A DNA stretch of 63,181 nucleotides from Verrucomicrobiales bacterium (GTDB taxonomy: Bacteria; Verrucomicrobiota; Verrucomicrobiia; Verrucomicrobiales; SLCJ01): positions 1 through 63,181 of the forward strand of contig JBJTQJ010000100.1 in the NCBI GenBank assembly GCA_046075565.1, in the 5' to 3' direction. Below the pieces are notes generated by a model. The model was not told where the DNA came from. It searched no databases and was given only the letters and a program-made list of their open reading frames with translations. Made by a program: the position numbers and the translations under genes. Positions 1 through 63,181 of this stretch are shown here, piece by piece. Within the stretch, counting starts at the first letter, position 1, and every line of letters begins with the position of its first letter.

Positions 1-96
1 CACTGCGGAACGGAAAAGCTATGCTCTGACGGTAGGTGAAACGCCATGAAATTCCCCGATTACGTGGAAATCCGTCATCAGGACGGACCTCCACTA

Positions 97-124
97 TTTC
101 AGTTTTCAGCTTTTCAGTTTTTCC
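97..124. repeat. Short tandem TTT(T)CAG(T/C) repeat
   Basis: tttcagt-tttcagc-ttttcagt-ttttcc. Confidence 0.5.
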
Positions 125-214
125 AGAACCCCCTTCCCCCCGCAACCCCCTTTTCCCCGCCCAACGGTCCGCCCCAAACGCTGTTGCAATGGCTGCCCGC
201 CAAAAGCAAATTCC

Positions 215-583
215 TTGCAGCCAAAGAAAAAATTGAATTCCAGCAGTTCCAAGAAAGTTCCGAACTCCCCCCATTTGTGTTTAGAATGTAAGCAAGGGTT
301 TGAACCATACACAAAAAGAACCAAGCTGTGTTCCTTTAACTGCATAAAAACACACGACCTTATCACAGAAACCAACTATAAAATCAAGAAACTTGAACAC
401 GAAACCAGACTTAAAGAACTAGAAAACACAGCACTTAAATTAAAACTTGCAAACGAGGAACTTAAAAAGCAGATATTCATACAAGAATTAGAAAATGAAT
501 TAAACGGTTGCCAAACCAAGCCAGAAGTTCAAGCACACATTGTTAACATAACGGAATACTATGAAGGTAATTGCACGGCATAA
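215..583 (+). CDS. Hypothetical phage-like protein: CxxC...CSxxC zinc finger plus coiled coil; start uncertain (TTG 215 or TTG 275), possibly 5'-truncated
   Basis: CLECKQGFEPYTKRTKLCSFNC followed by an E/K/L-rich heptad stretch; AT-rich from ~273; overlaps next ORF. Confidence 0.6.
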   Translation: MQPKKKLNSSSSKKVPNSPHLCLECKQGFEPYTKRTKLCSFNCIKTHDLITETNYKIKKLEHETRLKELENTALKLKLANEELKKQIFIQELENELNGCQTKPEVQAHIVNITEYYEGNCTA

Positions 584-1013
584 TGAAACCATAACTCCAC
601 AGGAAGGAGATTTCGTAGTCCAAAAAGGAGAACACCTTGAGAATGTTGGGCGAGAGGCTTCAAGCTATCTATGGTTTATCGTGAAACATTACCACGACCT
701 CAAAGATGATGAGATTTATTCCTTTAGACAAGCAAGAGAACACGAACACCAAATTGGAGTATTTAATTTTGAATGTGCTCAGAATGGCGCACCTCATCAC
801 GGAGGACTTGAAATAAAACGATTAGCTGATTTGATAGACTTAGACATACCAGAGAAAATACAATTTACAGCCGGCGCACAATTTGATGTTTCAGGCTATC
901 AGATTAAACAACGACCGATTGAATGGTATGTGAGAGCTTTTGATGTATCAATGAGTGAGCCACAAGCCCCGTGGATATTAGAAAGACTATGGAAATATAT
1001 ATTTGATTTATAG
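561..1013 (+). CDS. Minimal DUF3431-like protein
   Basis: VIARHNE, NVGREASSYLWFIVKHY, GAQFDVSGYQIKQRPIEWY and LERLWKYIF match the recalled DUF3431 motif order. Confidence 0.7.
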   Translation: MKVIARHNETITPQEGDFVVQKGEHLENVGREASSYLWFIVKHYHDLKDDEIYSFRQAREHEHQIGVFNFECAQNGAPHHGGLEIKRLADLIDLDIPEKIQFTAGAQFDVSGYQIKQRPIEWYVRAFDVSMSEPQAPWILERLWKYIFDL

Positions 1014-1073
1014 TGGGTTATCGTTTAATGGTAGGACGCGTGAGATGCAACGGATTTCTGGACCGTTATTTGT

Positions 1074-1928
1074 TTAGTTTTGGGTGGGGATGTCGGCTTC
1101 GAATTGGGACGGGGTTTGGTAGTCGAGGGCGGAGTGTTTGCGGTGGATGTTGTAGTAGGAATCGATGTAGGCGAAAAGTTCGGTGCGGGCGTCCCGGTCA
1201 TCGATGAAGCAGCCGCCGTCTAGCATTTCGGCTTTCAGTGTGCCCATGAAGGATTCGGTCCATGCGTTGTGGTAGGGGTTGGCGCGTGCGGACATGCTTT
1301 GACGGATACCGCTCTGGCGCAGGACCTGACGGAAGGCGGCGCTGCCATACTGGCTGACACGGTCGCTGTGGAAGATTGGCTTTTGAGTGGTGCCGCGCGA
1401 GCCGATCGCCTGTCTGAGGGCATCGACGGCGAGCTCCGCGCGCAGGTGATCGGCCAATGACCATCCGATGATTTTCCGCGAGCACAGGTCGAGGACCACA
1501 GCCAGGTAGAGCCAGCCCGCGGAGGTGGGAATGTGGGTGATGTCGCCGGCCCAGATTTGATCGGGCTTGTCGGGGAGGGGATGGCCGACGAGCAGGTTGG
1601 GCGAGGGCATGTCGGCTCTGCCGTCGCTGGTTCTGGGAACATAGGTCTTGGGCTGGATGGCCTTCAAACCCCGCTCCCGCATGATCCGGCGCACACGGTC
1701 AGGGGCGCAGACGACATCCTGATCGGCAAGCTCCTTCCAGATCCTGCGGTGGCCGTAGCGGCGGCGGTGGCGTTTGAATATCACCTCGATGAGGCCGCCG
1801 ATCTGTTGGTCGGATTGTTGCGTCGGGGTGGCTTGGGCGGCGTGGTAGTAGCTGCTGCGGGGCACTCCCAGGGCGTTGCAGATCGGGCGGATGCCATGGC
1901 CGGTGGCTTGGCGGATGTCATCGATCAT
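1074..1928 (-). CDS. IS3 OrfB DDE transposase catalytic part (also expected as an OrfAB fusion)
   Basis: WAGDITHI, LAVVLDLCSRKIIGW, HSDRVSQY, ESFMGTLKAE, YYNIHRKHSAL; ATG at 1928 overlaps the orfA stop (ATGA). Confidence 0.92.
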   Translation of the reverse strand: MIDDIRQATGHGIRPICNALGVPRSSYYHAAQATPTQQSDQQIGGLIEVIFKRHRRRYGHRRIWKELADQDVVCAPDRVRRIMRERGLKAIQPKTYVPRTSDGRADMPSPNLLVGHPLPDKPDQIWAGDITHIPTSAGWLYLAVVLDLCSRKIIGWSLADHLRAELAVDALRQAIGSRGTTQKPIFHSDRVSQYGSAAFRQVLRQSGIRQSMSARANPYHNAWTESFMGTLKAEMLDGGCFIDDRDARTELFAYIDSYYNIHRKHSALDYQTPSQFEADIPTQN

Positions 1929-2239
1929 TTCACGGAGCTGGGTTGGGGTCTGGTGCCGAGGATGACCGCGGCTTTTTTTAAAATCTCGTTCTCCTGGCGG
2001 AGGAGGGCGATTTCGCGTCGCAGGGCGCGCGGGTCGTCCGCTGCGGCGGCCTCGCCTGCGGCTCGTCCGCCTCCGCTCCCGACCCGCGCGCCCTGCGAGC
2101 TGTTTTTCCACGAGTAGAGGAGGTTGGGACTGATGCAAAGTTCTTCGGCGAGTTCGGCGACAGGTCTGCCGAGAGCGAGCAGTTCGACAGCTTGGACTTT
2201 GAATTCGGGGGTGTAACGCTTGCGTGGTGTCTGGTTCAT
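1925..2239 (-). CDS. IS3 OrfA (HTH plus leucine zipper)
   Basis: RKRYTPEFKVQAVEL...LYSW...LRQENEILKKAA. Confidence 0.92.
   Translation of the reverse strand: MNQTPRKRYTPEFKVQAVELLALGRPVAELAEELCISPNLLYSWKNSSQGARVGSGGGRAAGEAAAADDPRALRREIALLRQENEILKKAAVILGTRPQPSSVK
1972..1979 (-). promoter_or_regulatory. -1 programmed frameshift motif (A7G) of IS3
   Basis: Minus strand reads TTA AAA AAA GCC in the orfA/orfB overlap. Confidence 0.8.
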
Positions 2240-2655
2240 ATCGTGCTTGATTTTAGAAGTTGATGGTCCAGAAATCTAGAACACCTCACCGACCAAGTCG
2301 GGGCAGGAACACAGAAGAAGGAGGAGACAGGGCATGGCGTAGGGGTTTCCGATGCCCCGGAGAACATGGCGAGTTTCGAACCATCGTCTCAAACAGCAGG
2401 CAAGACCGGGGTGGCGATGAGGTTTGGCCAGTGGGGAGGCCTGCGCGTGCTAAGGGACTTGCGGGTGGAAGTAGTGGGGTAAGGTGCTGGGAGGTGCATA
2501 GGGGCGGACACTTTGTTGAGAGGTGCCAGCCATGTCACGGGAGCCTTCGGCCTCGCCGCCGCTGGCGCCGCGTTGGAGATCGTGGCAAAGTCTTGAGCCG
2601 TCGCCTGCTCATCGTTTGAACGATTCCGCACCGTCGCCACGTTTAGAGCCATACC

Positions 2656-4032
2656 ATGAAGACCTGGATCACCCTGCTCGCCCTTGCCTCGGCCGCCCAA
2701 CTCCCTGCGGACGTCAAACTTCCTTCCATTTTCAGCGACCATATGGTCCTGCAGCGGGAGGTCGAAGTCCCGGTGTGGGGCTGGGCCGATGCCGGGGAAA
2801 AAGTCACGGTGTCCTTCGCTGGTCAAACCAAGTCCACAGCCGCAGACAAAGACGGGAAATGGTCGGTGAAACTGGCCAAACTTGCCGTCTCCGCCAAGCC
2901 TCAGGAATTGAAGGTCAAAGGCAATAACGAGATCATCCTCAAGAATGTCCTGGTCGGGGATGTCTGGATCTGCTCCGGACAATCCAATATGGAGTGGCCA
3001 TTGTCCAAATGCACCAAAACCCCGAAGGAAGACGCCGCCGCCCAGAAAAACAACAAACAACTCCGCTTGTTCCGGGTCCCGGATCACGTCAAGGCCGCCG
3101 AGCCCGCCCCGGATACCAAAGGCACCTGGAAAACCACCGAACTCGAGCCAGACTGTCTGATCTTTTCCGGATGCGGGTTTTTCTTCGGCGCCAAACTTCA
3201 AGAGGAATTGGATATCCCCATCGGCCTCATCGACACCTCATGGGGCGGCACCCCGGTTGACCAATGGATCTCGAACAAAGCCCATCAGTCGTTCCTGAAA
3301 AGCGACCGCAAGGAGAGCATCTACAATGGCATGGTCGCGCCTCTGGTGCCGTTCGCCATCAAGGGAGCCATCTGGTATCAGGGTGAATCCAACCGTGCGA
3401 ATGACTTCCCGGCCTACTTCACCAAACTGGATGCCCTGATCACCGGTTGGCGTGAAGATTTCCAAGTCGGCGACTTCCCATTTTATCTCGTGCAAATCGC
3501 GCCCCACCGCTACAACAAGAAAGGACCGGGCGATGACGAGACCCTGGCTCGGAATATCTGGGCGGCTCAATACAAGGCGGCCAAGGAGATCAAAAATTGC
3601 GGCATCGTCCCGATCCACGATACCCTCCACGGCGTCATCGACGACATCCACCCCTGGGACAAGAAGCCGGTTGCCGAACGGTTGGCGAATCTAGCTCTCA
3701 AGAAGGACTACGGCAAGGCCGTGGCATGGACCGGCCCTGAGTTCGCTTCGGCCAAAGCCAGCGGTAGCAAGCTCACCGTAGCTTTTCAAGGCATCGAGAA
3801 AGGACTGACCACCACCGATGGCAACGAGCCGGCATGTTTTGAAATCGCCGGAGAGGACAAGGTCTTCGTTCCGGCCAAAGCCACCATCCAAGGGAACACG
3901 GTGATCGTTAGCGCGGATGGAGTCGCTTCCCCGAAGCATGTGAAAATGGGCTGGAATGAAGTCCAGGTCCCCAACCTCGCCGACAAAAACGGCTGGCCGG
4001 TCTTCCAGTTTCCGCCGATGGCGGCAGAGTAA
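2656..4032 (+). CDS. Secreted sialate O-acetylesterase-family (SASA/SGNH) esterase
   Basis: Signal peptide; LPSIFSDHMVLQRE, GDVWICSGQSNM, WYQGESN, DIHP. Confidence 0.9.
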   Translation: MKTWITLLALASAAQLPADVKLPSIFSDHMVLQREVEVPVWGWADAGEKVTVSFAGQTKSTAADKDGKWSVKLAKLAVSAKPQELKVKGNNEIILKNVLVGDVWICSGQSNMEWPLSKCTKTPKEDAAAQKNNKQLRLFRVPDHVKAAEPAPDTKGTWKTTELEPDCLIFSGCGFFFGAKLQEELDIPIGLIDTSWGGTPVDQWISNKAHQSFLKSDRKESIYNGMVAPLVPFAIKGAIWYQGESNRANDFPAYFTKLDALITGWREDFQVGDFPFYLVQIAPHRYNKKGPGDDETLARNIWAAQYKAAKEIKNCGIVPIHDTLHGVIDDIHPWDKKPVAERLANLALKKDYGKAVAWTGPEFASAKASGSKLTVAFQGIEKGLTTTDGNEPACFEIAGEDKVFVPAKATIQGNTVIVSADGVASPKHVKMGWNEVQVPNLADKNGWPVFQFPPMAAE

Positions 4033-4086
4033 GTGAAGCCGAACTGGCTTCATTCCCGCGATCAAAGCACCGCACGTCACTCCCTC

Positions 4087-4926
4087 ATGCGTTCTCTCCT
4101 CCCGTTCCTGATTTTCTCACCACTCGTGCCATCTTTGGCGCAGCAGATCCCACCGCCACCGATCAACGTGTGGCCGGCCGACGCCGGGAGGGTCGCAGAG
4201 GAAACGGTGGTGGCCGACAGAAACGACGGGGTGAAGCGCATCACCGACATCCAGCAGGCAACCATCACTCCATACCGGGTGGCTGTCCCACCCGATTCGG
4301 TCCATCCCGCCGTCCTCGTCTTTCCCGGGGGAGGCTATTCGATCCTCGCCATCGACAAGGAAGGCACCGAGATCGCTGAATGGCTCAACCGACTTGGCTA
4401 CTCCGCATTCGTCGTCAAATATCGGGTTCCGAAGAACCGTGAGGGTGCCTTTGCCGATGCCCAGCGCGCTGTGCGCCTCGTCCGCCAAAATGCCAAAGAA
4501 TGGAAGATCGATCCCAAACGCATCGGCGTGATGGGATTTTCGGCTGGCGGCCACCTCTGCGCGCGCCTGAGCACGGACTTTGACAAGATGGCCTACGAAG
4601 CGGTCGATGAAATCGACAAACTCGACTGTCGTCCCGATTTTTCGATGCTGATCTATCCGGCCTATCTGCAGACCAAAGAAGGCAAGGTCGCCCCGGAACT
4701 GCCGATCACCGCCAAAGTGCCGCCGACCTTCATCCTGCAAAGCAAAGACGACAAGGCCTTCGTCGCCGGCACCATCGTCTATGACCAAGCCCTCAAGGCA
4801 GCAGGAGTCTCCTCCACTTTCCATCTTTTTGAATCCGGAGGCCACGGCTACGGCCTGCGGCCATCGGCCAACGAAGTCTCCAAATGGCCCGCGCTTGCCG
4901 AGGAGTGGATGAAGGGCAAGCCGTGA
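4087..4926 (+). CDS. Secreted alpha/beta-hydrolase (carbohydrate esterase-like)
   Basis: PGGGY oxyanion motif, GFSAGG nucleophile elbow, GGHGYG; start moved to ATG 4087. Confidence 0.88.
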   Translation: MRSLLPFLIFSPLVPSLAQQIPPPPINVWPADAGRVAEETVVADRNDGVKRITDIQQATITPYRVAVPPDSVHPAVLVFPGGGYSILAIDKEGTEIAEWLNRLGYSAFVVKYRVPKNREGAFADAQRAVRLVRQNAKEWKIDPKRIGVMGFSAGGHLCARLSTDFDKMAYEAVDEIDKLDCRPDFSMLIYPAYLQTKEGKVAPELPITAKVPPTFILQSKDDKAFVAGTIVYDQALKAAGVSSTFHLFESGGHGYGLRPSANEVSKWPALAEEWMKGKP

Positions 4927-5020
4927 GTCGGGGAAGAGGAAGTGAGACAGGGGGCAGGGGGCAGGTTCGCTTCGCCAGTGCTCATCCTTGCCAGCCGTGG
5001 TTTCTCTTGTCTCGAGAAGG

Positions 5021-5240
5021 TTCCGGCATCAGCCTCAAGTTCATGACCGGGTTCCACCGTCTTCCAAATGGCAATACCGTCATGTCCAACTGGCTCGGTC
5101 ACGGACAGTTCGGCAAAGCCCCTCACATCATCGAAGTCACTCCCGGGAAAAAAGTCGTCTGGACCTTTGCCGACCACCAGACCATGAAGACCGTTTCGCA
5201 GGTCGTCATCTTGGATGCACCGACAGAAGGGCGACATTGA
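5021..5240 (+). pseudogene. C-terminal remnant of a beta-propeller-type protein
   Basis: TGFHRLPNGNTVMSNWLGHG...HIIEVTPGKKVVWTF with no credible N-terminus; left boundary approximate. Confidence 0.5.
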
Positions 5241-5939
5241 TGGATCGGCTTCGGCACAACTCGCGCTCCAATTTTCCCGTATTAATCTGGAGAAGAAATT
5301 GAACCACGATGGCGAAGCGCGCGCCTCATCATGGGCTAGAATCGACACGTGTTGTAATGAACTCCGGAAAGAGCCCGCTTCCTTAGGCGCGGGTGAAGGC
5401 CTGCTGAGCATACCGTGCAATTCCCTTCCCACTTCTGTCCCTTCGTGTCCATTGGTGGTTTTGGGCTGGCCGCGCGCAAGGCTCATGCGCGAAAAGCCCG
5501 GCCTCAGCCAAACCTAGGTCGTCTTGCTCATTGGCACCGCGCGCGCCCTCCTCCGCGTTTCCGAGTCCCAGCCCTAGGTGGCGCTGGAGGCGTTGCATAA
5601 GCGTGAGCGATCATTGCTATGATATTTATCCAACATCGCTGATACCAGCGCATAGTCCGCCCCCGGCGCCGAACGTAATCTCAAAGGGCGGCGCAAGAGA
5701 TGCGTCAATTGACCATTACACAGCGTCGGCCCATATCGACAACGAAACGACACCAAACGAATCCGGAAGCCACAATCGCCATTTTCCTTTTCGCCGGTCG
5801 AGGGCACTGTCACAGCAAGGCTCCAGACCCAGGTCGGTCCGTATTGAGAAGCCTATGGGATGTCTGTAAAATGCATGAATGATTACTCGATCGCCGGATG
5901 AGCAGCGATCAATGCGCATTAGCTAATAATGGGGTTGGA

Positions 5940-8429
5940 TCATTGTCTTTCTTGGAACTCCGAAAGCATCATGCGCAACTCCGGTTGACCGGTCGCGGAT
6001 TCGATTGCGCGGATGGCTTCTTCGATAGCTCCGATCCTCATATGATTGAGTTCTCCCTTGGGGAAAAGTCCTTTTTCGCAGTCGGTATTGAATTGAACGA
6101 TGAGTTCCTTGAGACCGGGGATGGCGATGCGGGCGGCGGTGCCGTATTTGGCGATTTCCTCCATGATTTCACCGGTGCGGCGCTCGCTGCCGTGGCCGCC
6201 TTGGGTTTTGGCGAGTTGGACTCCGGCGAGAATGCCTTCTTTGAAATGGTATTTGGTCAGGGCCCGAAACGCACCCATGCGGATCTCTGTGCTGAACATG
6301 GTGTCGGCAGGGCACTGGGTCAGGACGGCAGTGAGAAGGACCGGGGCCAGGGCCTCTATGTCCTCGATGGTGAGGTGGTTCTCGAAAAAACCCCGGAGGG
6401 TGGCCCGGGCCATGCCGTCGGCATTGGTGGAGATGGCTTCGATGGCCGGGTTGCGCAGTTTCGGGTCCGCGGCATGGACGACATCCTTTAGCGGTCCGGC
6501 AAAGAGGGCGGCGCCGAGTTGTCCGTGGGTGAGCTGGACCGGGTCGGCCCATTGGATTGGTTGGAGGGGTTCGGCGGTTTCGGCGACGACGGTGAGCAGC
6601 TCGGACACGATGGGTTTGGCATCCCCGCCCATTTCCTTGATGGCTTTGGCGGCCTTGAAGCGCGTCCAGCGGTCCGGATGTTTGAGCAGGCGGACAAACA
6701 CCGGCAAGGCCTCCCTGCTTCTGAGACGACCGAGGGTCTCGCAGGCTGCCTGGCAGACATGGGGATTTGTGTCCTCGGTCATGCGGATGAGTTTGGGCAC
6801 CATGGCCGTGGCCTCCGGGCGTTTGGCCAATTCTTCGGCGGCCCAACCGCGAACAATGGGCGACCAGTTGCGAAAGGCGTCCACCAGTTCGAAGGGAGAC
6901 ATTTTCAGGCGGTCGAGATCAAAACGCCCCGAAGCGGCGGCGGCGGTGGCTCCGTCCTTGGTCAGCCAGAAGGATTCGTTGGCCTTGCGTCCGGTAAGGT
7001 GGAGTTTCTTCAGCGGCAGCGCGTAGGTGAGCACATAACTGGCGGTCGGGCTCAGACCGTTGTAGCTGCTTTTGCCGTAGTAGGTATTGTCGTCGGTTTT
7101 GCCGCCGCCGTATTGCTCAGCGCCGTCGTAGGTGAAGGATCCATCACAGCGCCGCACGAGGTCAAAGTGCCATGAGGACTCCTTGAAAAAGGCGGCGGCG
7201 GCCTCGGGTCCTCCGACATTGGCCCCGAGGGCCCCCCAGAGATAACTGAAGCCTTGGCCGGTGTGGCCGCATTCGCGGTTGCGGTGTCCGGCGGTAGCCA
7301 TTTTGGCGAAGAATTGGGTTTCCGGTTTCCGTTTCCCCTCCATGGCAAACAACATGGCGGTCATGGCGCACTTGCCATTGTTATCGTGGTAGGGCCATGG
7401 TTCGTGTTCGCCGTAGGGGATGGCTCCTTTGTCCATGAAGTAGGCGAAAAACTTGGTGGCGCGTTCGATGGCGGCACCGACTTCGGGTTCGTTGATGCCA
7501 CATTTCGCGCCCATGATGATGCCCATGTTGGCGGAGAGCCCGGCCTGGTTGACCGGCCCGTAGGGAGGAATCGAGCCATTGCGTTTGCCATCGGGGGTTA
7601 GTTGGGAAAATCCATGCCCGAAGGTGCCATACATGCCTTGTCCACGGGCTAGGGAAAGGGTGATCTCCCGGATGGCGTGCAGGACCTTCTGCTCGCCGGT
7701 GAGCAGGTAGTATTCGGCGAGGAACATGTTCCGGTAACCGAGGTCCCAGGATGAGCCATTGACCTCATCCTTGATATTCAGGGTCTCCGGACCCATTTGG
7801 TAGGCCCATTCGCGGATGATCGGCAGATATTCTTCCTTGCCGGTGGCCAGCAGGGCGAGCCCGCTGATGCCGCCGTGCCAGGTGTCTTCGAGCTTTTCCT
7901 TGGCCAGAATTTCGCAGGCCTCTTGAAGGATCTTTTCGGACTTCTGGCATTGGTAGGGCGCGGTATCGGCGTAGGTTCCCATCACGCGGAGTTTGAGTTG
8001 CACCTCATTCACTTCGCCGGCCCGCCAGCAGGTGAGCTTGAGGAGTCCGCCATGGGATTCCTTCTCCGCCTCTTGGATGGCGAGGGCGATACTTTTGCGG
8101 GCATCATCGGTGAAGGGTTTGCCGCCGACGCCGAGGATCACATCGTCCACCTGGACGATCCCATCGGCCGGGGATTTTTCGCCGACATGGGTGACGAGAA
8201 TCTGGCGGCTGGAAGCGGTGGTTCGGCCTTGCAGTCCATCGTGGTAGGTGGCCGGTCTCAGGTCGATCCAACCGCGCAGACCGGTGGAGCCGAGATTGTA
8301 GGTCTGCCCGCGATCCACATTGCGGTCTTTGGTTAGGTCGGGAGGACCTTGCGGATCGGCGGCGGAGAGATGGCCGGTGAGGAGCAGGGTAGCGAGGAGG
8401 GCGCGGTGGTGGAAAGAGAAGGAGGGCAT
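5940..8429 (-). CDS. Secreted DUF6288-like protein (PDZ-like N-terminus, helical core, HEAT repeats)
   Basis: Signal peptide; YNLGSTGLRGW, SPADGIVQVDDVILGV, GHTGQGFSYLW, HEAT-like repeats at C-terminus. Confidence 0.75.
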   Translation of the reverse strand: MPSFSFHHRALLATLLLTGHLSAADPQGPPDLTKDRNVDRGQTYNLGSTGLRGWIDLRPATYHDGLQGRTTASSRQILVTHVGEKSPADGIVQVDDVILGVGGKPFTDDARKSIALAIQEAEKESHGGLLKLTCWRAGEVNEVQLKLRVMGTYADTAPYQCQKSEKILQEACEILAKEKLEDTWHGGISGLALLATGKEEYLPIIREWAYQMGPETLNIKDEVNGSSWDLGYRNMFLAEYYLLTGEQKVLHAIREITLSLARGQGMYGTFGHGFSQLTPDGKRNGSIPPYGPVNQAGLSANMGIIMGAKCGINEPEVGAAIERATKFFAYFMDKGAIPYGEHEPWPYHDNNGKCAMTAMLFAMEGKRKPETQFFAKMATAGHRNRECGHTGQGFSYLWGALGANVGGPEAAAAFFKESSWHFDLVRRCDGSFTYDGAEQYGGGKTDDNTYYGKSSYNGLSPTASYVLTYALPLKKLHLTGRKANESFWLTKDGATAAAASGRFDLDRLKMSPFELVDAFRNWSPIVRGWAAEELAKRPEATAMVPKLIRMTEDTNPHVCQAACETLGRLRSREALPVFVRLLKHPDRWTRFKAAKAIKEMGGDAKPIVSELLTVVAETAEPLQPIQWADPVQLTHGQLGAALFAGPLKDVVHAADPKLRNPAIEAISTNADGMARATLRGFFENHLTIEDIEALAPVLLTAVLTQCPADTMFSTEIRMGAFRALTKYHFKEGILAGVQLAKTQGGHGSERRTGEIMEEIAKYGTAARIAIPGLKELIVQFNTDCEKGLFPKGELNHMRIGAIEEAIRAIESATGQPELRMMLSEFQERQ

Positions 8430-8445
8430 GAGGGGAGGATTTTTC

Positions 8446-8546
8446 AATATTCAATATTCAGCACGCAATGGTCAATGTTCAATTGGCCGGGCGACGGGGA
8501 TTAAGCTCATTGAGACTTGCTGATTCCGTGTTGAATATTGAATATT
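8446..8546. repeat. Inverted repeat built from TTCAATA heptamers
   Basis: aatattcaatattcagcacgcaat (8446-8469) pairs with attccgtgttgaatattgaatatt (8523-8546), 22/24. Confidence 0.75.
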
Positions 8547-8559
8547 CAGCCCATCTGCA

Positions 8560-9819
8560 TCACGGCTGTTTCCCCGCCTTCAGCATGGCGAGATTCGCCT
8601 CGGCGAAGTTTTTGCCCATGAGGGCGAAAGTTTTCGCGCAGCCGAGGTAGTGGTAGCCGGCGTTGGAGGCGCCGCGTTTCCAAAGGGCGACTTCGGCTGG
8701 GCTGATGAGATCGGCCTCGAATTTCTTCAGATATTCCTTTTTCTGCTCATCGGTCATCTGACCGTTGGCATTGGCGTGGTCCTTGTGTTTCGAATCGAGG
8801 AAGTGACCCATCTGGCGGATCTTCCCGCGCTTTTCATCAATGGCTCCCAGTTCATCGGACCAGAAGGGCGCGGTCGGCACGGCGGTAACATTGCCTTTGA
8901 ACTCGGGCAGATCCGCCGGAGCGGCCATCGCTTGCCGGAAGGTGACCATCGAATGGGATTCATCCTTCAGTCCGCCCACGCCCATCACGCCGATGACGAA
9001 GGGCATCTTGGGAGCATTGAGGTCCTTGCGCACATCACGGATGAATTGGGCAAGCAGTTCGGAATACATCGCGTAGCGATCAGGTTGGTTGTGCCGTGGA
9101 TAGACCTGGCCATCCACCATGTCATTGAAGCCTTGGAGCCACGCGAATCCGGCCAGTTTATATCCTTGGGCGGCATCGTAGTCCGGAACGACCAGTTTTG
9201 GATCGGCAAGAGTCTTTTTCACGTGGTCTATCATCAGACGATAATAGACCCCGGTGGCCTGCACTTTGTCGGCATTCCATTTCGGACGTTCTTCGACTTT
9301 GGGAATCCCGTGAGCCCCTTGGGGATGTTTTTCCCAAAGCTCCTGGGTTTCCTTTGGCATCACGAAGGGGCCGGCACTGGGTGGACGGAAATCGGTATGC
9401 AGGCTCTTGCCTCCCCAGGCGGCCTTGATGATGAGCACCGGTTCCGCGAATTCCTCATCCATGGCCAGACCAAAGGTGAATTCCGGACCGATTTTATCGC
9501 CGGGTTTCGACGGATCCTGACCCCACATCGAGCCGTATCCGGAGGTAAGTTTGCCGGAGAGCGTGAAATTCTTGTCGTTGGCCCCGGTAAGATAGGAAAT
9601 CCATGCTCCATCTGCGACGGTGGGTTTTCCGTCGGCTCCCTGCATCTTCTTTAGCAGGGGAACGGTGGCCGGGTCGTCGCCGAGATAATCGAAGGTGCTG
9701 ATGTTCGCCGGGCCCTCCATGTTGGATTGTCCGGCAAGGATGAAGACCTTGAGGGGTTTGGCGTGCAGACCGCCGAGGCTGAGGAGGAGAAACGGCAACG
9801 CGAGGATGGATTTTTTCAT
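8560..9819 (-). CDS. Secreted SASA/SGNH-family esterase
   Basis: Signal peptide MKKSILALPFLL; KVFILAGQSNM, IGPEFTFG, KAAWGG, WLQGFND, GYHY. Confidence 0.85.
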   Translation of the reverse strand: MKKSILALPFLLLSLGGLHAKPLKVFILAGQSNMEGPANISTFDYLGDDPATVPLLKKMQGADGKPTVADGAWISYLTGANDKNFTLSGKLTSGYGSMWGQDPSKPGDKIGPEFTFGLAMDEEFAEPVLIIKAAWGGKSLHTDFRPPSAGPFVMPKETQELWEKHPQGAHGIPKVEERPKWNADKVQATGVYYRLMIDHVKKTLADPKLVVPDYDAAQGYKLAGFAWLQGFNDMVDGQVYPRHNQPDRYAMYSELLAQFIRDVRKDLNAPKMPFVIGVMGVGGLKDESHSMVTFRQAMAAPADLPEFKGNVTAVPTAPFWSDELGAIDEKRGKIRQMGHFLDSKHKDHANANGQMTDEQKKEYLKKFEADLISPAEVALWKRGASNAGYHYLGCAKTFALMGKNFAEANLAMLKAGKQP

Positions 9820-9947
9820 GGTAAGCGGAGTTGCAGATGGGAATCGGTCGAACGTAATACGCCTCAAGTCCAGAACCTTTGTCAGGAGTTGGCTGGTCCA
9901 TGGAATCATGCTTGAATCCTTGGATGAACCCATGGACACTGGAAGCC

Positions 9948-10961
9948 ATGCCGGAGAAAGATGTCACCATGGCAGCGGGCGGGGGAAAATGCCTCCGGAC
10001 CGTGGGGGAGGCATTGTCCGCGGCCGGGCTGATCCCCGGGCAGAAGTTGCTGGTGGGCGTCTCCGGTGGGTGTGATTCGGTGGTTCTTCTCGACATTCTG
10101 CGGTCGCTTGGTTATGGCGTGTTGGTTGCCCATGTGAACCATCGACTGCGCGGAAACGAGTCGGAAACGGATGCCGAGTTTGTGTGCTGGCTGGCCGGAA
10201 CAGACGAGTGTCACATCATGCGCCGCGATGTGGCGGCCCACGCCCGGAAAAGTGGAGTATCGATTGAGACGGCCGGCCGCGATGTTCGGCGCGCTTGTTT
10301 CGCCCGTATTGCCCGAGCGACCGGGATTCACCATCTCGCGCTCGCCCACCATGCCGATGACCAGGCGGAAACCATGCTCTGGAATCTGGCCCGGGGTTGT
10401 GGTCTCGGTGGCTTGGCCGGGATGGCTCCGGCGGAGAAACAATCATTCTCCCGCGGGTGTGAGTTGGTGGTCCTTCGGCCCCTGCTCTCACTGCGGAGGA
10501 ACGAACTGGTCGCGTATGCGAGAGCCCGCGGGCTGGTCTGGCGTGAAGATGCGAGCAATCTCGAGCGGGAATTTACCCGCAACCGCTTGCGGCATGATGT
10601 TCTTCCCGTCCTTGCCGAGGCAAGCGGACGCGATCCGGTGCCGGCAATGGCCAGGCTGGCCAGCATCGTGTCCGATGAAGATGAATTTCTCGACCGATTC
10701 GCCGCCGAGGCTTTGGCAAAGCTTGTCGTGGAGAAGCATTGTCTGGAAGTCGCCGGATTACGCGCCCTCCCGGTGGCCATCGCCCGGCGGGTGCTCCTGC
10801 TCTGGTTGGGTTCCATTGCGGCGTCCGCCCCGAGCTTCCGGGAAATCGAGGCCGCGCTCGCCATGGTCCGGTCCTCCGGCCCTCCATCGCGAGTCAATCT
10901 AACGAGTGGGTGTCACCTCGCGCGCAGGCAGAAGCGCCTGTGGTTCGAGAGAGGAAAGTAG
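9948..10961 (+). CDS. tilS: tRNA(Ile)-lysidine synthetase (start uncertain)
   Basis: VGVSGGCDS PP-loop, HVNHRLRG, AHHADDQAET, RPLL, EDASN, RNRLRH. Confidence 0.93.
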   Translation: MPEKDVTMAAGGGKCLRTVGEALSAAGLIPGQKLLVGVSGGCDSVVLLDILRSLGYGVLVAHVNHRLRGNESETDAEFVCWLAGTDECHIMRRDVAAHARKSGVSIETAGRDVRRACFARIARATGIHHLALAHHADDQAETMLWNLARGCGLGGLAGMAPAEKQSFSRGCELVVLRPLLSLRRNELVAYARARGLVWREDASNLEREFTRNRLRHDVLPVLAEASGRDPVPAMARLASIVSDEDEFLDRFAAEALAKLVVEKHCLEVAGLRALPVAIARRVLLLWLGSIAASAPSFREIEAALAMVRSSGPPSRVNLTSGCHLARRQKRLWFERGK

Positions 10962-10977
10962 GCGTTGGAGATCGGAT

Positions 10978-12543
10978 TCAAGGCTTGGCCGCCGCGAGTG
11001 GACGGCTGCGGCCTTCTGCCTTCGACTTCTCGAGAAGTGCCTTCATTTCCTTGACGATTTCCGGGTGCTTGAAATACAGGTTTTCTTTCTCCCCGGGGTC
11101 GGCATCGAGGTTGTAGAGCTGACCCGGGGCATCGGGGGCGCTATCGGCACGGGCAAGGGAACGGAATTCCTTCTTTTCGTAATTGTTTCCGCCGGAGCCG
11201 CGATGGTCGAGGTATTTCCATGGTCCGCGGCGGATGGCCAGGGCAAGACTGACGGTTTGATGCAAGGTATAGGGGCGAACCGGAGCAGTCGCTTGTTGGC
11301 CGAGAAACACGGGGAGAAAATCAAAACTGTCCTCCGCTGCGTTGTCCGGGATCCGAGCCCCGGTGATGGCGGCACAGGTGGCCATGACATCGGTCAGGCT
11401 GAACGTCTGATCGCTCTTGATTCCCGCGGCGATTTTCTGAGGCCAGCGGACGATGAATGGCACGCGATGCCCGCCTTCCCATTGGTCCCGCTTCACCCCA
11501 TGCCATGGTCTTGCGCCATCGTGGTCGTGGTCTTTGCGCATCTGTATCACGGTTTCGATTTCCGGACCATTATCGCTCGAAAACATGACGATCGTGTTGT
11601 CGGCGAATCCGAGTCGATCGAGGGTTTTCATCAGGTCGCCCACGATATGGTCGAGTTCATTGATGAAATCCCCATGCGGCCCGGCTTTGGTGCTTCCCTT
11701 GAATTCTTTTGATGCGAACGAAGGCAAATGGACCGCATTCATCGAATGAAAAAGAAAGAAGGGTTTCGCCGGATGATTCCGCGCGTGCTGTTCGAGAAAC
11801 TCCTTGCTCTTCTCGAGGAAAACCTGGTCGAGGGTTTCAACATCAAAACCGGGTGCGATGAGGCCGTCGCGGTTGTCGAAGGCATAGGGGTGTTTGGGAA
11901 GCTTCGACTTGTCGAGTTTTCCGGTTGGCGGAACCGGGATACGATCGCCATCGATGAAGGCATAAAGAAAATCCGTGCCCGGACAGCAGGCGGTTCCGAA
12001 GAACCGGTCGAAACCACGGTGGATCGGTCCATCGGGAATCGGGCGAGAGTAGTCGATTTTTTTCACGCCCGCAATTCCGCCCGCGGTGATTGGTTGTCCG
12101 GCCTTGTCGAGAAAGGTAAGGCCGACATGCCACTTGCCGCTCATGGCGGTGGTATATCCGCGGTCACGCAACATGCCGGGCAGGGTTAATTGGTCGGCTT
12201 GAATCAAACAGGGACCTTCCGTGCCTTGGAAAACACTTTTGTAATTGATCCGGAAAGCCATTTTGCCCGTGAGCAGGCTGTAGCGGCTCGGCGTGCAGAC
12301 CGTGGAAGGCGAGTGGGCATCGGTGAAGCGCATGCCTTCACTGGCGAGTCGGTCGAGATTCGGTGTTGGAATCTTGGCGGCGTCATTATAGCAGCTCAAG
12401 TCGCCATATCCGATATCATCGGCGAGGATAAAGAGAATATTCGGCCGGGCCAGGGGTGTCCGATCCGCCTCCACTGCCCGGGCTTCATTGAGTGGCAAGA
12501 TAAGGGCAGCCGCTATCGAGTGGAATAGAAACAATCGATTCAT
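10978..12543 (-). CDS. Secreted formylglycine-dependent arylsulfatase (S1)
   Basis: PNILFILADDIGYGD, CTPSR, GKWH, SSDNG, EGGHRVPF, LYNLDADPGE. Confidence 0.93.
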   Translation of the reverse strand: MNRLFLFHSIAAALILPLNEARAVEADRTPLARPNILFILADDIGYGDLSCYNDAAKIPTPNLDRLASEGMRFTDAHSPSTVCTPSRYSLLTGKMAFRINYKSVFQGTEGPCLIQADQLTLPGMLRDRGYTTAMSGKWHVGLTFLDKAGQPITAGGIAGVKKIDYSRPIPDGPIHRGFDRFFGTACCPGTDFLYAFIDGDRIPVPPTGKLDKSKLPKHPYAFDNRDGLIAPGFDVETLDQVFLEKSKEFLEQHARNHPAKPFFLFHSMNAVHLPSFASKEFKGSTKAGPHGDFINELDHIVGDLMKTLDRLGFADNTIVMFSSDNGPEIETVIQMRKDHDHDGARPWHGVKRDQWEGGHRVPFIVRWPQKIAAGIKSDQTFSLTDVMATCAAITGARIPDNAAEDSFDFLPVFLGQQATAPVRPYTLHQTVSLALAIRRGPWKYLDHRGSGGNNYEKKEFRSLARADSAPDAPGQLYNLDADPGEKENLYFKHPEIVKEMKALLEKSKAEGRSRPLAAAKP

Positions 12544-12771
12544 GGTTCCAAAGGGAAGAATGAGGCTAGTGTAGCTCGCCAGAAGGGGAGCAGCTTGTGG
12601 TTTTTTGGAAAACTATAAAATGTTTCTCTCTCAACGCGGTTCAAGGGAATGGTTTTTCACGTTAGCATATGGCGTTTGGTGATCTTGCGAAAATCGCCAT
12701 GGGAGCAGTGAATCGGGCCGGAAAAGCATGGCGTTGCGAAAGGATGGGGAAAACGCCGCGTAACGGGTTTC

Positions 12772-14076
12772 ATGCGCGTTCGCCACCGGCTTGTCCTCCT
12801 TTTCGCACCGCTGCTTCTGGTAGCGGACGCGTCCGGACAGGTCGGGGTGGACAATGCGGCGACTTTCGGGCCCGAACGCCCGCTCTCGGCGAGTTCCTAC
12901 ACTCTCGGCTTGCCAATCCAGCCCCTTCCCACCAACGCGCCCGTGCAGACGGTGCGCCCTCCGACGCGCATCGGTGCGCCGATGTCGGCGCAGGTGATGG
13001 TGGGCCGTCTGCACGGGAATGCGGCCTTCGGAGATGATGATGCGCAATTGGCCAGCCTTGATTACGATTCCCGCCTCGCCTTTTCGTTATTCGATGGTCC
13101 GGAGTCCGTCTTCTTCGACAACCTGCAGTTTCTCAATCGTCTCCGGCTGGCCTTGGAAACCGGACCAAGGTCTTCCCTGCAACTGGATGTTTTTGATCGC
13201 TGGGACTTCGCCCGGGATCTGTTGGCCCGTGCTCCGGTCCCGCATCTTCCCGAGATTCGACGGCTTTTGTGGCAATGGAATGCCAGTGATGGGATGGGAG
13301 GGCTCACCATCGGCCGCCAGCGACTGACCACCTCCGGGAACAGGAGCATCGGATCGTTGTCATGGATGCCCGACATGCAGGTCTTTGATGGCGTGCGCCT
13401 TGATCTCGGGAGGGAAAAAGATTTCGGCCGATTCACCTTCGGGGCATTCATTGATCAGGCGTTTGTCACCGCGTATCATGCCGGGCCATCCCTGGAGGAA
13501 GAACCATTTCTGTTAGCGGCCTGGTCGTGGGTGGATGCCGAATTTGGAACTTTCCGCACCCACGCCCGCTTCAATCCCTCGGCTGCGGATGTCCCATGGC
13601 TCGGGGCCTCGTGGGAGACTGGCTTGAAGAAGAAAAATGCCGCCACCTACCGTGTGGACGCACTCGCCCGCGCGGGAAGCGTGGAGGAGTCGGGATCTCC
13701 ATGGCATCTCTCGTTGCACCGGCAGCGGAAAGCCTGGGGCTGGCACATGGGTGCCGAGCGGATCGCCACCGATGATTCGGGACGACATGTCTCGGCGACT
13801 CCCGGCACTTTCCGTTATCTCCCATCGGGCCTCGAAGACGATAGCCTGAACTTCTTCTTCGGTATCGACTACCGGCTGAATCAAGGCGCGCTGGCATCGA
13901 TCATCTTGCAGCACATTGAGGAGATGGATGCCGGAGGGGCCGATGTGATCGAAGCCGCGGTGCGTCATCCGATTTCACCATCGGCAGCTTTGATCGCCGG
14001 AGCAGGCTGCGGACGGGAACAGGAAAGCGGAGAGTTGATACTCCGCACCGAAGTGCAGCTTCTCGCCGTGTTCTGA
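12772..14076 (+). CDS. Putative outer-membrane beta-barrel (alginate-export-like)
   Basis: Signal peptide; LTIGRQ, FDGVRL, amphipathic strands, C-terminal Phe. Confidence 0.55.
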   Translation: MRVRHRLVLLFAPLLLVADASGQVGVDNAATFGPERPLSASSYTLGLPIQPLPTNAPVQTVRPPTRIGAPMSAQVMVGRLHGNAAFGDDDAQLASLDYDSRLAFSLFDGPESVFFDNLQFLNRLRLALETGPRSSLQLDVFDRWDFARDLLARAPVPHLPEIRRLLWQWNASDGMGGLTIGRQRLTTSGNRSIGSLSWMPDMQVFDGVRLDLGREKDFGRFTFGAFIDQAFVTAYHAGPSLEEEPFLLAAWSWVDAEFGTFRTHARFNPSAADVPWLGASWETGLKKKNAATYRVDALARAGSVEESGSPWHLSLHRQRKAWGWHMGAERIATDDSGRHVSATPGTFRYLPSGLEDDSLNFFFGIDYRLNQGALASIILQHIEEMDAGGADVIEAAVRHPISPSAALIAGAGCGREQESGELILRTEVQLLAVF

Positions 14077-14082
14077 GGATAC

Positions 14083-15813
14083 TTACTCCGGATTCTCCAG
14101 GAAATCGCGTTTCGCCAGAGTGGCGTAGTGGCCATCCAATTCGAGGAGTTGGTCGTGAGTGCCCTGTTCGATGACCTGGCCTTGGTCGAGCACGTAGATA
14201 CGGTCGGCATTGCGCACCGTGGAAAGACGATGGGCGATGACAAAAGCCGTGCGATTGGCCATGAGGCGTTCGAGGGCCTGTTGGATCAGACGCTCCGTCT
14301 CCGTGTCCACGCTGGCGGTGGCCTCGTCGAGCAGGAGCAGGGGAGGGTTCTTCAAAATCGCCCGGGCGATGGAAAGTCTCTGGCGTTCGCCTACGGACAA
14401 CTTCACGCCGCGTTCTCCGACAATGGTGTCGAGACGGCCGGGCAGACGTTCGACGAAAAGATGGGCATTCGCAGCCCGCAGTGCGTCCATTATCTCTTCT
14501 TGGGTGGCATCCCTTTTTCCTAGCAAAAGATTCTCTTTGACCGTGCCATTGAAGAGAAAGGATTCCTGCGTCACATAGCCGATGGCATCGCGCAGGCTGG
14601 GTTTGGCGATTTCCGAGACTTCCTCTCCGTCGATCCGTATGCTTCCTCCGTCGTATTCGTAGAAGCGGGTGAGCAGGTTGATGACGGTGGATTTTCCGGC
14701 ACCCGTGGTCCCGACAAGGGCAATGGTCTGGCCGGGCTGGGCTTCCAGGCTGATGCCGCGCAGGGTGGGTCGGTCGGCGTAGGAAAAGGTTACATCGCGG
14801 AAGACGACATGACCTTTCCAAGCCTCGCGCGGAAGGCGGCGGCCGTGGTCCATATGAGTCTCTTCCTCGGCGTCCAGAATGGCAAAGACCCGCTCGGCGG
14901 CGGCACGTCCGGACTGCAAGAGTTGATTGAGGCTGTGCAACCTCCCAATCGGCTCATAAAAGTATCCGAGCAGGAATAGGAAACTGACCAGATTGCCGGC
15001 GGTCATTTTTCCGTCCATGACAAGCATGCCTCCATAACCGGTGACAATGAGGATGCCCAAGGTGCCCATGGCGAACATCGCCGGTTGATAGATGCCCCAC
15101 GCGAACATCGCCTTGAGGCTGGCTTGCCGGAGTTTGTCCGAGGCGGCATTGAAGCGATCGTGTTCGGCCGGTTCGGCGGTGTAGCTTTTGATTTGCCGGA
15201 TGCCCGCGAGGTTATCGTGCAGGAGGGCGTTCATGTCGCCGGCGGCTTTTTTCACACGACGCCAGCGTTTGGCCGAGATGCGGGTGTAAATGAGAGCTCC
15301 GGCGGCAATCATGGGAATCGGAATGAGCAGCGCGGCCGCGAGCTGCGAGTTCATGGAGAACATGAAGGCACCGACAGCGAGCACCTGCAATGAGGCCACC
15401 AGCCCGGTCTCGATGCCGTCAATGAGCACGCGCTCCATGGCGGGGACATCTTCGGTCACCCGGGTCATGAGGTCTCCACTGCGCTGGTTGTCGAACCATT
15501 TGAGCGGCAGATGCTGGAGCTTGGCGTAAAGATCGCTCCGCAGATCGTAGATGACCTTCTGCTCGAAGACATTGTTGAGGATGATGCGGAAAGCATTGAA
15601 GACCTCGCGTCCGATGAGCCCGAAGCCCATGAGCAGGAGAGATTTGAAAAGGAGGTCCCGGTCGCCGGTGGGGAGGACCTCGTCGATCACCACCTTGGTC
15701 TGGGCCGGGCTGATAATCACCACCACGGCCATCAAGGCGGCGAAAAAGAGCTGCAACCCGCCGAGAAACGGGTAGCGCTTCAAATAGGAAAATACCCTCC
15801 AGACGCTCACCAC
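14083..15813 (-). CDS. ABC exporter, fused permease/ATPase (MsbA/Sav1866-like)
   Basis: N-terminal TM domain; GTTGAGKS, LSVGERQR, LLLDEATAS, IAHRLST. Confidence 0.93.
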   Translation of the reverse strand: MVSVWRVFSYLKRYPFLGGLQLFFAALMAVVVIISPAQTKVVIDEVLPTGDRDLLFKSLLLMGFGLIGREVFNAFRIILNNVFEQKVIYDLRSDLYAKLQHLPLKWFDNQRSGDLMTRVTEDVPAMERVLIDGIETGLVASLQVLAVGAFMFSMNSQLAAALLIPIPMIAAGALIYTRISAKRWRRVKKAAGDMNALLHDNLAGIRQIKSYTAEPAEHDRFNAASDKLRQASLKAMFAWGIYQPAMFAMGTLGILIVTGYGGMLVMDGKMTAGNLVSFLFLLGYFYEPIGRLHSLNQLLQSGRAAAERVFAILDAEEETHMDHGRRLPREAWKGHVVFRDVTFSYADRPTLRGISLEAQPGQTIALVGTTGAGKSTVINLLTRFYEYDGGSIRIDGEEVSEIAKPSLRDAIGYVTQESFLFNGTVKENLLLGKRDATQEEIMDALRAANAHLFVERLPGRLDTIVGERGVKLSVGERQRLSIARAILKNPPLLLLDEATASVDTETERLIQQALERLMANRTAFVIAHRLSTVRNADRIYVLDQGQVIEQGTHDQLLELDGHYATLAKRDFLENPE

Positions 15814-15969
15814 GGCACTTTGCCGAGCATCCGTTCCCGCGCAAGGATCGAGCCTTTTTTCCGGGGCAACTTCTCAATGGTCCGTGGAAATTCCAACAAA
15901 ACTGGAAAAAGTGCGTCAAAATCGTTCCAGTGCTTGCATTCCTTGCATAAATTGCTTATTACAGACACC

Positions 15970-16806
15970 GTGACTATCAAAACTTTCCCAAGAATTTCGC
16001 CGGGGTTCGGTTCCCGGGTCCGCAGCGTCCTGCTGCTCGCCCTGGCGGTGCCGCTTGTCTCCTGCCAGTCCAGCAAAAGTGGGGGCCGGCAAGTGATGAC
16101 TTCCGCACCCGCCGGAGGCGACGCCGCTTCGATTTTCCGCTCGGTGCGCTTGACGCAAAACATGATTCCGGCGGGCAAACACGGGCGCTGGAAAGCCCGC
16201 CCCATGAATCCGCGCTACATCACGATTCATTCGACGCAGAACTTCGACTCATCGGCTGATGCGACACAGCATTGCCGGGCGCTGCAAAATGGTTCCCTGC
16301 GCGGCAACAACAGCCTCGGTTACCTGACCTGGCACTTCACGACCGACGACAACAAAGGCATCCAGCATCTTCCCGCCAATGAACGGGGTGAACACGCCGA
16401 CTTCGATGGTCCGGGTAACCGCTATTCCATTGGGATCGAGATGTGCGAGAACCGGGGGTCGAATCGCGCCGTAACCGTGGATCGCACGGCGCGTTTGACC
16501 GCGATTCTCATGCATGCCTACGATATCCCGCTGCGTAACGTCGTGCCGCATTACCACTGGCCGAGATACAAATACAAAGACAATCCACACAAGAATTGTC
16601 CGCACTTCCTGCTCGACAACGGACGGCCCGGCAAGACCTGGAAAACTTACCTCGCTCGTGTGGAGCATTACCAGAAAATCGTCCGCCAAGGATCCGGAGG
16701 TGCCGGGATGATGGGCGGCGGCACTGGCGGACCTAATCCGAAAGCTCTCCAAGCCTATTTCGAGCGTGGTACCATGGTCAGACGTTCGTTCTTCGCCGCG
16801 AATTGA
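15970..16806 (+). CDS. N-acetylmuramoyl-L-alanine amidase (Amidase_2), probable lipoprotein
   Basis: Lipobox LVSC; ITIHST, WHFTTD, SIGIEMC, VVPH, KNCP; start moved to GTG 15970. Confidence 0.85.
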   Translation: MTIKTFPRISPGFGSRVRSVLLLALAVPLVSCQSSKSGGRQVMTSAPAGGDAASIFRSVRLTQNMIPAGKHGRWKARPMNPRYITIHSTQNFDSSADATQHCRALQNGSLRGNNSLGYLTWHFTTDDNKGIQHLPANERGEHADFDGPGNRYSIGIEMCENRGSNRAVTVDRTARLTAILMHAYDIPLRNVVPHYHWPRYKYKDNPHKNCPHFLLDNGRPGKTWKTYLARVEHYQKIVRQGSGGAGMMGGGTGGPNPKALQAYFERGTMVRRSFFAAN

Positions 16807-16839
16807 TCCGGGGCCTATGACGTCCCGAACTTCCGAACC

Positions 16840-18021
16840 TCAGCAACCGACGGGTTCCTTTGCCCTCTCCCGCAATTCGTGCCATATCCTCGTCGCGAAG
16901 GTATCGGGAAGCTCGACATCATCGAGAGTGAGAACATCTCCGGGCTGGACACGGCGGCGGATTTTCGAGCCCGCAAGAAGCCCCAGCGGGGCGGCATCCG
17001 GGATTTCCGCGAGCGCGAAGGCTTCGCCGCGGGCTTTGTTGCCACCATGACCGCGGACCACGTTTTCGCCGGCTTCGAGCTTGCGTTTCGCGACGGCGCA
17101 AACACCCAACGTTGGATAGGCGCTGTTGTCGAGCAGCGGCGGACCACCCCGAAGGACGCGGCGGATCGTGCGCGGGGCCTCGAGGTGGCAGAGATGGTAG
17201 GGCCGCAGCAGAGTGTAGTAAGGCCCTTCGCCCATTTTTAGGTAACGCAGCACTTCCATGCCGGCATGCGGGTGTTCGGCGGTGATAAAAACTCCGGCCG
17301 GCAGGTGATGGTTCAGCAGATAATCCGCAATCGGTTTGCCCATGGTTTTGGCCCGGGAGGCCAGCAGTTCGCCGCCTTCCTTGAGGCTGAGGCCGGCCGG
17401 GCCAAGCAAGCCCCTCGTGATGATACCCGCACCGAGCCCGTTGCCAATGAACGCCTGTTCCATCTGGACCTTCGTGCCGTCGGTGAAACTCCTGACCTGT
17501 TGGATGCTGATGCCCTGTTGGCGCGACCAGTATTCCATTTCCTCATCCGTGGGATGATGGTTCAGGAAACCCTTGATGTTCCCGTAAACGAGCGGTCGGA
17601 AACCCATGTTCGTCACTTCCTCATGCAAGGCGGCCAAGGAGCCGGGCTGATCGCCCTCCGCTTCCGTGAGCATTCCTTTGCCGACAAACCACGAGCCTAC
17701 CGTGACGTGGAACTCGGTGCCGATGGTGACCACCGGCTTGCCAGCCGCCATGGCCGCGTGAATGACTTCCGCGCCATGGTGCACATCACCGCTGCATTCC
17801 ACAATCAGGTCGGAGGTATCGATCAATTCCTGAACGGAGTCGGTATAATTCTCCAGCGCAAGTCCCGAAAGCTCGGTCGGATTCCTCCGGGATAGCACCC
17901 GCGCCGGCCGCATGTCTGGTGCACCGGCCAGGATCGACAAAAGTCCGCAGGCGATAAAGCCGGTGCCCACCACCCCGATCCGTGCGGGGGTTTCGAGATT
18001 GAGGGGCAGATTTCGGAACAT
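16840..18021 (-). CDS. NAD(P)-dependent oxidoreductase, homoserine-dehydrogenase-like, with C-terminal SAF domain
   Basis: GVVGTG, EGDQPG, SFTDGTK, RPYHLCHLE, VAKRKL...PLGLL. Confidence 0.8.
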   Translation of the reverse strand: MFRNLPLNLETPARIGVVGTGFIACGLLSILAGAPDMRPARVLSRRNPTELSGLALENYTDSVQELIDTSDLIVECSGDVHHGAEVIHAAMAAGKPVVTIGTEFHVTVGSWFVGKGMLTEAEGDQPGSLAALHEEVTNMGFRPLVYGNIKGFLNHHPTDEEMEYWSRQQGISIQQVRSFTDGTKVQMEQAFIGNGLGAGIITRGLLGPAGLSLKEGGELLASRAKTMGKPIADYLLNHHLPAGVFITAEHPHAGMEVLRYLKMGEGPYYTLLRPYHLCHLEAPRTIRRVLRGGPPLLDNSAYPTLGVCAVAKRKLEAGENVVRGHGGNKARGEAFALAEIPDAAPLGLLAGSKIRRRVQPGDVLTLDDVELPDTFATRIWHELRERAKEPVGC

Positions 18022-18121
18022 TTCGGGATTGTCACCGATTGGAGGCATTTTGGCAACCACTTGGTGATCCGAAAGGTCAATTTCGGGGCGGCACGAACGT
18101 CGGTTTGCGGTATCTTCAAAA

Positions 18122-19294
18122 ATGCCCCACTTGGATAACAATGCCTCCACCCGGATGGACGAGACCGTCTTCCGGGCTATGGAAACTTGGCTGCGAAGCC
18201 GGAGCGGGGCCAATCCATCTTCCTTGCACCGGGCCGGGCGGGAGGCCCGCGCCGCCATCGAATTAGCCCGTGGCGAGGTGGCCAATCTTCTTGGGGCATC
18301 CCCGGAGTCCATCCTCCTGACCAGCGGAGCCAGCGAATCCATCACCACCGCCATCCACTCGGCCACCGCGCTCCAGCCACAGCGCCGGAAAATCCTCACC
18401 TCCGCCCTTGATCACGCCGCCACCCGGCGGGCCGCCGCCCTCGCCGTGGGTGATGAAAATGTGCTTCTTCTGCCACTGCGGGCCGATGGTTGCTACGATC
18501 TGGAAGCCTTGGCCACCATCCTGGCAGAAGAACGCGACCAGCTTGCGTTAGTCAGCCTCATCTGGGCCTCGAATGACACCGGCATCCTGCCCGGCCTCCC
18601 AGAGGCGGCAAGCATCATCAGCGCCGCCGGAGTCCCTGTGCACGCCGACGCCGTGCAAGCCGTCGGACGCATCCCCGTGGATGTCTCCTCCGTGCCGGTG
18701 GATTTCCTCTCCCTTTCCGGGCACAAAATCCATGGACCACCGGGCACGGGGGCGCTCTTTGTCCGCCCTGGTATTCGTTTCCGCCCCCTCATTCCCGGAG
18801 GAGGGCAGGAAAATGGCCGCCGTGGTGGCACGGAAAATGTCCCCGGGATTGTTGGGCTTGGCATGGCGGCACGCTTCGCCGCCGCCGGGCTCGCTGAAAT
18901 GCCCCGTCTGGAGAGTTGGCGCGATGAATTCGAGAAACGTCTGGCCGAAACCGTCGGGGAAACCGAAGTGATCGGCGGATCTTCGCCTCGCCTTCCCAAC
19001 ACCTCCTGTATGCGCTTTGGGGGAGCAGCATCTGCTGCCGCCCTCGTCCTGCTGGACGAGGCTGGGCTCGCCTGTTCGGCCGGTTCGGCCTGCACCAGTC
19101 ACTCGCCGGAGCCGCCCGCCGCCTTGCTTGCGCTCGGCCTCGACCGCGTCGCTGCGATGGAGACCCTGCGTTTTTCCCTTTCTCGTCTGACCGAGCGCGA
19201 GGAGCTTGAGCTAGCCCTGGAAATCATTCCCCGGGTGATGGTCAAAGTCCGGGCCGCCGGGGCATCGGTTGGCGGGGTCGTTAGAAAAAGCTGA
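18122..19294 (+). CDS. Group I cysteine desulfurase (IscS/NifS-like)
   Basis: LDNNAST, NPSSLH, HADAVQAVG, SGHK (PLP Lys), GTENVPG, SAGSAC. Confidence 0.9.
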   Translation: MPHLDNNASTRMDETVFRAMETWLRSRSGANPSSLHRAGREARAAIELARGEVANLLGASPESILLTSGASESITTAIHSATALQPQRRKILTSALDHAATRRAAALAVGDENVLLLPLRADGCYDLEALATILAEERDQLALVSLIWASNDTGILPGLPEAASIISAAGVPVHADAVQAVGRIPVDVSSVPVDFLSLSGHKIHGPPGTGALFVRPGIRFRPLIPGGGQENGRRGGTENVPGIVGLGMAARFAAAGLAEMPRLESWRDEFEKRLAETVGETEVIGGSSPRLPNTSCMRFGGAASAAALVLLDEAGLACSAGSACTSHSPEPPAALLALGLDRVAAMETLRFSLSRLTEREELELALEIIPRVMVKVRAAGASVGGVVRKS

Positions 19295-19376
19295 GATGTC
19301 TTGGGATTCCGGGTGGAACGTGCAGGGCTCATTTCAGGGTTGCCCTTCCGGCGGGTTGGATGGACATTCGCGACCG

Positions 19377-21338
19377 ATGCGCGACCACGTCTGCACCTTC
19401 TTCCATTCCAGACGATGGTGGGTCTATACTTTGCTCGCTGTGCTATTTGTTTTCGCCATGCGGGTGCACTGGATCGACGGAAGCGTTTCCCGATTGCCCT
19501 ACTGGGATGAATTGCCGGCTGAACTCGTGACGGAAGCGAAGCGCGCTCCCGGAGAGTCTCCCGGAATCCGGGAATTGGCCAGCCCCCACAATGAACACCG
19601 CATCCTCTGGCAACGTTTGCTGGGGCGAGCTCTTCTTCACGCCAACGATCGCGTTTGGGATACCCGGGTGCGCTGTATGGCCAACGCCTTGATCGCGGCG
19701 CTCTACGCGGGTTTGCTGGCGAATGCTTTCCGCGCCGGTCAAGATGGCCGCACCGGACATTTTCTTTTCTGGCCGACCATAGTGCTGGTGGCCAGTCCTA
19801 TCGCTTACCAGAATATCACTTTTGGATTCCAGGCATCTTTCCACCTCCAGATGTTGTTTTCCATCATGGCCTTTGTGGGAATGGCCGGTTCATCCTGGCG
19901 GAGACCGCTCTGGTGGCTAGGTCTCATTTGCGCATTCGCCGCGATCTTCACCAATGGTTCCGGCTTTTTCACGGGTCCCGTGCTGCTTGTCTGGTGCGCC
20001 CTCGCGCTCGCCCGTCGGGAGGATGGCAAATGGTTCTCCGATGTCCGTGGGAATCTTCGGCGGCAGCTTCCCACCATCATCGCTTCTCTTCTCGTGCTCG
20101 CCGTCGGTCTTGCCCTCATCTATCGGCCGGAACATGCCGCCGGACAGGAAGCCTCGGGCATCGGGGAGTTTTTCCATGGCCTCGGAAAACATCTGGCGTG
20201 GCCATGGCAGAACCAGCCGTGGCTTGGCCCCTTGATTTGGGTGCCGTTCTTCGTGCTTTCGCTCCTCACACTTTTTGGGAGGATGAATGGGAATTTCTTT
20301 GCCGCTTCGCGGTTTACCGCCTGTATGGGGGGCTGGATACTGCTCCAGTTGCTTGCGATGGCCTACGTTCGGGGAGCCAATGCCGTGGGACCGGTGTCCC
20401 GCTATGAAGACTTCCATCTGTTAGGCATTGCCACGAACATCGCCGCCCTCGTGCTGGTTGTCACGAGCCTGTCCGCTTCTCCTCGCCGTATCGTTTCCTT
20501 CCTGTTGCCAACCGGTGCGATTCTCTGGGGCGCGACGACCCTCTCGGGACTCTTCGTGTTGGCCTCGTGGGCATGGCGATTCGAGTTGCCCGACTACCGT
20601 GCCTTTGGTGAATTGCGCGAACGGAATACCGCCCGCTTCACCCGCGATGGAGACGCCACCGTATTTGACGGCTATGTCTCGCGTTTTCATCTGCCCTACG
20701 ACGAACTTGAAGCGCTAAAGTCATGGCTTGCCGATCCGGCGGTCGTCGCCGTGCTTCCCGGGAGTTTTCACACGTCGCCCGAGGCCGTGGAGAATGCCAC
20801 CCGCACCGGAGCGTGTCTGGATTCCAAGTTGCCCGATGGTATGGTCGTTCCTCCGGGGGAGCGGTTGCTCGCATCGAGTTTTGATCGTTCGGATGGTCCC
20901 GCGGGCAAGGACGCGCAGGTGATGAGCGGCCCCATCCAGGCGCAATCCGGTGCCTTCCGGCTTTTCTACCTCGGCATGGATACCGGGGGATCGCTCAAGT
21001 TGCGCCTGAGACCGGAGGGCAAAGGCAAGCCCATCGAGATTCCCACGATGCGACGCCACGGAACTTCCACCTGGATGCCCATTACAGTGGATGTTGATCC
21101 GGAAAAAACCTACCGACTTGAATTCAGGGATGCCTCGCGCCTCGGTTGGGGCGCGGTCACCTTGCCTACCAACGAGCCGCCGCTTTCACGCCTCGCAGAT
21201 CAGGCGGGGAAATTCGCTTTGCCCGTGGGTGTCTTTTCCATGCTATTGATTCTCTCCTTCGCCATTGCCAATGCTCCTGCGCATCTACCATCTCACCCAC
21301 TTCAGATATCGCGCCCCCGTGAGCGGGAGTTCAAATGA
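19377..21338 (+). CDS. Polytopic membrane protein with large C-terminal extracytoplasmic domain (GT-C-like?)
   Basis: About 10 or more hydrophobic segments; LPYWDE...PHNEHR in first loop; SRY after a late TM. Confidence 0.6.
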   Translation: MRDHVCTFFHSRRWWVYTLLAVLFVFAMRVHWIDGSVSRLPYWDELPAELVTEAKRAPGESPGIRELASPHNEHRILWQRLLGRALLHANDRVWDTRVRCMANALIAALYAGLLANAFRAGQDGRTGHFLFWPTIVLVASPIAYQNITFGFQASFHLQMLFSIMAFVGMAGSSWRRPLWWLGLICAFAAIFTNGSGFFTGPVLLVWCALALARREDGKWFSDVRGNLRRQLPTIIASLLVLAVGLALIYRPEHAAGQEASGIGEFFHGLGKHLAWPWQNQPWLGPLIWVPFFVLSLLTLFGRMNGNFFAASRFTACMGGWILLQLLAMAYVRGANAVGPVSRYEDFHLLGIATNIAALVLVVTSLSASPRRIVSFLLPTGAILWGATTLSGLFVLASWAWRFELPDYRAFGELRERNTARFTRDGDATVFDGYVSRFHLPYDELEALKSWLADPAVVAVLPGSFHTSPEAVENATRTGACLDSKLPDGMVVPPGERLLASSFDRSDGPAGKDAQVMSGPIQAQSGAFRLFYLGMDTGGSLKLRLRPEGKGKPIEIPTMRRHGTSTWMPITVDVDPEKTYRLEFRDASRLGWGAVTLPTNEPPLSRLADQAGKFALPVGVFSMLLILSFAIANAPAHLPSHPLQISRPREREFK

Positions 21339-22119
21339 ATTGCGGCTGCATCCCGTCAGCAGCGATCCGAAACGGCTGCCGTTTTTCCTGCTGAATATCC
21401 AGCCACCGACACGGTTGCGGCATTTCCGCGACAATTTCCTCAATCAGGTGCACTGGTTCGAGCTGCCGGAGCCGCACACCGAACTCCGCATCGAGGCAAC
21501 CAGCAAAGTCCATACCACTTCGACTTATGCGAACGGAATGCCCGCTCCGGTTGATTTCTCCATGCTGGCTCACGATGCCGCAGCGGACAGTCTCTATCCA
21601 TTTCTCGGTTCCAGCCCATATATAACCCTCGATCCCGAACTTTGGCGTTTGGCACTCGATATCCGCGACGCCCAACCGGAAGTCTTCGCGACCGTCCGCG
21701 CCATCATGGAATATCTGCACTCCACATGGAAATATGACTCTTCGACAACCCATGTGGGCACCACCGCCTCCGAAGCCATTGCCATTCAATCCGGGGTATG
21801 CCAGGATTTCGCCCATGGCATGATCGGGCTTTGCCGTTCGCTTGGTATTCCCGCGCGTTATGTGAGCGGATATTTACATGATGGATCAGGCGGGCTTCGC
21901 GGCGGTCAAGCCAGCCACGCGTGGTGCGAGGTTCATTTGCCCGGGCAAGGGTGGTTCGGTCTTGATCCGACCAATCGATGTCTGGCCGATGAACGTCATG
22001 TGAAAATCGCCACTGGGCGAGATTATGCAGATGCCGCTCCCATCCGCGGAACGCTCACCGGACCGGCCAATGCCACCCGAGAAATGAGTGTGGATGTCGA
22101 AATCGAGAGACTGGACTAA
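21271..22119 (+). CDS. Bacterial transglutaminase-like protein
   Basis: IYHLTHFRY N-domain; GVCQDFAH, PARYVSGY, SHAWCEV, DPTN, GRDYAD. Confidence 0.9.
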   Translation: MLLRIYHLTHFRYRAPVSGSSNELRLHPVSSDPKRLPFFLLNIQPPTRLRHFRDNFLNQVHWFELPEPHTELRIEATSKVHTTSTYANGMPAPVDFSMLAHDAAADSLYPFLGSSPYITLDPELWRLALDIRDAQPEVFATVRAIMEYLHSTWKYDSSTTHVGTTASEAIAIQSGVCQDFAHGMIGLCRSLGIPARYVSGYLHDGSGGLRGGQASHAWCEVHLPGQGWFGLDPTNRCLADERHVKIATGRDYADAAPIRGTLTGPANATREMSVDVEIERLD

Positions 22120-22175
22120 GCTGGCGCGCAGGCGCGTTGCGTGGCGCCAGGAATCTGCATTGTAACAAAATGCAA

Positions 22176-22355
22176 ATCGAAATCGAAATCGGGATCGCCA
22201 TCGAAATCGATACGGCAGGCCAGGAATTCTTCCCGTATAGAATAGCCACATCGCTGCTATCTGGGACACATAGCCTACGGCCAAGTGATGGACGTCCAGC
22301 CTTTCGTGTCCCAAGGCCCTGCGTTTTCGATAGCGATAGCGATTTCGATCCCGAT
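22176..22355. repeat. Inverted arrays of ATCGNN hexamers between convergent genes
   Basis: atcgaaatcgaaatcgggatcgccatcgaaatcgat (22176-22211) and ttttcgatagcgatagcgatttcgatcccgat (22324-22355). Confidence 0.7.
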
Positions 22356-22371
22356 GAAAGTGACTCCCGGG

Positions 22372-23238
22372 TCAGGGACGCGGCGTCACGCAGATGGTCT
22401 GGCCGACATGGGTCCATAAAGTCGGACCGAATTCCTCTTTCGCCCGCATGGCGAGATTCTCGCCGCCATGTTGGGTCGCGAGAATCGCGAGAACGGTCGA
22501 ACCGGATCCGCTCATCAGGGCAGCGTGGCACTCCTGTTGTTCGAGCAACCACATTTTCATGAGAGCGAGGACCGGGTATTTCGCGAAGACGGGACGCTCG
22601 AGGTCGTTCTCCATCTCTCCCCATGGGCAGAGTTGCGGTGCATAGAGCACGCCCGGAATTTCAGGGGCATCTTTCCATCGTCCATAGGCCTCGGGTGTGG
22701 AAACCCCGAAGTCGGGCTTGAGCAAAACAACGGGAAGTTCCCAGTCATCAGCGACCGGTGTGATGCACTCGCCGCGTCCGGAACAATCGCAGGGTTTTCC
22801 ATGGATAAAAAACGGGACGTCCGAGCCGATGGCGGCGGCAAGAGCGAGCAGGGTTTCTTCTCCGAGATTCGTTCCGAGGAGGTGGTCGAGCCCGCGCAAC
22901 GTGGCGGCCGCGTCGCTGCTCCCGCCACCGAGTCCGGCCCCAGAGGGGATTTTTTTGGTCAGGATGATCCGCACATCGACCGCGCGATTTGTTTCTTCGC
23001 GGAACACTCGGGCGGCTTTCGCCACCAGATTCTCTTCGCCCGGTTTCGGAGTCCAGTCGGCGCCTTCGACGACGAGTTCAAGCCCCCGACCTTTCGGCAG
23101 AGTCTGGATGTGCAGCAAGTCGCAGAGGGAAAGGGGAGTCATCCGTGTGCGCACCTCATGAAAACCATCGTCGCGTTTCCCCAGCACCCAGAGGGAGAGG
23201 TTGGTTTTGGCGTGGGCGGCGAGAGTGAGCGACGGCAT
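22372..23238 (-). CDS. ispE: 4-diphosphocytidyl-2-C-methyl-D-erythritol kinase
   Basis: AKTNLSL, KKIPSGAGLGGGSSDAA, GSDVPFF, NDLE, MSGSGST. Confidence 0.95.
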   Translation of the reverse strand: MPSLTLAAHAKTNLSLWVLGKRDDGFHEVRTRMTPLSLCDLLHIQTLPKGRGLELVVEGADWTPKPGEENLVAKAARVFREETNRAVDVRIILTKKIPSGAGLGGGSSDAAATLRGLDHLLGTNLGEETLLALAAAIGSDVPFFIHGKPCDCSGRGECITPVADDWELPVVLLKPDFGVSTPEAYGRWKDAPEIPGVLYAPQLCPWGEMENDLERPVFAKYPVLALMKMWLLEQQECHAALMSGSGSTVLAILATQHGGENLAMRAKEEFGPTLWTHVGQTICVTPRP

Positions 23239-23369
23239 GATGTGAATTTACCTTCAGGCCGCCGCCGGGAAAGAGGAAATGCGCGTGTCGGGGGGGTGAA
23301 GTTTACATCGGCGGCGGGTTAGGGTGAATCCTCTCGCCAGAGACTGCATCGCGTGCGATTGTTTCCCAA

Positions 23370-23642
23370 GTGCAGGCCAAACGCATCCATTTCGAAGGTC
23401 GCGTCCAAGGAGTCGGTTTCCGTTACCAAACGAAACAGATTGCCATGGGCTTTGAAGTGACCGGATGGGTGCAGAATCTGCCTGACGGACGCGTGGAAAT
23501 GGAAGTCATGGGACCAGACGATGAGGTCGCGGCATTTCTCGCGGCCATCGAAGACAGCGATCTCAACGGACTCATTCGCAAACGGGAAATCCTCGATATT
23601 GCGCCCGTCGCAGGTCTCCGTGGATTCGAAATTCGCAGGTGA
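23370..23642 (+). CDS. acyP: Acylphosphatase
   Basis: [21 protein letters not shown]. Confidence 0.93.
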
Positions 23643-23654
23643 CAGCAGTGAAAC

Positions 23655-24374
23655 TCAAGGCGGGCCCGGTCGTTTCGGAGCATCCAAACCGGGGAAGAGC
23701 TTCCCGCCACCGTCGTTGTCGCGGCGCGGTCCGCGCTCAGGACGCTGCGGGGATGATAGTGATTTCTTCGCCGCTTCTTTCTCCTCCTCGTTCAGCACAC
23801 CGTCGCCATCCTTGTCGAATCGGCGGAGGATTTCCTCGCGACGTTGTTGCCATTTTTGCCTCAGTTCAGCCTCGGCGGCCTGTCTCTCGGCATCATCGAG
23901 ATTGCCATCGCCATTGGTGTCGAACTTCTTCCGCAATTCCTCTTTCGAGTTCTTCAGATGGTCCTCCCACGCGAGACGCATGGCCTTGCGTTCTTCTTCA
24001 TCGAGTTTTCCATCCTTGTCTTTGTCGAATCTCTGGAGGAGTTCGCGACGGTGGTTCATTTCTTTCTGGCGCAGGTCCTCCCGAGCGGATTTCATTTCTT
24101 GCGGACTGAGTTTACCATCCCCATCGGCATCGTGGGTTTGGAAAAGAGCGCGCCTGGCTTCGGGCGGCAGAGAAAGAAATCCTCCGAGCGGGCGATGCTC
24201 GCGGCCATCCTTGGCCTCTTTGTTCCAAGCCGGCCCGCCGTCCGCAGGGGGACCTAGGGCACGATCGCCGGGGCGGCCGGGGCCGTCCGGACGAGGACGT
24301 GGTCCAGCCGGCTGCGCCCAAGCGGGCACGGCGAGGAGGAGGACCAAGCAACCAACGGACAGGGGAATCTTCAT
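23655..24374 (-). CDS. Secreted EF-hand repeat protein
   Basis: Signal peptide; four loops DADGDGKLSPQE, DKDKDGKLDEEE, DTNGDGNLDDAE, DKDGDGVLNEEE. Confidence 0.85.
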   Translation of the reverse strand: MKIPLSVGCLVLLLAVPAWAQPAGPRPRPDGPGRPGDRALGPPADGGPAWNKEAKDGREHRPLGGFLSLPPEARRALFQTHDADGDGKLSPQEMKSAREDLRQKEMNHRRELLQRFDKDKDGKLDEEERKAMRLAWEDHLKNSKEELRKKFDTNGDGNLDDAERQAAEAELRQKWQQRREEILRRFDKDGDGVLNEEEKEAAKKSLSSPQRPERGPRRDNDGGGKLFPGLDAPKRPGPP

Positions 24375-24436
24375 AGTGAGGAGACCGGGTATGACGATGG
24401 GTATAAACCCGCGCCGACCGCGCCGGTTGCGGTCAA

Positions 24437-24796
24437 TTACCGCTTTGGGAAAAGCCGGTCATGCAGTTGGTGGAGGAACCGCTCCTCGGGTTGGGTCAGC
24501 CCGTCGGCCGCGAGGACCTTTCCGAGCCATTCAAGGGCGACGGATTCCTGGCCGTCGTTCTGGATCACGGACACCCGCTCGTCGAGGAATTTCCGGGTGG
24601 CTTCGTTCGAGGCGGCGGCGTTGCGCGCACTGGCAAAGGCGTTCAGAATGCAAATTTCTTTCGGCTTCTCGCTTGCCCAGCCGAGGGAAAGCAGGGCGGT
24701 CTCAATGGCGGCATCCTCGGCCATTGAAAGATGGTCGTCGAGATAGAGTGAGAGGAAAAGGAGCTCGATGATGGCTTCGCGGCTGGTTTGGAGCAT
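24437..24796 (-). CDS. Small helical hypothetical protein (TerB-like)
   Basis: YLDDHLSMAE and AADGLTQPEERFL resemble the two TerB acidic motifs; start moved to ATG 24796. Confidence 0.55.
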   Translation of the reverse strand: MLQTSREAIIELLFLSLYLDDHLSMAEDAAIETALLSLGWASEKPKEICILNAFASARNAAASNEATRKFLDERVSVIQNDGQESVALEWLGKVLAADGLTQPEERFLHQLHDRLFPKR

Positions 24797-24806
24797 GGAT
24801 TGGAAG

Positions 24807-25715
24807 TTAGAGGGATTGAATGAGCGACTCGAGGCGGCGTCCGTATTCGACGAAATTCTCGTATTGGCGGCGCGCCTTCTCCACGGGGTCCTCGGCATCT
24901 TTGGATTCCGTATCGTGGAAAACCACCGCCATGTGGGGCTCGATGGAAACCCAGCCATCGTAGCCGCGGGACTTCAGGTCGGCGAGCACGTCGCGCACGC
25001 GGCCATCGCCTTCACCCGGCCAGGTGTAATCGGCGTCGTTTTTCGCGGGATTCCAGACACAGTCCTTGATGTGGATGTGGGCGATGTGCTCACGGATGGC
25101 GAGATAAAACGCCCATGGGTCCTGCATGGCACCCGAAACCGGACGGTCGCGGTCCAGATTGAAGACCGGATTGGCCGTATCAAAAACAAGCTTGAATCCG
25201 GGAATGGCGTCGAGCAGTTCGAGCGTCCGGCTGATGCCCATGCCGCCATAGTTCATGCAATTTTCATGCACGGCGATGAGCCCGGCGTCGGTTAGCCGTT
25301 GATTGATTTCTTTCAGCCGGCGGATGCGTTCCTTGACCATTTGGTCGGGGTGGTCCGAACCATCGGCGTTTTTCCGCACCGCATAAGACATGATCCGGAT
25401 GTGGGTCGTGCCAAGCCGCTGGGCACGGGGAATAAGCCGGGAAAGTTGGTCGAGGGTCAGGTCAAAGGGTTCTTCGATCGAGCGTGCCCAATTGGCCACC
25501 GTCGAGCCGATGGCCGGAACACTCACCCCGGATGCTTCGATTTCAGCGGCAACGGCCTCGAATTCCGCTTCTGGCAATTCATGGATGGAGGCGGCTTTCC
25601 CTCCGGCAACGGCCGCATTGCGCGATTCGATGGCATTCCACGCGAGTTCCTGGACGGCGCGGATTTGCACTCCGATTTCGGAGCCTGCTTCGTCGGTGAT
25701 ACCGGTCAGTTTCAT
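24807..25715 (-). CDS. Sugar-phosphate isomerase/epimerase (AP-endonuclease-2 TIM barrel)
   Basis: GITDEA, VHEN, FDTAN, HIHIKD, GEGDG, SIEPH. Confidence 0.85.
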   Translation of the reverse strand: MKLTGITDEAGSEIGVQIRAVQELAWNAIESRNAAVAGGKAASIHELPEAEFEAVAAEIEASGVSVPAIGSTVANWARSIEEPFDLTLDQLSRLIPRAQRLGTTHIRIMSYAVRKNADGSDHPDQMVKERIRRLKEINQRLTDAGLIAVHENCMNYGGMGISRTLELLDAIPGFKLVFDTANPVFNLDRDRPVSGAMQDPWAFYLAIREHIAHIHIKDCVWNPAKNDADYTWPGEGDGRVRDVLADLKSRGYDGWVSIEPHMAVVFHDTESKDAEDPVEKARRQYENFVEYGRRLESLIQSL

Positions 25716-25728
25716 GGAAAGATGAGGC

Positions 25729-26943
<1,215 letters not shown>

Positions 26944-27011
26944 TCAGGGAAAAATTTGAACCCGGTAAATTTGGGCGGGGCGGGGGATTTGTCCATCCCG
27001 GAAATGACCCC

Positions 27012-29726
27012 CTATTTCCCTGATTTCGCTTTGGCAAAGCGGCTGCGGCGTCGGGCGGCTTCGGCTTCCTCTTCGGCGGCGGCAGATTCCTTCGGCGGCT
27101 CGACGGGAGCGGGTTTCACCTTGACCGGTTTCGCCTTGCGGGCGGCTTTCGGAAGGTTGGCGGGATCGAAGCCACCTTCGGCCACCGCGCGTTTTTTCCA
27201 GGTCCATTGCCAGCGGGTCTGCCAGGCGTCGAGCAGGAGCAGGAGCATGACCGCGATGCAAAGGGGGAGCCGCAGGTCCACCCGTTGGCCGACTTCGGGC
27301 TTCAGCCAGGCTTGGGCGAGGTCGATCAGTTCCCGGCCGCCGGTGGTCCGGGAAACCGCCTGCAACTCCTCGAGACGTTCCGGTTCGAAGGCCCATTCGG
27401 CCGATACCCCGAGGGCGAGTGGTCCGAATCCAGCGGTGTGGCCGCCCGCTTGGATGGCCCCGCGCACGACTTCGTTTTCCTGCAGTTCGAGGGAAGCGGT
27501 GAATTCTCCGGGTGAGATCCGTTGCCAAGGCACATCGCGCACGGTGGTCATTTCACTTTCGATGGCGAGTTTCAAGATTGGAGGCTCCTTCGCGAGGCGC
27601 CGCGCCCAGTCGTCGTTGGCGTAGGATAGGCGGACCGACAAACGGTTGCCCTCGATGCGGTGGCTCAAACCCAGCCCCGGTGGCATGGCCGGGCCGACCA
27701 ACCAACGGGCGAGGGTTTTCAGAAAATCGGAGTAGCCCGGCCATGCCCGGGAGGCTGCCGATTGGTCGCCAGCCAGAGGGAAACTTACCGCTGCCGTGCG
27801 ACCCAACCCACGTCGGAGGGTGGCCACGAGGGGCGCCGAGTATTCATCACCGGTAGCCAACGAAACCGCAGCACCATCGCGGGCATAAGAGAGATTGTAA
27901 CCATCCACTGCGGGCAACCAGTCGAGCGATTGACCCGAGACTTCGGCCCAGTTGCCGGTCACTTTTGCGGGTGTGCTTTCCGTGATAAACGCGCTCCGGG
28001 CCACCGTCACCGTTTCCATCGCGAAGAGCTGCGGGATTTGTTCCGCCTTTTCAGTAAACTGGATGCGCCCGCCGCCGAGTTTCGCGATGTCTTTCAGCAG
28101 TGCTGCATCGACATCCTTGTCCGTGCCCATACCAATTACGGAAATGGTGGCTCCGCCGGCGCGCATGTCCTTGATCAATTCCTTGTATTCGCCCGGCTCT
28201 TCGGAGTCGGCGGCATCCGAAAAAAGAATCAGATGCCGCGTTCCGGCGGTCGAGCGCTTCAGTTCTTTCCATGCCGTCGAGAGTCCTTCGTAAACATAAA
28301 TACCGCCACCTCCCGTTTGGATAGAGCGAGTTTTGGCGATCATTTCCCCGCGTTTCTCGGCCACCTTGGCCATTCTCACGATTTCGTGCGCCGAGGTATC
28401 CACGGCGAAAACACAGACCTCATCCATGACTCCTAACAATTCGATGGTTGAAGCCGCGCCGGTATTCGCGAGATCCATCTTGGTCAAAACCTTGCCGCCC
28501 GGACCTGGCACCGTAGCGCCCATCGAGCCCGAGCGATCAAGCACGATAGCCATGGCGACCGCGAGTTTGCGGTGTTCGCTCTTGAGTTCCATCGAAACGG
28601 GCAAAAGGGGATCGACGGGGGATTGGAAGTAACCGCCGGAACCGAAGGAATGTTTGCCCCCGGCCATGAGCAATCCCGCGCCCTGTTCGCGCACATGGAA
28701 ATCGAGCGCATCGAGAAACGGACGCGGCACATCGAAGGCCGGCACATCATTGAAGACGACCGCGCGCGCTCCAGTCAATCTCCCGGCATCGAGTTCTTTC
28801 GTTTCGGTGACCAATTCGACTTCCAGACCTTGTCCGCGGAAAACCTCCGCCATCGGATCGTCAGGAAAACGTGTGAGCAGAAGCACCCGTGGGCCGCCTT
28901 CGATCTGCACACGGGCTTTGGCCACGTTGTTGGCGGGGTGGGGGTCGTTGGGCACGAGCAATGTCGCCTCGTAAACATGACTGCCCCCGCTGTCGATGCG
29001 GTCCACCATTTCGAGCGATCCTCGTCCGGCCTTGAGTTGCACCGACGCCTCCCCGGCCGGTTGCCCATTTCTGGTAAACCGCACCGGCACCACGGCGTCA
29101 CCGTCTCCGGTCACCGTGACACGCAACACAAAGGCCTCGCCCGGTTGCGCACGCGCCGGAGCCTCGAAGCGACTCAGACGGGTGTCGCCATCGGCAATTT
29201 GTCCGAACCTCCGGAAATCGAGCGGGATGCCTTCCGCTTGCAACTTCGTCGCCGCTTCGCCGAGTGGTTCGGTGGCGAACCCATCGGTCATTACCAGCAC
29301 CCGCGCCGGGCGATCCTTGTCCTGTCTCGCCAGCACATGACTGATCGCCTGGGCCGTCCGGGTCGCGCCGCGCCGCGAGGAATACAACGACGTGCCGCCA
29401 TCCGGTGGCGCGGGAATCACATCGGCGGCGAAGTCGAGGAAGTGCAACTCATCACGACGGCCGGGTTTTGCCTGCATGAGCAATCGCCGCCACTCCGGCA
29501 AATCGCGATCAACGGCATCTTCCGTCGAAGCCGAACGATCAAGCAAGACCCAAAGGTCCAGTCCGCCGCTACGGCTCGGTAAACGCGGATCCGCTAACAG
29601 AATCACCGCCATGACTAGTGCGGCAGCCCGCAGCGGGCGCGCCACCCCAAGCCCCGGCCACCGCCACGCCAGAAAGGCCAGCGCGGGCAGGAGGATGAAC
29701 CATTCGGGGGCATCGAAAGTGATCAT
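27012..29726 (-). CDS. Membrane protein with two vWA domains and a glutamine-amidotransferase-like domain
   Basis: DRSAS/TDG and DRSGS/SDA MIDAS motifs; GLLMAGGKHSFGSGGY...LLPV; terminal TM segments. Confidence 0.85.
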   Translation of the reverse strand: MITFDAPEWFILLPALAFLAWRWPGLGVARPLRAAALVMAVILLADPRLPSRSGGLDLWVLLDRSASTEDAVDRDLPEWRRLLMQAKPGRRDELHFLDFAADVIPAPPDGGTSLYSSRRGATRTAQAISHVLARQDKDRPARVLVMTDGFATEPLGEAATKLQAEGIPLDFRRFGQIADGDTRLSRFEAPARAQPGEAFVLRVTVTGDGDAVVPVRFTRNGQPAGEASVQLKAGRGSLEMVDRIDSGGSHVYEATLLVPNDPHPANNVAKARVQIEGGPRVLLLTRFPDDPMAEVFRGQGLEVELVTETKELDAGRLTGARAVVFNDVPAFDVPRPFLDALDFHVREQGAGLLMAGGKHSFGSGGYFQSPVDPLLPVSMELKSEHRKLAVAMAIVLDRSGSMGATVPGPGGKVLTKMDLANTGAASTIELLGVMDEVCVFAVDTSAHEIVRMAKVAEKRGEMIAKTRSIQTGGGGIYVYEGLSTAWKELKRSTAGTRHLILFSDAADSEEPGEYKELIKDMRAGGATISVIGMGTDKDVDAALLKDIAKLGGGRIQFTEKAEQIPQLFAMETVTVARSAFITESTPAKVTGNWAEVSGQSLDWLPAVDGYNLSYARDGAAVSLATGDEYSAPLVATLRRGLGRTAAVSFPLAGDQSAASRAWPGYSDFLKTLARWLVGPAMPPGLGLSHRIEGNRLSVRLSYANDDWARRLAKEPPILKLAIESEMTTVRDVPWQRISPGEFTASLELQENEVVRGAIQAGGHTAGFGPLALGVSAEWAFEPERLEELQAVSRTTGGRELIDLAQAWLKPEVGQRVDLRLPLCIAVMLLLLLDAWQTRWQWTWKKRAVAEGGFDPANLPKAARKAKPVKVKPAPVEPPKESAAAEEEAEAARRRSRFAKAKSGK

Positions 29727-31546
29727 GTCGTGACTCGAGAGTATGAATTCTGCGCCGGACGGGATAACCACCACCAGGAGACGAGTAAAGCAGCCAGCAC
29801 GAGAAGGACGGCCAGTCTCCACCATGCGTCATCCGCCGGGTCGGACTTGGCTGCACCAATGGTCGATGGATCAAATGAGTCCACCGGCGCACATGCGGAA
29901 AAGTCACCTTCCCGGGCATCAGCGAATGCCACCGCACCTTCGATGAGAATGATGTCGCCGTCGCGCACGCGGAAGAATCCCGCTCTGGCCGGAGCGTGCA
30001 AGCCGGCGCGTAAACCGCTCGGGATTTCCCGGACGGAAATCACCTTCCCGTCGCGCCCGAGAGTCTCCATAACAAGAGGAGTTGTCCCCGATGGGAGCAG
30101 ACCGCCAATCATTTGTCCTGGATCCACTCGTTCCCACGCCGTGGCCTCCTTCGTGGCGCGCAGGCTCTCGGAGTAACGGAGCAGGAGAATGGCAGCGGCC
30201 GGCAAACGACGCAGATTCGAGTGTTCCGGATTGAAATGGAAAACCAGTTGGCGCAGCGGCGGGCCGCCATCCGTGCGCGCCGGATTGCGCAAACTGATCA
30301 CCGGTTCCGCATTCATCCAGACGAGCGGTGTATCATCCGAGAGCGGCGGAAGCAGATCTTGTTTCCCGATGGCCAGTCCGTCCCATGACAAACCCTCATT
30401 GAACGGATGCCTGGCCGCTACGGGCGGGCCCGCGAGCACACCGTCCTCCGGTTTTGCTTCACCCGTGCAGAAAAAAATGGCATCCCCTACGGGAGGAAAG
30501 GTCCCATCCGAGGAGCCGACAATCACGAAATCGGCGTCATCCGCATCAAGGGCCTTCTCCAGCGCTGGCACACCTTTGCCCATCATTTCACCAATCCACT
30601 TCAGTTGCGCCGGCAACATATCGTGCACCAATAATGGGCGTGGCTCGGCTTTGACGAATGGGAAGCGATCATCGGGCGTGAAGTCATCTGCATCGATGAC
30701 CAGTTCGCAGCGGGCGGCTCCGCGTGGCAGCAATCCACCGATGGTCGCGATGCCGCGGGCGGGAAGCACGGTTTTTCCTGTAACGACTTCGTTGGAGTCG
30801 TCCCAAGCAAGTGTCCATGAGGTCTCCTTGTCGCGGGTGCCCCGGTTGGCAAGCATGGCCTCCCAGCGTGTGCCGTCTTTCCCGCGGGTTACTGTCACGC
30901 CGGTGATGCCGGCATTCGGAACAGTCTTGCCAGTGGAAACGATTGAGACATCCGGAGGAAGATTGTCGCGTGGAGTATCTGTCAAATAGACAACTAATCC
31001 TTCCGGGCCGACGCGTTCCCGCGCCAGTCGCAGGGCGGCACCGGGATCGACCGGGCCTCCATTCGGTTCGTGGGCCAGCAACGACTTCGAAGCTTCCGCG
31101 GCGTCATCACCCGCATGGATGCGTGGAGCATCCGGCCGCGCGGGCAAAAGAAGAAACTCGCTGCGCACACCGAACTTTTTCAGCGAGGTGGTCATTTCTC
31201 CGAACTTCTTCACCGATGCTTCGCGGAAAACGCGCATGGAGGCGGAGTCATCAACCACCACCGCCAGCGGACGCGAACGCCATTGCCACGGCCAGCGCGG
31301 AGAGGCTAGGACGAGCGTGAGCAGAATCACGCCGAGCAATTGCATCCAGAGCGGCAGCGAAGGAACGAGCTTTTCCCATCGTCTCCCGGCTGGTGGTGCT
31401 TGGAATGCTGCTTCGAGCAGAAACAAGGTCGAAGCCGGAATCTCCTTTGTGCGCCGCTGCAGGAAATGGATGGCCAAGACTGCGGGCAGGCCGAGCAGGC
31501 CGAGCAATCCCCAGGGGTTGGCGAAAAGGGCATTCATGGGCGACAT
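29723..31546 (-). CDS. BatA N-terminal plus vWA membrane protein
   Basis: FANPWGLLGL...AIHFL...STLFL, VVDDSASM, C-terminal TM. Confidence 0.85.
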   Translation of the reverse strand: MSPMNALFANPWGLLGLLGLPAVLAIHFLQRRTKEIPASTLFLLEAAFQAPPAGRRWEKLVPSLPLWMQLLGVILLTLVLASPRWPWQWRSRPLAVVVDDSASMRVFREASVKKFGEMTTSLKKFGVRSEFLLLPARPDAPRIHAGDDAAEASKSLLAHEPNGGPVDPGAALRLARERVGPEGLVVYLTDTPRDNLPPDVSIVSTGKTVPNAGITGVTVTRGKDGTRWEAMLANRGTRDKETSWTLAWDDSNEVVTGKTVLPARGIATIGGLLPRGAARCELVIDADDFTPDDRFPFVKAEPRPLLVHDMLPAQLKWIGEMMGKGVPALEKALDADDADFVIVGSSDGTFPPVGDAIFFCTGEAKPEDGVLAGPPVAARHPFNEGLSWDGLAIGKQDLLPPLSDDTPLVWMNAEPVISLRNPARTDGGPPLRQLVFHFNPEHSNLRRLPAAAILLLRYSESLRATKEATAWERVDPGQMIGGLLPSGTTPLVMETLGRDGKVISVREIPSGLRAGLHAPARAGFFRVRDGDIILIEGAVAFADAREGDFSACAPVDSFDPSTIGAAKSDPADDAWWRLAVLLVLAALLVSWWWLSRPAQNSYSRVTT

Positions 31547-31549
31547 GGG

Positions 31550-32428
31550 TTAATTGGGTTCGATGACACCATTTGGTGTCGCCTCGTGGGCCAGTCCGCT
31601 TTCGAGGTCGCCGCCGGCCGGCACCCGTGCGACCGCGATGTGGAATTTGCGGCAAAGATCCTTCCAGACCCGGAAGTGGGCAGCATAGGCTTCAAGGTAG
31701 CGACGGAGCACCGGTGGTGGCACTGCATGGGAGCGACGTTCGACGGTTTCGATATCAACGAAGTCGCAGGTCCCCGACCATCCAGGATCCGATTCCTCCG
31801 CCGCGAAAGGTGCAAACACGATACCCGAGCCGCCACGCGCTGAAAGCAGGCGGGTCCATGGTGAGGGATCTCCTGGAAACAACAAATCACTGATAAACAC
31901 TCGCATCGAGCCCGACCTTGTTTGCATCTCATGGGGAGGAGGCAGGGATTTTCCGGCTTCCGTTTCGGGAAGAAACCGTGCCCAGTCTCCGGCGGCGGAC
32001 TCCGCCAAAGGCAGGGGATGGGCGCGACCAGCGGACACTGCCTTGATTTCAATCTGCGCTCCGCAGCGGCGCGCGCTTTCGATGGCGAAGTGAAACAACT
32101 CCACCGCCCTCCGCCCCTTCGCCTCGTTGAGGAACATCGATCCCGTCGCATCGAGCCAGATCTCGACCAATGGTCGCGTCTCCTCGCGATACAATTTGAG
32201 CGTGTATTGACCCGTGCGGGCATAAGCCTGCCAGTTGATGTGGCGCGGATCATCGCCCGGCACATACTGGCGATGATCCTGGAAATCCATCGAGGCCCCG
32301 GTGCCGTGGCCCGCCATCTCGCCCGCCACACCTTGCCACAAGCGCGAGCGCAAGGGCAGTGACCACCGTGCCGAAGCCGTTGCTGCCGCCCGCACGCAAT
32401 CGCGGATGATGGAATTGTCGGGAATCAT
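31550..32428 (-). CDS. DUF58 (MoxR-associated vWA-like) protein
   Basis: GASMDFQDHRQYVPGDDPRHINW, LDATGSM, FISD. Confidence 0.9.
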   Translation of the reverse strand: MIPDNSIIRDCVRAAATASARWSLPLRSRLWQGVAGEMAGHGTGASMDFQDHRQYVPGDDPRHINWQAYARTGQYTLKLYREETRPLVEIWLDATGSMFLNEAKGRRAVELFHFAIESARRCGAQIEIKAVSAGRAHPLPLAESAAGDWARFLPETEAGKSLPPPHEMQTRSGSMRVFISDLLFPGDPSPWTRLLSARGGSGIVFAPFAAEESDPGWSGTCDFVDIETVERRSHAVPPPVLRRYLEAYAAHFRVWKDLCRKFHIAVARVPAGGDLESGLAHEATPNGVIEPN

Positions 32429-32433
32429 CGAGA

Positions 32434-33825
32434 TCAATTGAAGTCGCGGTAGTGCCGGAGGGCTACCGCAAAGTGTGTCGGGTGCCGGTAGTCTTGGGTC
32501 ATCAGTCCGAAGAGCAGGCAGACGATGAAGTAAATGGCGGCCAGACCGATGAGGCTGCCCACAGCCACCGGACTGGCAAGCATGAGGAATCCCGCCGGAA
32601 AAAGACAGGCAAGCAGTAGGAATGGATTCGAGACCCGGGATAGCACATCTCTGTCTCCCTTCTCGCGCATCGCGACGATGAAGATGGGAAAGAAGGGTAG
32701 CACCGGCAAAATGATGCAAGCAATGGCTTGGCCCACCCCGAAGGGAGAGCGGAACGGGCTCCACTCTGCTCGGAGCAAGGTCATGGCCGCGAAATGCGTG
32801 AACAGAACCAACGACGCGAAGAGCCCGCCATGCGCCCACCCTGGAAGAAGAAAACGTGCCGCCCATCGACCACGCCAACCGTTTTCGAGATAGGTTCGTG
32901 CCATCGCAGTGGAAATGACTGGTGGTTCCACGAACGTCGCGGCCAGAAGTATGAAAGAGAACAAGGACGCGGTGAGCGCCCGGTCCACCGGCGGCCACCC
33001 GGGCAGCAGCAGCAGAAAGAGGAGCAATCCCAGGCCGGCTTTCCGCACGCGGGCACTGCCCATTTCATGGCTAGCGGAAATTTGCGCGGCCCCGGCGTGC
33101 AAGGCGAGCCGGATGGCCGCCACACCCACCAGAGTCAGGGCGAGAAATGCTGCGTAAAATCCCGGAGCCGTGGCATCGCCTTTCAATGCGGCTTCAGTGG
33201 AGGAAGATCGGCCAAGAATACTAAAGGTTAGAAGCAGAAAGTAACCCGCGACCACCGGCAAGGTGAACATCGAAAGTTTGGACACCGCAACCGAAGCCGA
33301 CACAGCCACGGCCGTGATGATGCCGGAAGCCATGAGCATCCAATAGAAGGTCGAAAGTTCTGCGAACAAACTCATGCCGCCGAGGTGGTATCGCAGCACA
33401 AGGTAGGGAAGAAGCGATACCGCCATGAGCAATGTCTGGCTGAAAAGAGCAAACCACTTCCCGATGAAGATCTTCGCAGAATCAAGTTTTGTCAGACGCA
33501 GCAGGTCCAAGCTATCGGTTTTGGTCTCTGCCGAAATGGTGAAGAGGGCGCGCAATGGCTGAAGGAAAATCCCGAAGGCGGCGAAGCTGGTGAAAATCAC
33601 GCCGGAAATGATCGCTCCCGCGCCTGGATTCACCTCGCCCCCAGTGCGAAGGGCATCAAAGGCCATCAGATAGGCCGAGGCAAGAATTCCGTGAGCGAGC
33701 AAGAACACCAGCATGAATGGCATCTGCCGCAGGCCTTGCCGCAGTTCCTTGACCACGATGGGATTGAGCCAGTCGGGAAAATCCCGGGCATCGACATTTT
33801 CCGGACTGGTAATCGCGCTTTGCAT
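32434..33825 (-). CDS. ABC-type permease-like membrane protein (paralog 2)
   Basis: NPIVVKELRQGLR, LDLLRLT, GKW; multiple TMs. Confidence 0.78.
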   Translation of the reverse strand: MQSAITSPENVDARDFPDWLNPIVVKELRQGLRQMPFMLVFLLAHGILASAYLMAFDALRTGGEVNPGAGAIISGVIFTSFAAFGIFLQPLRALFTISAETKTDSLDLLRLTKLDSAKIFIGKWFALFSQTLLMAVSLLPYLVLRYHLGGMSLFAELSTFYWMLMASGIITAVAVSASVAVSKLSMFTLPVVAGYFLLLTFSILGRSSSTEAALKGDATAPGFYAAFLALTLVGVAAIRLALHAGAAQISASHEMGSARVRKAGLGLLLFLLLLPGWPPVDRALTASLFSFILLAATFVEPPVISTAMARTYLENGWRGRWAARFLLPGWAHGGLFASLVLFTHFAAMTLLRAEWSPFRSPFGVGQAIACIILPVLPFFPIFIVAMREKGDRDVLSRVSNPFLLLACLFPAGFLMLASPVAVGSLIGLAAIYFIVCLLFGLMTQDYRHPTHFAVALRHYRDFN

Positions 33826-33831
33826 CTTTGG

Positions 33832-35340
33832 TCACGATGCAGGTGGACTGCCATCCTCCGGCTGGCGGAACAACTCGTTGCTGCGCCGGAACCAAGAACG
33901 GGCAAGGAAGACCAACACTCCCCACCAGCAGGCGAGAACGAGTAAGGCAGGGAACATTCCCGCGACATCGTTGTTGTCCAATTCATCAATTCCGGCGATC
34001 CCGAGTGGAGGGAAGACCAGGAAAAACCACGCCACGGCTTCCTCGACATCAAGGGCATGAGCGAGAATGGTGATCAAAAGCGACACAATGCCGCACCCGA
34101 TGAGCACGACACAATAGAGAGGAAATGTATTCCGGTGCGCTTTGCGGAAAAGCGCCAGCCCGATGGCGGGAAGAAGAAGGGAAGCAAACCAAAGCGCAAT
34201 GAACATCAAGCCCGTCCGGTCGTCGCGACTCATGCTGGTTTCCGAGAAATGATAGAATGAACTCGCGAAGAAAAACGCGAGGAGAATTCCCACAAAAAGG
34301 GCCCCGTGATGCCAACCGGGAAGCAGGACGGCACCGAGCAGCCGCCCAAGGGGCCCGAAACGCCGGAAAGGTTTCCATACCGAGGCGGTGAATTCCGGGT
34401 TCTCGGTAATGGCATCGATCAGGAGGAGAAAGACGAGGAATCCCGCGATGATAAACTTCGGTTCGGGATCCCATGGCGTCACCCACAAGGTCAGCGCAAC
34501 CACGAGCAGTCCAAGCAGCCTCTTGCGTGTGCTCCGGTTCTCCGAAGGCGGAGCGATCTGCGTGGCACCCATCTCCAGGAAGTAGTAGCCGATGAAGATC
34601 GCGACCACGATGAAAGCGGCGTAACCGAGCAGGAAGCCCGATTGACTCGGATCCATGAAGGATGGACCACCGCGCATTGAGGACCCCACGATGAGGGAGG
34701 CGACGCCGCCGGCGGCGAAGCCGAAGAGACAGAAGGCAAGTCCGAGCGCGAATAGGCCGCGAAGAACGACCGAGGTGGTAGCCGAGAATCCAACCGCCGC
34801 TGCGGTCAGGGCACCCGAAAGCACCAGGATGGTGAACAAACCCAGCAGTTCGTTGAACAACTGCATGCCGCCCAGATAATACCGCATGATCAAATAGGGC
34901 AGAATCGCGATGAGCAGCAGGCAGGTCTGGGTGAAGAGGGCCAGCCATTTGCCGACCGTGATTCGCCACGAATCCATGCGCGTGAGCAACAAAAGATCAA
35001 TCGTTCCCGGTTTGATTTCCCCCGCGAGCGCATTCAGTCCCCGCAATGGCTGCACGCCAAGGGCCGCGATGGCGAAGAGGGTGAAAAAGAATCCCGTGAT
35101 GGTCGTGCCTGCACGGAGGCCGTCTTGATCGCCCGGAGTTGCCCCGACCAGCGATCCGAAGACAACGATGCCCATGATGGCCTGGAGGAAAATGAAGAGC
35201 AGGGTGAAACCGTGCTGCCGCAATCCCTGGCGGAGTTCCTTCACGAGGATCGGGCTCAGCCGATCAGGGAAATCCTTCAACAGCGCGGCGTTCGGCGCCG
35301 TGGGGATGGCAGGCGAGGAGATTGGTGTGGGATCGCTCAT
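33832..35340 (-). CDS. ABC-type permease-like membrane protein (paralog 1)
   Basis: SPILVKELRQGLR, IDLLLLT, GKW; start overlaps the ATPase stop (ATGA). Confidence 0.78.
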   Translation of the reverse strand: MSDPTPISSPAIPTAPNAALLKDFPDRLSPILVKELRQGLRQHGFTLLFIFLQAIMGIVVFGSLVGATPGDQDGLRAGTTITGFFFTLFAIAALGVQPLRGLNALAGEIKPGTIDLLLLTRMDSWRITVGKWLALFTQTCLLLIAILPYLIMRYYLGGMQLFNELLGLFTILVLSGALTAAAVGFSATTSVVLRGLFALGLAFCLFGFAAGGVASLIVGSSMRGGPSFMDPSQSGFLLGYAAFIVVAIFIGYYFLEMGATQIAPPSENRSTRKRLLGLLVVALTLWVTPWDPEPKFIIAGFLVFLLLIDAITENPEFTASVWKPFRRFGPLGRLLGAVLLPGWHHGALFVGILLAFFFASSFYHFSETSMSRDDRTGLMFIALWFASLLLPAIGLALFRKAHRNTFPLYCVVLIGCGIVSLLITILAHALDVEEAVAWFFLVFPPLGIAGIDELDNNDVAGMFPALLVLACWWGVLVFLARSWFRRSNELFRQPEDGSPPAS

Positions 35341-36329
35341 GCGGATGGAGGAGAAGCGGGTTGGAGAATTGGTGGCGGTGGAGGAGGTGCAGTGTGCTTG
35401 CCAACCATGGCCATGAAGGCGTCCTCGAGATTGCGTTGCTCGCGGTGGAAATCGGTGATGGCCAAGCCATCCTTGATCATGCGGGAAAGAAGCCGCGCGG
35501 CCGCTTCGGGTTCGGAATTCGTCATGCGCAAACGTCCGCCATGTTTGCGATCCTCGAGCCATTCGACCTCCGGCTGCATGCGGCACCAGGTCGCGAGGGC
35601 GGCCGGTTCACCAAAGATTTCGACGCCATAAATGACCCCGCCTCCGATGTCGGTGCTGCGTTTGAGTGAATCGGCGTCGCCGTGGTGAACGATTTTCCCC
35701 CCGTTGATGAAAACGAGCGAATCGCACATCTCGCCAAGCTCCGAGAGGATGTGCGAGGAAATGAAAATGGTTTTCCCTTCGGTGGCGAGCAGCCGGATGA
35801 GGTGTTTCAGCTCGACCCGCGCCTTCGGATCAAGTCCGGCGGCCGGTTCGTCGAGGATGAGCACTTCCGGATCATGGATGAGGGCGCGCCCGAGACAAAG
35901 CCGCTGGGTCATGCCCTTCGACAGCTTGTTGGCCGGGCGATCGGCGATGGAGAGCAGATCGGTGAACTCCATCACTTCCTGCAACCTCGCCACCCGTTCG
36001 TTGCCTTTGAATCCGAGCGCCCGCGCATGGAAATCCATGAACTCGAGCACATTCATGTGCGAATAGACATGGAAATGGTCGGGCACCCAGCCGAGACGGT
36101 GGCGCACCTTCCACGGTTCCTGCACCACATCGACCCCGCTCACCAGCACACGCCCGGAAGTGGGGTGATCGAGGGTGGCGAGGATACGCATGGTCGTGGT
36201 TTTCCCGGCCCCGTTCGAGCCGATGAACCCGCAGACACTTCCTTTGGGGATTTCGAAATCGACTCCATCGACCGCCCGGATATTTCCGAAGCGGCGGTGG
36301 AGGTTGCTGACGGCGATGGCGGCTGACAT
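35337..36329 (-). CDS. ABC transporter ATP-binding protein
   Basis: GSNGAGKTT, LSKGM, ILDEP, SSH. Confidence 0.93.
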   Translation of the reverse strand: MSAAIAVSNLHRRFGNIRAVDGVDFEIPKGSVCGFIGSNGAGKTTTMRILATLDHPTSGRVLVSGVDVVQEPWKVRHRLGWVPDHFHVYSHMNVLEFMDFHARALGFKGNERVARLQEVMEFTDLLSIADRPANKLSKGMTQRLCLGRALIHDPEVLILDEPAAGLDPKARVELKHLIRLLATEGKTIFISSHILSELGEMCDSLVFINGGKIVHHGDADSLKRSTDIGGGVIYGVEIFGEPAALATWCRMQPEVEWLEDRKHGGRLRMTNSEPEAAARLLSRMIKDGLAITDFHREQRNLEDAFMAMVGKHTAPPPPPPILQPASPPSA

Positions 36330-36345
36330 GTTCGGAAAAGTGGAA

Positions 36346-38013
36346 TCAGGGTTGGAAGAGGGGGCCTGTTATGACCGCCTGGTCGGTCCAGCGAATGGAC
36401 GCATGGGTCTTCACCCCTTCGGGCGCGCTGGTGAAGGCGATGAAACTCCCCCGGCGTTGCGCGGCTTCGTTGGCACGACTGGCGATCTCGTCTGGCGCTT
36501 TGTCGAGCAGCGTCGACCATTCCGTGCGGGGTTCGGTTGCATTCACCGGTTGCACCCCGACGGGTTCGCCCATTTTCATGGGACCGGTTTTCCACCAGTT
36601 GCCCTCTGTGTCCCTGAACCACAAGGCGTCGAGTGGGAAGGCAAAAGTAGAGGTCAATTTCGCGCTGGCGCCGGACCCGCGGATTTCGATGCGCCCGCGA
36701 CCCGGCACGGTGGCAGTGACCCGGTAATTCTGGCTGGTGCGGCTGACGAACCACGCGCCATTTCCTTCCAGATTGTCCGGATCGGCGATGAGTTCTTTTG
36801 CTGCCCCGGATCCCGAATAGCGGTAGTCACTGCTGCCATCGGTGAGATTCTGGATGGTGGCCGAGACACCCGAAGCGAAGTCCGTGCTGAAGAGCACGCC
36901 ACAACGACTGGTCTGGTATTGAATGACATGATTCACCGCTTCCCCTTCGCCCGGACGGTTTTCAATGAGCAGGAATCGATGTCCTTTTCCGCCAAGACCA
37001 TCGCCCAGCAGCACGAAGACAAGGAGAAGCGCACTCGTCGAAAGGGCGATCACCGGGACGCTGAAGAACAACCGGTGCCTCCGTTTGGCAGGGGCGAGCA
37101 GGAATAGATTGACCGGCCCGATAAGGACGGCGAAACCGACCAGCACCACGAGCATGAGCAAACTCGTGAGTGTCGAAGAGCGTTTCGGGAAAAATTCCGG
37201 CGCGTTGCGCTTCCATTCGGCAAGACTGTCTGAATAGGACGCTTTGGTTGCAACGGCTTTGTTGATAAACTCGGGATCAAGTTTCTCATTTACCACCGTC
37301 ATGGCTTTGCCCAGACCCACATGCCCCGGTCGGTTGGGATCCTCCGGCTTGGGAAAACCGGGCAAAGTCGAGGCCGACGTTTCGTCGGGCACAATGACCA
37401 CCAGGGCTCCTCCGCTTTTTACATAATGGCTGATCGCGACCCGTGCTCCCGGTTCCATGGCCCGCCATTCCGAATCGGCTACCACGATACCACGATATCC
37501 GACATAAGCCCGCCAGTCCGTGGGAGCAATACCGGTGCTGAAGGATGTCATACCAGTGCCGCTGAACATATTGCCACGACCCATGGTAGACGTTGCGCCC
37601 TTAAGCACACCTTCAAAAGTGCCGCTTTGGTTTTGTTCACTAAAGCGCACGCTGTCGCTGACACCGCTGGCGAAGATCTCCAGATTGATGCCATATGAGT
37701 AGCCGCCGCGTTCGCTGCCGCTCGCCATCAAAACCGTAGTGGTCCTCGATTCACCGGCAGGGCATTCGAAGATCATATTCCGCCGGAACTCTCCATAGCC
37801 GTTGGTGTTCTGGTTGACCGACCAACGCGCGTCTCTGCTTCGCGAGGTCATTTCCACGATTAAGGGATAGAAGCCATCGTTGGGAATATCGTCAAAGGGA
37901 CTGCTCAGGCGCAGGGTATTGCCATTCGCATCGGTGAAGCTGTTCACCGGCACCGCCTGTGCGAGGACGGTTGCGGCGGAGAGAAAAAGAAAAAGTAGGA
38001 TCTTCGCGATCAT
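36346..38013 (-). CDS. Exported/membrane hypothetical protein of the MoxR operon
   Basis: Signal peptide, central two-TM hairpin with IGPVN; start overlaps the moxR stop. Confidence 0.75.
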   Translation of the reverse strand: MIAKILLFLFLSAATVLAQAVPVNSFTDANGNTLRLSSPFDDIPNDGFYPLIVEMTSRSRDARWSVNQNTNGYGEFRRNMIFECPAGESRTTTVLMASGSERGGYSYGINLEIFASGVSDSVRFSEQNQSGTFEGVLKGATSTMGRGNMFSGTGMTSFSTGIAPTDWRAYVGYRGIVVADSEWRAMEPGARVAISHYVKSGGALVVIVPDETSASTLPGFPKPEDPNRPGHVGLGKAMTVVNEKLDPEFINKAVATKASYSDSLAEWKRNAPEFFPKRSSTLTSLLMLVVLVGFAVLIGPVNLFLLAPAKRRHRLFFSVPVIALSTSALLLVFVLLGDGLGGKGHRFLLIENRPGEGEAVNHVIQYQTSRCGVLFSTDFASGVSATIQNLTDGSSDYRYSGSGAAKELIADPDNLEGNGAWFVSRTSQNYRVTATVPGRGRIEIRGSGASAKLTSTFAFPLDALWFRDTEGNWWKTGPMKMGEPVGVQPVNATEPRTEWSTLLDKAPDEIASRANEAAQRRGSFIAFTSAPEGVKTHASIRWTDQAVITGPLFQP

Positions 38014-39035
38014 GGACGGGTTGCGGGTTGCAGGGTGCGGGGAAGATTCTGTTCGTCTGCGGGGATTTCCTCTAACAGAGCGCGGATCACCGTCGCGGTG
38101 GTCCGGCCTTCGACGCGGGCCTGATAATCGAGCAGGATGCGGTGGCGCAACACCGCCGGGGCGAGGAACCGCACGTCCTCGAAACTCGCGTTCGGTCGTC
38201 CGTGCAACAAGGCCCGGGCTTTCGAAGCCGCGGCCAGTGAAAGGGCCGCGCGCGGACTCGCCCCGAATCGCACTCCTTCCGACGCCTTCGCCACCCCGGG
38301 ATGGGTCGCATCCACGATGCGCGCGATGTAGTTCGCCACCACCGGCGGCAGGTAAAGCCTTCGTGTCAGCGTGATATGCCCCAGCCACTCGGCGGTGGTC
38401 AAGACCTGGCGCACTTCCGGCACCGCGCCCAATTCGCGGTGGAGCACGATTTTCTCCAAGGTGCCCGCGCCGCCACGCCCGACTTCCAGTTTGAAGAGAA
38501 ACCGGTCGTGTTGTGCTTCCGGCAGCGGATACGTGCCTTCCAATTCTATCGGGTTCTGCGTGGCGAGCACATGGAACGGACGCGGCAGGGTGTGGGTTTC
38601 CCCGAGCACGGTGACCTGGCCTTCCTGCATGGCTTCAAGCAGGGCGGATTGGGTCTTCGGCGAGGCGCGGTTGATTTCATCGGCCAGCACGAGCGAGGCG
38701 AAGAGTGGACCGGGTTGAAAAACAAAGACGCGGTGGCCGTCACGTTCCTGCAGCACCGGGTTGCCGGTGATGTCGCCCGGTAACAAATCCGGCGTGAACT
38801 GCACGCGTTTGCTCGGCATGCCGATGGCCCGCGAGAGTCCTTTGACCAATTCCGTTTTGCCAAGGCCCGGCAAACCTTCGAGGAGGAGATGGCCGCCGGC
38901 GAGAAGTCCGGTCACCACCATTTCAACCAGTTCTTCCTGACCGAAGAGCAGTCGGTTCAATTCGTCGGTGAGATGATTGAGGGCCGTCGAGGCGGCCGCC
39001 AATTCTTGATCGGTGGGGATGGACTGGGTGCTCAT
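38010..39035 (-). CDS. moxR: MoxR-family AAA+ ATPase
   Basis: EGLPGLGKT, RVQFTPDLLPGDITG, LADEINRASPKTQSALLEAM, ATQNPIELEGTYPLPEAQ, GASPRA. Confidence 0.95.
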   Translation of the reverse strand: MSTQSIPTDQELAAASTALNHLTDELNRLLFGQEELVEMVVTGLLAGGHLLLEGLPGLGKTELVKGLSRAIGMPSKRVQFTPDLLPGDITGNPVLQERDGHRVFVFQPGPLFASLVLADEINRASPKTQSALLEAMQEGQVTVLGETHTLPRPFHVLATQNPIELEGTYPLPEAQHDRFLFKLEVGRGGAGTLEKIVLHRELGAVPEVRQVLTTAEWLGHITLTRRLYLPPVVANYIARIVDATHPGVAKASEGVRFGASPRAALSLAAASKARALLHGRPNASFEDVRFLAPAVLRHRILLDYQARVEGRTTATVIRALLEEIPADEQNLPRTLQPATRP

Positions 39036-40354
39036 TCGAAAATCTTCTTTAATGCTTCTTGCTCGCGGGGATGGAGGGAATCCTGCCAGGCCGCGCCGCC
39101 GCCGCCGCGCGATTCGGTGCCGCCTCCGCTTTGTTGGCCCGGAGAAACAGGGTCCACATCATGTTCGCTATTTTTCAATTCGAGCAAATCCCCCGGACGC
39201 GCCTGGTAAAAATCCCGAGTCTGGAGGGCTTTCGGACCGCCCGCTTTGAGTTCTTCCCCTTGTTGCCCCAGCGGGTTGCCGCCCTCGCCGGGTCCGCGGG
39301 CTGGGCCGCCGCGTCCATTGCGGGGCTCTTCCGGGTCGCCTTCACCGTCACCTTCGCCATTGCCTTCACCGTCCTCGCCTTCTTCTCCCTCTCCGGGTTT
39401 CTTCTCGGCCTGTCTTTGTTCGCGGAGGGCCTCGGCTGCCTGCCGCAGACCATCGAGCATCTCGTCGAGTTGCATGCGGTTGAGTTGGCCGAGTTGTTCG
39501 GGATCGAGTTTTTCCAATTGTTGCTTCAACGCGGCATTCGGTTCCAGGCCCGCGGTGCGCAACCCATCGAGGGCGCGTTGCAACTGCTCCTCATGGCGTG
39601 CCTTCTGCGCTGGACCGAGGGCGGGCGCGTTTGCACCCAAGGGTGCGGCATTTTCTCCGGCCCGGCGAAGTTCTCTCTCCATCGCCCGCATAGAGTCCTG
39701 ATGTTTTTTCTGCAAACGATCGGTCGCCTCGAGGGTGGCGTGTTTATACCATTCATCTTTGCCCCCGGCGCGGAGTTGTTCGATGGCCTTGCGGGTTTCT
39801 TCGGCGGACTTCGGATCGACCACCTTTTTGTCGACCATTTGCCGCAAATCTTCTTCCATGGTTTTCCATGCCGGGGGTTCCTCGGCCATCGTCGCAACGG
39901 CCGGTGCGGGAACCGGGATCAAGAGTCCGGCTACCATCAAGGCTGCCGCGACGAAGGGCGGAACCAAGGTGTTCGGCCAATGCCATTTGCGCACCGGAGG
40001 AGGGTAGGGCGGGGGAACCGGCCAGGGGCCGCGATCGGCGCTCGCCGTGGTAAGGGCGTTGTGCAGATGGTAGCCGACCTCGAGCACGACCATGGCCGCT
40101 TGTTCAGTGATAAAGTGCCGTCGCTGACGGCACCACGACCAGATCCCGCAGCCAACCACGATGATCGCGACCGACGGCCACATCCAAAGGGCCACCGCCG
40201 CCGGGTCGAGGCGACGCCACCACAAGGCTCCGCAGGCTGCCAGTAAGGACACGAGCACGAGCGGGCCACCAAGACCGTGCAACCACCAGCCGAAATTGGT
40301 CACGCGCCGGGTCCGGCGCGCCAAATTCCTCCATGTGAGCCCGTGTCCCGTCAT
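39032..40354 (-). CDS. Membrane-anchored coiled-coil protein with G/E-rich linker
   Basis: Three N-terminal TMs, helical Q/E/L region, GEGE repeats. Confidence 0.75.
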   Translation of the reverse strand: MTGHGLTWRNLARRTRRVTNFGWWLHGLGGPLVLVSLLAACGALWWRRLDPAAVALWMWPSVAIIVVGCGIWSWCRQRRHFITEQAAMVVLEVGYHLHNALTTASADRGPWPVPPPYPPPVRKWHWPNTLVPPFVAAALMVAGLLIPVPAPAVATMAEEPPAWKTMEEDLRQMVDKKVVDPKSAEETRKAIEQLRAGGKDEWYKHATLEATDRLQKKHQDSMRAMERELRRAGENAAPLGANAPALGPAQKARHEEQLQRALDGLRTAGLEPNAALKQQLEKLDPEQLGQLNRMQLDEMLDGLRQAAEALREQRQAEKKPGEGEEGEDGEGNGEGDGEGDPEEPRNGRGGPARGPGEGGNPLGQQGEELKAGGPKALQTRDFYQARPGDLLELKNSEHDVDPVSPGQQSGGGTESRGGGGAAWQDSLHPREQEALKKIFE

Positions 40355-40438
40355 GCGCGGCTAATTTGCCCGCATTTTCGGGGCTTTTGCAAGCAAACAA
40401 ATCAGATTCGGATCATTTTCCGAGGTATGTTTTCGGCC

Positions 40439-42322
40439 ATGTCCGCCCTGCTTTCTGCCAGCCTCATTCGCCTTTCCTACGGGTATCAAACCCTATTGGA
40501 CGGCATTTCCCTCGCCGTTGAGGAAGGGGAAAAAGTCGGATTGGTGGGACGAAATGGCTGCGGGAAAACCAGCCTGCTGAAAATCCTCGCCGGACACAAC
40601 GCCCCCGACGACGGAACACTTTCTCCCCGGCGGGGATTGCGGATCGGCTATTTGCCGCAGGAATTCGAACTCGACAACTCCTCCACCGTCGGGGAAAACA
40701 TCCTCGCGGGAGCGGCGGATATTGCCGAAGCCATTCGACGATATGAAGCGGGCGAAGGCAGCGAGGCGGAATTGGATCAACTGCATCACGTGATCGACCA
40801 TGCGGACGGTTGGAACCTCGATGCGCGCATCAAAGCCACGGCCACCGCTCTCGACGCGCCTCCCCTTGATGCTCCGGTGACCCCGCTTTCCGGCGGCGAA
40901 AAGCGCCGCGTCGCCCTCTGCCGTGCCTTGGCTTCGCAACCGGATCTTCTCCTGCTCGACGAACCAACCAACCATCTCGATGCCGAATCGATCCGATGGT
41001 TGGAGGATTTCCTGCGCGGTTTTCCCGGTGCGGTGATTTTCGTCACGCACGATCGCTACTTCCTCGATGTCATTGCCACCCGCATCCTCGAAGTGGACCA
41101 GGGGCAGTGCTACTCCCATCCTGGGAACTACACCGCCTATCTCGAATCAAAAGCGGTGCGCCGGGAGATTGCCAACCAGTCCGAACGCCGTCGCCAACGT
41201 TTCCTGCGGGAGGAACTCGAGTGGGTGCGCGCCGGTGTCAAAGCCCGCACGACAAAATCGCGCCACCGGCTCGAACAATTCTACGCCATCGAGGGACTGG
41301 AAGCACCACCGGAAGAGCGTGAAATGGACTTGCTCATTCCACCACCTCCCGAGTTGGGAAACATTGTTGTCGATCTGGAAAAAGCAGGTGTGTGTGTCGG
41401 TGAGGTCGGCGAATCCCGCTGGTTATTCCGCAACCTCACTCTTTCGCTCCAGCCTGGTCAATGCACCGGCATTGTCGGACGCAACGGCACCGGCAAAACC
41501 ACTCTCCTCAAACTATGCCTCGGGTTGCTCGAACCAAGCGAAGGATCCGCCGTCCGGGGAAAGAAACTCAAATCAAACTTCATCGATCAGACCCGGATGG
41601 CTTTGGAAGGTTCGGGTTCGGTGCTCGATGAAATCTCCGGAGGACGCGAGAACGTCCGCTTCGGCGAACAAACCATCAGCGCGCGTTCCTACTTGCGACG
41701 ATTCCTCTTTCAAGAGCAACGCATCAACGAAAAGGTCTCGTTGCTCTCCGGAGGTGAGCGTGCCCGCTTGATGCTGGCCAAGGTCCTGAAGGATGGCGGC
41801 AACCTGCTCGTGCTCGACGAGCCGACCAATGATCTGGATCTGGCCAGCCTGCGTATGCTCGAGGAAGCGCTTGCCGACTTTGATGGCACGGTCATGGTGG
41901 TGAGCCACGATCGCTACTTTCTCGATCGCGTGTGTGACCAAATTGTCGCCTTCGAGGATGACGGCGTTGTCGTGCAAGCGGGCAACTATTCCTACTATCT
42001 GGAAAAACGCCGCCAGCGTGAAAACCGCGAGCGTGTGGTCGCGCAGTCATGGGCAAAAGAATCGCGTAAGGCGAAATCCATCGCCGCCGAAAAACCCCGC
42101 AAACGCAGCGCTGCCGAGCGCAAGGAATGGGAGAACATGGAGGAGACAATCCTCGCCGCTGAAACGGAGGTCGCCGCCAAGGAAGCCCTGCTGAACGACC
42201 CGGACTTTCACGCCACGCGATTCCATGAAACTCCTGCTGTCATGGCTGAGCTTGAGGTGCTCCGGGACAAAGTGCACGCCCTCTACGAACGATGGGAGGT
42301 GCTCTCCTCGCTGCCGGAGTAG
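40439..42322 (+). CDS. uup: ABC-F ATPase, Uup-like
   Basis: Two NBDs (GRNGCGKT, GRNGTGKT; LSGGE twice; LDEPTN twice), WVRAGVKARTTK linker, C-terminal coiled coil ending LYERWE. Confidence 0.88.
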   Translation: MSALLSASLIRLSYGYQTLLDGISLAVEEGEKVGLVGRNGCGKTSLLKILAGHNAPDDGTLSPRRGLRIGYLPQEFELDNSSTVGENILAGAADIAEAIRRYEAGEGSEAELDQLHHVIDHADGWNLDARIKATATALDAPPLDAPVTPLSGGEKRRVALCRALASQPDLLLLDEPTNHLDAESIRWLEDFLRGFPGAVIFVTHDRYFLDVIATRILEVDQGQCYSHPGNYTAYLESKAVRREIANQSERRRQRFLREELEWVRAGVKARTTKSRHRLEQFYAIEGLEAPPEEREMDLLIPPPPELGNIVVDLEKAGVCVGEVGESRWLFRNLTLSLQPGQCTGIVGRNGTGKTTLLKLCLGLLEPSEGSAVRGKKLKSNFIDQTRMALEGSGSVLDEISGGRENVRFGEQTISARSYLRRFLFQEQRINEKVSLLSGGERARLMLAKVLKDGGNLLVLDEPTNDLDLASLRMLEEALADFDGTVMVVSHDRYFLDRVCDQIVAFEDDGVVVQAGNYSYYLEKRRQRENRERVVAQSWAKESRKAKSIAAEKPRKRSAAERKEWENMEETILAAETEVAAKEALLNDPDFHATRFHETPAVMAELEVLRDKVHALYERWEVLSSLPE

Positions 42323-42700
42323 CGGAACGCCTTCGCGTTCTGTGGAGGATTGTGCCTGCCGGCATCTCTCTGGTGATGCGGTGAGGACTCCATTGCTCAT
42401 TGGATATGGCGGGTCCTATCTCGCGGACGTTTGGGACAAACGTCCCTGCCTTTGCCGTTTGGAAGCATCTGTCGTGGGATGATGCGGATCGAGTGGGTCA
42501 GACCGGGCCCGCTTCGCCCCCTACTTCGCCAAGGCTTCGAAGGGCAAGAAGGCTTCAACGGGCTGACTACGGCCGTGAAACGCAAGCAACCGTTCCAAAG
42601 GCAGGGACCGCTGTCTCAGCGGTCCGAGCGATGGCGAGGTCATGGATTCACGCTCGAGTGCGGCGCATCCATCGCCCGGCACCGGAGGCGGTGCCGCTAC
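42319..42700. repeat. Mosaic of REP-like hairpins between convergent uup and MATE genes
   Basis: GTAGCGGAACGCCTTCGCGTTC (42319); CGGACGTTTGGGACAAACGTCCCTGCC (42424-42450); GGCAGGGACCGCTGTCTCAGCGGTCCG (42600-42626); CGGCACCGGAGGCGGTGCCGCTAC (42677-42700). Confidence 0.75.
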
Positions 42701-42727
42701 CGGTGATTTCTGGCCAAAGCCATCACA

Positions 42728-44149
42728 TTAGACTTTCGCTCGCAACCATTTTCCGCCGTTGAACCTCAGCCAGAACACGACCGCCTGCACCAGAACATCG
42801 GCGAACATACAGACCCAGATCCAGAATAGACCGAGCCCGAACCCCCGCACGAGGGTCCATGCCAGAACGATGCGGAATACAAACATGCTCACGTAGGAAT
42901 AACGCATGACGGCCCGCGTGTCGCCGGTGCCGCGGAAAGTCGTCTTGAGAATGAGGTTGGTCGCGAGGAAAGGTTGGCAGAATCCGCACATGACCAAAAG
43001 TGGTGCCGCCAAATTCATGTGCAGTGCGCTGTCCGGCACGAATATCCCGATAATCTCGCGAGGGAAGAGAATGAAGGATAAACCGATGATGGTCATGAGA
43101 CCAGCCCCTGCTTTCCACGCCTCGCGTGCGGCGGCCTTTGCCCGCGATGGATCGCCAAGCCCGAGATATTGGCCGGCGAGTGTGGCGGCGGCCGCACCAA
43201 AAGCAAAACCGGGGAGGAAGGAAAGACTTTCGGCGCGGATGGTAATTATGTGCGCCCCCAGAACCCCTTGTTGTGGCAATCCGGCGACGAGCCGAAGGAG
43301 CGCGATATTCATCAACCACATGCCGAGGATCTCCACGGCCGAGGGCAAACCGACACGCACGATCCGGCGGGAGGTTTCCCGATGCGGACGCAACCCTGCT
43401 CGGTCAAGGGCAAGTCCCTCCGTTCTCCGCCAGAGCACAACCGCGAGTGTCACTGCCCCCACGGCCCAGCCTAACAAGGTGCCTGCAGCCAGTCCGCTCA
43501 CGCCATGCCCTCCCCATGGCGCGGGGCCGAAGGTGAAGAGCCAACTGGTGAAAATGTTCGTGATGTTGACGAGCGTCATCACCTTGAAGGGCGTGCCCGT
43601 ATCTCCGGAGCCACGGAGGCCGGCATTCGCGGCGAAAAGGAAACCGGTGAGCGGTGCGGACAGACTGACAATCCCCAGATATTCGGCGGCCATCTTGGCG
43701 GTTTCTCCTTCGAGGGAAAACGCCCGCAGGAACATCGGGATGAGCAACTGTGCGGCCAAGGCAACCAGGAAACCAAATGAGAGCCCGAGCAACACCGCTT
43801 GACCGAGCGCACGCCGGGCCAAGGCCGTATCGCCCGCGCCGGTCGCCCGCGAGATCAGGGCGAGTCCACCTGTTCCGACCGCGCCTTGCACAATCATCAG
43901 TAGCCACGCGAAATACCCACCGACCGCCAGGGCATCCAGCGCGTGCATGCGGGTCAACTCACCCGCGAACCGCCCCGCGAGAATTTGATCGGTGGCGGAG
44001 ACGGCGAAACCCAGCAGGTTTTCCAACAATGGCCAGACGGCTAGCGTGAAAAGTTGCCGCCGGATGCTCAAGCCCGCCAACTTTCCGCCCAAAGTCCTTT
44101 GCTCCACCGGAATCGGCGGCTCGGAGGGTTCTTTGGGTGACTGGAGCAC
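42728..44149 (-). CDS. MATE-family efflux transporter
   Basis: About 12 TMs; LRGSGDTGTPF, RVGLP, GQYLG, FRGTGDT. Confidence 0.9.
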   Translation of the reverse strand: MLQSPKEPSEPPIPVEQRTLGGKLAGLSIRRQLFTLAVWPLLENLLGFAVSATDQILAGRFAGELTRMHALDALAVGGYFAWLLMIVQGAVGTGGLALISRATGAGDTALARRALGQAVLLGLSFGFLVALAAQLLIPMFLRAFSLEGETAKMAAEYLGIVSLSAPLTGFLFAANAGLRGSGDTGTPFKVMTLVNITNIFTSWLFTFGPAPWGGHGVSGLAAGTLLGWAVGAVTLAVVLWRRTEGLALDRAGLRPHRETSRRIVRVGLPSAVEILGMWLMNIALLRLVAGLPQQGVLGAHIITIRAESLSFLPGFAFGAAAATLAGQYLGLGDPSRAKAAAREAWKAGAGLMTIIGLSFILFPREIIGIFVPDSALHMNLAAPLLVMCGFCQPFLATNLILKTTFRGTGDTRAVMRYSYVSMFVFRIVLAWTLVRGFGLGLFWIWVCMFADVLVQAVVFWLRFNGGKWLRAKV

Positions 44150-44282
44150 AGCTCACCAAACCGGGGGATTGCCGCTTCCGAAAGCGAAAAATCCATGGTC
44201 AAGGTTAAAGCCGTTTCAAATTGCCAAGTCGTTCGGTCGGCTTTAGCGTTCGCTCTCCCCGACCCGAAACATTTCACCCGAT

Positions 44283-44780
44283 ATGCAATCCCACGAACTC
44301 TTCCAGAAAATGGGCGACTCCAAAGCCCGCGAAATCCTCATGTATTTCCGGGAAAACGAGCGCAATGTTTACAAGACCGCCATCGGCACACTCGCCGAGC
44401 CCAAGAAACTGCGTCCCATTTTTGTCTTGCAGAAATCGGTGCCCGATCAGGTCTCCTGGATGCTCAAGGAATTGACCCACAAACGCGGTGAAGGCGTCGC
44501 GGAACAACTGCTTCAAGTCTGGCTGCTGCAAGCCCGTCAGGCCATGCTCATCCAGTTTCTCGATGGACTCGGTATCGCCCACGACGGAAAAGGCGCGGTG
44601 GATGATCTCCCCGATGAACTCGATAGGGAGAAATTCCCTCCCACCATTGATTCCCTGCTTGCCACTTTCGAACCAACCGAGGTCGCCATTTATCTGCATG
44701 TCTTCAACGAGCAGACACCGAATGGGTGGGCAGAAATCTCGCAAACCCTCGAATCCGACGCGCGCCTCGCGCTCGGGTGA
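44283..44780 (+). CDS. Hypothetical protein
   Basis: Clean 165-aa ORF with host-like codon usage; FLDGLGIAHDGKG motif. Confidence 0.75.
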   Translation: MQSHELFQKMGDSKAREILMYFRENERNVYKTAIGTLAEPKKLRPIFVLQKSVPDQVSWMLKELTHKRGEGVAEQLLQVWLLQARQAMLIQFLDGLGIAHDGKGAVDDLPDELDREKFPPTIDSLLATFEPTEVAIYLHVFNEQTPNGWAEISQTLESDARLALG

Positions 44781-44820
44781 GGCTGGTCCGCGCGTTCAAA
44801 GCACTGCGTCCCAAAGACCA

Positions 44821-45501
44821 TCAATGCACGACCTTCACTGGCATGCCTGTCGTGGAATTCCGGAAGAAGGCCTCGGCCGCGCCGCGGGGCAGGCGGATAC
44901 ATCCATGAGACGCCGGATATCCCGGCAAATAACCGGCATGTAATCCGATGCCGCCATTGATGCGCATGAAGTAGGGCATGGATGCACCACGGAAATGCGA
45001 ACCCTTCGGGCGCGGGTCATCTTTGATGCCGATGTTTGCCACCACCACGTTGCCCTCCGCATCGACGTAGTCGCCATAAAGGTTCGAGACGTGGTTGGCA
45101 TTTTTCTGTTGGACGCGGAAGCTGCCCGGTGGCGTCGGATGTTGGTCCGTGCCACTCGAAATTTCCGTCCACCCGACCGCCAGATTGCCCTTGTAAAATG
45201 TGGCCTGCTGCGCCCCCAAATCGATCACGAGGGATGGGGAACCCGGGATGCCATCACCTTCCCATCGCCAGACCGGTTCGCGGGGTTTCTCAACGGCGAC
45301 CGCGGCTCCCCGCTTGCGCTTGGTTTTCATCTTGGCGGCGGGCCCGATGATCGACCCGTCCGGTGCGAGATAGGATGTCCCATCTGTCGGATACGCATTT
45401 GGGCCACTCGATTTGCACGCTGGTAAGATCACGGCGACGAGCAATCCGAGGAGGGGGGCGTGAAAATGGAATCGGGAGGAGACGATGGGGGGCTTGGTCA
45501 T
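44821..45501 (-). CDS. L,D-transpeptidase (YkuD), lipoprotein
   Basis: Lipobox LPAC; ISSG...TPPG, MPYFMR, LHAG...ASHGCIRL. Confidence 0.9.
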   Translation of the reverse strand: MTKPPIVSSRFHFHAPLLGLLVAVILPACKSSGPNAYPTDGTSYLAPDGSIIGPAAKMKTKRKRGAAVAVEKPREPVWRWEGDGIPGSPSLVIDLGAQQATFYKGNLAVGWTEISSGTDQHPTPPGSFRVQQKNANHVSNLYGDYVDAEGNVVVANIGIKDDPRPKGSHFRGASMPYFMRINGGIGLHAGYLPGYPASHGCIRLPRGAAEAFFRNSTTGMPVKVVH

Positions 45502-45571
45502 CTGGTAGGGGTGGGGGCGCTAAAGATGTGCTTTTCCACCTCGAATCGCAAGTGACACAAACGCGCGATTT

Positions 45572-46279
45572 TCAGCGCCAACGCTGGCGCATCGGTCCTT
45601 CAACGGTTGGACGGGGCACAACAAATGTCCCCAAAAGCAAACCCATGGCAAAACCTCCTAGGTGCGCTCCGAAGGCGACATTCAACCCCGAACCGGCCAT
45701 CAGATTGAAGTAGTCGAAGCCTACACCGACAAGAGCCACGATTAGCAATTCGACGGGAGAGATGGGACGACTCAAAGGCCAGATAAAGGCGTCGGGCAAC
45801 TTTCCTCTGGTTGAAAGTCCAAGATAGAGGCCTTCGAATCCCATGACCGCGCCCGAGGCTCCGAGCATGGGAATGACATCACCCCGATTGAGGAAAACAT
45901 GCATGGCGCTGCCCGCGATGGCCGTCATCGCGAAGAGCACCGGAATCCATGCCTCGTGGATGAGCCGGCGGGCCAGACCCGCGAAGATCCAGAGAAACAA
46001 TAGATTACCCACGATGTGATCGAGGTCCATGTGCAAGAACCCGTAGGTGAGCATGGTCGCCAGCGCCTGCCATGAACCTGCATCACCATTTCCGGAACGA
46101 ATGGCCACGAGCGCGTTTTCGATCTTGAGCGGCACCACCATCCAATCGGCGATGATTTCCGGTCCAAGGAATAACTGGATCAGGAAGATGATGATCATCA
46201 CCCCCATGAGAACAAAGAGGAACCTTTGCTCGTGGAAAATACTGGTGCCGGGGCGCAGGTGGCGGGGTGTCACGGGCAT
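45572..46279 (-). CDS. Rhomboid intramembrane serine protease
   Basis: FLH...HIVGN, GASGA, AHLGG. Confidence 0.9.
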   Translation of the reverse strand: MPVTPRHLRPGTSIFHEQRFLFVLMGVMIIIFLIQLFLGPEIIADWMVVPLKIENALVAIRSGNGDAGSWQALATMLTYGFLHMDLDHIVGNLLFLWIFAGLARRLIHEAWIPVLFAMTAIAGSAMHVFLNRGDVIPMLGASGAVMGFEGLYLGLSTRGKLPDAFIWPLSRPISPVELLIVALVGVGFDYFNLMAGSGLNVAFGAHLGGFAMGLLLGTFVVPRPTVEGPMRQRWR

Positions 46280-46502
46280 GCGGAATTGCAATGGTGCCCG
46301 CCATGGCCAGCGGGGCAAGTGGAAAGATCGGCCCGGGCTGCCGACACGGGAAAATTTCCTTCGTTTCGGTGACTTGGGTGCTTATACTATCCGTCATGGT
46401 GCTGATCTTGATTCAATCATTTCTAAATTGAAATCAGAGCTGCGTGAAGAGTGCCATAGGGGAACCACGTATCTCCGGCCTTGAGATGTTAAAGCCCAGG
46501 CC

Positions 46503-46538
46503 AAAAAAAACCGCCGCGCGGATGATCCGGGCGGCGGT
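46503..46538 (-). terminator. Intrinsic terminator downstream of rpmF
   Basis: Minus strand ACCGCCGCCCGGA-TCA-TCCGCGCGGCGG then T8. Confidence 0.85.
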
Positions 46539-46572
46539 AGTTGAGATGATTTTGTTTTGGAAAGGCGTGGGC

Positions 46573-46755
46573 TCAGCCCACTTCGATGTCCAAGACCTGA
46601 CGGCCATTGTAGGTGCCGCAGGACGGGCACGCGATGTGACCGGGCACGGTGCTGCCGCACTCCTTGCATTTGGAGAATTTGGGCGCGTGCCAACGATTGG
46701 CGGCGCGGCGGGTGCGCTTCTTCATTTTCGACGTTCTACGCTTTGGGACGGCCAT
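46573..46755 (-). CDS. rpmF: 50S ribosomal protein L32 (Zn-ribbon form)
   Basis: [15 protein letters not shown]...CPSCGTY. Confidence 0.97.
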
Positions 46756-46764
46756 GGTGCTGGA

Positions 46765-47268
46765 TCAGGTGGATGATGAATCTTTGGGAGGACTTGGTTT
46801 CCAGTCTCCGAGAACATCCCATGCCCCGGGTGGGGAGCCTGTTTCTTCGGCGGGCTCATCTCCGGGGTCGGGGGCGAGGAACCGATGGCTGGCTGGACAT
46901 TCCCGCTCCTCGGCTGTTGAATCACAGTGAGGGTAGGCTGGAAGGGCCAAAAGGATATCCTCTCTTAGCCTTTCTGTCAAATCAATCGTGCCATTTCCTT
47001 CCGTTTCAACGTCCGCAGTGTAGGGATCGAGGGAAATCACCTCCTCGAACGATTCGAGGCAACGGACGCATTCCCTCCGAAAAGGTGCCCGGATCGAACC
47101 CGTGACCAGCAAGATTTCCCCGGAAGGGAGCAGATCCAGTCGGTATTCCAGCGGACCGGTCGGTTGGGCGTCACCGGGGTTGATATCGAAGAGGGCGCCG
47201 TCCAATTCACCCTCGAGATGAAGGCCATTTTCGGGAATTTCCGACGGGATGAGGTGTTTCAGATCCAT
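46765..47268 (-). CDS. yceD: YceD/DUF177 protein
   Basis: CVRCLE, IDL..LREDILLALP; directly upstream of rpmF. Confidence 0.88.
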   Translation of the reverse strand: MDLKHLIPSEIPENGLHLEGELDGALFDINPGDAQPTGPLEYRLDLLPSGEILLVTGSIRAPFRRECVRCLESFEEVISLDPYTADVETEGNGTIDLTERLREDILLALPAYPHCDSTAEERECPASHRFLAPDPGDEPAEETGSPPGAWDVLGDWKPSPPKDSSST

Positions 47269-47283
47269 TGGGGAGGGGGGCGT

Positions 47284-47766
47284 TCAGGCTCTGCCCAAAC
47301 GGGCCAGGAGGGCGGTCCGGGCCGCGGGAGGGACAAATTGGGCCACATCGCCGCCCAATCTCGCCACCTCCCGGACCATCCGCGAGCTGAGATACGAGTA
47401 TTCTTCCCGAGGCATGAGGAAAATGGTCTCGGCGGCCGGTTCGAGTTTCCGGTTCATCAAGGCCATCTGGAACTCGAACTCGAAATCGGAAATCGCCCGC
47501 AAACCGCGCACGACGGCGATCGCGCCGGTGACCCGCACATAGTCCACGAGCAAACCTTCGAAGTGGGCGAATGTGAGATTCGGGATTTCCCCGCAACTCT
47601 CGCGGATGAGTTCCAGCCTTTCCTCGGGAGTAAAAAGCGGGGTTTTGGCGTCGTTGTGGGCGACCGCGACAATCACCCGATCAAAGAGCCGGGAAGCCCG
47701 CTGGATCACATCCAGATGGCCGTAGGTCACGGGGTCGAAAGAACCTGGGTAAAGGGCGACACGCAT
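47284..47766 (-). CDS. coaD: Phosphopantetheine adenylyltransferase
   Basis: YPGSFDPVTYGHLD, RGLRAISDFEFE, SSRMVRE. Confidence 0.96.
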   Translation of the reverse strand: MRVALYPGSFDPVTYGHLDVIQRASRLFDRVIVAVAHNDAKTPLFTPEERLELIRESCGEIPNLTFAHFEGLLVDYVRVTGAIAVVRGLRAISDFEFEFQMALMNRKLEPAAETIFLMPREEYSYLSSRMVREVARLGGDVAQFVPPAARTALLARLGRA

Positions 47767-47900
47767 CGGTGCTCAAACATGGCCCCATCCCACCGGGTTG
47801 TCATTTCCGATTTCATCGAATGGCTCTACCGGTGGGAACTGGCGATCCCGACCTTAAAATCCTTGGTGCCCATTTTCCCTTCAAGCGTAATTTGTACTGT

Positions 47901-48500
47901 ATGAACGATGATTTCACGCGGGATGGAACGAGGGCGATTGATCCGCTCTCGCTTCTGCGTGCCTACGCGGCCGGGATCTTCCCCATGGGCTTGGAGGACG
48001 GTTCGTTGGGCTGGTTCTCGCCGGATCCCCGGGGCATTCTGCCGCTCGACGGGTTCCACATCCCCAAAGGCCTGCGACGGGCACTGAAAAAACATCCCTT
48101 CGAAATCCGCTACGACACCGCCTTTGCTGAAGTGCTGCTCGGATGTGCGGATCGAGCAAGCACCTGGATCGACCCGGTCATTTTCAGCAGCTACAACCGT
48201 TTGCATGAACTTGGTTTCGCCCACTCGGTCGAAGCCTGGCACAACGGCCGGTTGGTCGGTGGACTTTACGGTGTCGCCTTGCGTGGATTATTCTGCGGCG
48301 AGAGCATGTTCAGCCGGGAAACCGACGCCAGCAAAATCTGTCTCGTCCATCTCGTCGAGCGTCTCCGCCGGGGCGGTTTTGTTTTGCTCGACACGCAATG
48401 GACCACTCCCCATCTTCGCACGTTCGGAGCCATTGATGTCCCTCGCGATAGCTACCTGGACCTTCTCCAGGAGGCCCTCGAAACAGCCGCGGAGTGGTGA
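47901..48500 (+). CDS. aat: Leucyl/phenylalanyl-tRNA-protein transferase
   Basis: AYAAGIFPM, WFSPDPR, AHSVEAW, GGLYG, GESMFS, DASK, DTQ. Confidence 0.93.
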   Translation: MNDDFTRDGTRAIDPLSLLRAYAAGIFPMGLEDGSLGWFSPDPRGILPLDGFHIPKGLRRALKKHPFEIRYDTAFAEVLLGCADRASTWIDPVIFSSYNRLHELGFAHSVEAWHNGRLVGGLYGVALRGLFCGESMFSRETDASKICLVHLVERLRRGGFVLLDTQWTTPHLRTFGAIDVPRDSYLDLLQEALETAAEW

Positions 48501-48594
48501 GAGAGACCACCGAGGCAGTCCCCTGATTCTTCCTTGCCACCCGAGCCCCTGAATGTGGACTTGAAAATGGGCGGACGCGACATAGGTTCAAGGA

Positions 48595-48864
48595 ATGCCA
48601 GTGATTTCCATGTTCTACGGGATCATAGTTGCCATGTATTTCTTTGATACCGGCAAGCACAAGCACCCGCATGTCCATGTAAAATACCAGGGCGATGAGG
48701 TTGTCATTGCTATTCCTGATGGTCAAATCATCGAGGGGGCAATCCAAGCGAACAAGATGAAACTGGTGCAGGCTTGGATCGAAATCCATCGCGATGAGTT
48801 GATGGCGAATTGGGAACTGGCGGTCAACGGGCAGGAAGTCTTCAAGATCGAACCACTGCGATAA
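48595..48864 (+). CDS. DUF4160 protein (putative TA-type component)
   Basis: MPVISMFYGI..MYF..HKHPHVHVKY...WIEIH..EL..NW. Confidence 0.88.
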   Translation: MPVISMFYGIIVAMYFFDTGKHKHPHVHVKYQGDEVVIAIPDGQIIEGAIQANKMKLVQAWIEIHRDELMANWELAVNGQEVFKIEPLR

Positions 48865-48865
48865 G

Positions 48866-49105
48866 ATGAATCCGAGAGTCGCCAAAGCATACCCCGAGCC
48901 GGGCTACCGCGTTTGCCTCGAATTTTCGAATGGCGAACGCCGGGAGTTCGATGTGAGTCCTTATCTCGACAAGGGGGTTTTCCGGCGTCTGCGGGATGAG
49001 GTGTATTTCCGCCAAGTAAGGGTTTCGATGGGAACGATTGAATGGCCCGAAGGGCAGGACTTTTGTCCGGACACCCTGTATGAGTGCTCCAAGGTGATTG
49101 CCTGA
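48866..49105 (+). CDS. DUF2442 protein (putative TA-type partner)
   Basis: LEFSNGE..FDV, F..V, TIEWPEGQDFCPDTLY. Confidence 0.88.
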   Translation: MNPRVAKAYPEPGYRVCLEFSNGERREFDVSPYLDKGVFRRLRDEVYFRQVRVSMGTIEWPEGQDFCPDTLYECSKVIA

Positions 49106-49214
49106 AAACCGGCGGGGTCTGCGGCTATGGGCTCGCGAGCGTTGAATGCGGGATCTCCGCTTCATTCTCGCTGGTCAAAGTGACTTCCGCCGTTGCCGCC
49201 ACGGCCAACTCCGG

Positions 49215-49472
49215 TCATGGACGTTGCCGACGGCGAACTCGTTCCCGGGCCGCTTCCACTTTCTCCCATGCTTCATCGGTCAGTTCGGGCAACCGCCTTC
49301 CTTCCCGCAGCAACTCCCGGACTCTTTCCTCCGTGAGTGGCTGGCGCTTGCGCAACACCACCATACCTCCCGCGAACCCGATATCGAGTTCGTCCCCGGC
49401 GTGAATGCGGGCCATCTGCCTGATAGCCAAGGGAATCACCGTCTGGCCTTTGCTGGAGACTTTGGTAAGCGT
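49215..49472 (-). pseudogene. AbrB/MazE/SpoVT antitoxin whose expected start codon reads ACG
   Basis: In frame upstream of the tracked GTG: (ACG)LTKVSSKGQTVIPLAIR...GDEL; no ATG at the expected position. Confidence 0.65.
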
Positions 49473-49474
49473 GA

Positions 49475-49492
49475 GGTAAGACTAGCCTTACC
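49475..49492. promoter_or_regulatory. Palindromic operator upstream of the AbrB-type gene
   Basis: GGTAAG-ACTAGC-CTTACC. Confidence 0.6.
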
Positions 49493-49635
49493 TTGGGTTT
49501 CTGTCAAGAGGACGAGCCTTTGGTTTTGTAAGCCTATGAGCCGCCCAAAAATCAGCTGGCATGGACAACCCTGCAAGCGACCTTCGTTAACATCATTTCC
49601 CACGGCGGCATTGGCAAGGGGGCAAAGTCGACCCA

Positions 49636-51051
49636 TCACCGGTTCCGGTGCTTCTTGAAAATCTCCAGGGTCTTTTCCCTTTCCGTAGAGTGGTCGAGCA
49701 TGGGCAGAGGATAACCGCGGGCGAGGGGACGGTTGTCTTCGGGCGGGGCGTGGAGCCGCGAGGGCGCCGTGTCGCGCAATTCCGGGATCCATTGGCGGAT
49801 GTAGTGGCCGTCTGGATCGTGGCGTTTCGATTGGCTCCACGGATTCTGGATGCGGAAATAGGGAGCGGCATCAGCTCCCGTGCCGGCCGACCATTGCCAG
49901 CCACCGTTGTTGGAGGCGATTTCACCGTCGAGCAATTGTGTATTAAAATACATTTCTCCCGCCCGCCAGTCGAGATGGAGATCCTTGGTCAGGAACATGG
50001 AAACAATCATCCGCACCCGATTGTGCATGAAACCGGTGGCAGCGAGCTGGCGCATTCCCGCATCGAGAATCGGAAAACCAGTCATGCCGTCCCGCCAACG
50101 TGCGAAGGCCTTGGCATTTTCTTCCCAAGGCAGGCCGCGGAACTCCGCATTGTATTCCCAATCCAGCACCTCCGGCTGGTTGTGGAGGATTTGCATATAG
50201 AATTCACGCCACGCCAGTTCCTGCAGGAAGATTCGGTGACCATCGCGCTCGGCGGCAGTCGTGGCGCTCCGCATGGCGTCGGCCACCCGGGCGTGGACTT
50301 CCCGGATGGAGAGAAGCCCGTAGCGGAGATCCTGGCCGAGACGCGAAGTGGTTCTGCCGGCGGGAATGTCGCGGCGTTCCGCGTAAAACGGGATGGCGTT
50401 TTCGAGGGCGTATTTCAACCTTGCCCGGGCGGCTTTTTCTCCCGCTTCGATGGGATCCGGAGAAGGCGTGGGGCTCTCGATTTTCCACCATGAAAGGTCG
50501 GGCAGGGGAAGGCTGGAGATTTTATCGGGCACCTTGAAGGTGGGCACCTTGCCTTTCGGTTTGGTTTTCTCCATCGGCATCCAGACCCGGCAATACGGGG
50601 TAAAAACCCGGAAGGGTGTGGCCGATTGCGTCAACACCTCGTTGGCCTCATGGAGCACAACGTCTTTGTGGCCATGGCAGGTCCAACCTGACCTCGAGCA
50701 CAACTCGGCGAGTTTTGTCTCCACCGCCTTGCCGTGGGGATCGACATCGCGGTTAAAATGGATTGCGGTGGCTCCCGTTTCGCGAGCCAGTTGGGCGAGC
50801 ACTTCCACTGGCTCCCCGGCGCGGATGATGAGTCGGGCACCGGAGGCTTCAAGATTGGCCGACAAGGACCGGAGGCAGTCGCAGAGGAATTGCTGCCGGC
50901 GAGGTCCGGTCCATCGGTGCTTCTTCTTCCACGTGCTGAGAATATAAACGGGAATCACCGGACGGCCACAAGTGGCGGCGGCATTCAGCGATGGATTATC
51001 GGTGAGCCGGAGGTCGCGACGGAACCAGTGGATAACAGGAGTGGGATTCAT
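49636..51051 (-). CDS. phrB: CPD DNA photolyase (cryptochrome/photolyase family)
   Basis: WFRRDLRLTDN, TSRL, ELAWREF, TGFPILDAGMRQL, MHNRVRM, NNGGWQW. Confidence 0.92.
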   Translation of the reverse strand: MNPTPVIHWFRRDLRLTDNPSLNAAATCGRPVIPVYILSTWKKKHRWTGPRRQQFLCDCLRSLSANLEASGARLIIRAGEPVEVLAQLARETGATAIHFNRDVDPHGKAVETKLAELCSRSGWTCHGHKDVVLHEANEVLTQSATPFRVFTPYCRVWMPMEKTKPKGKVPTFKVPDKISSLPLPDLSWWKIESPTPSPDPIEAGEKAARARLKYALENAIPFYAERRDIPAGRTTSRLGQDLRYGLLSIREVHARVADAMRSATTAAERDGHRIFLQELAWREFYMQILHNQPEVLDWEYNAEFRGLPWEENAKAFARWRDGMTGFPILDAGMRQLAATGFMHNRVRMIVSMFLTKDLHLDWRAGEMYFNTQLLDGEIASNNGGWQWSAGTGADAAPYFRIQNPWSQSKRHDPDGHYIRQWIPELRDTAPSRLHAPPEDNRPLARGYPLPMLDHSTEREKTLEIFKKHRNR

Positions 51052-51455
51052 GGGTGACGGAGAGGAGACGTGGACTCCCGATCGGTGGTCCAGCGTTTGT
51101 TAATCAGTGGCAGATTCTCGACCGGCCATCGGTAGAGGTAGGCGTGGGCCCGGTGGGCACTTCCCCGGTCATCGAATACGCATACGGGGAGTCGTTGGTA
51201 TTCTCCGGATGCCAGGTTCTCGTAGTCGTCGAGCCGGGCGAGGGTTTCAGGGCCGATGAGAAAGATTTCCCCTTCGACAAATTGGCCGGGCGACTCCGCC
51301 TCGACCATGCCCGGGTAACCACCGGCATCGACTAGCGTGTAGCCGGGCGCGTAAACGAGAGGGCGGAACAAACGAGAACCCCCGAGGAGCCCATGTCGTC
51401 GATGGCCGCGTTTCAGCGTTCCATAGATGAACAAGGGGACATCCCCGGGGGTCAT
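51048..51455 (-). CDS. Gamma-glutamylcyclotransferase (AIG2-like) family protein
   Basis: LFIYGTLKRG, YPGMV, VEGE, LDDYE, YQR. Confidence 0.88.
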   Translation of the reverse strand: MTPGDVPLFIYGTLKRGHRRHGLLGGSRLFRPLVYAPGYTLVDAGGYPGMVEAESPGQFVEGEIFLIGPETLARLDDYENLASGEYQRLPVCVFDDRGSAHRAHAYLYRWPVENLPLINKRWTTDRESTSPLRHP

Positions 51456-51465
51456 GCGCGGGAAA

Positions 51466-51960
51466 TCAGTATTTGGTTAGGAAATCGTGCAGTTTCTTCA
51501 CATCTTGCTTGCGCAAGTTATGCGTGAGGTTCAATCCGAGACGCTTTTCCGCTTTTTGGCGGGCGTCGATGGCCATCTTTTTGGCTTTGCGGGCGCCGTG
51601 TTTTGACACGGGGAATTTCACAACTTTGCGGCGTCCGTCTTCGGGCCAGGAAGCAATCCAGGAAACTTTGGCTTCCTTGCTCCCGGCCTTCACGATACGA
51701 TTCTCGGTGACGCCGGTTTGTTTGCCCGTGGGCTTCCGCGCAGTGCTAACAACCGGAGCGGCATCCAATTTGGCTAAGAACGCCGCTAGGCACTTTTGCG
51801 CCGCCTCTTGCGACTTCTTCATCGACCCGGCCTGGCGGTCGGAGAAATAACGGGTGAAGACCTCCCCGTGGCGGGTCACGGAAACACGCCAGCCTTTGAA
51901 GCCGGTGGATTCGTAGGAGAAACGGGTGAGATTCAGTTTGGACTTCGGATTTGTTTTCAT
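51466..51960 (-). CDS. Basic protein with two AP2-like DNA-binding domains
   Basis: GWRVSVTRHGEVFTRYFSDRQAG...A and TGV...WIASWPEDGRRKVVKFPVSKHGARKAKKMAIDAR. Confidence 0.7.
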   Translation of the reverse strand: MKTNPKSKLNLTRFSYESTGFKGWRVSVTRHGEVFTRYFSDRQAGSMKKSQEAAQKCLAAFLAKLDAAPVVSTARKPTGKQTGVTENRIVKAGSKEAKVSWIASWPEDGRRKVVKFPVSKHGARKAKKMAIDARQKAEKRLGLNLTHNLRKQDVKKLHDFLTKY

Positions 51961-51990
51961 GGGGATGGACTTCTTACTAACACAGATTAG

Positions 51991-52020
51991 ACAAATCGTG
52001 GCGATATGTCACGACTTTGT
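51991..52020. promoter_or_regulatory. Palindromic site in the divergent AP2-gene/lpxI spacer
   Basis: ACAAATCGTGGC-GATAT-GTCACGACTTTGT. Confidence 0.5.
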
Positions 52021-52103
52021 TACGTCCCGCTCAAAAAATCGGTTTCACGAATTTCCTTCGCATGGGATCTTGCGGGATGGGCGCGCCGGGGTCATGGTTG
52101 GCC

Positions 52104-52922
52104 ATGGAAACGATTGGTCTGATTGCCGGGAACGGAAACTATCCTCACGCCATCGTGGCGGGGGCCCGCCGTGCCGGGGTCCGGCGGGTGGTCGTGGCCG
52201 CTTTCGAAAACGAAACCCGGCCGGATCTGGAACAAGCCGTGGACGCGTTCCGCTGGATGCGGGTGGGGCAGTTAGGGAAACTGATTTCCTGGTTCAAATC
52301 CGAAGGCGCAGCACAGGCCATCATGGCCGGGCAAATCGCGCCCAAGAACCTCTTTGACCTCCGGCCTGATTTGCGAACGCTCATGCTGCTCGCCCGACTG
52401 AAAGAACGAAATGCGGAATCGATCTTCGGCGGAATCGCCGAGGAACTGGGCAAAGATGGGATCACTTTGTTGCCCGCGACCACCTTTCTCGAGGATCAGC
52501 TTCCGCCCCCGGGCCATGTTTACGGCCCCGATCTCGACAAACGCCAGCGTGAAGATGCCGCCTATGCCTTCCGCATGGCTAAGGAAACCAGCCGGCTCGA
52601 CATCGGCCAATCGGTGGTCGTGCGGCACGGTACGGTTCTGGCGGTCGAGGCCTTCGAAGGCACCAACGAGTGTATCAAACGCGGCGGGGCAATGGGCCGC
52701 GGCCAGGCTCTTTTGGCCAAAGTTTCCAAACCGAACCAGGACTTCCGATTCGATGTGCCGGTCGTTGGTCCGCAAACTGTGCGAGCCTGCCAAGAGGCCG
52801 GCGTCCGGGCCATCATCGTCGAGGCCCGCCGCACGCTCGTGCTTGAGCCCGACGAAACCGCCGCCTTGTGCCGCGAGCATTCCATCAGCATCGCGGCTAT
52901 GGAGGAGTCATTGGAGAAGTAG
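52104..52922 (+). CDS. lpxI: UDP-2,3-diacylglucosamine diphosphatase (DUF1009)
   Basis: GLIAGNG, LDIGQSVVV, LAVEAFEGT, KPNQDFRFDVPVVG. Confidence 0.9.
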   Translation: METIGLIAGNGNYPHAIVAGARRAGVRRVVVAAFENETRPDLEQAVDAFRWMRVGQLGKLISWFKSEGAAQAIMAGQIAPKNLFDLRPDLRTLMLLARLKERNAESIFGGIAEELGKDGITLLPATTFLEDQLPPPGHVYGPDLDKRQREDAAYAFRMAKETSRLDIGQSVVVRHGTVLAVEAFEGTNECIKRGGAMGRGQALLAKVSKPNQDFRFDVPVVGPQTVRACQEAGVRAIIVEARRTLVLEPDETAALCREHSISIAAMEESLEK

Positions 52923-52979
52923 GCTTGGGGAGCGGAAACAGAGCACCGTTGCTTGGCCGCGGCATGGTAGCCGGGCGAC

Positions 52980-55900
52980 TCAGTCCTCACCGCCCAGCAA
53001 CTTTTCCAGTCGCTTCGGTGATACCGGCACGCGGGTGCCAAGTTCTTGGGCGAAGACCGAGACACGGTATTCCTCGAGCATCCAGCGGTAGGTTTCCCGC
53101 TGATCTTCCGGCACACGGGCGGCGGCTTCAACCCATGGAGCGATGAGCCGGGCACGTTCCACGTCGCGCGCTGGTTGGAGGCTGGCCCGTTCGGAGCGCA
53201 TGGCCAGGGCCTTGAGGTAGCGGGGGATTTCCGGCAACCATTCGTGGGGCACGGTGGCCAGCAGATCCGGCGGGACCAATCGGGCAAGGTCGTTTTCCCA
53301 TCCGGGATGGCGTTTGTTGGCGCGCAGATAGGCCTGGCGGGATTCCTCGATTTCGCCGAGCAGTTGCTTCACCCGATGGGCGAGCCGGGCCAAGGACTTC
53401 GCGCCATTCGCGCAGAGTTCGCGGAAGCGAGCTTCTTCCAGCGGACGTGGTGGTTCGAGGCGGAGTGCGAAAGCGAGAATGTGTTCCATGGCCTGGCTCG
53501 GCAGGTCAGCAACTGGCGCGGCCGGACCGGTACTGGTTCCGCTTGCTGGGCGCACGGGCAAGGCAGCCAGGGCATCGCCCCAGGCTTTGGCGGGTTCCGG
53601 TTTGCGGGCAAGGGGAGGACGAAGAGATTTCAGTTCTTTGGCCAGCCATGCGATGTCTTTGCCGAGGGCGCGTTCCGCGAGACAGCGGATGGCTGGTCGG
53701 CTGGCCCGGTCCGCTTCGGTGGCGGTGCGGAATAACAAAAGCGTGACACTATCACCATCGACCTGCAGTCCAGGATGACCGTGGGTGGCCATGCCATCGT
53801 GGCGGTCGATTTCAACGAGCAGGGGGACATCACCAAATGACCATGCGGTCAAACCCGGGCGGGCGAAGGCGCGGGCCACCTTTTCCCAGTTGTCGGGCCG
53901 GATTTCATTCGCGCGCACTAGTTCCTGCAGTTCGGTGAGGTCGCGTCCGCTGGCCAAGGTTTTGCCTTTTTGGTCGATAATTTCCAAACGCGGACGAAGA
54001 TGATGCGGCAATTCGGAGACCGAAAAATCGGTGGCGCTGGCTGTGATGCCATATTTGATCCTTAGGTGCGACGCGAGATGTGTTAGAAAGGCACCGGAGC
54101 CGGGTCGGAAAGACTCGGCGATTTCGCGGGCACGCGCTTCGATCGGCAACAACCGTTTGCGCAACGGCTTGGGGAGCGAACGCAGCAGATGACGCAGCAG
54201 ATCCTCGCGCAGACCGGGCACCATCCATAACAACTCGCCTTCCTCCAGATGGGCGGCCACGGGAGCGGGCACACGCAAGGTGACCCCGTCGCGTTCCTCG
54301 CCGGGCCGATAGTGGTAGTCAATGGGCAGGACCGTGTTCGCCACTGGCACCGCATCGGGGAAGAGTGCCGCCGCATCCGCGAATTCATCGCCGGTTTCGA
54401 GTTCCTCCTCGCTGGCACGCAGGATGTCCGGCTTGTCCTTCAAACGCGGGCGCAGCCAGGCATTGAGATCATGGGTCGAGGAAACCGCAGGCAGGCGCGA
54501 CTTGTAGTATCGGAAAAATGCTTCCTCAACGGCGAACATGCGGCTGCCGCGCAGGCGGCTGAGCGCGGTGGTCATCTTGTGGAATAGCCGCTGGTTGTGG
54601 ATGCGGAATCCGTGAGTGACCGGTGAGTCGTCGGCCAGCAAGGCACCACGGATAAAGAGACCGGTCGCGGCATCCGGGTCCACTTTTCCAAAGTCAATGG
54701 ATCGGCGCCGGAGTTCCAAGCCGTGCAGCAACACGCGTTCGAGACAGAGCACACGTTCCGCTTTGTCATCCCAATGGGGTTCGCCGTATTTGGTCTGGAC
54801 GAGGTGGGCACCGAGGTGCACGACCCATTCGGGATCGATGGCGGCGATCATACGCGCGAAGAGCCGGGAAGTCTGGACAATTTCCCCCGCGACAATCCAC
54901 TCTGGCTGGCGCGCGGGTTTGCCTTTCTCCGGTGTCTTCTCTTTTACCGGTTTCTCGTGCAATTGCGATCCGGGAAAGATCGCTGCTTGGCGCTGGCCCG
55001 AGGCTTTGTAGAGATTCCGCTCCTCCCGGCGGGCAATGTGGCCGAGATGACCGGCGAGGATACAGCGGTGCACGGCATCTTCGTCAACGCGGCGCTCGGG
55101 ATCCCACGGGCGGATCAAATCAGCTGCGTCCATCGACTCGGCGAGTTGACGCCAGAGGTCGCGCCATTCCCGGGTGCGGGCGAATGACAAATAATGTTGA
55201 TTGCAGAATTTGCGCATGGCCGAACTTCCCGAACCCGGCGGGGGCATGGCCATCCAGATGCGGAGCAGAGAGAGAAAGTCCGATTGCGGCGCGGCGAAGG
55301 CCTTGTGGGCGGCAGCCGCTTTCTCGCGGGCGTCGTCCGGTCGTTCGCGCGGGTCGGGCACGCTCATGCCCGATGCGATGACCAACAATTCCGGCAACAC
55401 CTTTTCCTCGCGGGCTTGCAGGAGCATACGTGCCAGAGTTGGGTCGACAGGCAGTCTCGCGAGCGAACGTCCGAGCGGCGTGAGATCCTCGGTGTCGCCG
55501 AGCGCTCCCAGTTCATGCAGCAATTGGTGGCCGGCCCGAATGGCAGCGGGCGCCGGGGGATCGATGAATGGAAAAGTCTCGATGTCGCCCAGCCGGAAAG
55601 CCTTCAGGCGGAGAATGACCTCCGCCAGATTCGCCCGCTGGATTTCCGGAGTCGTGTAGGCATCACGGGAAAGAAAGTCCTTCTCGTCATAGAGGCGAAT
55701 GCAAACCCCGGGACGAACGCGGCCCGCGCGTCCGGCGCGCTGGTTGGCGCTGCTTTGCGAGATTTCTTCGATGGGCAGTCGTTTGGTGCGCGTGCGCGGA
55801 TTGTATCGGCTCATCCTCGCCAGTCCGGAATCCACGACATGAGTGATGCGGGGAATGGTCACGGAAGTTTCCGCGACATTGGTCGAGACAATGACCCGAC

Positions 55901-56741
55901 GGAGCCGTCCGGGGTTAAACACCTTTTGTTGTTCAGCGGCGGGAAGGCGACCGTAAAGCGCGAGCACTTCGGCCCGGGAACGCAGGCGTCCTTCTAACAA
56001 ATCCACCGCTTCACGGATGTCGCGTTCGGTGGGCAGGAAAACCAGCACGTCACCATCGGTGGATTCGTCGAGGCAACTCATGGCCGCCGCGGCGGCCGAT
56101 TCGACGTGACCCGGATCCTCGTCGTCATCCTCGTCCTCGCCCCAATGGGCGAGGGGAAGATGGCGGACTTCCACCGGATACGATCGCCCGGAAACTTCGA
56201 TGACCGGCGCGTTGCCGAAGGCTTTCGAGAAGGCGGCCGTATCGATGGTCGCGGAGGTGATCACGACATGTAGATCCGGACGTTTCGGCAGGATCGATAT
56301 CAAATGCCCGAGCAGGAAGTCGATGTTGAGCGACCGCTCATGCGCCTCGTCGAGGATAATTGTCGAGTAGGCCCGCAGCATGGGATCGCCCTGGACCTCC
56401 GCGAGCAGGATACCATCGGTCATGAATTTCACCCGCGTCTCCGGTCCGGTCTGATCCTGGAAGCGGATCTTGCAGCCGATTTCCCGGCCGAAAGAGAAGC
56501 CGGTTTCCTCGGCCACGCGCCGGGCAATGCTGGTGGCCGCGACGCGTCGGGGTTGGGTGCAACCGATGATGCCGCGCTGCTTTTCCCCGCGTGCTTCCCA
56601 ACACATCTTGGGCAACTGGGTGGTCTTGCCGGAACCGGTTTCCCCGCAGAGCACGAACACCTGGTGGCGTTCGATGGCCGCGACGATCTCTTCCCGCCGG
56701 GCGGAAATGGGCAGAGCTTCGGGATAGCGGAAAACCGGCAT
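52980..56741 (-). CDS. hrpA: ATP-dependent RNA helicase HrpA
   Basis: GETGSGKTTQLPK, DEAHERS, SAT, QRAGRAGR, C-terminal RWMLEEYRVSVFAQEL. Confidence 0.95.
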   Translation of the reverse strand: MPVFRYPEALPISARREEIVAAIERHQVFVLCGETGSGKTTQLPKMCWEARGEKQRGIIGCTQPRRVAATSIARRVAEETGFSFGREIGCKIRFQDQTGPETRVKFMTDGILLAEVQGDPMLRAYSTIILDEAHERSLNIDFLLGHLISILPKRPDLHVVITSATIDTAAFSKAFGNAPVIEVSGRSYPVEVRHLPLAHWGEDEDDDEDPGHVESAAAAAMSCLDESTDGDVLVFLPTERDIREAVDLLEGRLRSRAEVLALYGRLPAAEQQKVFNPGRLRRVIVSTNVAETSVTIPRITHVVDSGLARMSRYNPRTRTKRLPIEEISQSSANQRAGRAGRVRPGVCIRLYDEKDFLSRDAYTTPEIQRANLAEVILRLKAFRLGDIETFPFIDPPAPAAIRAGHQLLHELGALGDTEDLTPLGRSLARLPVDPTLARMLLQAREEKVLPELLVIASGMSVPDPRERPDDAREKAAAAHKAFAAPQSDFLSLLRIWMAMPPPGSGSSAMRKFCNQHYLSFARTREWRDLWRQLAESMDAADLIRPWDPERRVDEDAVHRCILAGHLGHIARREERNLYKASGQRQAAIFPGSQLHEKPVKEKTPEKGKPARQPEWIVAGEIVQTSRLFARMIAAIDPEWVVHLGAHLVQTKYGEPHWDDKAERVLCLERVLLHGLELRRRSIDFGKVDPDAATGLFIRGALLADDSPVTHGFRIHNQRLFHKMTTALSRLRGSRMFAVEEAFFRYYKSRLPAVSSTHDLNAWLRPRLKDKPDILRASEEELETGDEFADAAALFPDAVPVANTVLPIDYHYRPGEERDGVTLRVPAPVAAHLEEGELLWMVPGLREDLLRHLLRSLPKPLRKRLLPIEARAREIAESFRPGSGAFLTHLASHLRIKYGITASATDFSVSELPHHLRPRLEIIDQKGKTLASGRDLTELQELVRANEIRPDNWEKVARAFARPGLTAWSFGDVPLLVEIDRHDGMATHGHPGLQVDGDSVTLLLFRTATEADRASRPAIRCLAERALGKDIAWLAKELKSLRPPLARKPEPAKAWGDALAALPVRPASGTSTGPAAPVADLPSQAMEHILAFALRLEPPRPLEEARFRELCANGAKSLARLAHRVKQLLGEIEESRQAYLRANKRHPGWENDLARLVPPDLLATVPHEWLPEIPRYLKALAMRSERASLQPARDVERARLIAPWVEAAARVPEDQRETYRWMLEEYRVSVFAQELGTRVPVSPKRLEKLLGGED

Positions 56742-56839
56742 CGGACGCGCACTTTCCGTTGCCCCGGGGGATCATTCAAGTCGCAGTCGACACGCACGGA
56801 CGCTTGCCAAATCGCCGCCGTGCCTCCATCATGATATTT

Positions 56840-57619
56840 ATGCTTCCAGAAAAATTCTCCGCCAAGGTCGGTGTGGTGCTCGGCTCGGGACTCGGTGGCG
56901 GGCTCAACGGCTTCTCCGTCACCGGTGAGCTACCGTATGATGGAATTCCCGGTTTGCCCGCACCCACCGTCCCCGGGCATGGTGGAAAATTCATCCGCTA
57001 CGAGATCGACGGGATTCCTCTGCTCGCTGCTTCCGGGCGCATCCATCTCTACGAGGGGCATCCCGCGCGCGACGTCGGGGCCATCGTGCGATTGTTGCAC
57101 GGCGCGGGAGTGCGTTGCCTGTTGCTCACCAATGCGGCCGGCGGCGTGCATTTCGATTGGCCGCCGGGCACCTTCATGCGCATCACCGACCACCTCAATC
57201 TAACCGGCACTTCGCCGCTGGAGGGGGCACCGAATTTCCAGGACATGACCCGCGCCTACGACGTGGAGTTGGGTGGTGCCCTGGATGTCGCGGCCGATGA
57301 AGCGGGCTTGGTCATCCGCCATGGGGTTTACGCGGGATTACGCGGCCCACAGTATGAGACTCCGGCTGAGGTCCGCATGTTGCGAGCGTTGGGAGCGGAC
57401 ACCGTTGGAATGTCCACCGTGCTGGAGACCTTGCAGGCCCGCGCCCTCGGCTTGAAGGTGGCCGGGCTATCGCTGGTGACCAACTTGGCGGCGGGAGTGG
57501 GGGAAAGCCCGCTCGACCACCATGAGGTCATGGAAGCGGGGCGCGCCGCCGCCGCCGGGTTCGGAAAATTGGTGGCCGCCTGGCTGCCGGAAGCCGCTCG
57601 GCTTGCCGAAAACACTTGA
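56840..57619 (+). CDS. Purine-nucleoside phosphorylase (trimeric type)
   Basis: VLGSGLG, GRIHLYEG, TNAAGG, GPQYETPAE, VGMSTV, VTN. Confidence 0.92.
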   Translation: MLPEKFSAKVGVVLGSGLGGGLNGFSVTGELPYDGIPGLPAPTVPGHGGKFIRYEIDGIPLLAASGRIHLYEGHPARDVGAIVRLLHGAGVRCLLLTNAAGGVHFDWPPGTFMRITDHLNLTGTSPLEGAPNFQDMTRAYDVELGGALDVAADEAGLVIRHGVYAGLRGPQYETPAEVRMLRALGADTVGMSTVLETLQARALGLKVAGLSLVTNLAAGVGESPLDHHEVMEAGRAAAAGFGKLVAAWLPEAARLAENT

Positions 57620-57659
57620 GTTTTTCACGAGTGTCGCCAACGGTTAATCCCGTTGCCCC

Positions 57660-58106
57660 ATGCCCGTCAATTCCGATACACTCTATTCGCTTGTCTACAT
57701 CAGCCGCGAGACCGCGCCGATGTCCCGTCAGGAATTGCTCGCCTTGCTCGCCCAGAGCCGGCCGAAGAACCAGGCCCGGAATATCACCGGCTTGCTTGTG
57801 CATAAGGCCGGTCACTTCCTCCAGGTCCTTGAAGGCCCGAAGGACAATATGGAAGCCCTGATGGCAACCATTGCCGCCGACTCACGCCACCAGAAAGTTT
57901 CAATTCTCGTGCGTGATGCCATCGAGCAGCGGCGCTTCGGGAATTGGTCCATGGCCCTCGCCGATTGGCCGGAGGAAGACGCCGCCACCACCAAGGCGTG
58001 GTCCCACCTCCTCGATGAATTCGCGCGTTCGCAGGCCCGTTTTGGTCCCGTCGCAGGTCTCATCGATTTCACCATCTCCCTGGCCGGAAAAAGATATCTG
58101 GAGTGA
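57660..58106 (+). CDS. Short BLUF blue-light photoreceptor
   Basis: LVYIS (Tyr), N...ITGLL, FLQVLEG (Gln), DSRH, RRFGNWSM. Confidence 0.92.
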   Translation: MPVNSDTLYSLVYISRETAPMSRQELLALLAQSRPKNQARNITGLLVHKAGHFLQVLEGPKDNMEALMATIAADSRHQKVSILVRDAIEQRRFGNWSMALADWPEEDAATTKAWSHLLDEFARSQARFGPVAGLIDFTISLAGKRYLE

Positions 58107-58116
58107 GGGAATTTGG

Positions 58117-58573
58117 GATTGAAGATTGAAGATTGAAGATTTTAGGTGGCCAGTCCTGCCGGGATCGCCGACAGCCTGCCCGCCGGAGATTTTGGCCACG
58201 CTGGGATCGCCGACGACCTCGTCGGCATGTCTGAGTCGTAGTGCGAAGCCACTCTGCTGAAGCGGAACGCCTTCGCGTTCCGTCGGGAAAGGACGCGGCA
58301 GCTCGCACAGCATCCCACATCTCCCCCGCGAGCATCGGACACGACCCATCGGGATCGCGTCCCTCCGTCTTCCAACTTGACTCACGAACCGGCCACGCTG
58401 GGATCGCCGACGTCCTCGTCGGCATTTTTGATTCGTAACGCGAAGCCATTCTCCTGTAGCCCCGACATGGTCGGGGACGCGTCGGGAACGCCTTCGCGTT
58501 CCGTCTGGAAAAGACGTCACTCGTAGGCTGAGTTCCGGAGTCCCTCACCCGACACCGGAAGCGGTGCCGCAAC
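58117..58573. repeat. GATTGAA heptamer run plus BIME-like REP mosaic containing a ~100-bp direct repeat
   Basis: (GATTGAA)x3; 58194-58296 repeated at 58391-58516 with an extra hairpin inserted; further hairpins at 58336-58367 and 58550-58573. Confidence 0.8.
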
Positions 58574-58583
58574 CGAAGGCACT

Positions 58584-60215
58584 CTACCCTAACAACCCCA
58601 CGATCTCCCTCAATCCCTTCACGGTAAAATCCGCCTCCACCTCGATGGGCCGGTGATTGGCGAGTCGGATGGTGCGCAGTCCGGCGCGGCGGCCCATTTC
58701 GATATCCCGGTCGGCGTCGCCGATCATCCACGACGTGGCAAGGTCGAGTCCAAGCGATTCGGCGGCTTCAAACACATGAGATGGATCCGGCTTCGCTCCC
58801 GGACCATCGGAACTTGCTCCGGTATAGGCATAAATCGCATCAAAGGCCAAGCCATCGGCAGCCAGCTCTTCCTGCATCTTCCGGTGAATGGTCTCCAGAA
58901 CCTCCTGGCTCATCAACCCTTTCCCGACCCCGCGCTGACTCGTGATCAAAACCGTGGCCCGTCCGCCTGTTTTGGCGGCGCGCAGCACCTCGCGGATGCC
59001 ATCCTGAAAATGGAAGTCCTCCCAGCGCGTGACGTAATAGCTTTCACCCGGATCATTGACCACTCCGTCGCGGTCGAAGAAGACAGCCGGACGCAGGAGG
59101 CGTGGAGTGGGATCATCGTAATTCAGATCGCCGCGTATCAGAATATCGTCGCCGTATCGATGGTGCGTGACATCAGTTAGACGGATTCCGTTTTTCGGAG
59201 ATGCCATGCCCAGTCCTCCGGTGCTGGGTTTGTCGGTGCCGGTGAGCAGGGGAGCAAACCAACCCAACCATTCATCAATGAGCCGCGCATCCAACAATGA
59301 ACCAACCAACCGCCCGCCCGCCTCGACCAGCAGGCGGTGGATGTCAAACTCCCGGGTCAGTTGCTCCAAAGCCTGCAACCAATCCGGGCAAGTAATGATC
59401 TTTACCGCTGGTGGTAAAGCCGGAAGCTCATGATTCTCCCCGAGGCAAAGCACGACCGTGCGGTCCGCGAATTCATCATGAAAAACCCGGGCCTCCGCGG
59501 GCACTTTGCCCGAGCGGGTGGCAACAATCCTCCAGAGGGGAGCTTTATCCCCATTCGGATGCGGCACGCGCAAGGTCAGGGCGGGGTTGTCGCTGCGCAA
59601 CGTCTCCGCACTTGTCAGGATGCCCTCCACTTCCGCCCGCAGGGTTTGCACGGCCTCCCTGCTGGCCGGACCGGTCAGCCACTGGCTTTCTCCGGCCGGG
59701 CGGGTAACCGCGCCGTCGAGGGACATCGCCGATTTCGCCAGCACCCACGGACGACCCCGCGTCATCGCGCTGGTGAATCCTCGCAGCAATCGAAGCGCCT
59801 CCATTTCCATGAGCCCGCTTTCCACTTGGATCCCAGCGGCGGCGAGCACGGCATCGGCCCGTCCGGCGTGAAGGGGGTTCGCATCCACGGCCCCATAGAC
59901 GACCCGCGCCACCCCATGGGAAATGAGTCCTTCCGTGCAGGGAGGCGTGCGTCCGGTCGTGCAACAGGGCTCGAGGGTCACATAGACCGTTGACCCGCGG
60001 ACGGCCTCCGGGCCGAAACGGGCAACCGCCTCGGCCAGAGCTTCCCGCTCGGCGTGGGGTGCCCCGGCGCGCCGGTGCCAACCGCTCCCGAGCAAGCGGC
60101 CATCTTTCACCACCACGGTCCCCACGGGCGGGTTGGGCGCGGTCAGCCCCAGGCCTTTGGCTGCCTCGGCCAATGCCTGCTCCATCCATCCCCGATCGTT
60201 CATTTCCATGCCCAA
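58584..60215 (-). CDS. ribD: RibD (deaminase/reductase) fused to a C-terminal HAD-IIIA/GmhB-like phosphatase
   Basis: PNPPVG, HAE, TLEPC..GRTPPC, SLDG, VEAGG; then in frame FFDRDGVVN, ITSQ, KP, IGDADRD. Confidence 0.9.
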   Translation of the reverse strand: MGMEMNDRGWMEQALAEAAKGLGLTAPNPPVGTVVVKDGRLLGSGWHRRAGAPHAEREALAEAVARFGPEAVRGSTVYVTLEPCCTTGRTPPCTEGLISHGVARVVYGAVDANPLHAGRADAVLAAAGIQVESGLMEMEALRLLRGFTSAMTRGRPWVLAKSAMSLDGAVTRPAGESQWLTGPASREAVQTLRAEVEGILTSAETLRSDNPALTLRVPHPNGDKAPLWRIVATRSGKVPAEARVFHDEFADRTVVLCLGENHELPALPPAVKIITCPDWLQALEQLTREFDIHRLLVEAGGRLVGSLLDARLIDEWLGWFAPLLTGTDKPSTGGLGMASPKNGIRLTDVTHHRYGDDILIRGDLNYDDPTPRLLRPAVFFDRDGVVNDPGESYYVTRWEDFHFQDGIREVLRAAKTGGRATVLITSQRGVGKGLMSQEVLETIHRKMQEELAADGLAFDAIYAYTGASSDGPGAKPDPSHVFEAAESLGLDLATSWMIGDADRDIEMGRRAGLRTIRLANHRPIEVEADFTVKGLREIVGLLG

Positions 60216-60256
60216 CCATGCACCATCTGCGGTCCGAATGAAAAAAAATCACATTC

Positions 60257-60300
60257 TGTGCAAACGAACACTTGCCAAAGCCCGGGGATGGCGGTAAAGA
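60257..60300 (+). promoter_or_regulatory. Putative LexA (SOS) box and sigma70-type promoter of recA
   Basis: TGTGC-AAAC-GAACA (60257-60270), one mismatch to the verrucomicrobial TGTTC-N4-GAACA motif; TTGCCA-17-TAAAGA follows. Confidence 0.7.
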
Positions 60301-60427
60301 GTTCCCACGCCGGCCTGGAATTCCGGTTGTCCGCCCCCGGGCGGAGAACCAATCGCCCACCGCCCATGCGTGCCAAAATCAAACCACCAGACATCACCAC
60401 GAACCCACCCACGAAAGACCCACGACC

Positions 60428-61471
60428 ATGGCCAAAGACGACACCACCCAGGCGGACAAAGAACTCCAGCGCTTCCAACAGGAACGCCTCAAGAATCTCG
60501 AAAGCGCCATCGGCGAAATCAAAAAGGAATACGGCGAAGGCTCGATCCTCCGCATGGGCGACGGCCACCGCGTGGATGTGGACGTCATCCCCACCGGCAA
60601 CCTGCTCATCGACCGCGCCCTTGGCGTCGGTGGTTTCCCGCGCGGACGTATCGTCGAAGTGTTCGGCCCGGAATCGTCGGGGAAAACCACCCTCACCCTC
60701 ACGGCCATTGCGCAGGCCCAGAAAAAAGGCGGGCTCGCCGCCTTCATCGACGTCGAGCACGCCCTCGACCCGCAATATGCCAAACGCCTCGGCGTGAACA
60801 TGGACGACCTCCTCGTCTCCCAGCCATCCTCTGGTGAGGAAGCCCTCCGCATCTGCGAAACCCTCGTCCGCTCCAATGCCCTCGACGTCATCGTGCTCGA
60901 CTCCGTGGCTGCCCTCGTCACCCGCCAGGAGCTCGACGGCGAAATCGGCGATTCCACTGTCGGCGCCCAAGCCCGCCTCATGTCCGCCGCCATGCGGAAA
61001 CTCACCTCCATGATCGCCAAGGCCCGCACCGTCTGCATCTTCACCAACCAGATCCGGGAAAAAGTCGGCGTCATGTTTGGCAACCCGGAAACCACCCCCG
61101 GCGGCCGCGCCCTCAAGTTCTATTCCTCCGTGCGTGTCGATATCCGCCGCATCGGCCAAATCAAAACCACCGACGGCACTGTCACCGGCAACCGCACCAA
61201 GGTCAAAATCGTTAAAAACAAGGTCGCCCCGCCCTTCATGGAAGCCGAATTCGATATCATGTATAACGAAGGCATCTCCTCGACCGGTTCGCTGCTCGAC
61301 CTCGCCCTCGAGATGGACATCATCCAGAAACGCGGTTCGTGGTTCGCCTACAAAGGTTCCCAACTCGCTCAAGGCCGCGACGCCGCCAAAGACGCCCTCA
61401 AGGCCGACGCCGCCCTCTATGCGGAAATCGAGACCGAAGTCAAAGACCGCCTCGCCAAAGGGAAAGAGTGA
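60428..61471 (+). CDS. recA: Recombinase A
   Basis: [48 protein letters not shown]. Confidence 0.98.
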
Positions 61472-61542
61472 GGATTCGTCCCCGCGTCTTGGCGCACACG
61501 CGCCAAGGCACAGGGAAACTTGCGGGTGAGCCTTGATAAGTG

Positions 61543-61656
61543 CGACGGTCATAGACACGCCGCTACAATGGCTAGTGCGGCCTCGGGCGGAGCGAAAAGT
61601 GTCGCGTATGGGTGGCCGCCCCTTGGTCAACTGTAGCGGCGTGTCTCTGACCGCCG
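61543..61656. repeat. Inverted pair of GTAG-type REP-like elements
   Basis: cgacggtcatagacacgccgctaca (61543-61567) and tgtagcggcgtgtctctgaccgccg (61632-61656), 23/25. Confidence 0.75.
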
Positions 61657-61969
61657 GTAACCCCTTTTCCCCTGAGCTCCACAGGCTTTCGGACTGCTGG
61701 GATTCTTCCCAGCTTTTCGGGGAGAGTTGGATCCACCCTCAAAGCGGTGGACGGACCACCGCACCCCAGCCCTTCGTAGCCCAGAAGCGAGTCTGGGGCC
61801 TCTCTCAATCGCCGCAATCAAAATCTGTTATCCGCATTTTTCTTGCCATGGAGGCGCGTGAGGACATAATGCTCTCATGAACCTCCGACGCCGGAATTCG
61901 CTCTTTCGGGCTGGCTATTTTGGTCTTTTGTCGCCGGCGACTCGGTAAACTTTTCTACCAAAAAGACAA

Positions 61970-62518
61970 ATGCCTAAGCCCAATCTACCGCTAGATCCGG
62001 AGGATTTACCTCCCGGGCCTTCCAAGGACGTATTGGCGATCCTTCCCGTCCTTGAAAAATCACTTCCAAAACCGCCGGAATTATTCCTCATCTCCAAACC
62101 ATCGGATGCGCCAAAGACCGATCCGGGAGAATCCGGGTTTGTGACAGTCGTGGAGTGGCCTTTACGACCGGGCGATTCGCGGATAGAAGCATATCATATC
62201 GGGACGGATAAGAGCCGAAAAAACTGGGTTCTTTGGCAGTTCTCCATGAACGATCTCGCGCCATTTGTTCCGAAGTATCTCGAGAAAAGGCCGATCGCAA
62301 GGCTTGCTCGAAAAAAGATCTCCATGCGGGATGCTGCAGCACTCTTGATCAAGGCCGTTTGGGAGTATGAACGAGACATGTGGGAAACACCTGCTTTCAT
62401 GATGGTTTCCGATTCGGGTTGCCTCGACTCAACCGCAACCTACGCCATCGCGGAAATGGTTTGGGGCGAACCAGAGGATGAGGAAGAGGAAGAGGATGAC
62501 GAGGAGGATGATCAATAA
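61970..62518 (+). CDS. Hypothetical protein with Pro-rich N-terminus and poly-acidic tail
   Basis: 182-aa ORF ending EDEEEEEDDEEDDQ. Confidence 0.65.
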   Translation: MPKPNLPLDPEDLPPGPSKDVLAILPVLEKSLPKPPELFLISKPSDAPKTDPGESGFVTVVEWPLRPGDSRIEAYHIGTDKSRKNWVLWQFSMNDLAPFVPKYLEKRPIARLARKKISMRDAAALLIKAVWEYERDMWETPAFMMVSDSGCLDSTATYAIAEMVWGEPEDEEEEEDDEEDDQ

Positions 62519-62631
62519 TCACAATTTCGAACAAGCGGCGCCACGAAACCGCGAGTAGCCGTTTGGTTGAGATGATTTATTGTCACTGCAACCCAAACCC
62601 CAAAACGTTCCCTCGCCCTCCATCCGCCAAC

Positions 62632-62780
62632 CGGAGGGACACGATCCCGCAGGGTCGTGTCCCTAGCCCGCGCGAACGACGGGGCATGCCTGAGAAGTTC
62701 CGGCGTCATTTGCCGAAAAGGGAGCACGGGCATCCTGCCCGTGAATGGGACAAGTTCCGGGCGAGGACGCCCGGACTCCC
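62632..62780. repeat. REP-like hairpin cluster
   Basis: CGGAGGGACACGATCCCGCAGGGTCGTGTCCC (inverse copy at 58336-58367); inverted pair GGGAGCACGGGCATCCTGCCCGTG / CCGGGCGAGGACGCCCGGACTCCC. Confidence 0.7.
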
Positions 62781-62918
62781 TTTTTGTCGAGCGATGGGCC
62801 ATGCCGCAACTCGCACCGCCATGACCGCCCATTGGGGATGGATTTTTCTCCCAATGCCCGTCGTGAACGCGCAGATTTTGTTGTAGCCGGCGAGCAAAAA
62901 GCAGAGGAGACTCAAGCC

Positions 62919-63181
62919 ATGGAATCGAAAGCCCCGGATTCGAGCGCGAAGCAGTGGATCGTCACGGCGGTGTCCTTCGGACTGCCGATGGGCATCTTGT
63001 ATTCATTGCAGAACAACAACTGGGTGATTGGCATGGCAGGGGGCCTCGTCGCAGGGGTGCTTTTCGCCGTATGCATGCGGTGGTTTATGGCGCGCCAGGC
63101 CAAGCGGTTTTCCATTGACCCGCCTGATTTTCATGGTGCGGCCATTCTCCATAAGGGACCGGCAAATCACTTCAAAGGTGC
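62919..63181 (+). CDS. Partial membrane protein running off the window, possibly GRAM/PH-like C-terminus
   Basis: GAGGAG RBS; MESKAPDSSAKQW, two TMs, then GPANHFKG; no stop before window end. Confidence 0.65.
   Translation, partial: MESKAPDSSAKQWIVTAVSFGLPMGILYSLQNNNWVIGMAGGLVAGVLFAVCMRWFMARQAKRFSIDPPDFHGAAILHKGPANHFKG

Follow-up and report, generated by a model that had tools for sequence, protein, structure and literature searches.

A conserved RibD-HAD phosphatase fusion in Verrucomicrobiales and the likely role of its phosphatase domain as GmhB

Dephosphorylation of the RibD product (ARPP) is the one step of riboflavin synthesis that has no generally dedicated enzyme, according to the consulted portions of two reviews (PMC12051542, PMC13151069), which is why a phosphatase joined to RibD seems to offer the solution. 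Such a fusion is encoded in the window analyzed here, a 63,181-nt stretch of DNA from a Verrucomicrobiales bacterium (contig JBJTQJ010000100.1), and an earlier note on this DNA had proposed that its HAD domain was recruited as the dedicated phosphatase of the riboflavin pathway. We asked whether this domain belongs to riboflavin synthesis or to another pathway.

Architecture and conservation of the fusion gene

The gene lies on the minus strand (58584..60215) as a single reading frame without interruption, as the earlier note had described, and encodes 543 aa when read from TTG 60215 to the stop codon at 58584-58586. An ATG at 60209 (541 aa) is the more likely start codon, judging from the database copy of the same protein (P0002), which is 541 aa long. 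The first 360 aa make up a full-length RibD, as TIGR00326 (eubact_ribD) matched aa 11-359 across both the deaminase and the reductase, over profile positions 1-341 of 343 with 279.4 bits (cut-off 156.35). The deaminase domain (59892..60197; aa 7-108, Pfam dCMP_cyt_deam_1) carries the HAE motif (60048-60056; aa 54-56) and the PCx8C motif, PCCTTGRTPPC (59937-59969; aa 83-93). The H, A, E, and C residues of these zinc/catalytic motifs were invariant across 26 fused homologues. After the C-terminal reductase domain (59139..59750; aa 156-359; RibD_C, PF01872, 129.6 bits) and a short linker predicted to be ordered (59091..59138; aa 360-375) comes a capless HAD-IIIA phosphatase domain of the GmhB/HisB-N subfamily (58605..59090; aa 376-537), all on the minus strand. 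Its beginning near 59090 agrees with the earlier estimate of about 59095, and the HAD models of Pfam cover aa 401-516 of the fusion protein. In the predicted structure, 10-residue blocks around aa 361-380 had pLDDT values of 89-92, and the full-length fusion model reached a pTM of 0.87. Across the whole window no Rfam element reached the gathering score, and neither an FMN riboswitch nor any other Rfam element was detected upstream of the fusion gene (60150-60480) at E ≤ 1.

The same fusion was present in all four sampled genomes of the window's family, with open frames of 554-609 aa, and one of these is a single-contig genome of 3.5 Mb. A further 29 protein clusters (P0003-P0031, one of which is a 306-aa fragment) contained both RibD_C and HAD Pfam domains at 44-85% identity; about 30 metagenomic protein clusters carry the fusion, down to 44% identity. 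On the HAD tree, RibD-HAD fusions were found at four or more places, namely the window's family and at least three other branches. The search for this architecture across genomes, which the earlier note had suggested, thus returned it well outside the window. An assembly or sequencing artefact, in which a stop-loss joined two genes in one assembly only, might have been suspected from relatives in other families, where ribD and the HAD gene are separate and often overlapping. However, recurrence in four of four family genomes, including the single-contig one, and in about 30 independent metagenomic clusters rules it out and leaves its probability negligible; the stop-loss or indel that had been named as a way to overturn the proposal was not borne out. 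The RibD-HAD fusion is genuine and new; no relevant report of a RibD-HAD or ribD-gmhB fusion was found in the limited collection of literature searched. The NCBI name of one homologue (P0025) covers only the two RibD activities.

Family of the phosphatase domain and its distribution

The four HAD catalytic motifs, which the earlier note had read as DRDG, TSQ, KP, and GDxxxD, are complete: DRDG, with the DRD of motif I, at 59064-59075, TSQ (motif II) at 58935-58943, the KP of motif III within 58788-58832, and GDADRD (motif IV) at 58704-58721, all on the minus strand. Residues D12, D14, T56, K106, D131, and D135 were invariant among 30 members of the HAD clade. The domain passed the cut-offs of TIGR01662 for HAD-IIIA proteins (74.5 bits, cut-off 44.6) and of TIGR01656 for the HisB-N/GmhB subfamily (99 bits, cut-off 84.15), and fell below those of the GmhB equivalogs TIGR00213 (81.4 vs. 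149.6), NF006506 (85.4 vs. 178), and NF050049 (59.5 vs. 250). Its best solved relatives by sequence were GmhBs, from E. coli (3l8e, 62 bits), M. loti (2o2x), Burkholderia (4pnh), and Bordetella (3l8h), with HisB-N (2fpr) ranking after them. The domain model (pLDDT 95.8) matched the fold of E. coli GmhB with a TM of 0.88 and those from Bordetella and M. loti with 0.84, compared with 0.69-0.72 for HisB-N.

Characterized GmhBs typically have a CxH/CxC zinc-binding cap and the Arg of an RKP motif. Alignment of the window's domain to E. coli GmhB bore out the earlier observation that the CxH...CxC zinc ligands and this Arg are absent; the zinc-cap position, a degenerate loop leading into motif III, reads YAYTGASSDGPGAKP. 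These losses were uncoupled from ribD linkage. The canonical short cap, CxH..CxC-RKP, is kept in the orthologues of family f6 and of genus g14 in family f5, and both the ribD-adjacent f6 orthologues and the RibD-fused P0030 retain it. Loss of the zinc ligands together with a change of RKP to AKP or PKP was also seen in orthologues unlinked to ribD (genus g6 and DUF2064-fused forms), the CxH/CxC motif is degenerate also in the gmhA-adjacent GmhBs of family f2, and M. loti 2o2x showed no CxH/CxC pattern in the alignment. We therefore rejected zinc-cap loss as a mark of recruitment to riboflavin synthesis; the divergent features of the domain are lineage traits that are not tied to ribD.

The genome that carries the window is 100% complete and has a GmhA-like gene (207 bits), a split HldE (kinase domain, 246 bits; adenylyltransferase domain, 164-167 bits), HldD (384 bits, above cut-off), and four to five GT9 heptosyltransferases (five GT9 matches). 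With the rest of the ADP-heptose pathway in place, it has need of a GmhB, and the fused HAD domain was the only GmhB/HisB-N-type protein found in it. In five of five fused genomes tested, the TIGR01656 cut-off was passed solely by the fused domain, and no separate gmhB, for which the earlier note had advised looking, was found in any of the five while the heptose pathway was present. E. coli gmhB mutants have been reported as leaky, so the domain need not be indispensable even as the only GmhB candidate. For other phosphatase jobs, the genome has at hand a PHP-type histidinol phosphatase (136.8 bits, cut-off 90.2) and seven other HAD_2 loci.

The distribution of the HAD orthologue was determined in 114 genomes from the families carrying this HAD clade (f1, f4 to f8). 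HAD and gmhA were both present in 98 genomes and both absent from nine, while six had only HAD and one had only gmhA; ribD was present in 113 of the 114, including all ten genomes without HAD, and eight of these ten also lacked the HldE kinase. Five of the six genomes with HAD and without gmhA are 81-86% complete, and in the sixth hldE lies where a contig ends; the lone genome with the opposite pattern is 75% complete. Two genomes considered as counter-examples (G018 and G007), in which HAD was present and neither gmhA nor hldE was found, were accounted for, both being 82-83% complete and having HldD and three to four GT9 genes. In G056, no GT9 match, no HldD, and no HAD remnant were found, and ribD was kept. 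The HAD orthologue thus follows gmhA and hldE, and not ribD, across these 114 genomes, among which kin are not independent and the ribD-linked families offer few cases in which HAD and heptose genes were independently lost together (one g14 subgroup, G056, and partly G128). The sister family f2 has a single homologue (29-37% identity), which adjoins gmhA in the classical arrangement.

Physical linkage to ribD was nevertheless common. Of 104 genomes, 61 had the HAD fused to ribD or following it on the same strand at a distance of at most 300 nt, and nine more had it within 301-1500 nt, giving 70 of 104 genomes, in five families, with the HAD no more than 1.5 kb downstream. Outside the order, a RibD match within about 2 kb was found at none of the 14 fetched loci of the HAD clade (other orders and classes); the neighbors at these loci were uninformative save for one SIS_2 (GmhA-type) gene. 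Members of this HAD clade are also found fused to DUF2064 and to a TsaB-like partner. In the same families, 18 of 19 sampled genomes have a fusion that covers both the HldE adenylyltransferase and PurN domains, the exception being the heptose-less G016 with PurN alone. Because of these partners, fusion in this clade does not imply a shared pathway.

Which pathway the fused phosphatase serves

We lean toward the view that the fused HAD domain is the lineage's GmhB, joined to RibD through adjacency. The domain would come from a subfamily of this phylum descended from short-cap beta-GmhBs, whose gene would in this order have long followed ribD directly, in many cases with an overlap. The two frames would then have been fused when ribD lost its stop codon, once in the window's family and on separate occasions in three or more other branches, to yield a three-domain protein. 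Its RibD deaminase and reductase would serve riboflavin synthesis, and its HAD domain would remove the 7-phosphate of heptose bisphosphate, the substrate that we infer for it, by the Asp-nucleophile, Mg-dependent chemistry of HAD enzymes. The fusion would then stem from the genes being neighbors that are transcribed together and not from a common pathway, and it more likely links two pathways than completes riboflavin synthesis. Counted against the GmhB reading were the equivalog scores below cut-off and the loss of the zinc cap and of the Arg of RKP in the window's family. A functional tie to RibD would also fit with the persistent ribD linkage (70/104), the four or more fusion places, the ordered linker, and the pTM of 0.87.

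Such a tie is the core of a possible, although less probable, explanation in which the domain is still the cell's GmhB and also dephosphorylates ARPP, the tether giving local access to the substrate, so that the protein would in effect have three functions in riboflavin synthesis and a further one in LPS synthesis. Heptose bisphosphate and ARPP both terminate in CH(OH)-CH2-O-phosphate, which favors this explanation. The linkage and repeated fusions, together with the predicted linker order and full-length model, are consistent with this explanation, as are the precedent of HisB-N, which arose from a promiscuous beta-GmhB that was joined to the subsequent enzyme in a different pathway, as described in the part of PMC9798254 consulted, and the statement in excerpts of the two reviews that most bacteria have no known dedicated ARPP phosphatase (PMC12051542, PMC13151069). 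However, riboflavin synthesis does not depend on the HAD, as ten of ten HAD-less genomes keep ribD and the window's genome has its other HAD_2 loci; in G056, where the heptose pathway was lost, the HAD was not retained beside ribD. The clade's other fusions, including HldE adenylyltransferase with PurN, join unrelated functions, ribD was nearby at none of the 14 loci outside the order, and no FMN riboswitch was found upstream. The specific proposal that the tethered HAD is both the cell's GmhB and a pathway-resident ARPP phosphatase ("RibZ"), by virtue of its fusion to the RibD reductase, is doubtful to a slightly greater degree. If true, RibD-HAD would be the first trifunctional enzyme of riboflavin synthesis to occur in nature, and these bacteria would have the making of the LPS core coupled to that of flavins.

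That the domain has left GmhB function altogether to act on ARPP only, with another phosphatase handling heptose bisphosphate, is improbable. The fusion to RibD, the scores under the GmhB equivalog cut-offs, and the lost zinc cap and Arg point that way, but the five fused genomes contain no second GmhB-type gene despite their heptose pathway, the presence of the clade tracks gmhA and hldE and not ribD, and the cap and Arg are lost in ribD-unlinked orthologues and kept in P0030 and the ribD-adjacent f6 forms. The dedicated role proposed earlier was accordingly not supported, as the domain is the sole GmhB candidate in a heptose-pathway genome and the ten HAD-less genomes all keep ribD, nine of them without gmhA. 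From the proposed recruitment for the riboflavin step, the conserved architecture and the tight ribD linkage (61/104 within 300 nt) stood, but the dedicated role of a domain diverged from GmhB did not. A histidinol-phosphate phosphatase of the HisB-N type is very improbable and was ruled out as an identity: the domain passes TIGR01656, HisB-N is its next closest family, and some beta-GmhBs have weak histidinol-phosphatase activity as reported in the consulted section of PMC9798254, yet TIGR01261 (hisB_Nterm) gave 48.5 against a cut-off of 140, the genome already has its PHP-family enzyme, and its single IGPD match is on a different contig from the HAD.

The comparative evidence cautions against reading the fusion as a shortcut to the missing riboflavin enzyme, as the domain is probably the one GmhB of the lineage and its occurrence goes with the LPS-heptose pathway. 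The HAD domain would be mislabeled if it were annotated by its fusion partner, and pipelines that name the protein RibD alone would leave genomes seemingly without gmhB. The clade offers a natural test case, in which one GmhB subfamily was repeatedly fused (RibD, DUF2064, TsaB-like) and lost its zinc cap in some families; these repeated fusions and cap losses make a direct biochemical test of GmhB promiscuity toward ARPP cheap and informative.

Comparison with known enzymes

Known ARPP phosphatases are free-standing and belong to the capped HAD-IA/IIB types, apart from the non-HAD enzyme of Aquifex. They comprise YigB/YbjI of E. coli, YcsE/YitU/YwtE of B. subtilis, PyrP2 of Arabidopsis, and a histidine-family enzyme of Aquifex, mostly from the HAD superfamily (PMC13151069, in the portion consulted), and those named in the consulted portions of PMC12051542 and PMC13151069 include none of GmhB/IIIA type and none fused to RibD. 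Compared with RibD/RibG, the window's protein has the complete deaminase and reductase, above cut-off, but bears an extra 170-aa phosphatase domain.

With GmhB, the window's HAD shares the capless C0 HAD-IIIA fold (TM 0.84-0.88), the DxD, T-x-Q, KP, and GDxxxD motifs, and its position as the sole such gene in a genome with GmhA, HldE, HldD, and heptosyltransferases; its sister-family orthologues retain the short CxH..CxC-RKP cap. It differs in being only 28-32% identical to E. coli GmhB and under the equivalog cut-offs, in lacking the zinc ligands and the Arg of RKP, in a loop after motif I that is two residues longer, and in being fused to RibD instead of free-standing or beside gmhA. The clade also parallels the origin of HisB-N from a GmhB. 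In HisB of gamma-proteobacteria (HisB-N with IGP dehydratase), a GmhB-derived HAD-IIIA domain is likewise fused to a biosynthetic enzyme of another pathway, and CxH/CxC motifs are lost in some members, as stated in the part of PMC9798254 consulted. However, in the HisB case the recipient retained a GmhB of its own while the copy in the fusion took on a new substrate, whereas here each genome has a single copy, fused C-terminally to RibD.

Architecture and conservation of the RibD-HAD gene

On the minus strand at 58584..60215, a single ORF without interruption encodes 543 aa when counted from a TTG codon; since the identical database protein (P0002) has 541 aa, the gene probably starts with the ATG at 60209. 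Pfam places a cytidine-deaminase-type domain at aa 7-108, RibD_C at aa 156-359 and HAD models at aa 401-516. With NCBIfam, the protein is a full-length RibD (TIGR00326, 279 bits for a cut-off of 156), and its C-terminal domain clears the thresholds for HAD-IIIA (TIGR01662) and for the HisB-N/GmhB subfamily (TIGR01656) and falls short of the equivalog thresholds for GmhB and HisB-N. These searches, together with the ORF scan, bear out the uninterrupted RibD-HAD frame described in an earlier note; all HAD motifs named there are present and, as it stated, neither the zinc ligands of CxH/CxC nor the arginine of RKP is found. In the full-length structural model (pLDDT 89.5, pTM 0.87), the linker is predicted to be ordered and the packing is confident. 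Upstream of the gene, neither an FMN riboswitch nor any other Rfam family was found. The intergenic region downstream (58158-58516) carries a two-copy direct repeat with internal inverted repeats (70 nt at 87% identity and 32 nt at 94%, spaced by about 197-221 nt), possibly a small repeat element or a pair of terminator-like structures. The convergent neighbour (57660-58106, plus strand) encodes a 148-aa BLUF protein, a blue-light sensor using FAD, and the presence of this flavoprotein beside a riboflavin gene is probably a coincidence.

The earlier note had also proposed a search for this architecture elsewhere. Among 5.8 billion proteins, 29 clusters besides the window's own protein share the RibD and HAD Pfam composition, with 44-85% identity and lengths of 505-634 aa in all but one; one cluster member comes from a single-contig 3.5-Mb genome, and ordinary RibDs (340-390 aa) rank below these clusters in the same search. 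Among 151 genomes sampled from the order (families are labelled f1 to f8 here), all four from the window's family (f1) carry the HAD domain within an open frame of 554-609 aa. A fifth fused form of 538 aa was found in G116, a genome of family f4 (locus L042:531-2144). With these occurrences, an artefact is effectively excluded, and the domain architecture is real and conserved.

Relationship of the HAD domain to GmhB

By sequence, the best solved relatives of the HAD domain are GmhBs, the heptose-1,7-bisphosphate 7-phosphatases of the LPS-heptose pathway, from E. coli (3l8e), M. loti (2o2x), Burkholderia (4pnh) and Bordetella (3l8h), with HisB-N next. A domain model from 30 clade members (pLDDT 95.8) gave a TM of 0.88 on E. 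coli GmhB and about 0.7 on HisB-N. A maximum-likelihood tree of 45 domains separated two groups (split support 99/98): clade A, composed of E. coli GmhB, gmhA-adjacent genes of the sister family f2 and a heptosyltransferase-fused form, and clade B, which contains all ribD-linked or ribD-fused HADs of the order. RibD fusions occupy at least four tree positions, namely the f1 group, G116/P0182 in f4, and the metagenomic proteins P0030 and P0031, which fall by an f6 and an f7 gene, respectively.

The canonical short cap (e.g. YACTHLSG..TCSCRKP) is kept in clade-B orthologues of f6 and of the f5 genus g14. The Cys/His ligands are lost in f4, f8 and f1, where RKP has become PKP, NKP or AKP. The same losses occur in orthologues that are not beside ribD (genus g6) and in the DUF2064-fused P0128 and P0161; they are seen neither in the ribD-adjacent f6 genes nor in the RibD-fused P0030, which retains a full CxC..CxC-RKP zinc cap. 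Because they are distributed by family in this way, the divergent features are lineage traits. Kinateder et al. (2023, PMC9798254) offer a precedent for CxH/CxC loss within the GmhB/HisB-N subfamily. As a separate observation, the HldE kinase of f1 and f8 scores 224-252 bits on TIGR02198 versus about 317-365 for full-length matches in other families (compared in G000, G006, G013 and G008), and a divergent heptose kinase is therefore found in the same two families whose GmhB zinc cap became GAKP.

Heptose genes, ribD linkage and other fusions

Of the heptose-pathway genes, the genome that contains the window (3.9 Mb and 100% complete) encodes a GmhA-like isomerase (NF010546, 207 bits), a stand-alone HldE kinase domain (C24:18233-19276, minus strand, 246 bits), an HldE adenylyltransferase domain fused to PurN, HldD (384 bits, above cut-off) and five GT9 matches. 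Its sole GmhB-type sequence is the RibD-fused domain. The check for a separate gmhB suggested in the earlier note found none in five of five fused genomes, where only the fused domain passes the TIGR01656 cut-off. Lumazine synthase is present, as are seven further HAD_2 loci that could be generic phosphatases. A histidinol phosphatase role is effectively excluded, as a PHP-family enzyme covers this step and the HisB-N equivalog score is below cut-off.

We searched the 151 genomes for HAD, gmhA, ribD and HldE kinase and restricted the counts to the 114 genomes of the clade-B-bearing families f1 and f4-f8. HAD was found in 104 and ribD in 113, the lone genome without ribD being 87% complete. All 10 HAD-less genomes keep ribD, and gmhA is missing in nine of them and the HldE kinase in eight. 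Two genomes depart from this pattern: G129, which is 75% complete, and G128, 92% complete, in which the kinase was found and gmhA was not. The genomes counted are kin, and few co-losses within the clade-B families are independent (part of g14, G056 and perhaps G128). In G056, gmhA, hldE, hldD and GT9 are all missing, and a convergent gene follows ribD with no HAD remnant. Six genomes carry HAD without a gmhA match: five are 81-86% complete, and in the remaining one, G086, hldE lies at the end of a contig. The most worrying HAD-bearing cases, G018 (fused form) and G007, possess HldD and 3-4 GT9 genes. By match coordinates, the single f2 homologue directly adjoins gmhA.

Linkage was scored from combined match coordinates, by how far downstream of a same-strand ribD match the HAD match starts. 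Among the 104 HAD-bearing genomes, this distance was at most 300 nt in 61, including the five fusions, and 301-1500 nt in nine more; in the others the genes lie on separate contigs (28), far apart or on opposite strands (5), or ribD is missing (1). Linkage extends across f1, f4, f5, f6 and f8, and the two genes overlap in several genomes, so that fusion by a small indel would be easy. Beyond the order, 41 of 251 genomes sampled from the phylum encode clade-B-like proteins, with no ribD nearby in any of 14 fetched loci.

Fusions in these lineages join apparently unrelated functions. In the same HAD clade, dozens of Verrucomicrobiales clusters carry an N-terminal DUF2064 (PF09837, TIGR04282-like) partner, and two carry a TsaB-like domain. 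The DUF2064-HAD proteins (about 384 aa; P0122-P0180, from many Verrucomicrobiales MAGs) have a C-terminal HAD 49-55% identical to the window's domain; in G124, the gene (L053:807-1973) has a metallophosphoesterase-like gene on one side and clpX on the other. For more distant GmhB homologues, the fusion partners are NTP transferases and a heptosyltransferase, as would be expected for the heptose pathway. Outside the window, the HldE adenylyltransferase-PurN ORF of the same genome (C24:22653-23837, equal to L012:1336-2520, plus strand, 395 aa) matches TIGR02199 at aa 56-193 (164.5 bits) and PurN TIGR00639 at aa 201-387 (216 bits, above cut-off). Of the 19 genomes sampled from f1 and f4-f8, 18 have one match that covers both domains, and the heptose-less G016 has PurN alone; the genes are separate in f2 and f3 (six genomes sampled). 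Thus, the families in which GmhB is tied to ribD are exactly those in which a second heptose enzyme is joined to a purine enzyme.

Role of the fused phosphatase

These results suggest that the HAD domain is probably the GmhB of this lineage and that it became fused to RibD through the long-standing adjacency of the two genes. The resulting protein would serve two pathways. The earlier note had instead suggested a dedicated phosphatase for the RibD product, 5-amino-6-(5-phospho-D-ribitylamino)uracil (ARPP); taken as an enzyme that has left the GmhB function, this is the least supported of three readings and appears improbable. In between, a GmhB that also acts on ARPP is a possibility we hold only tentatively. 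The persistent ribD linkage, the repeated fusions and the confident packing predicted by the full-length model would be consistent with it.

According to Hoffpauir and Lamb (2025, PMC12051542) and a 2026 Biochemistry review (PMC13151069), low-specificity HAD enzymes act as ARPP phosphatases in E. coli, B. subtilis, B. thetaiotaomicron and Arabidopsis, and Aquifex has one of the histidine family. The passages searched in these papers make no mention of a RibD-phosphatase fusion, and a full-text literature search returned nothing relevant; the architecture is apparently undescribed so far. It is likeliest to be RibD plus the cell's GmhB, which accounts for the seemingly missing gmhB in these genomes and warns against guilt-by-fusion annotation. 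The protein also provides a cheap test of GmhB promiscuity on the orphan riboflavin step. Here HisB-N, described in PMC9798254 as a promiscuous GmhB taken over by another pathway, would be a parallel, by analogy, for a RibD-HAD acting on both substrates.
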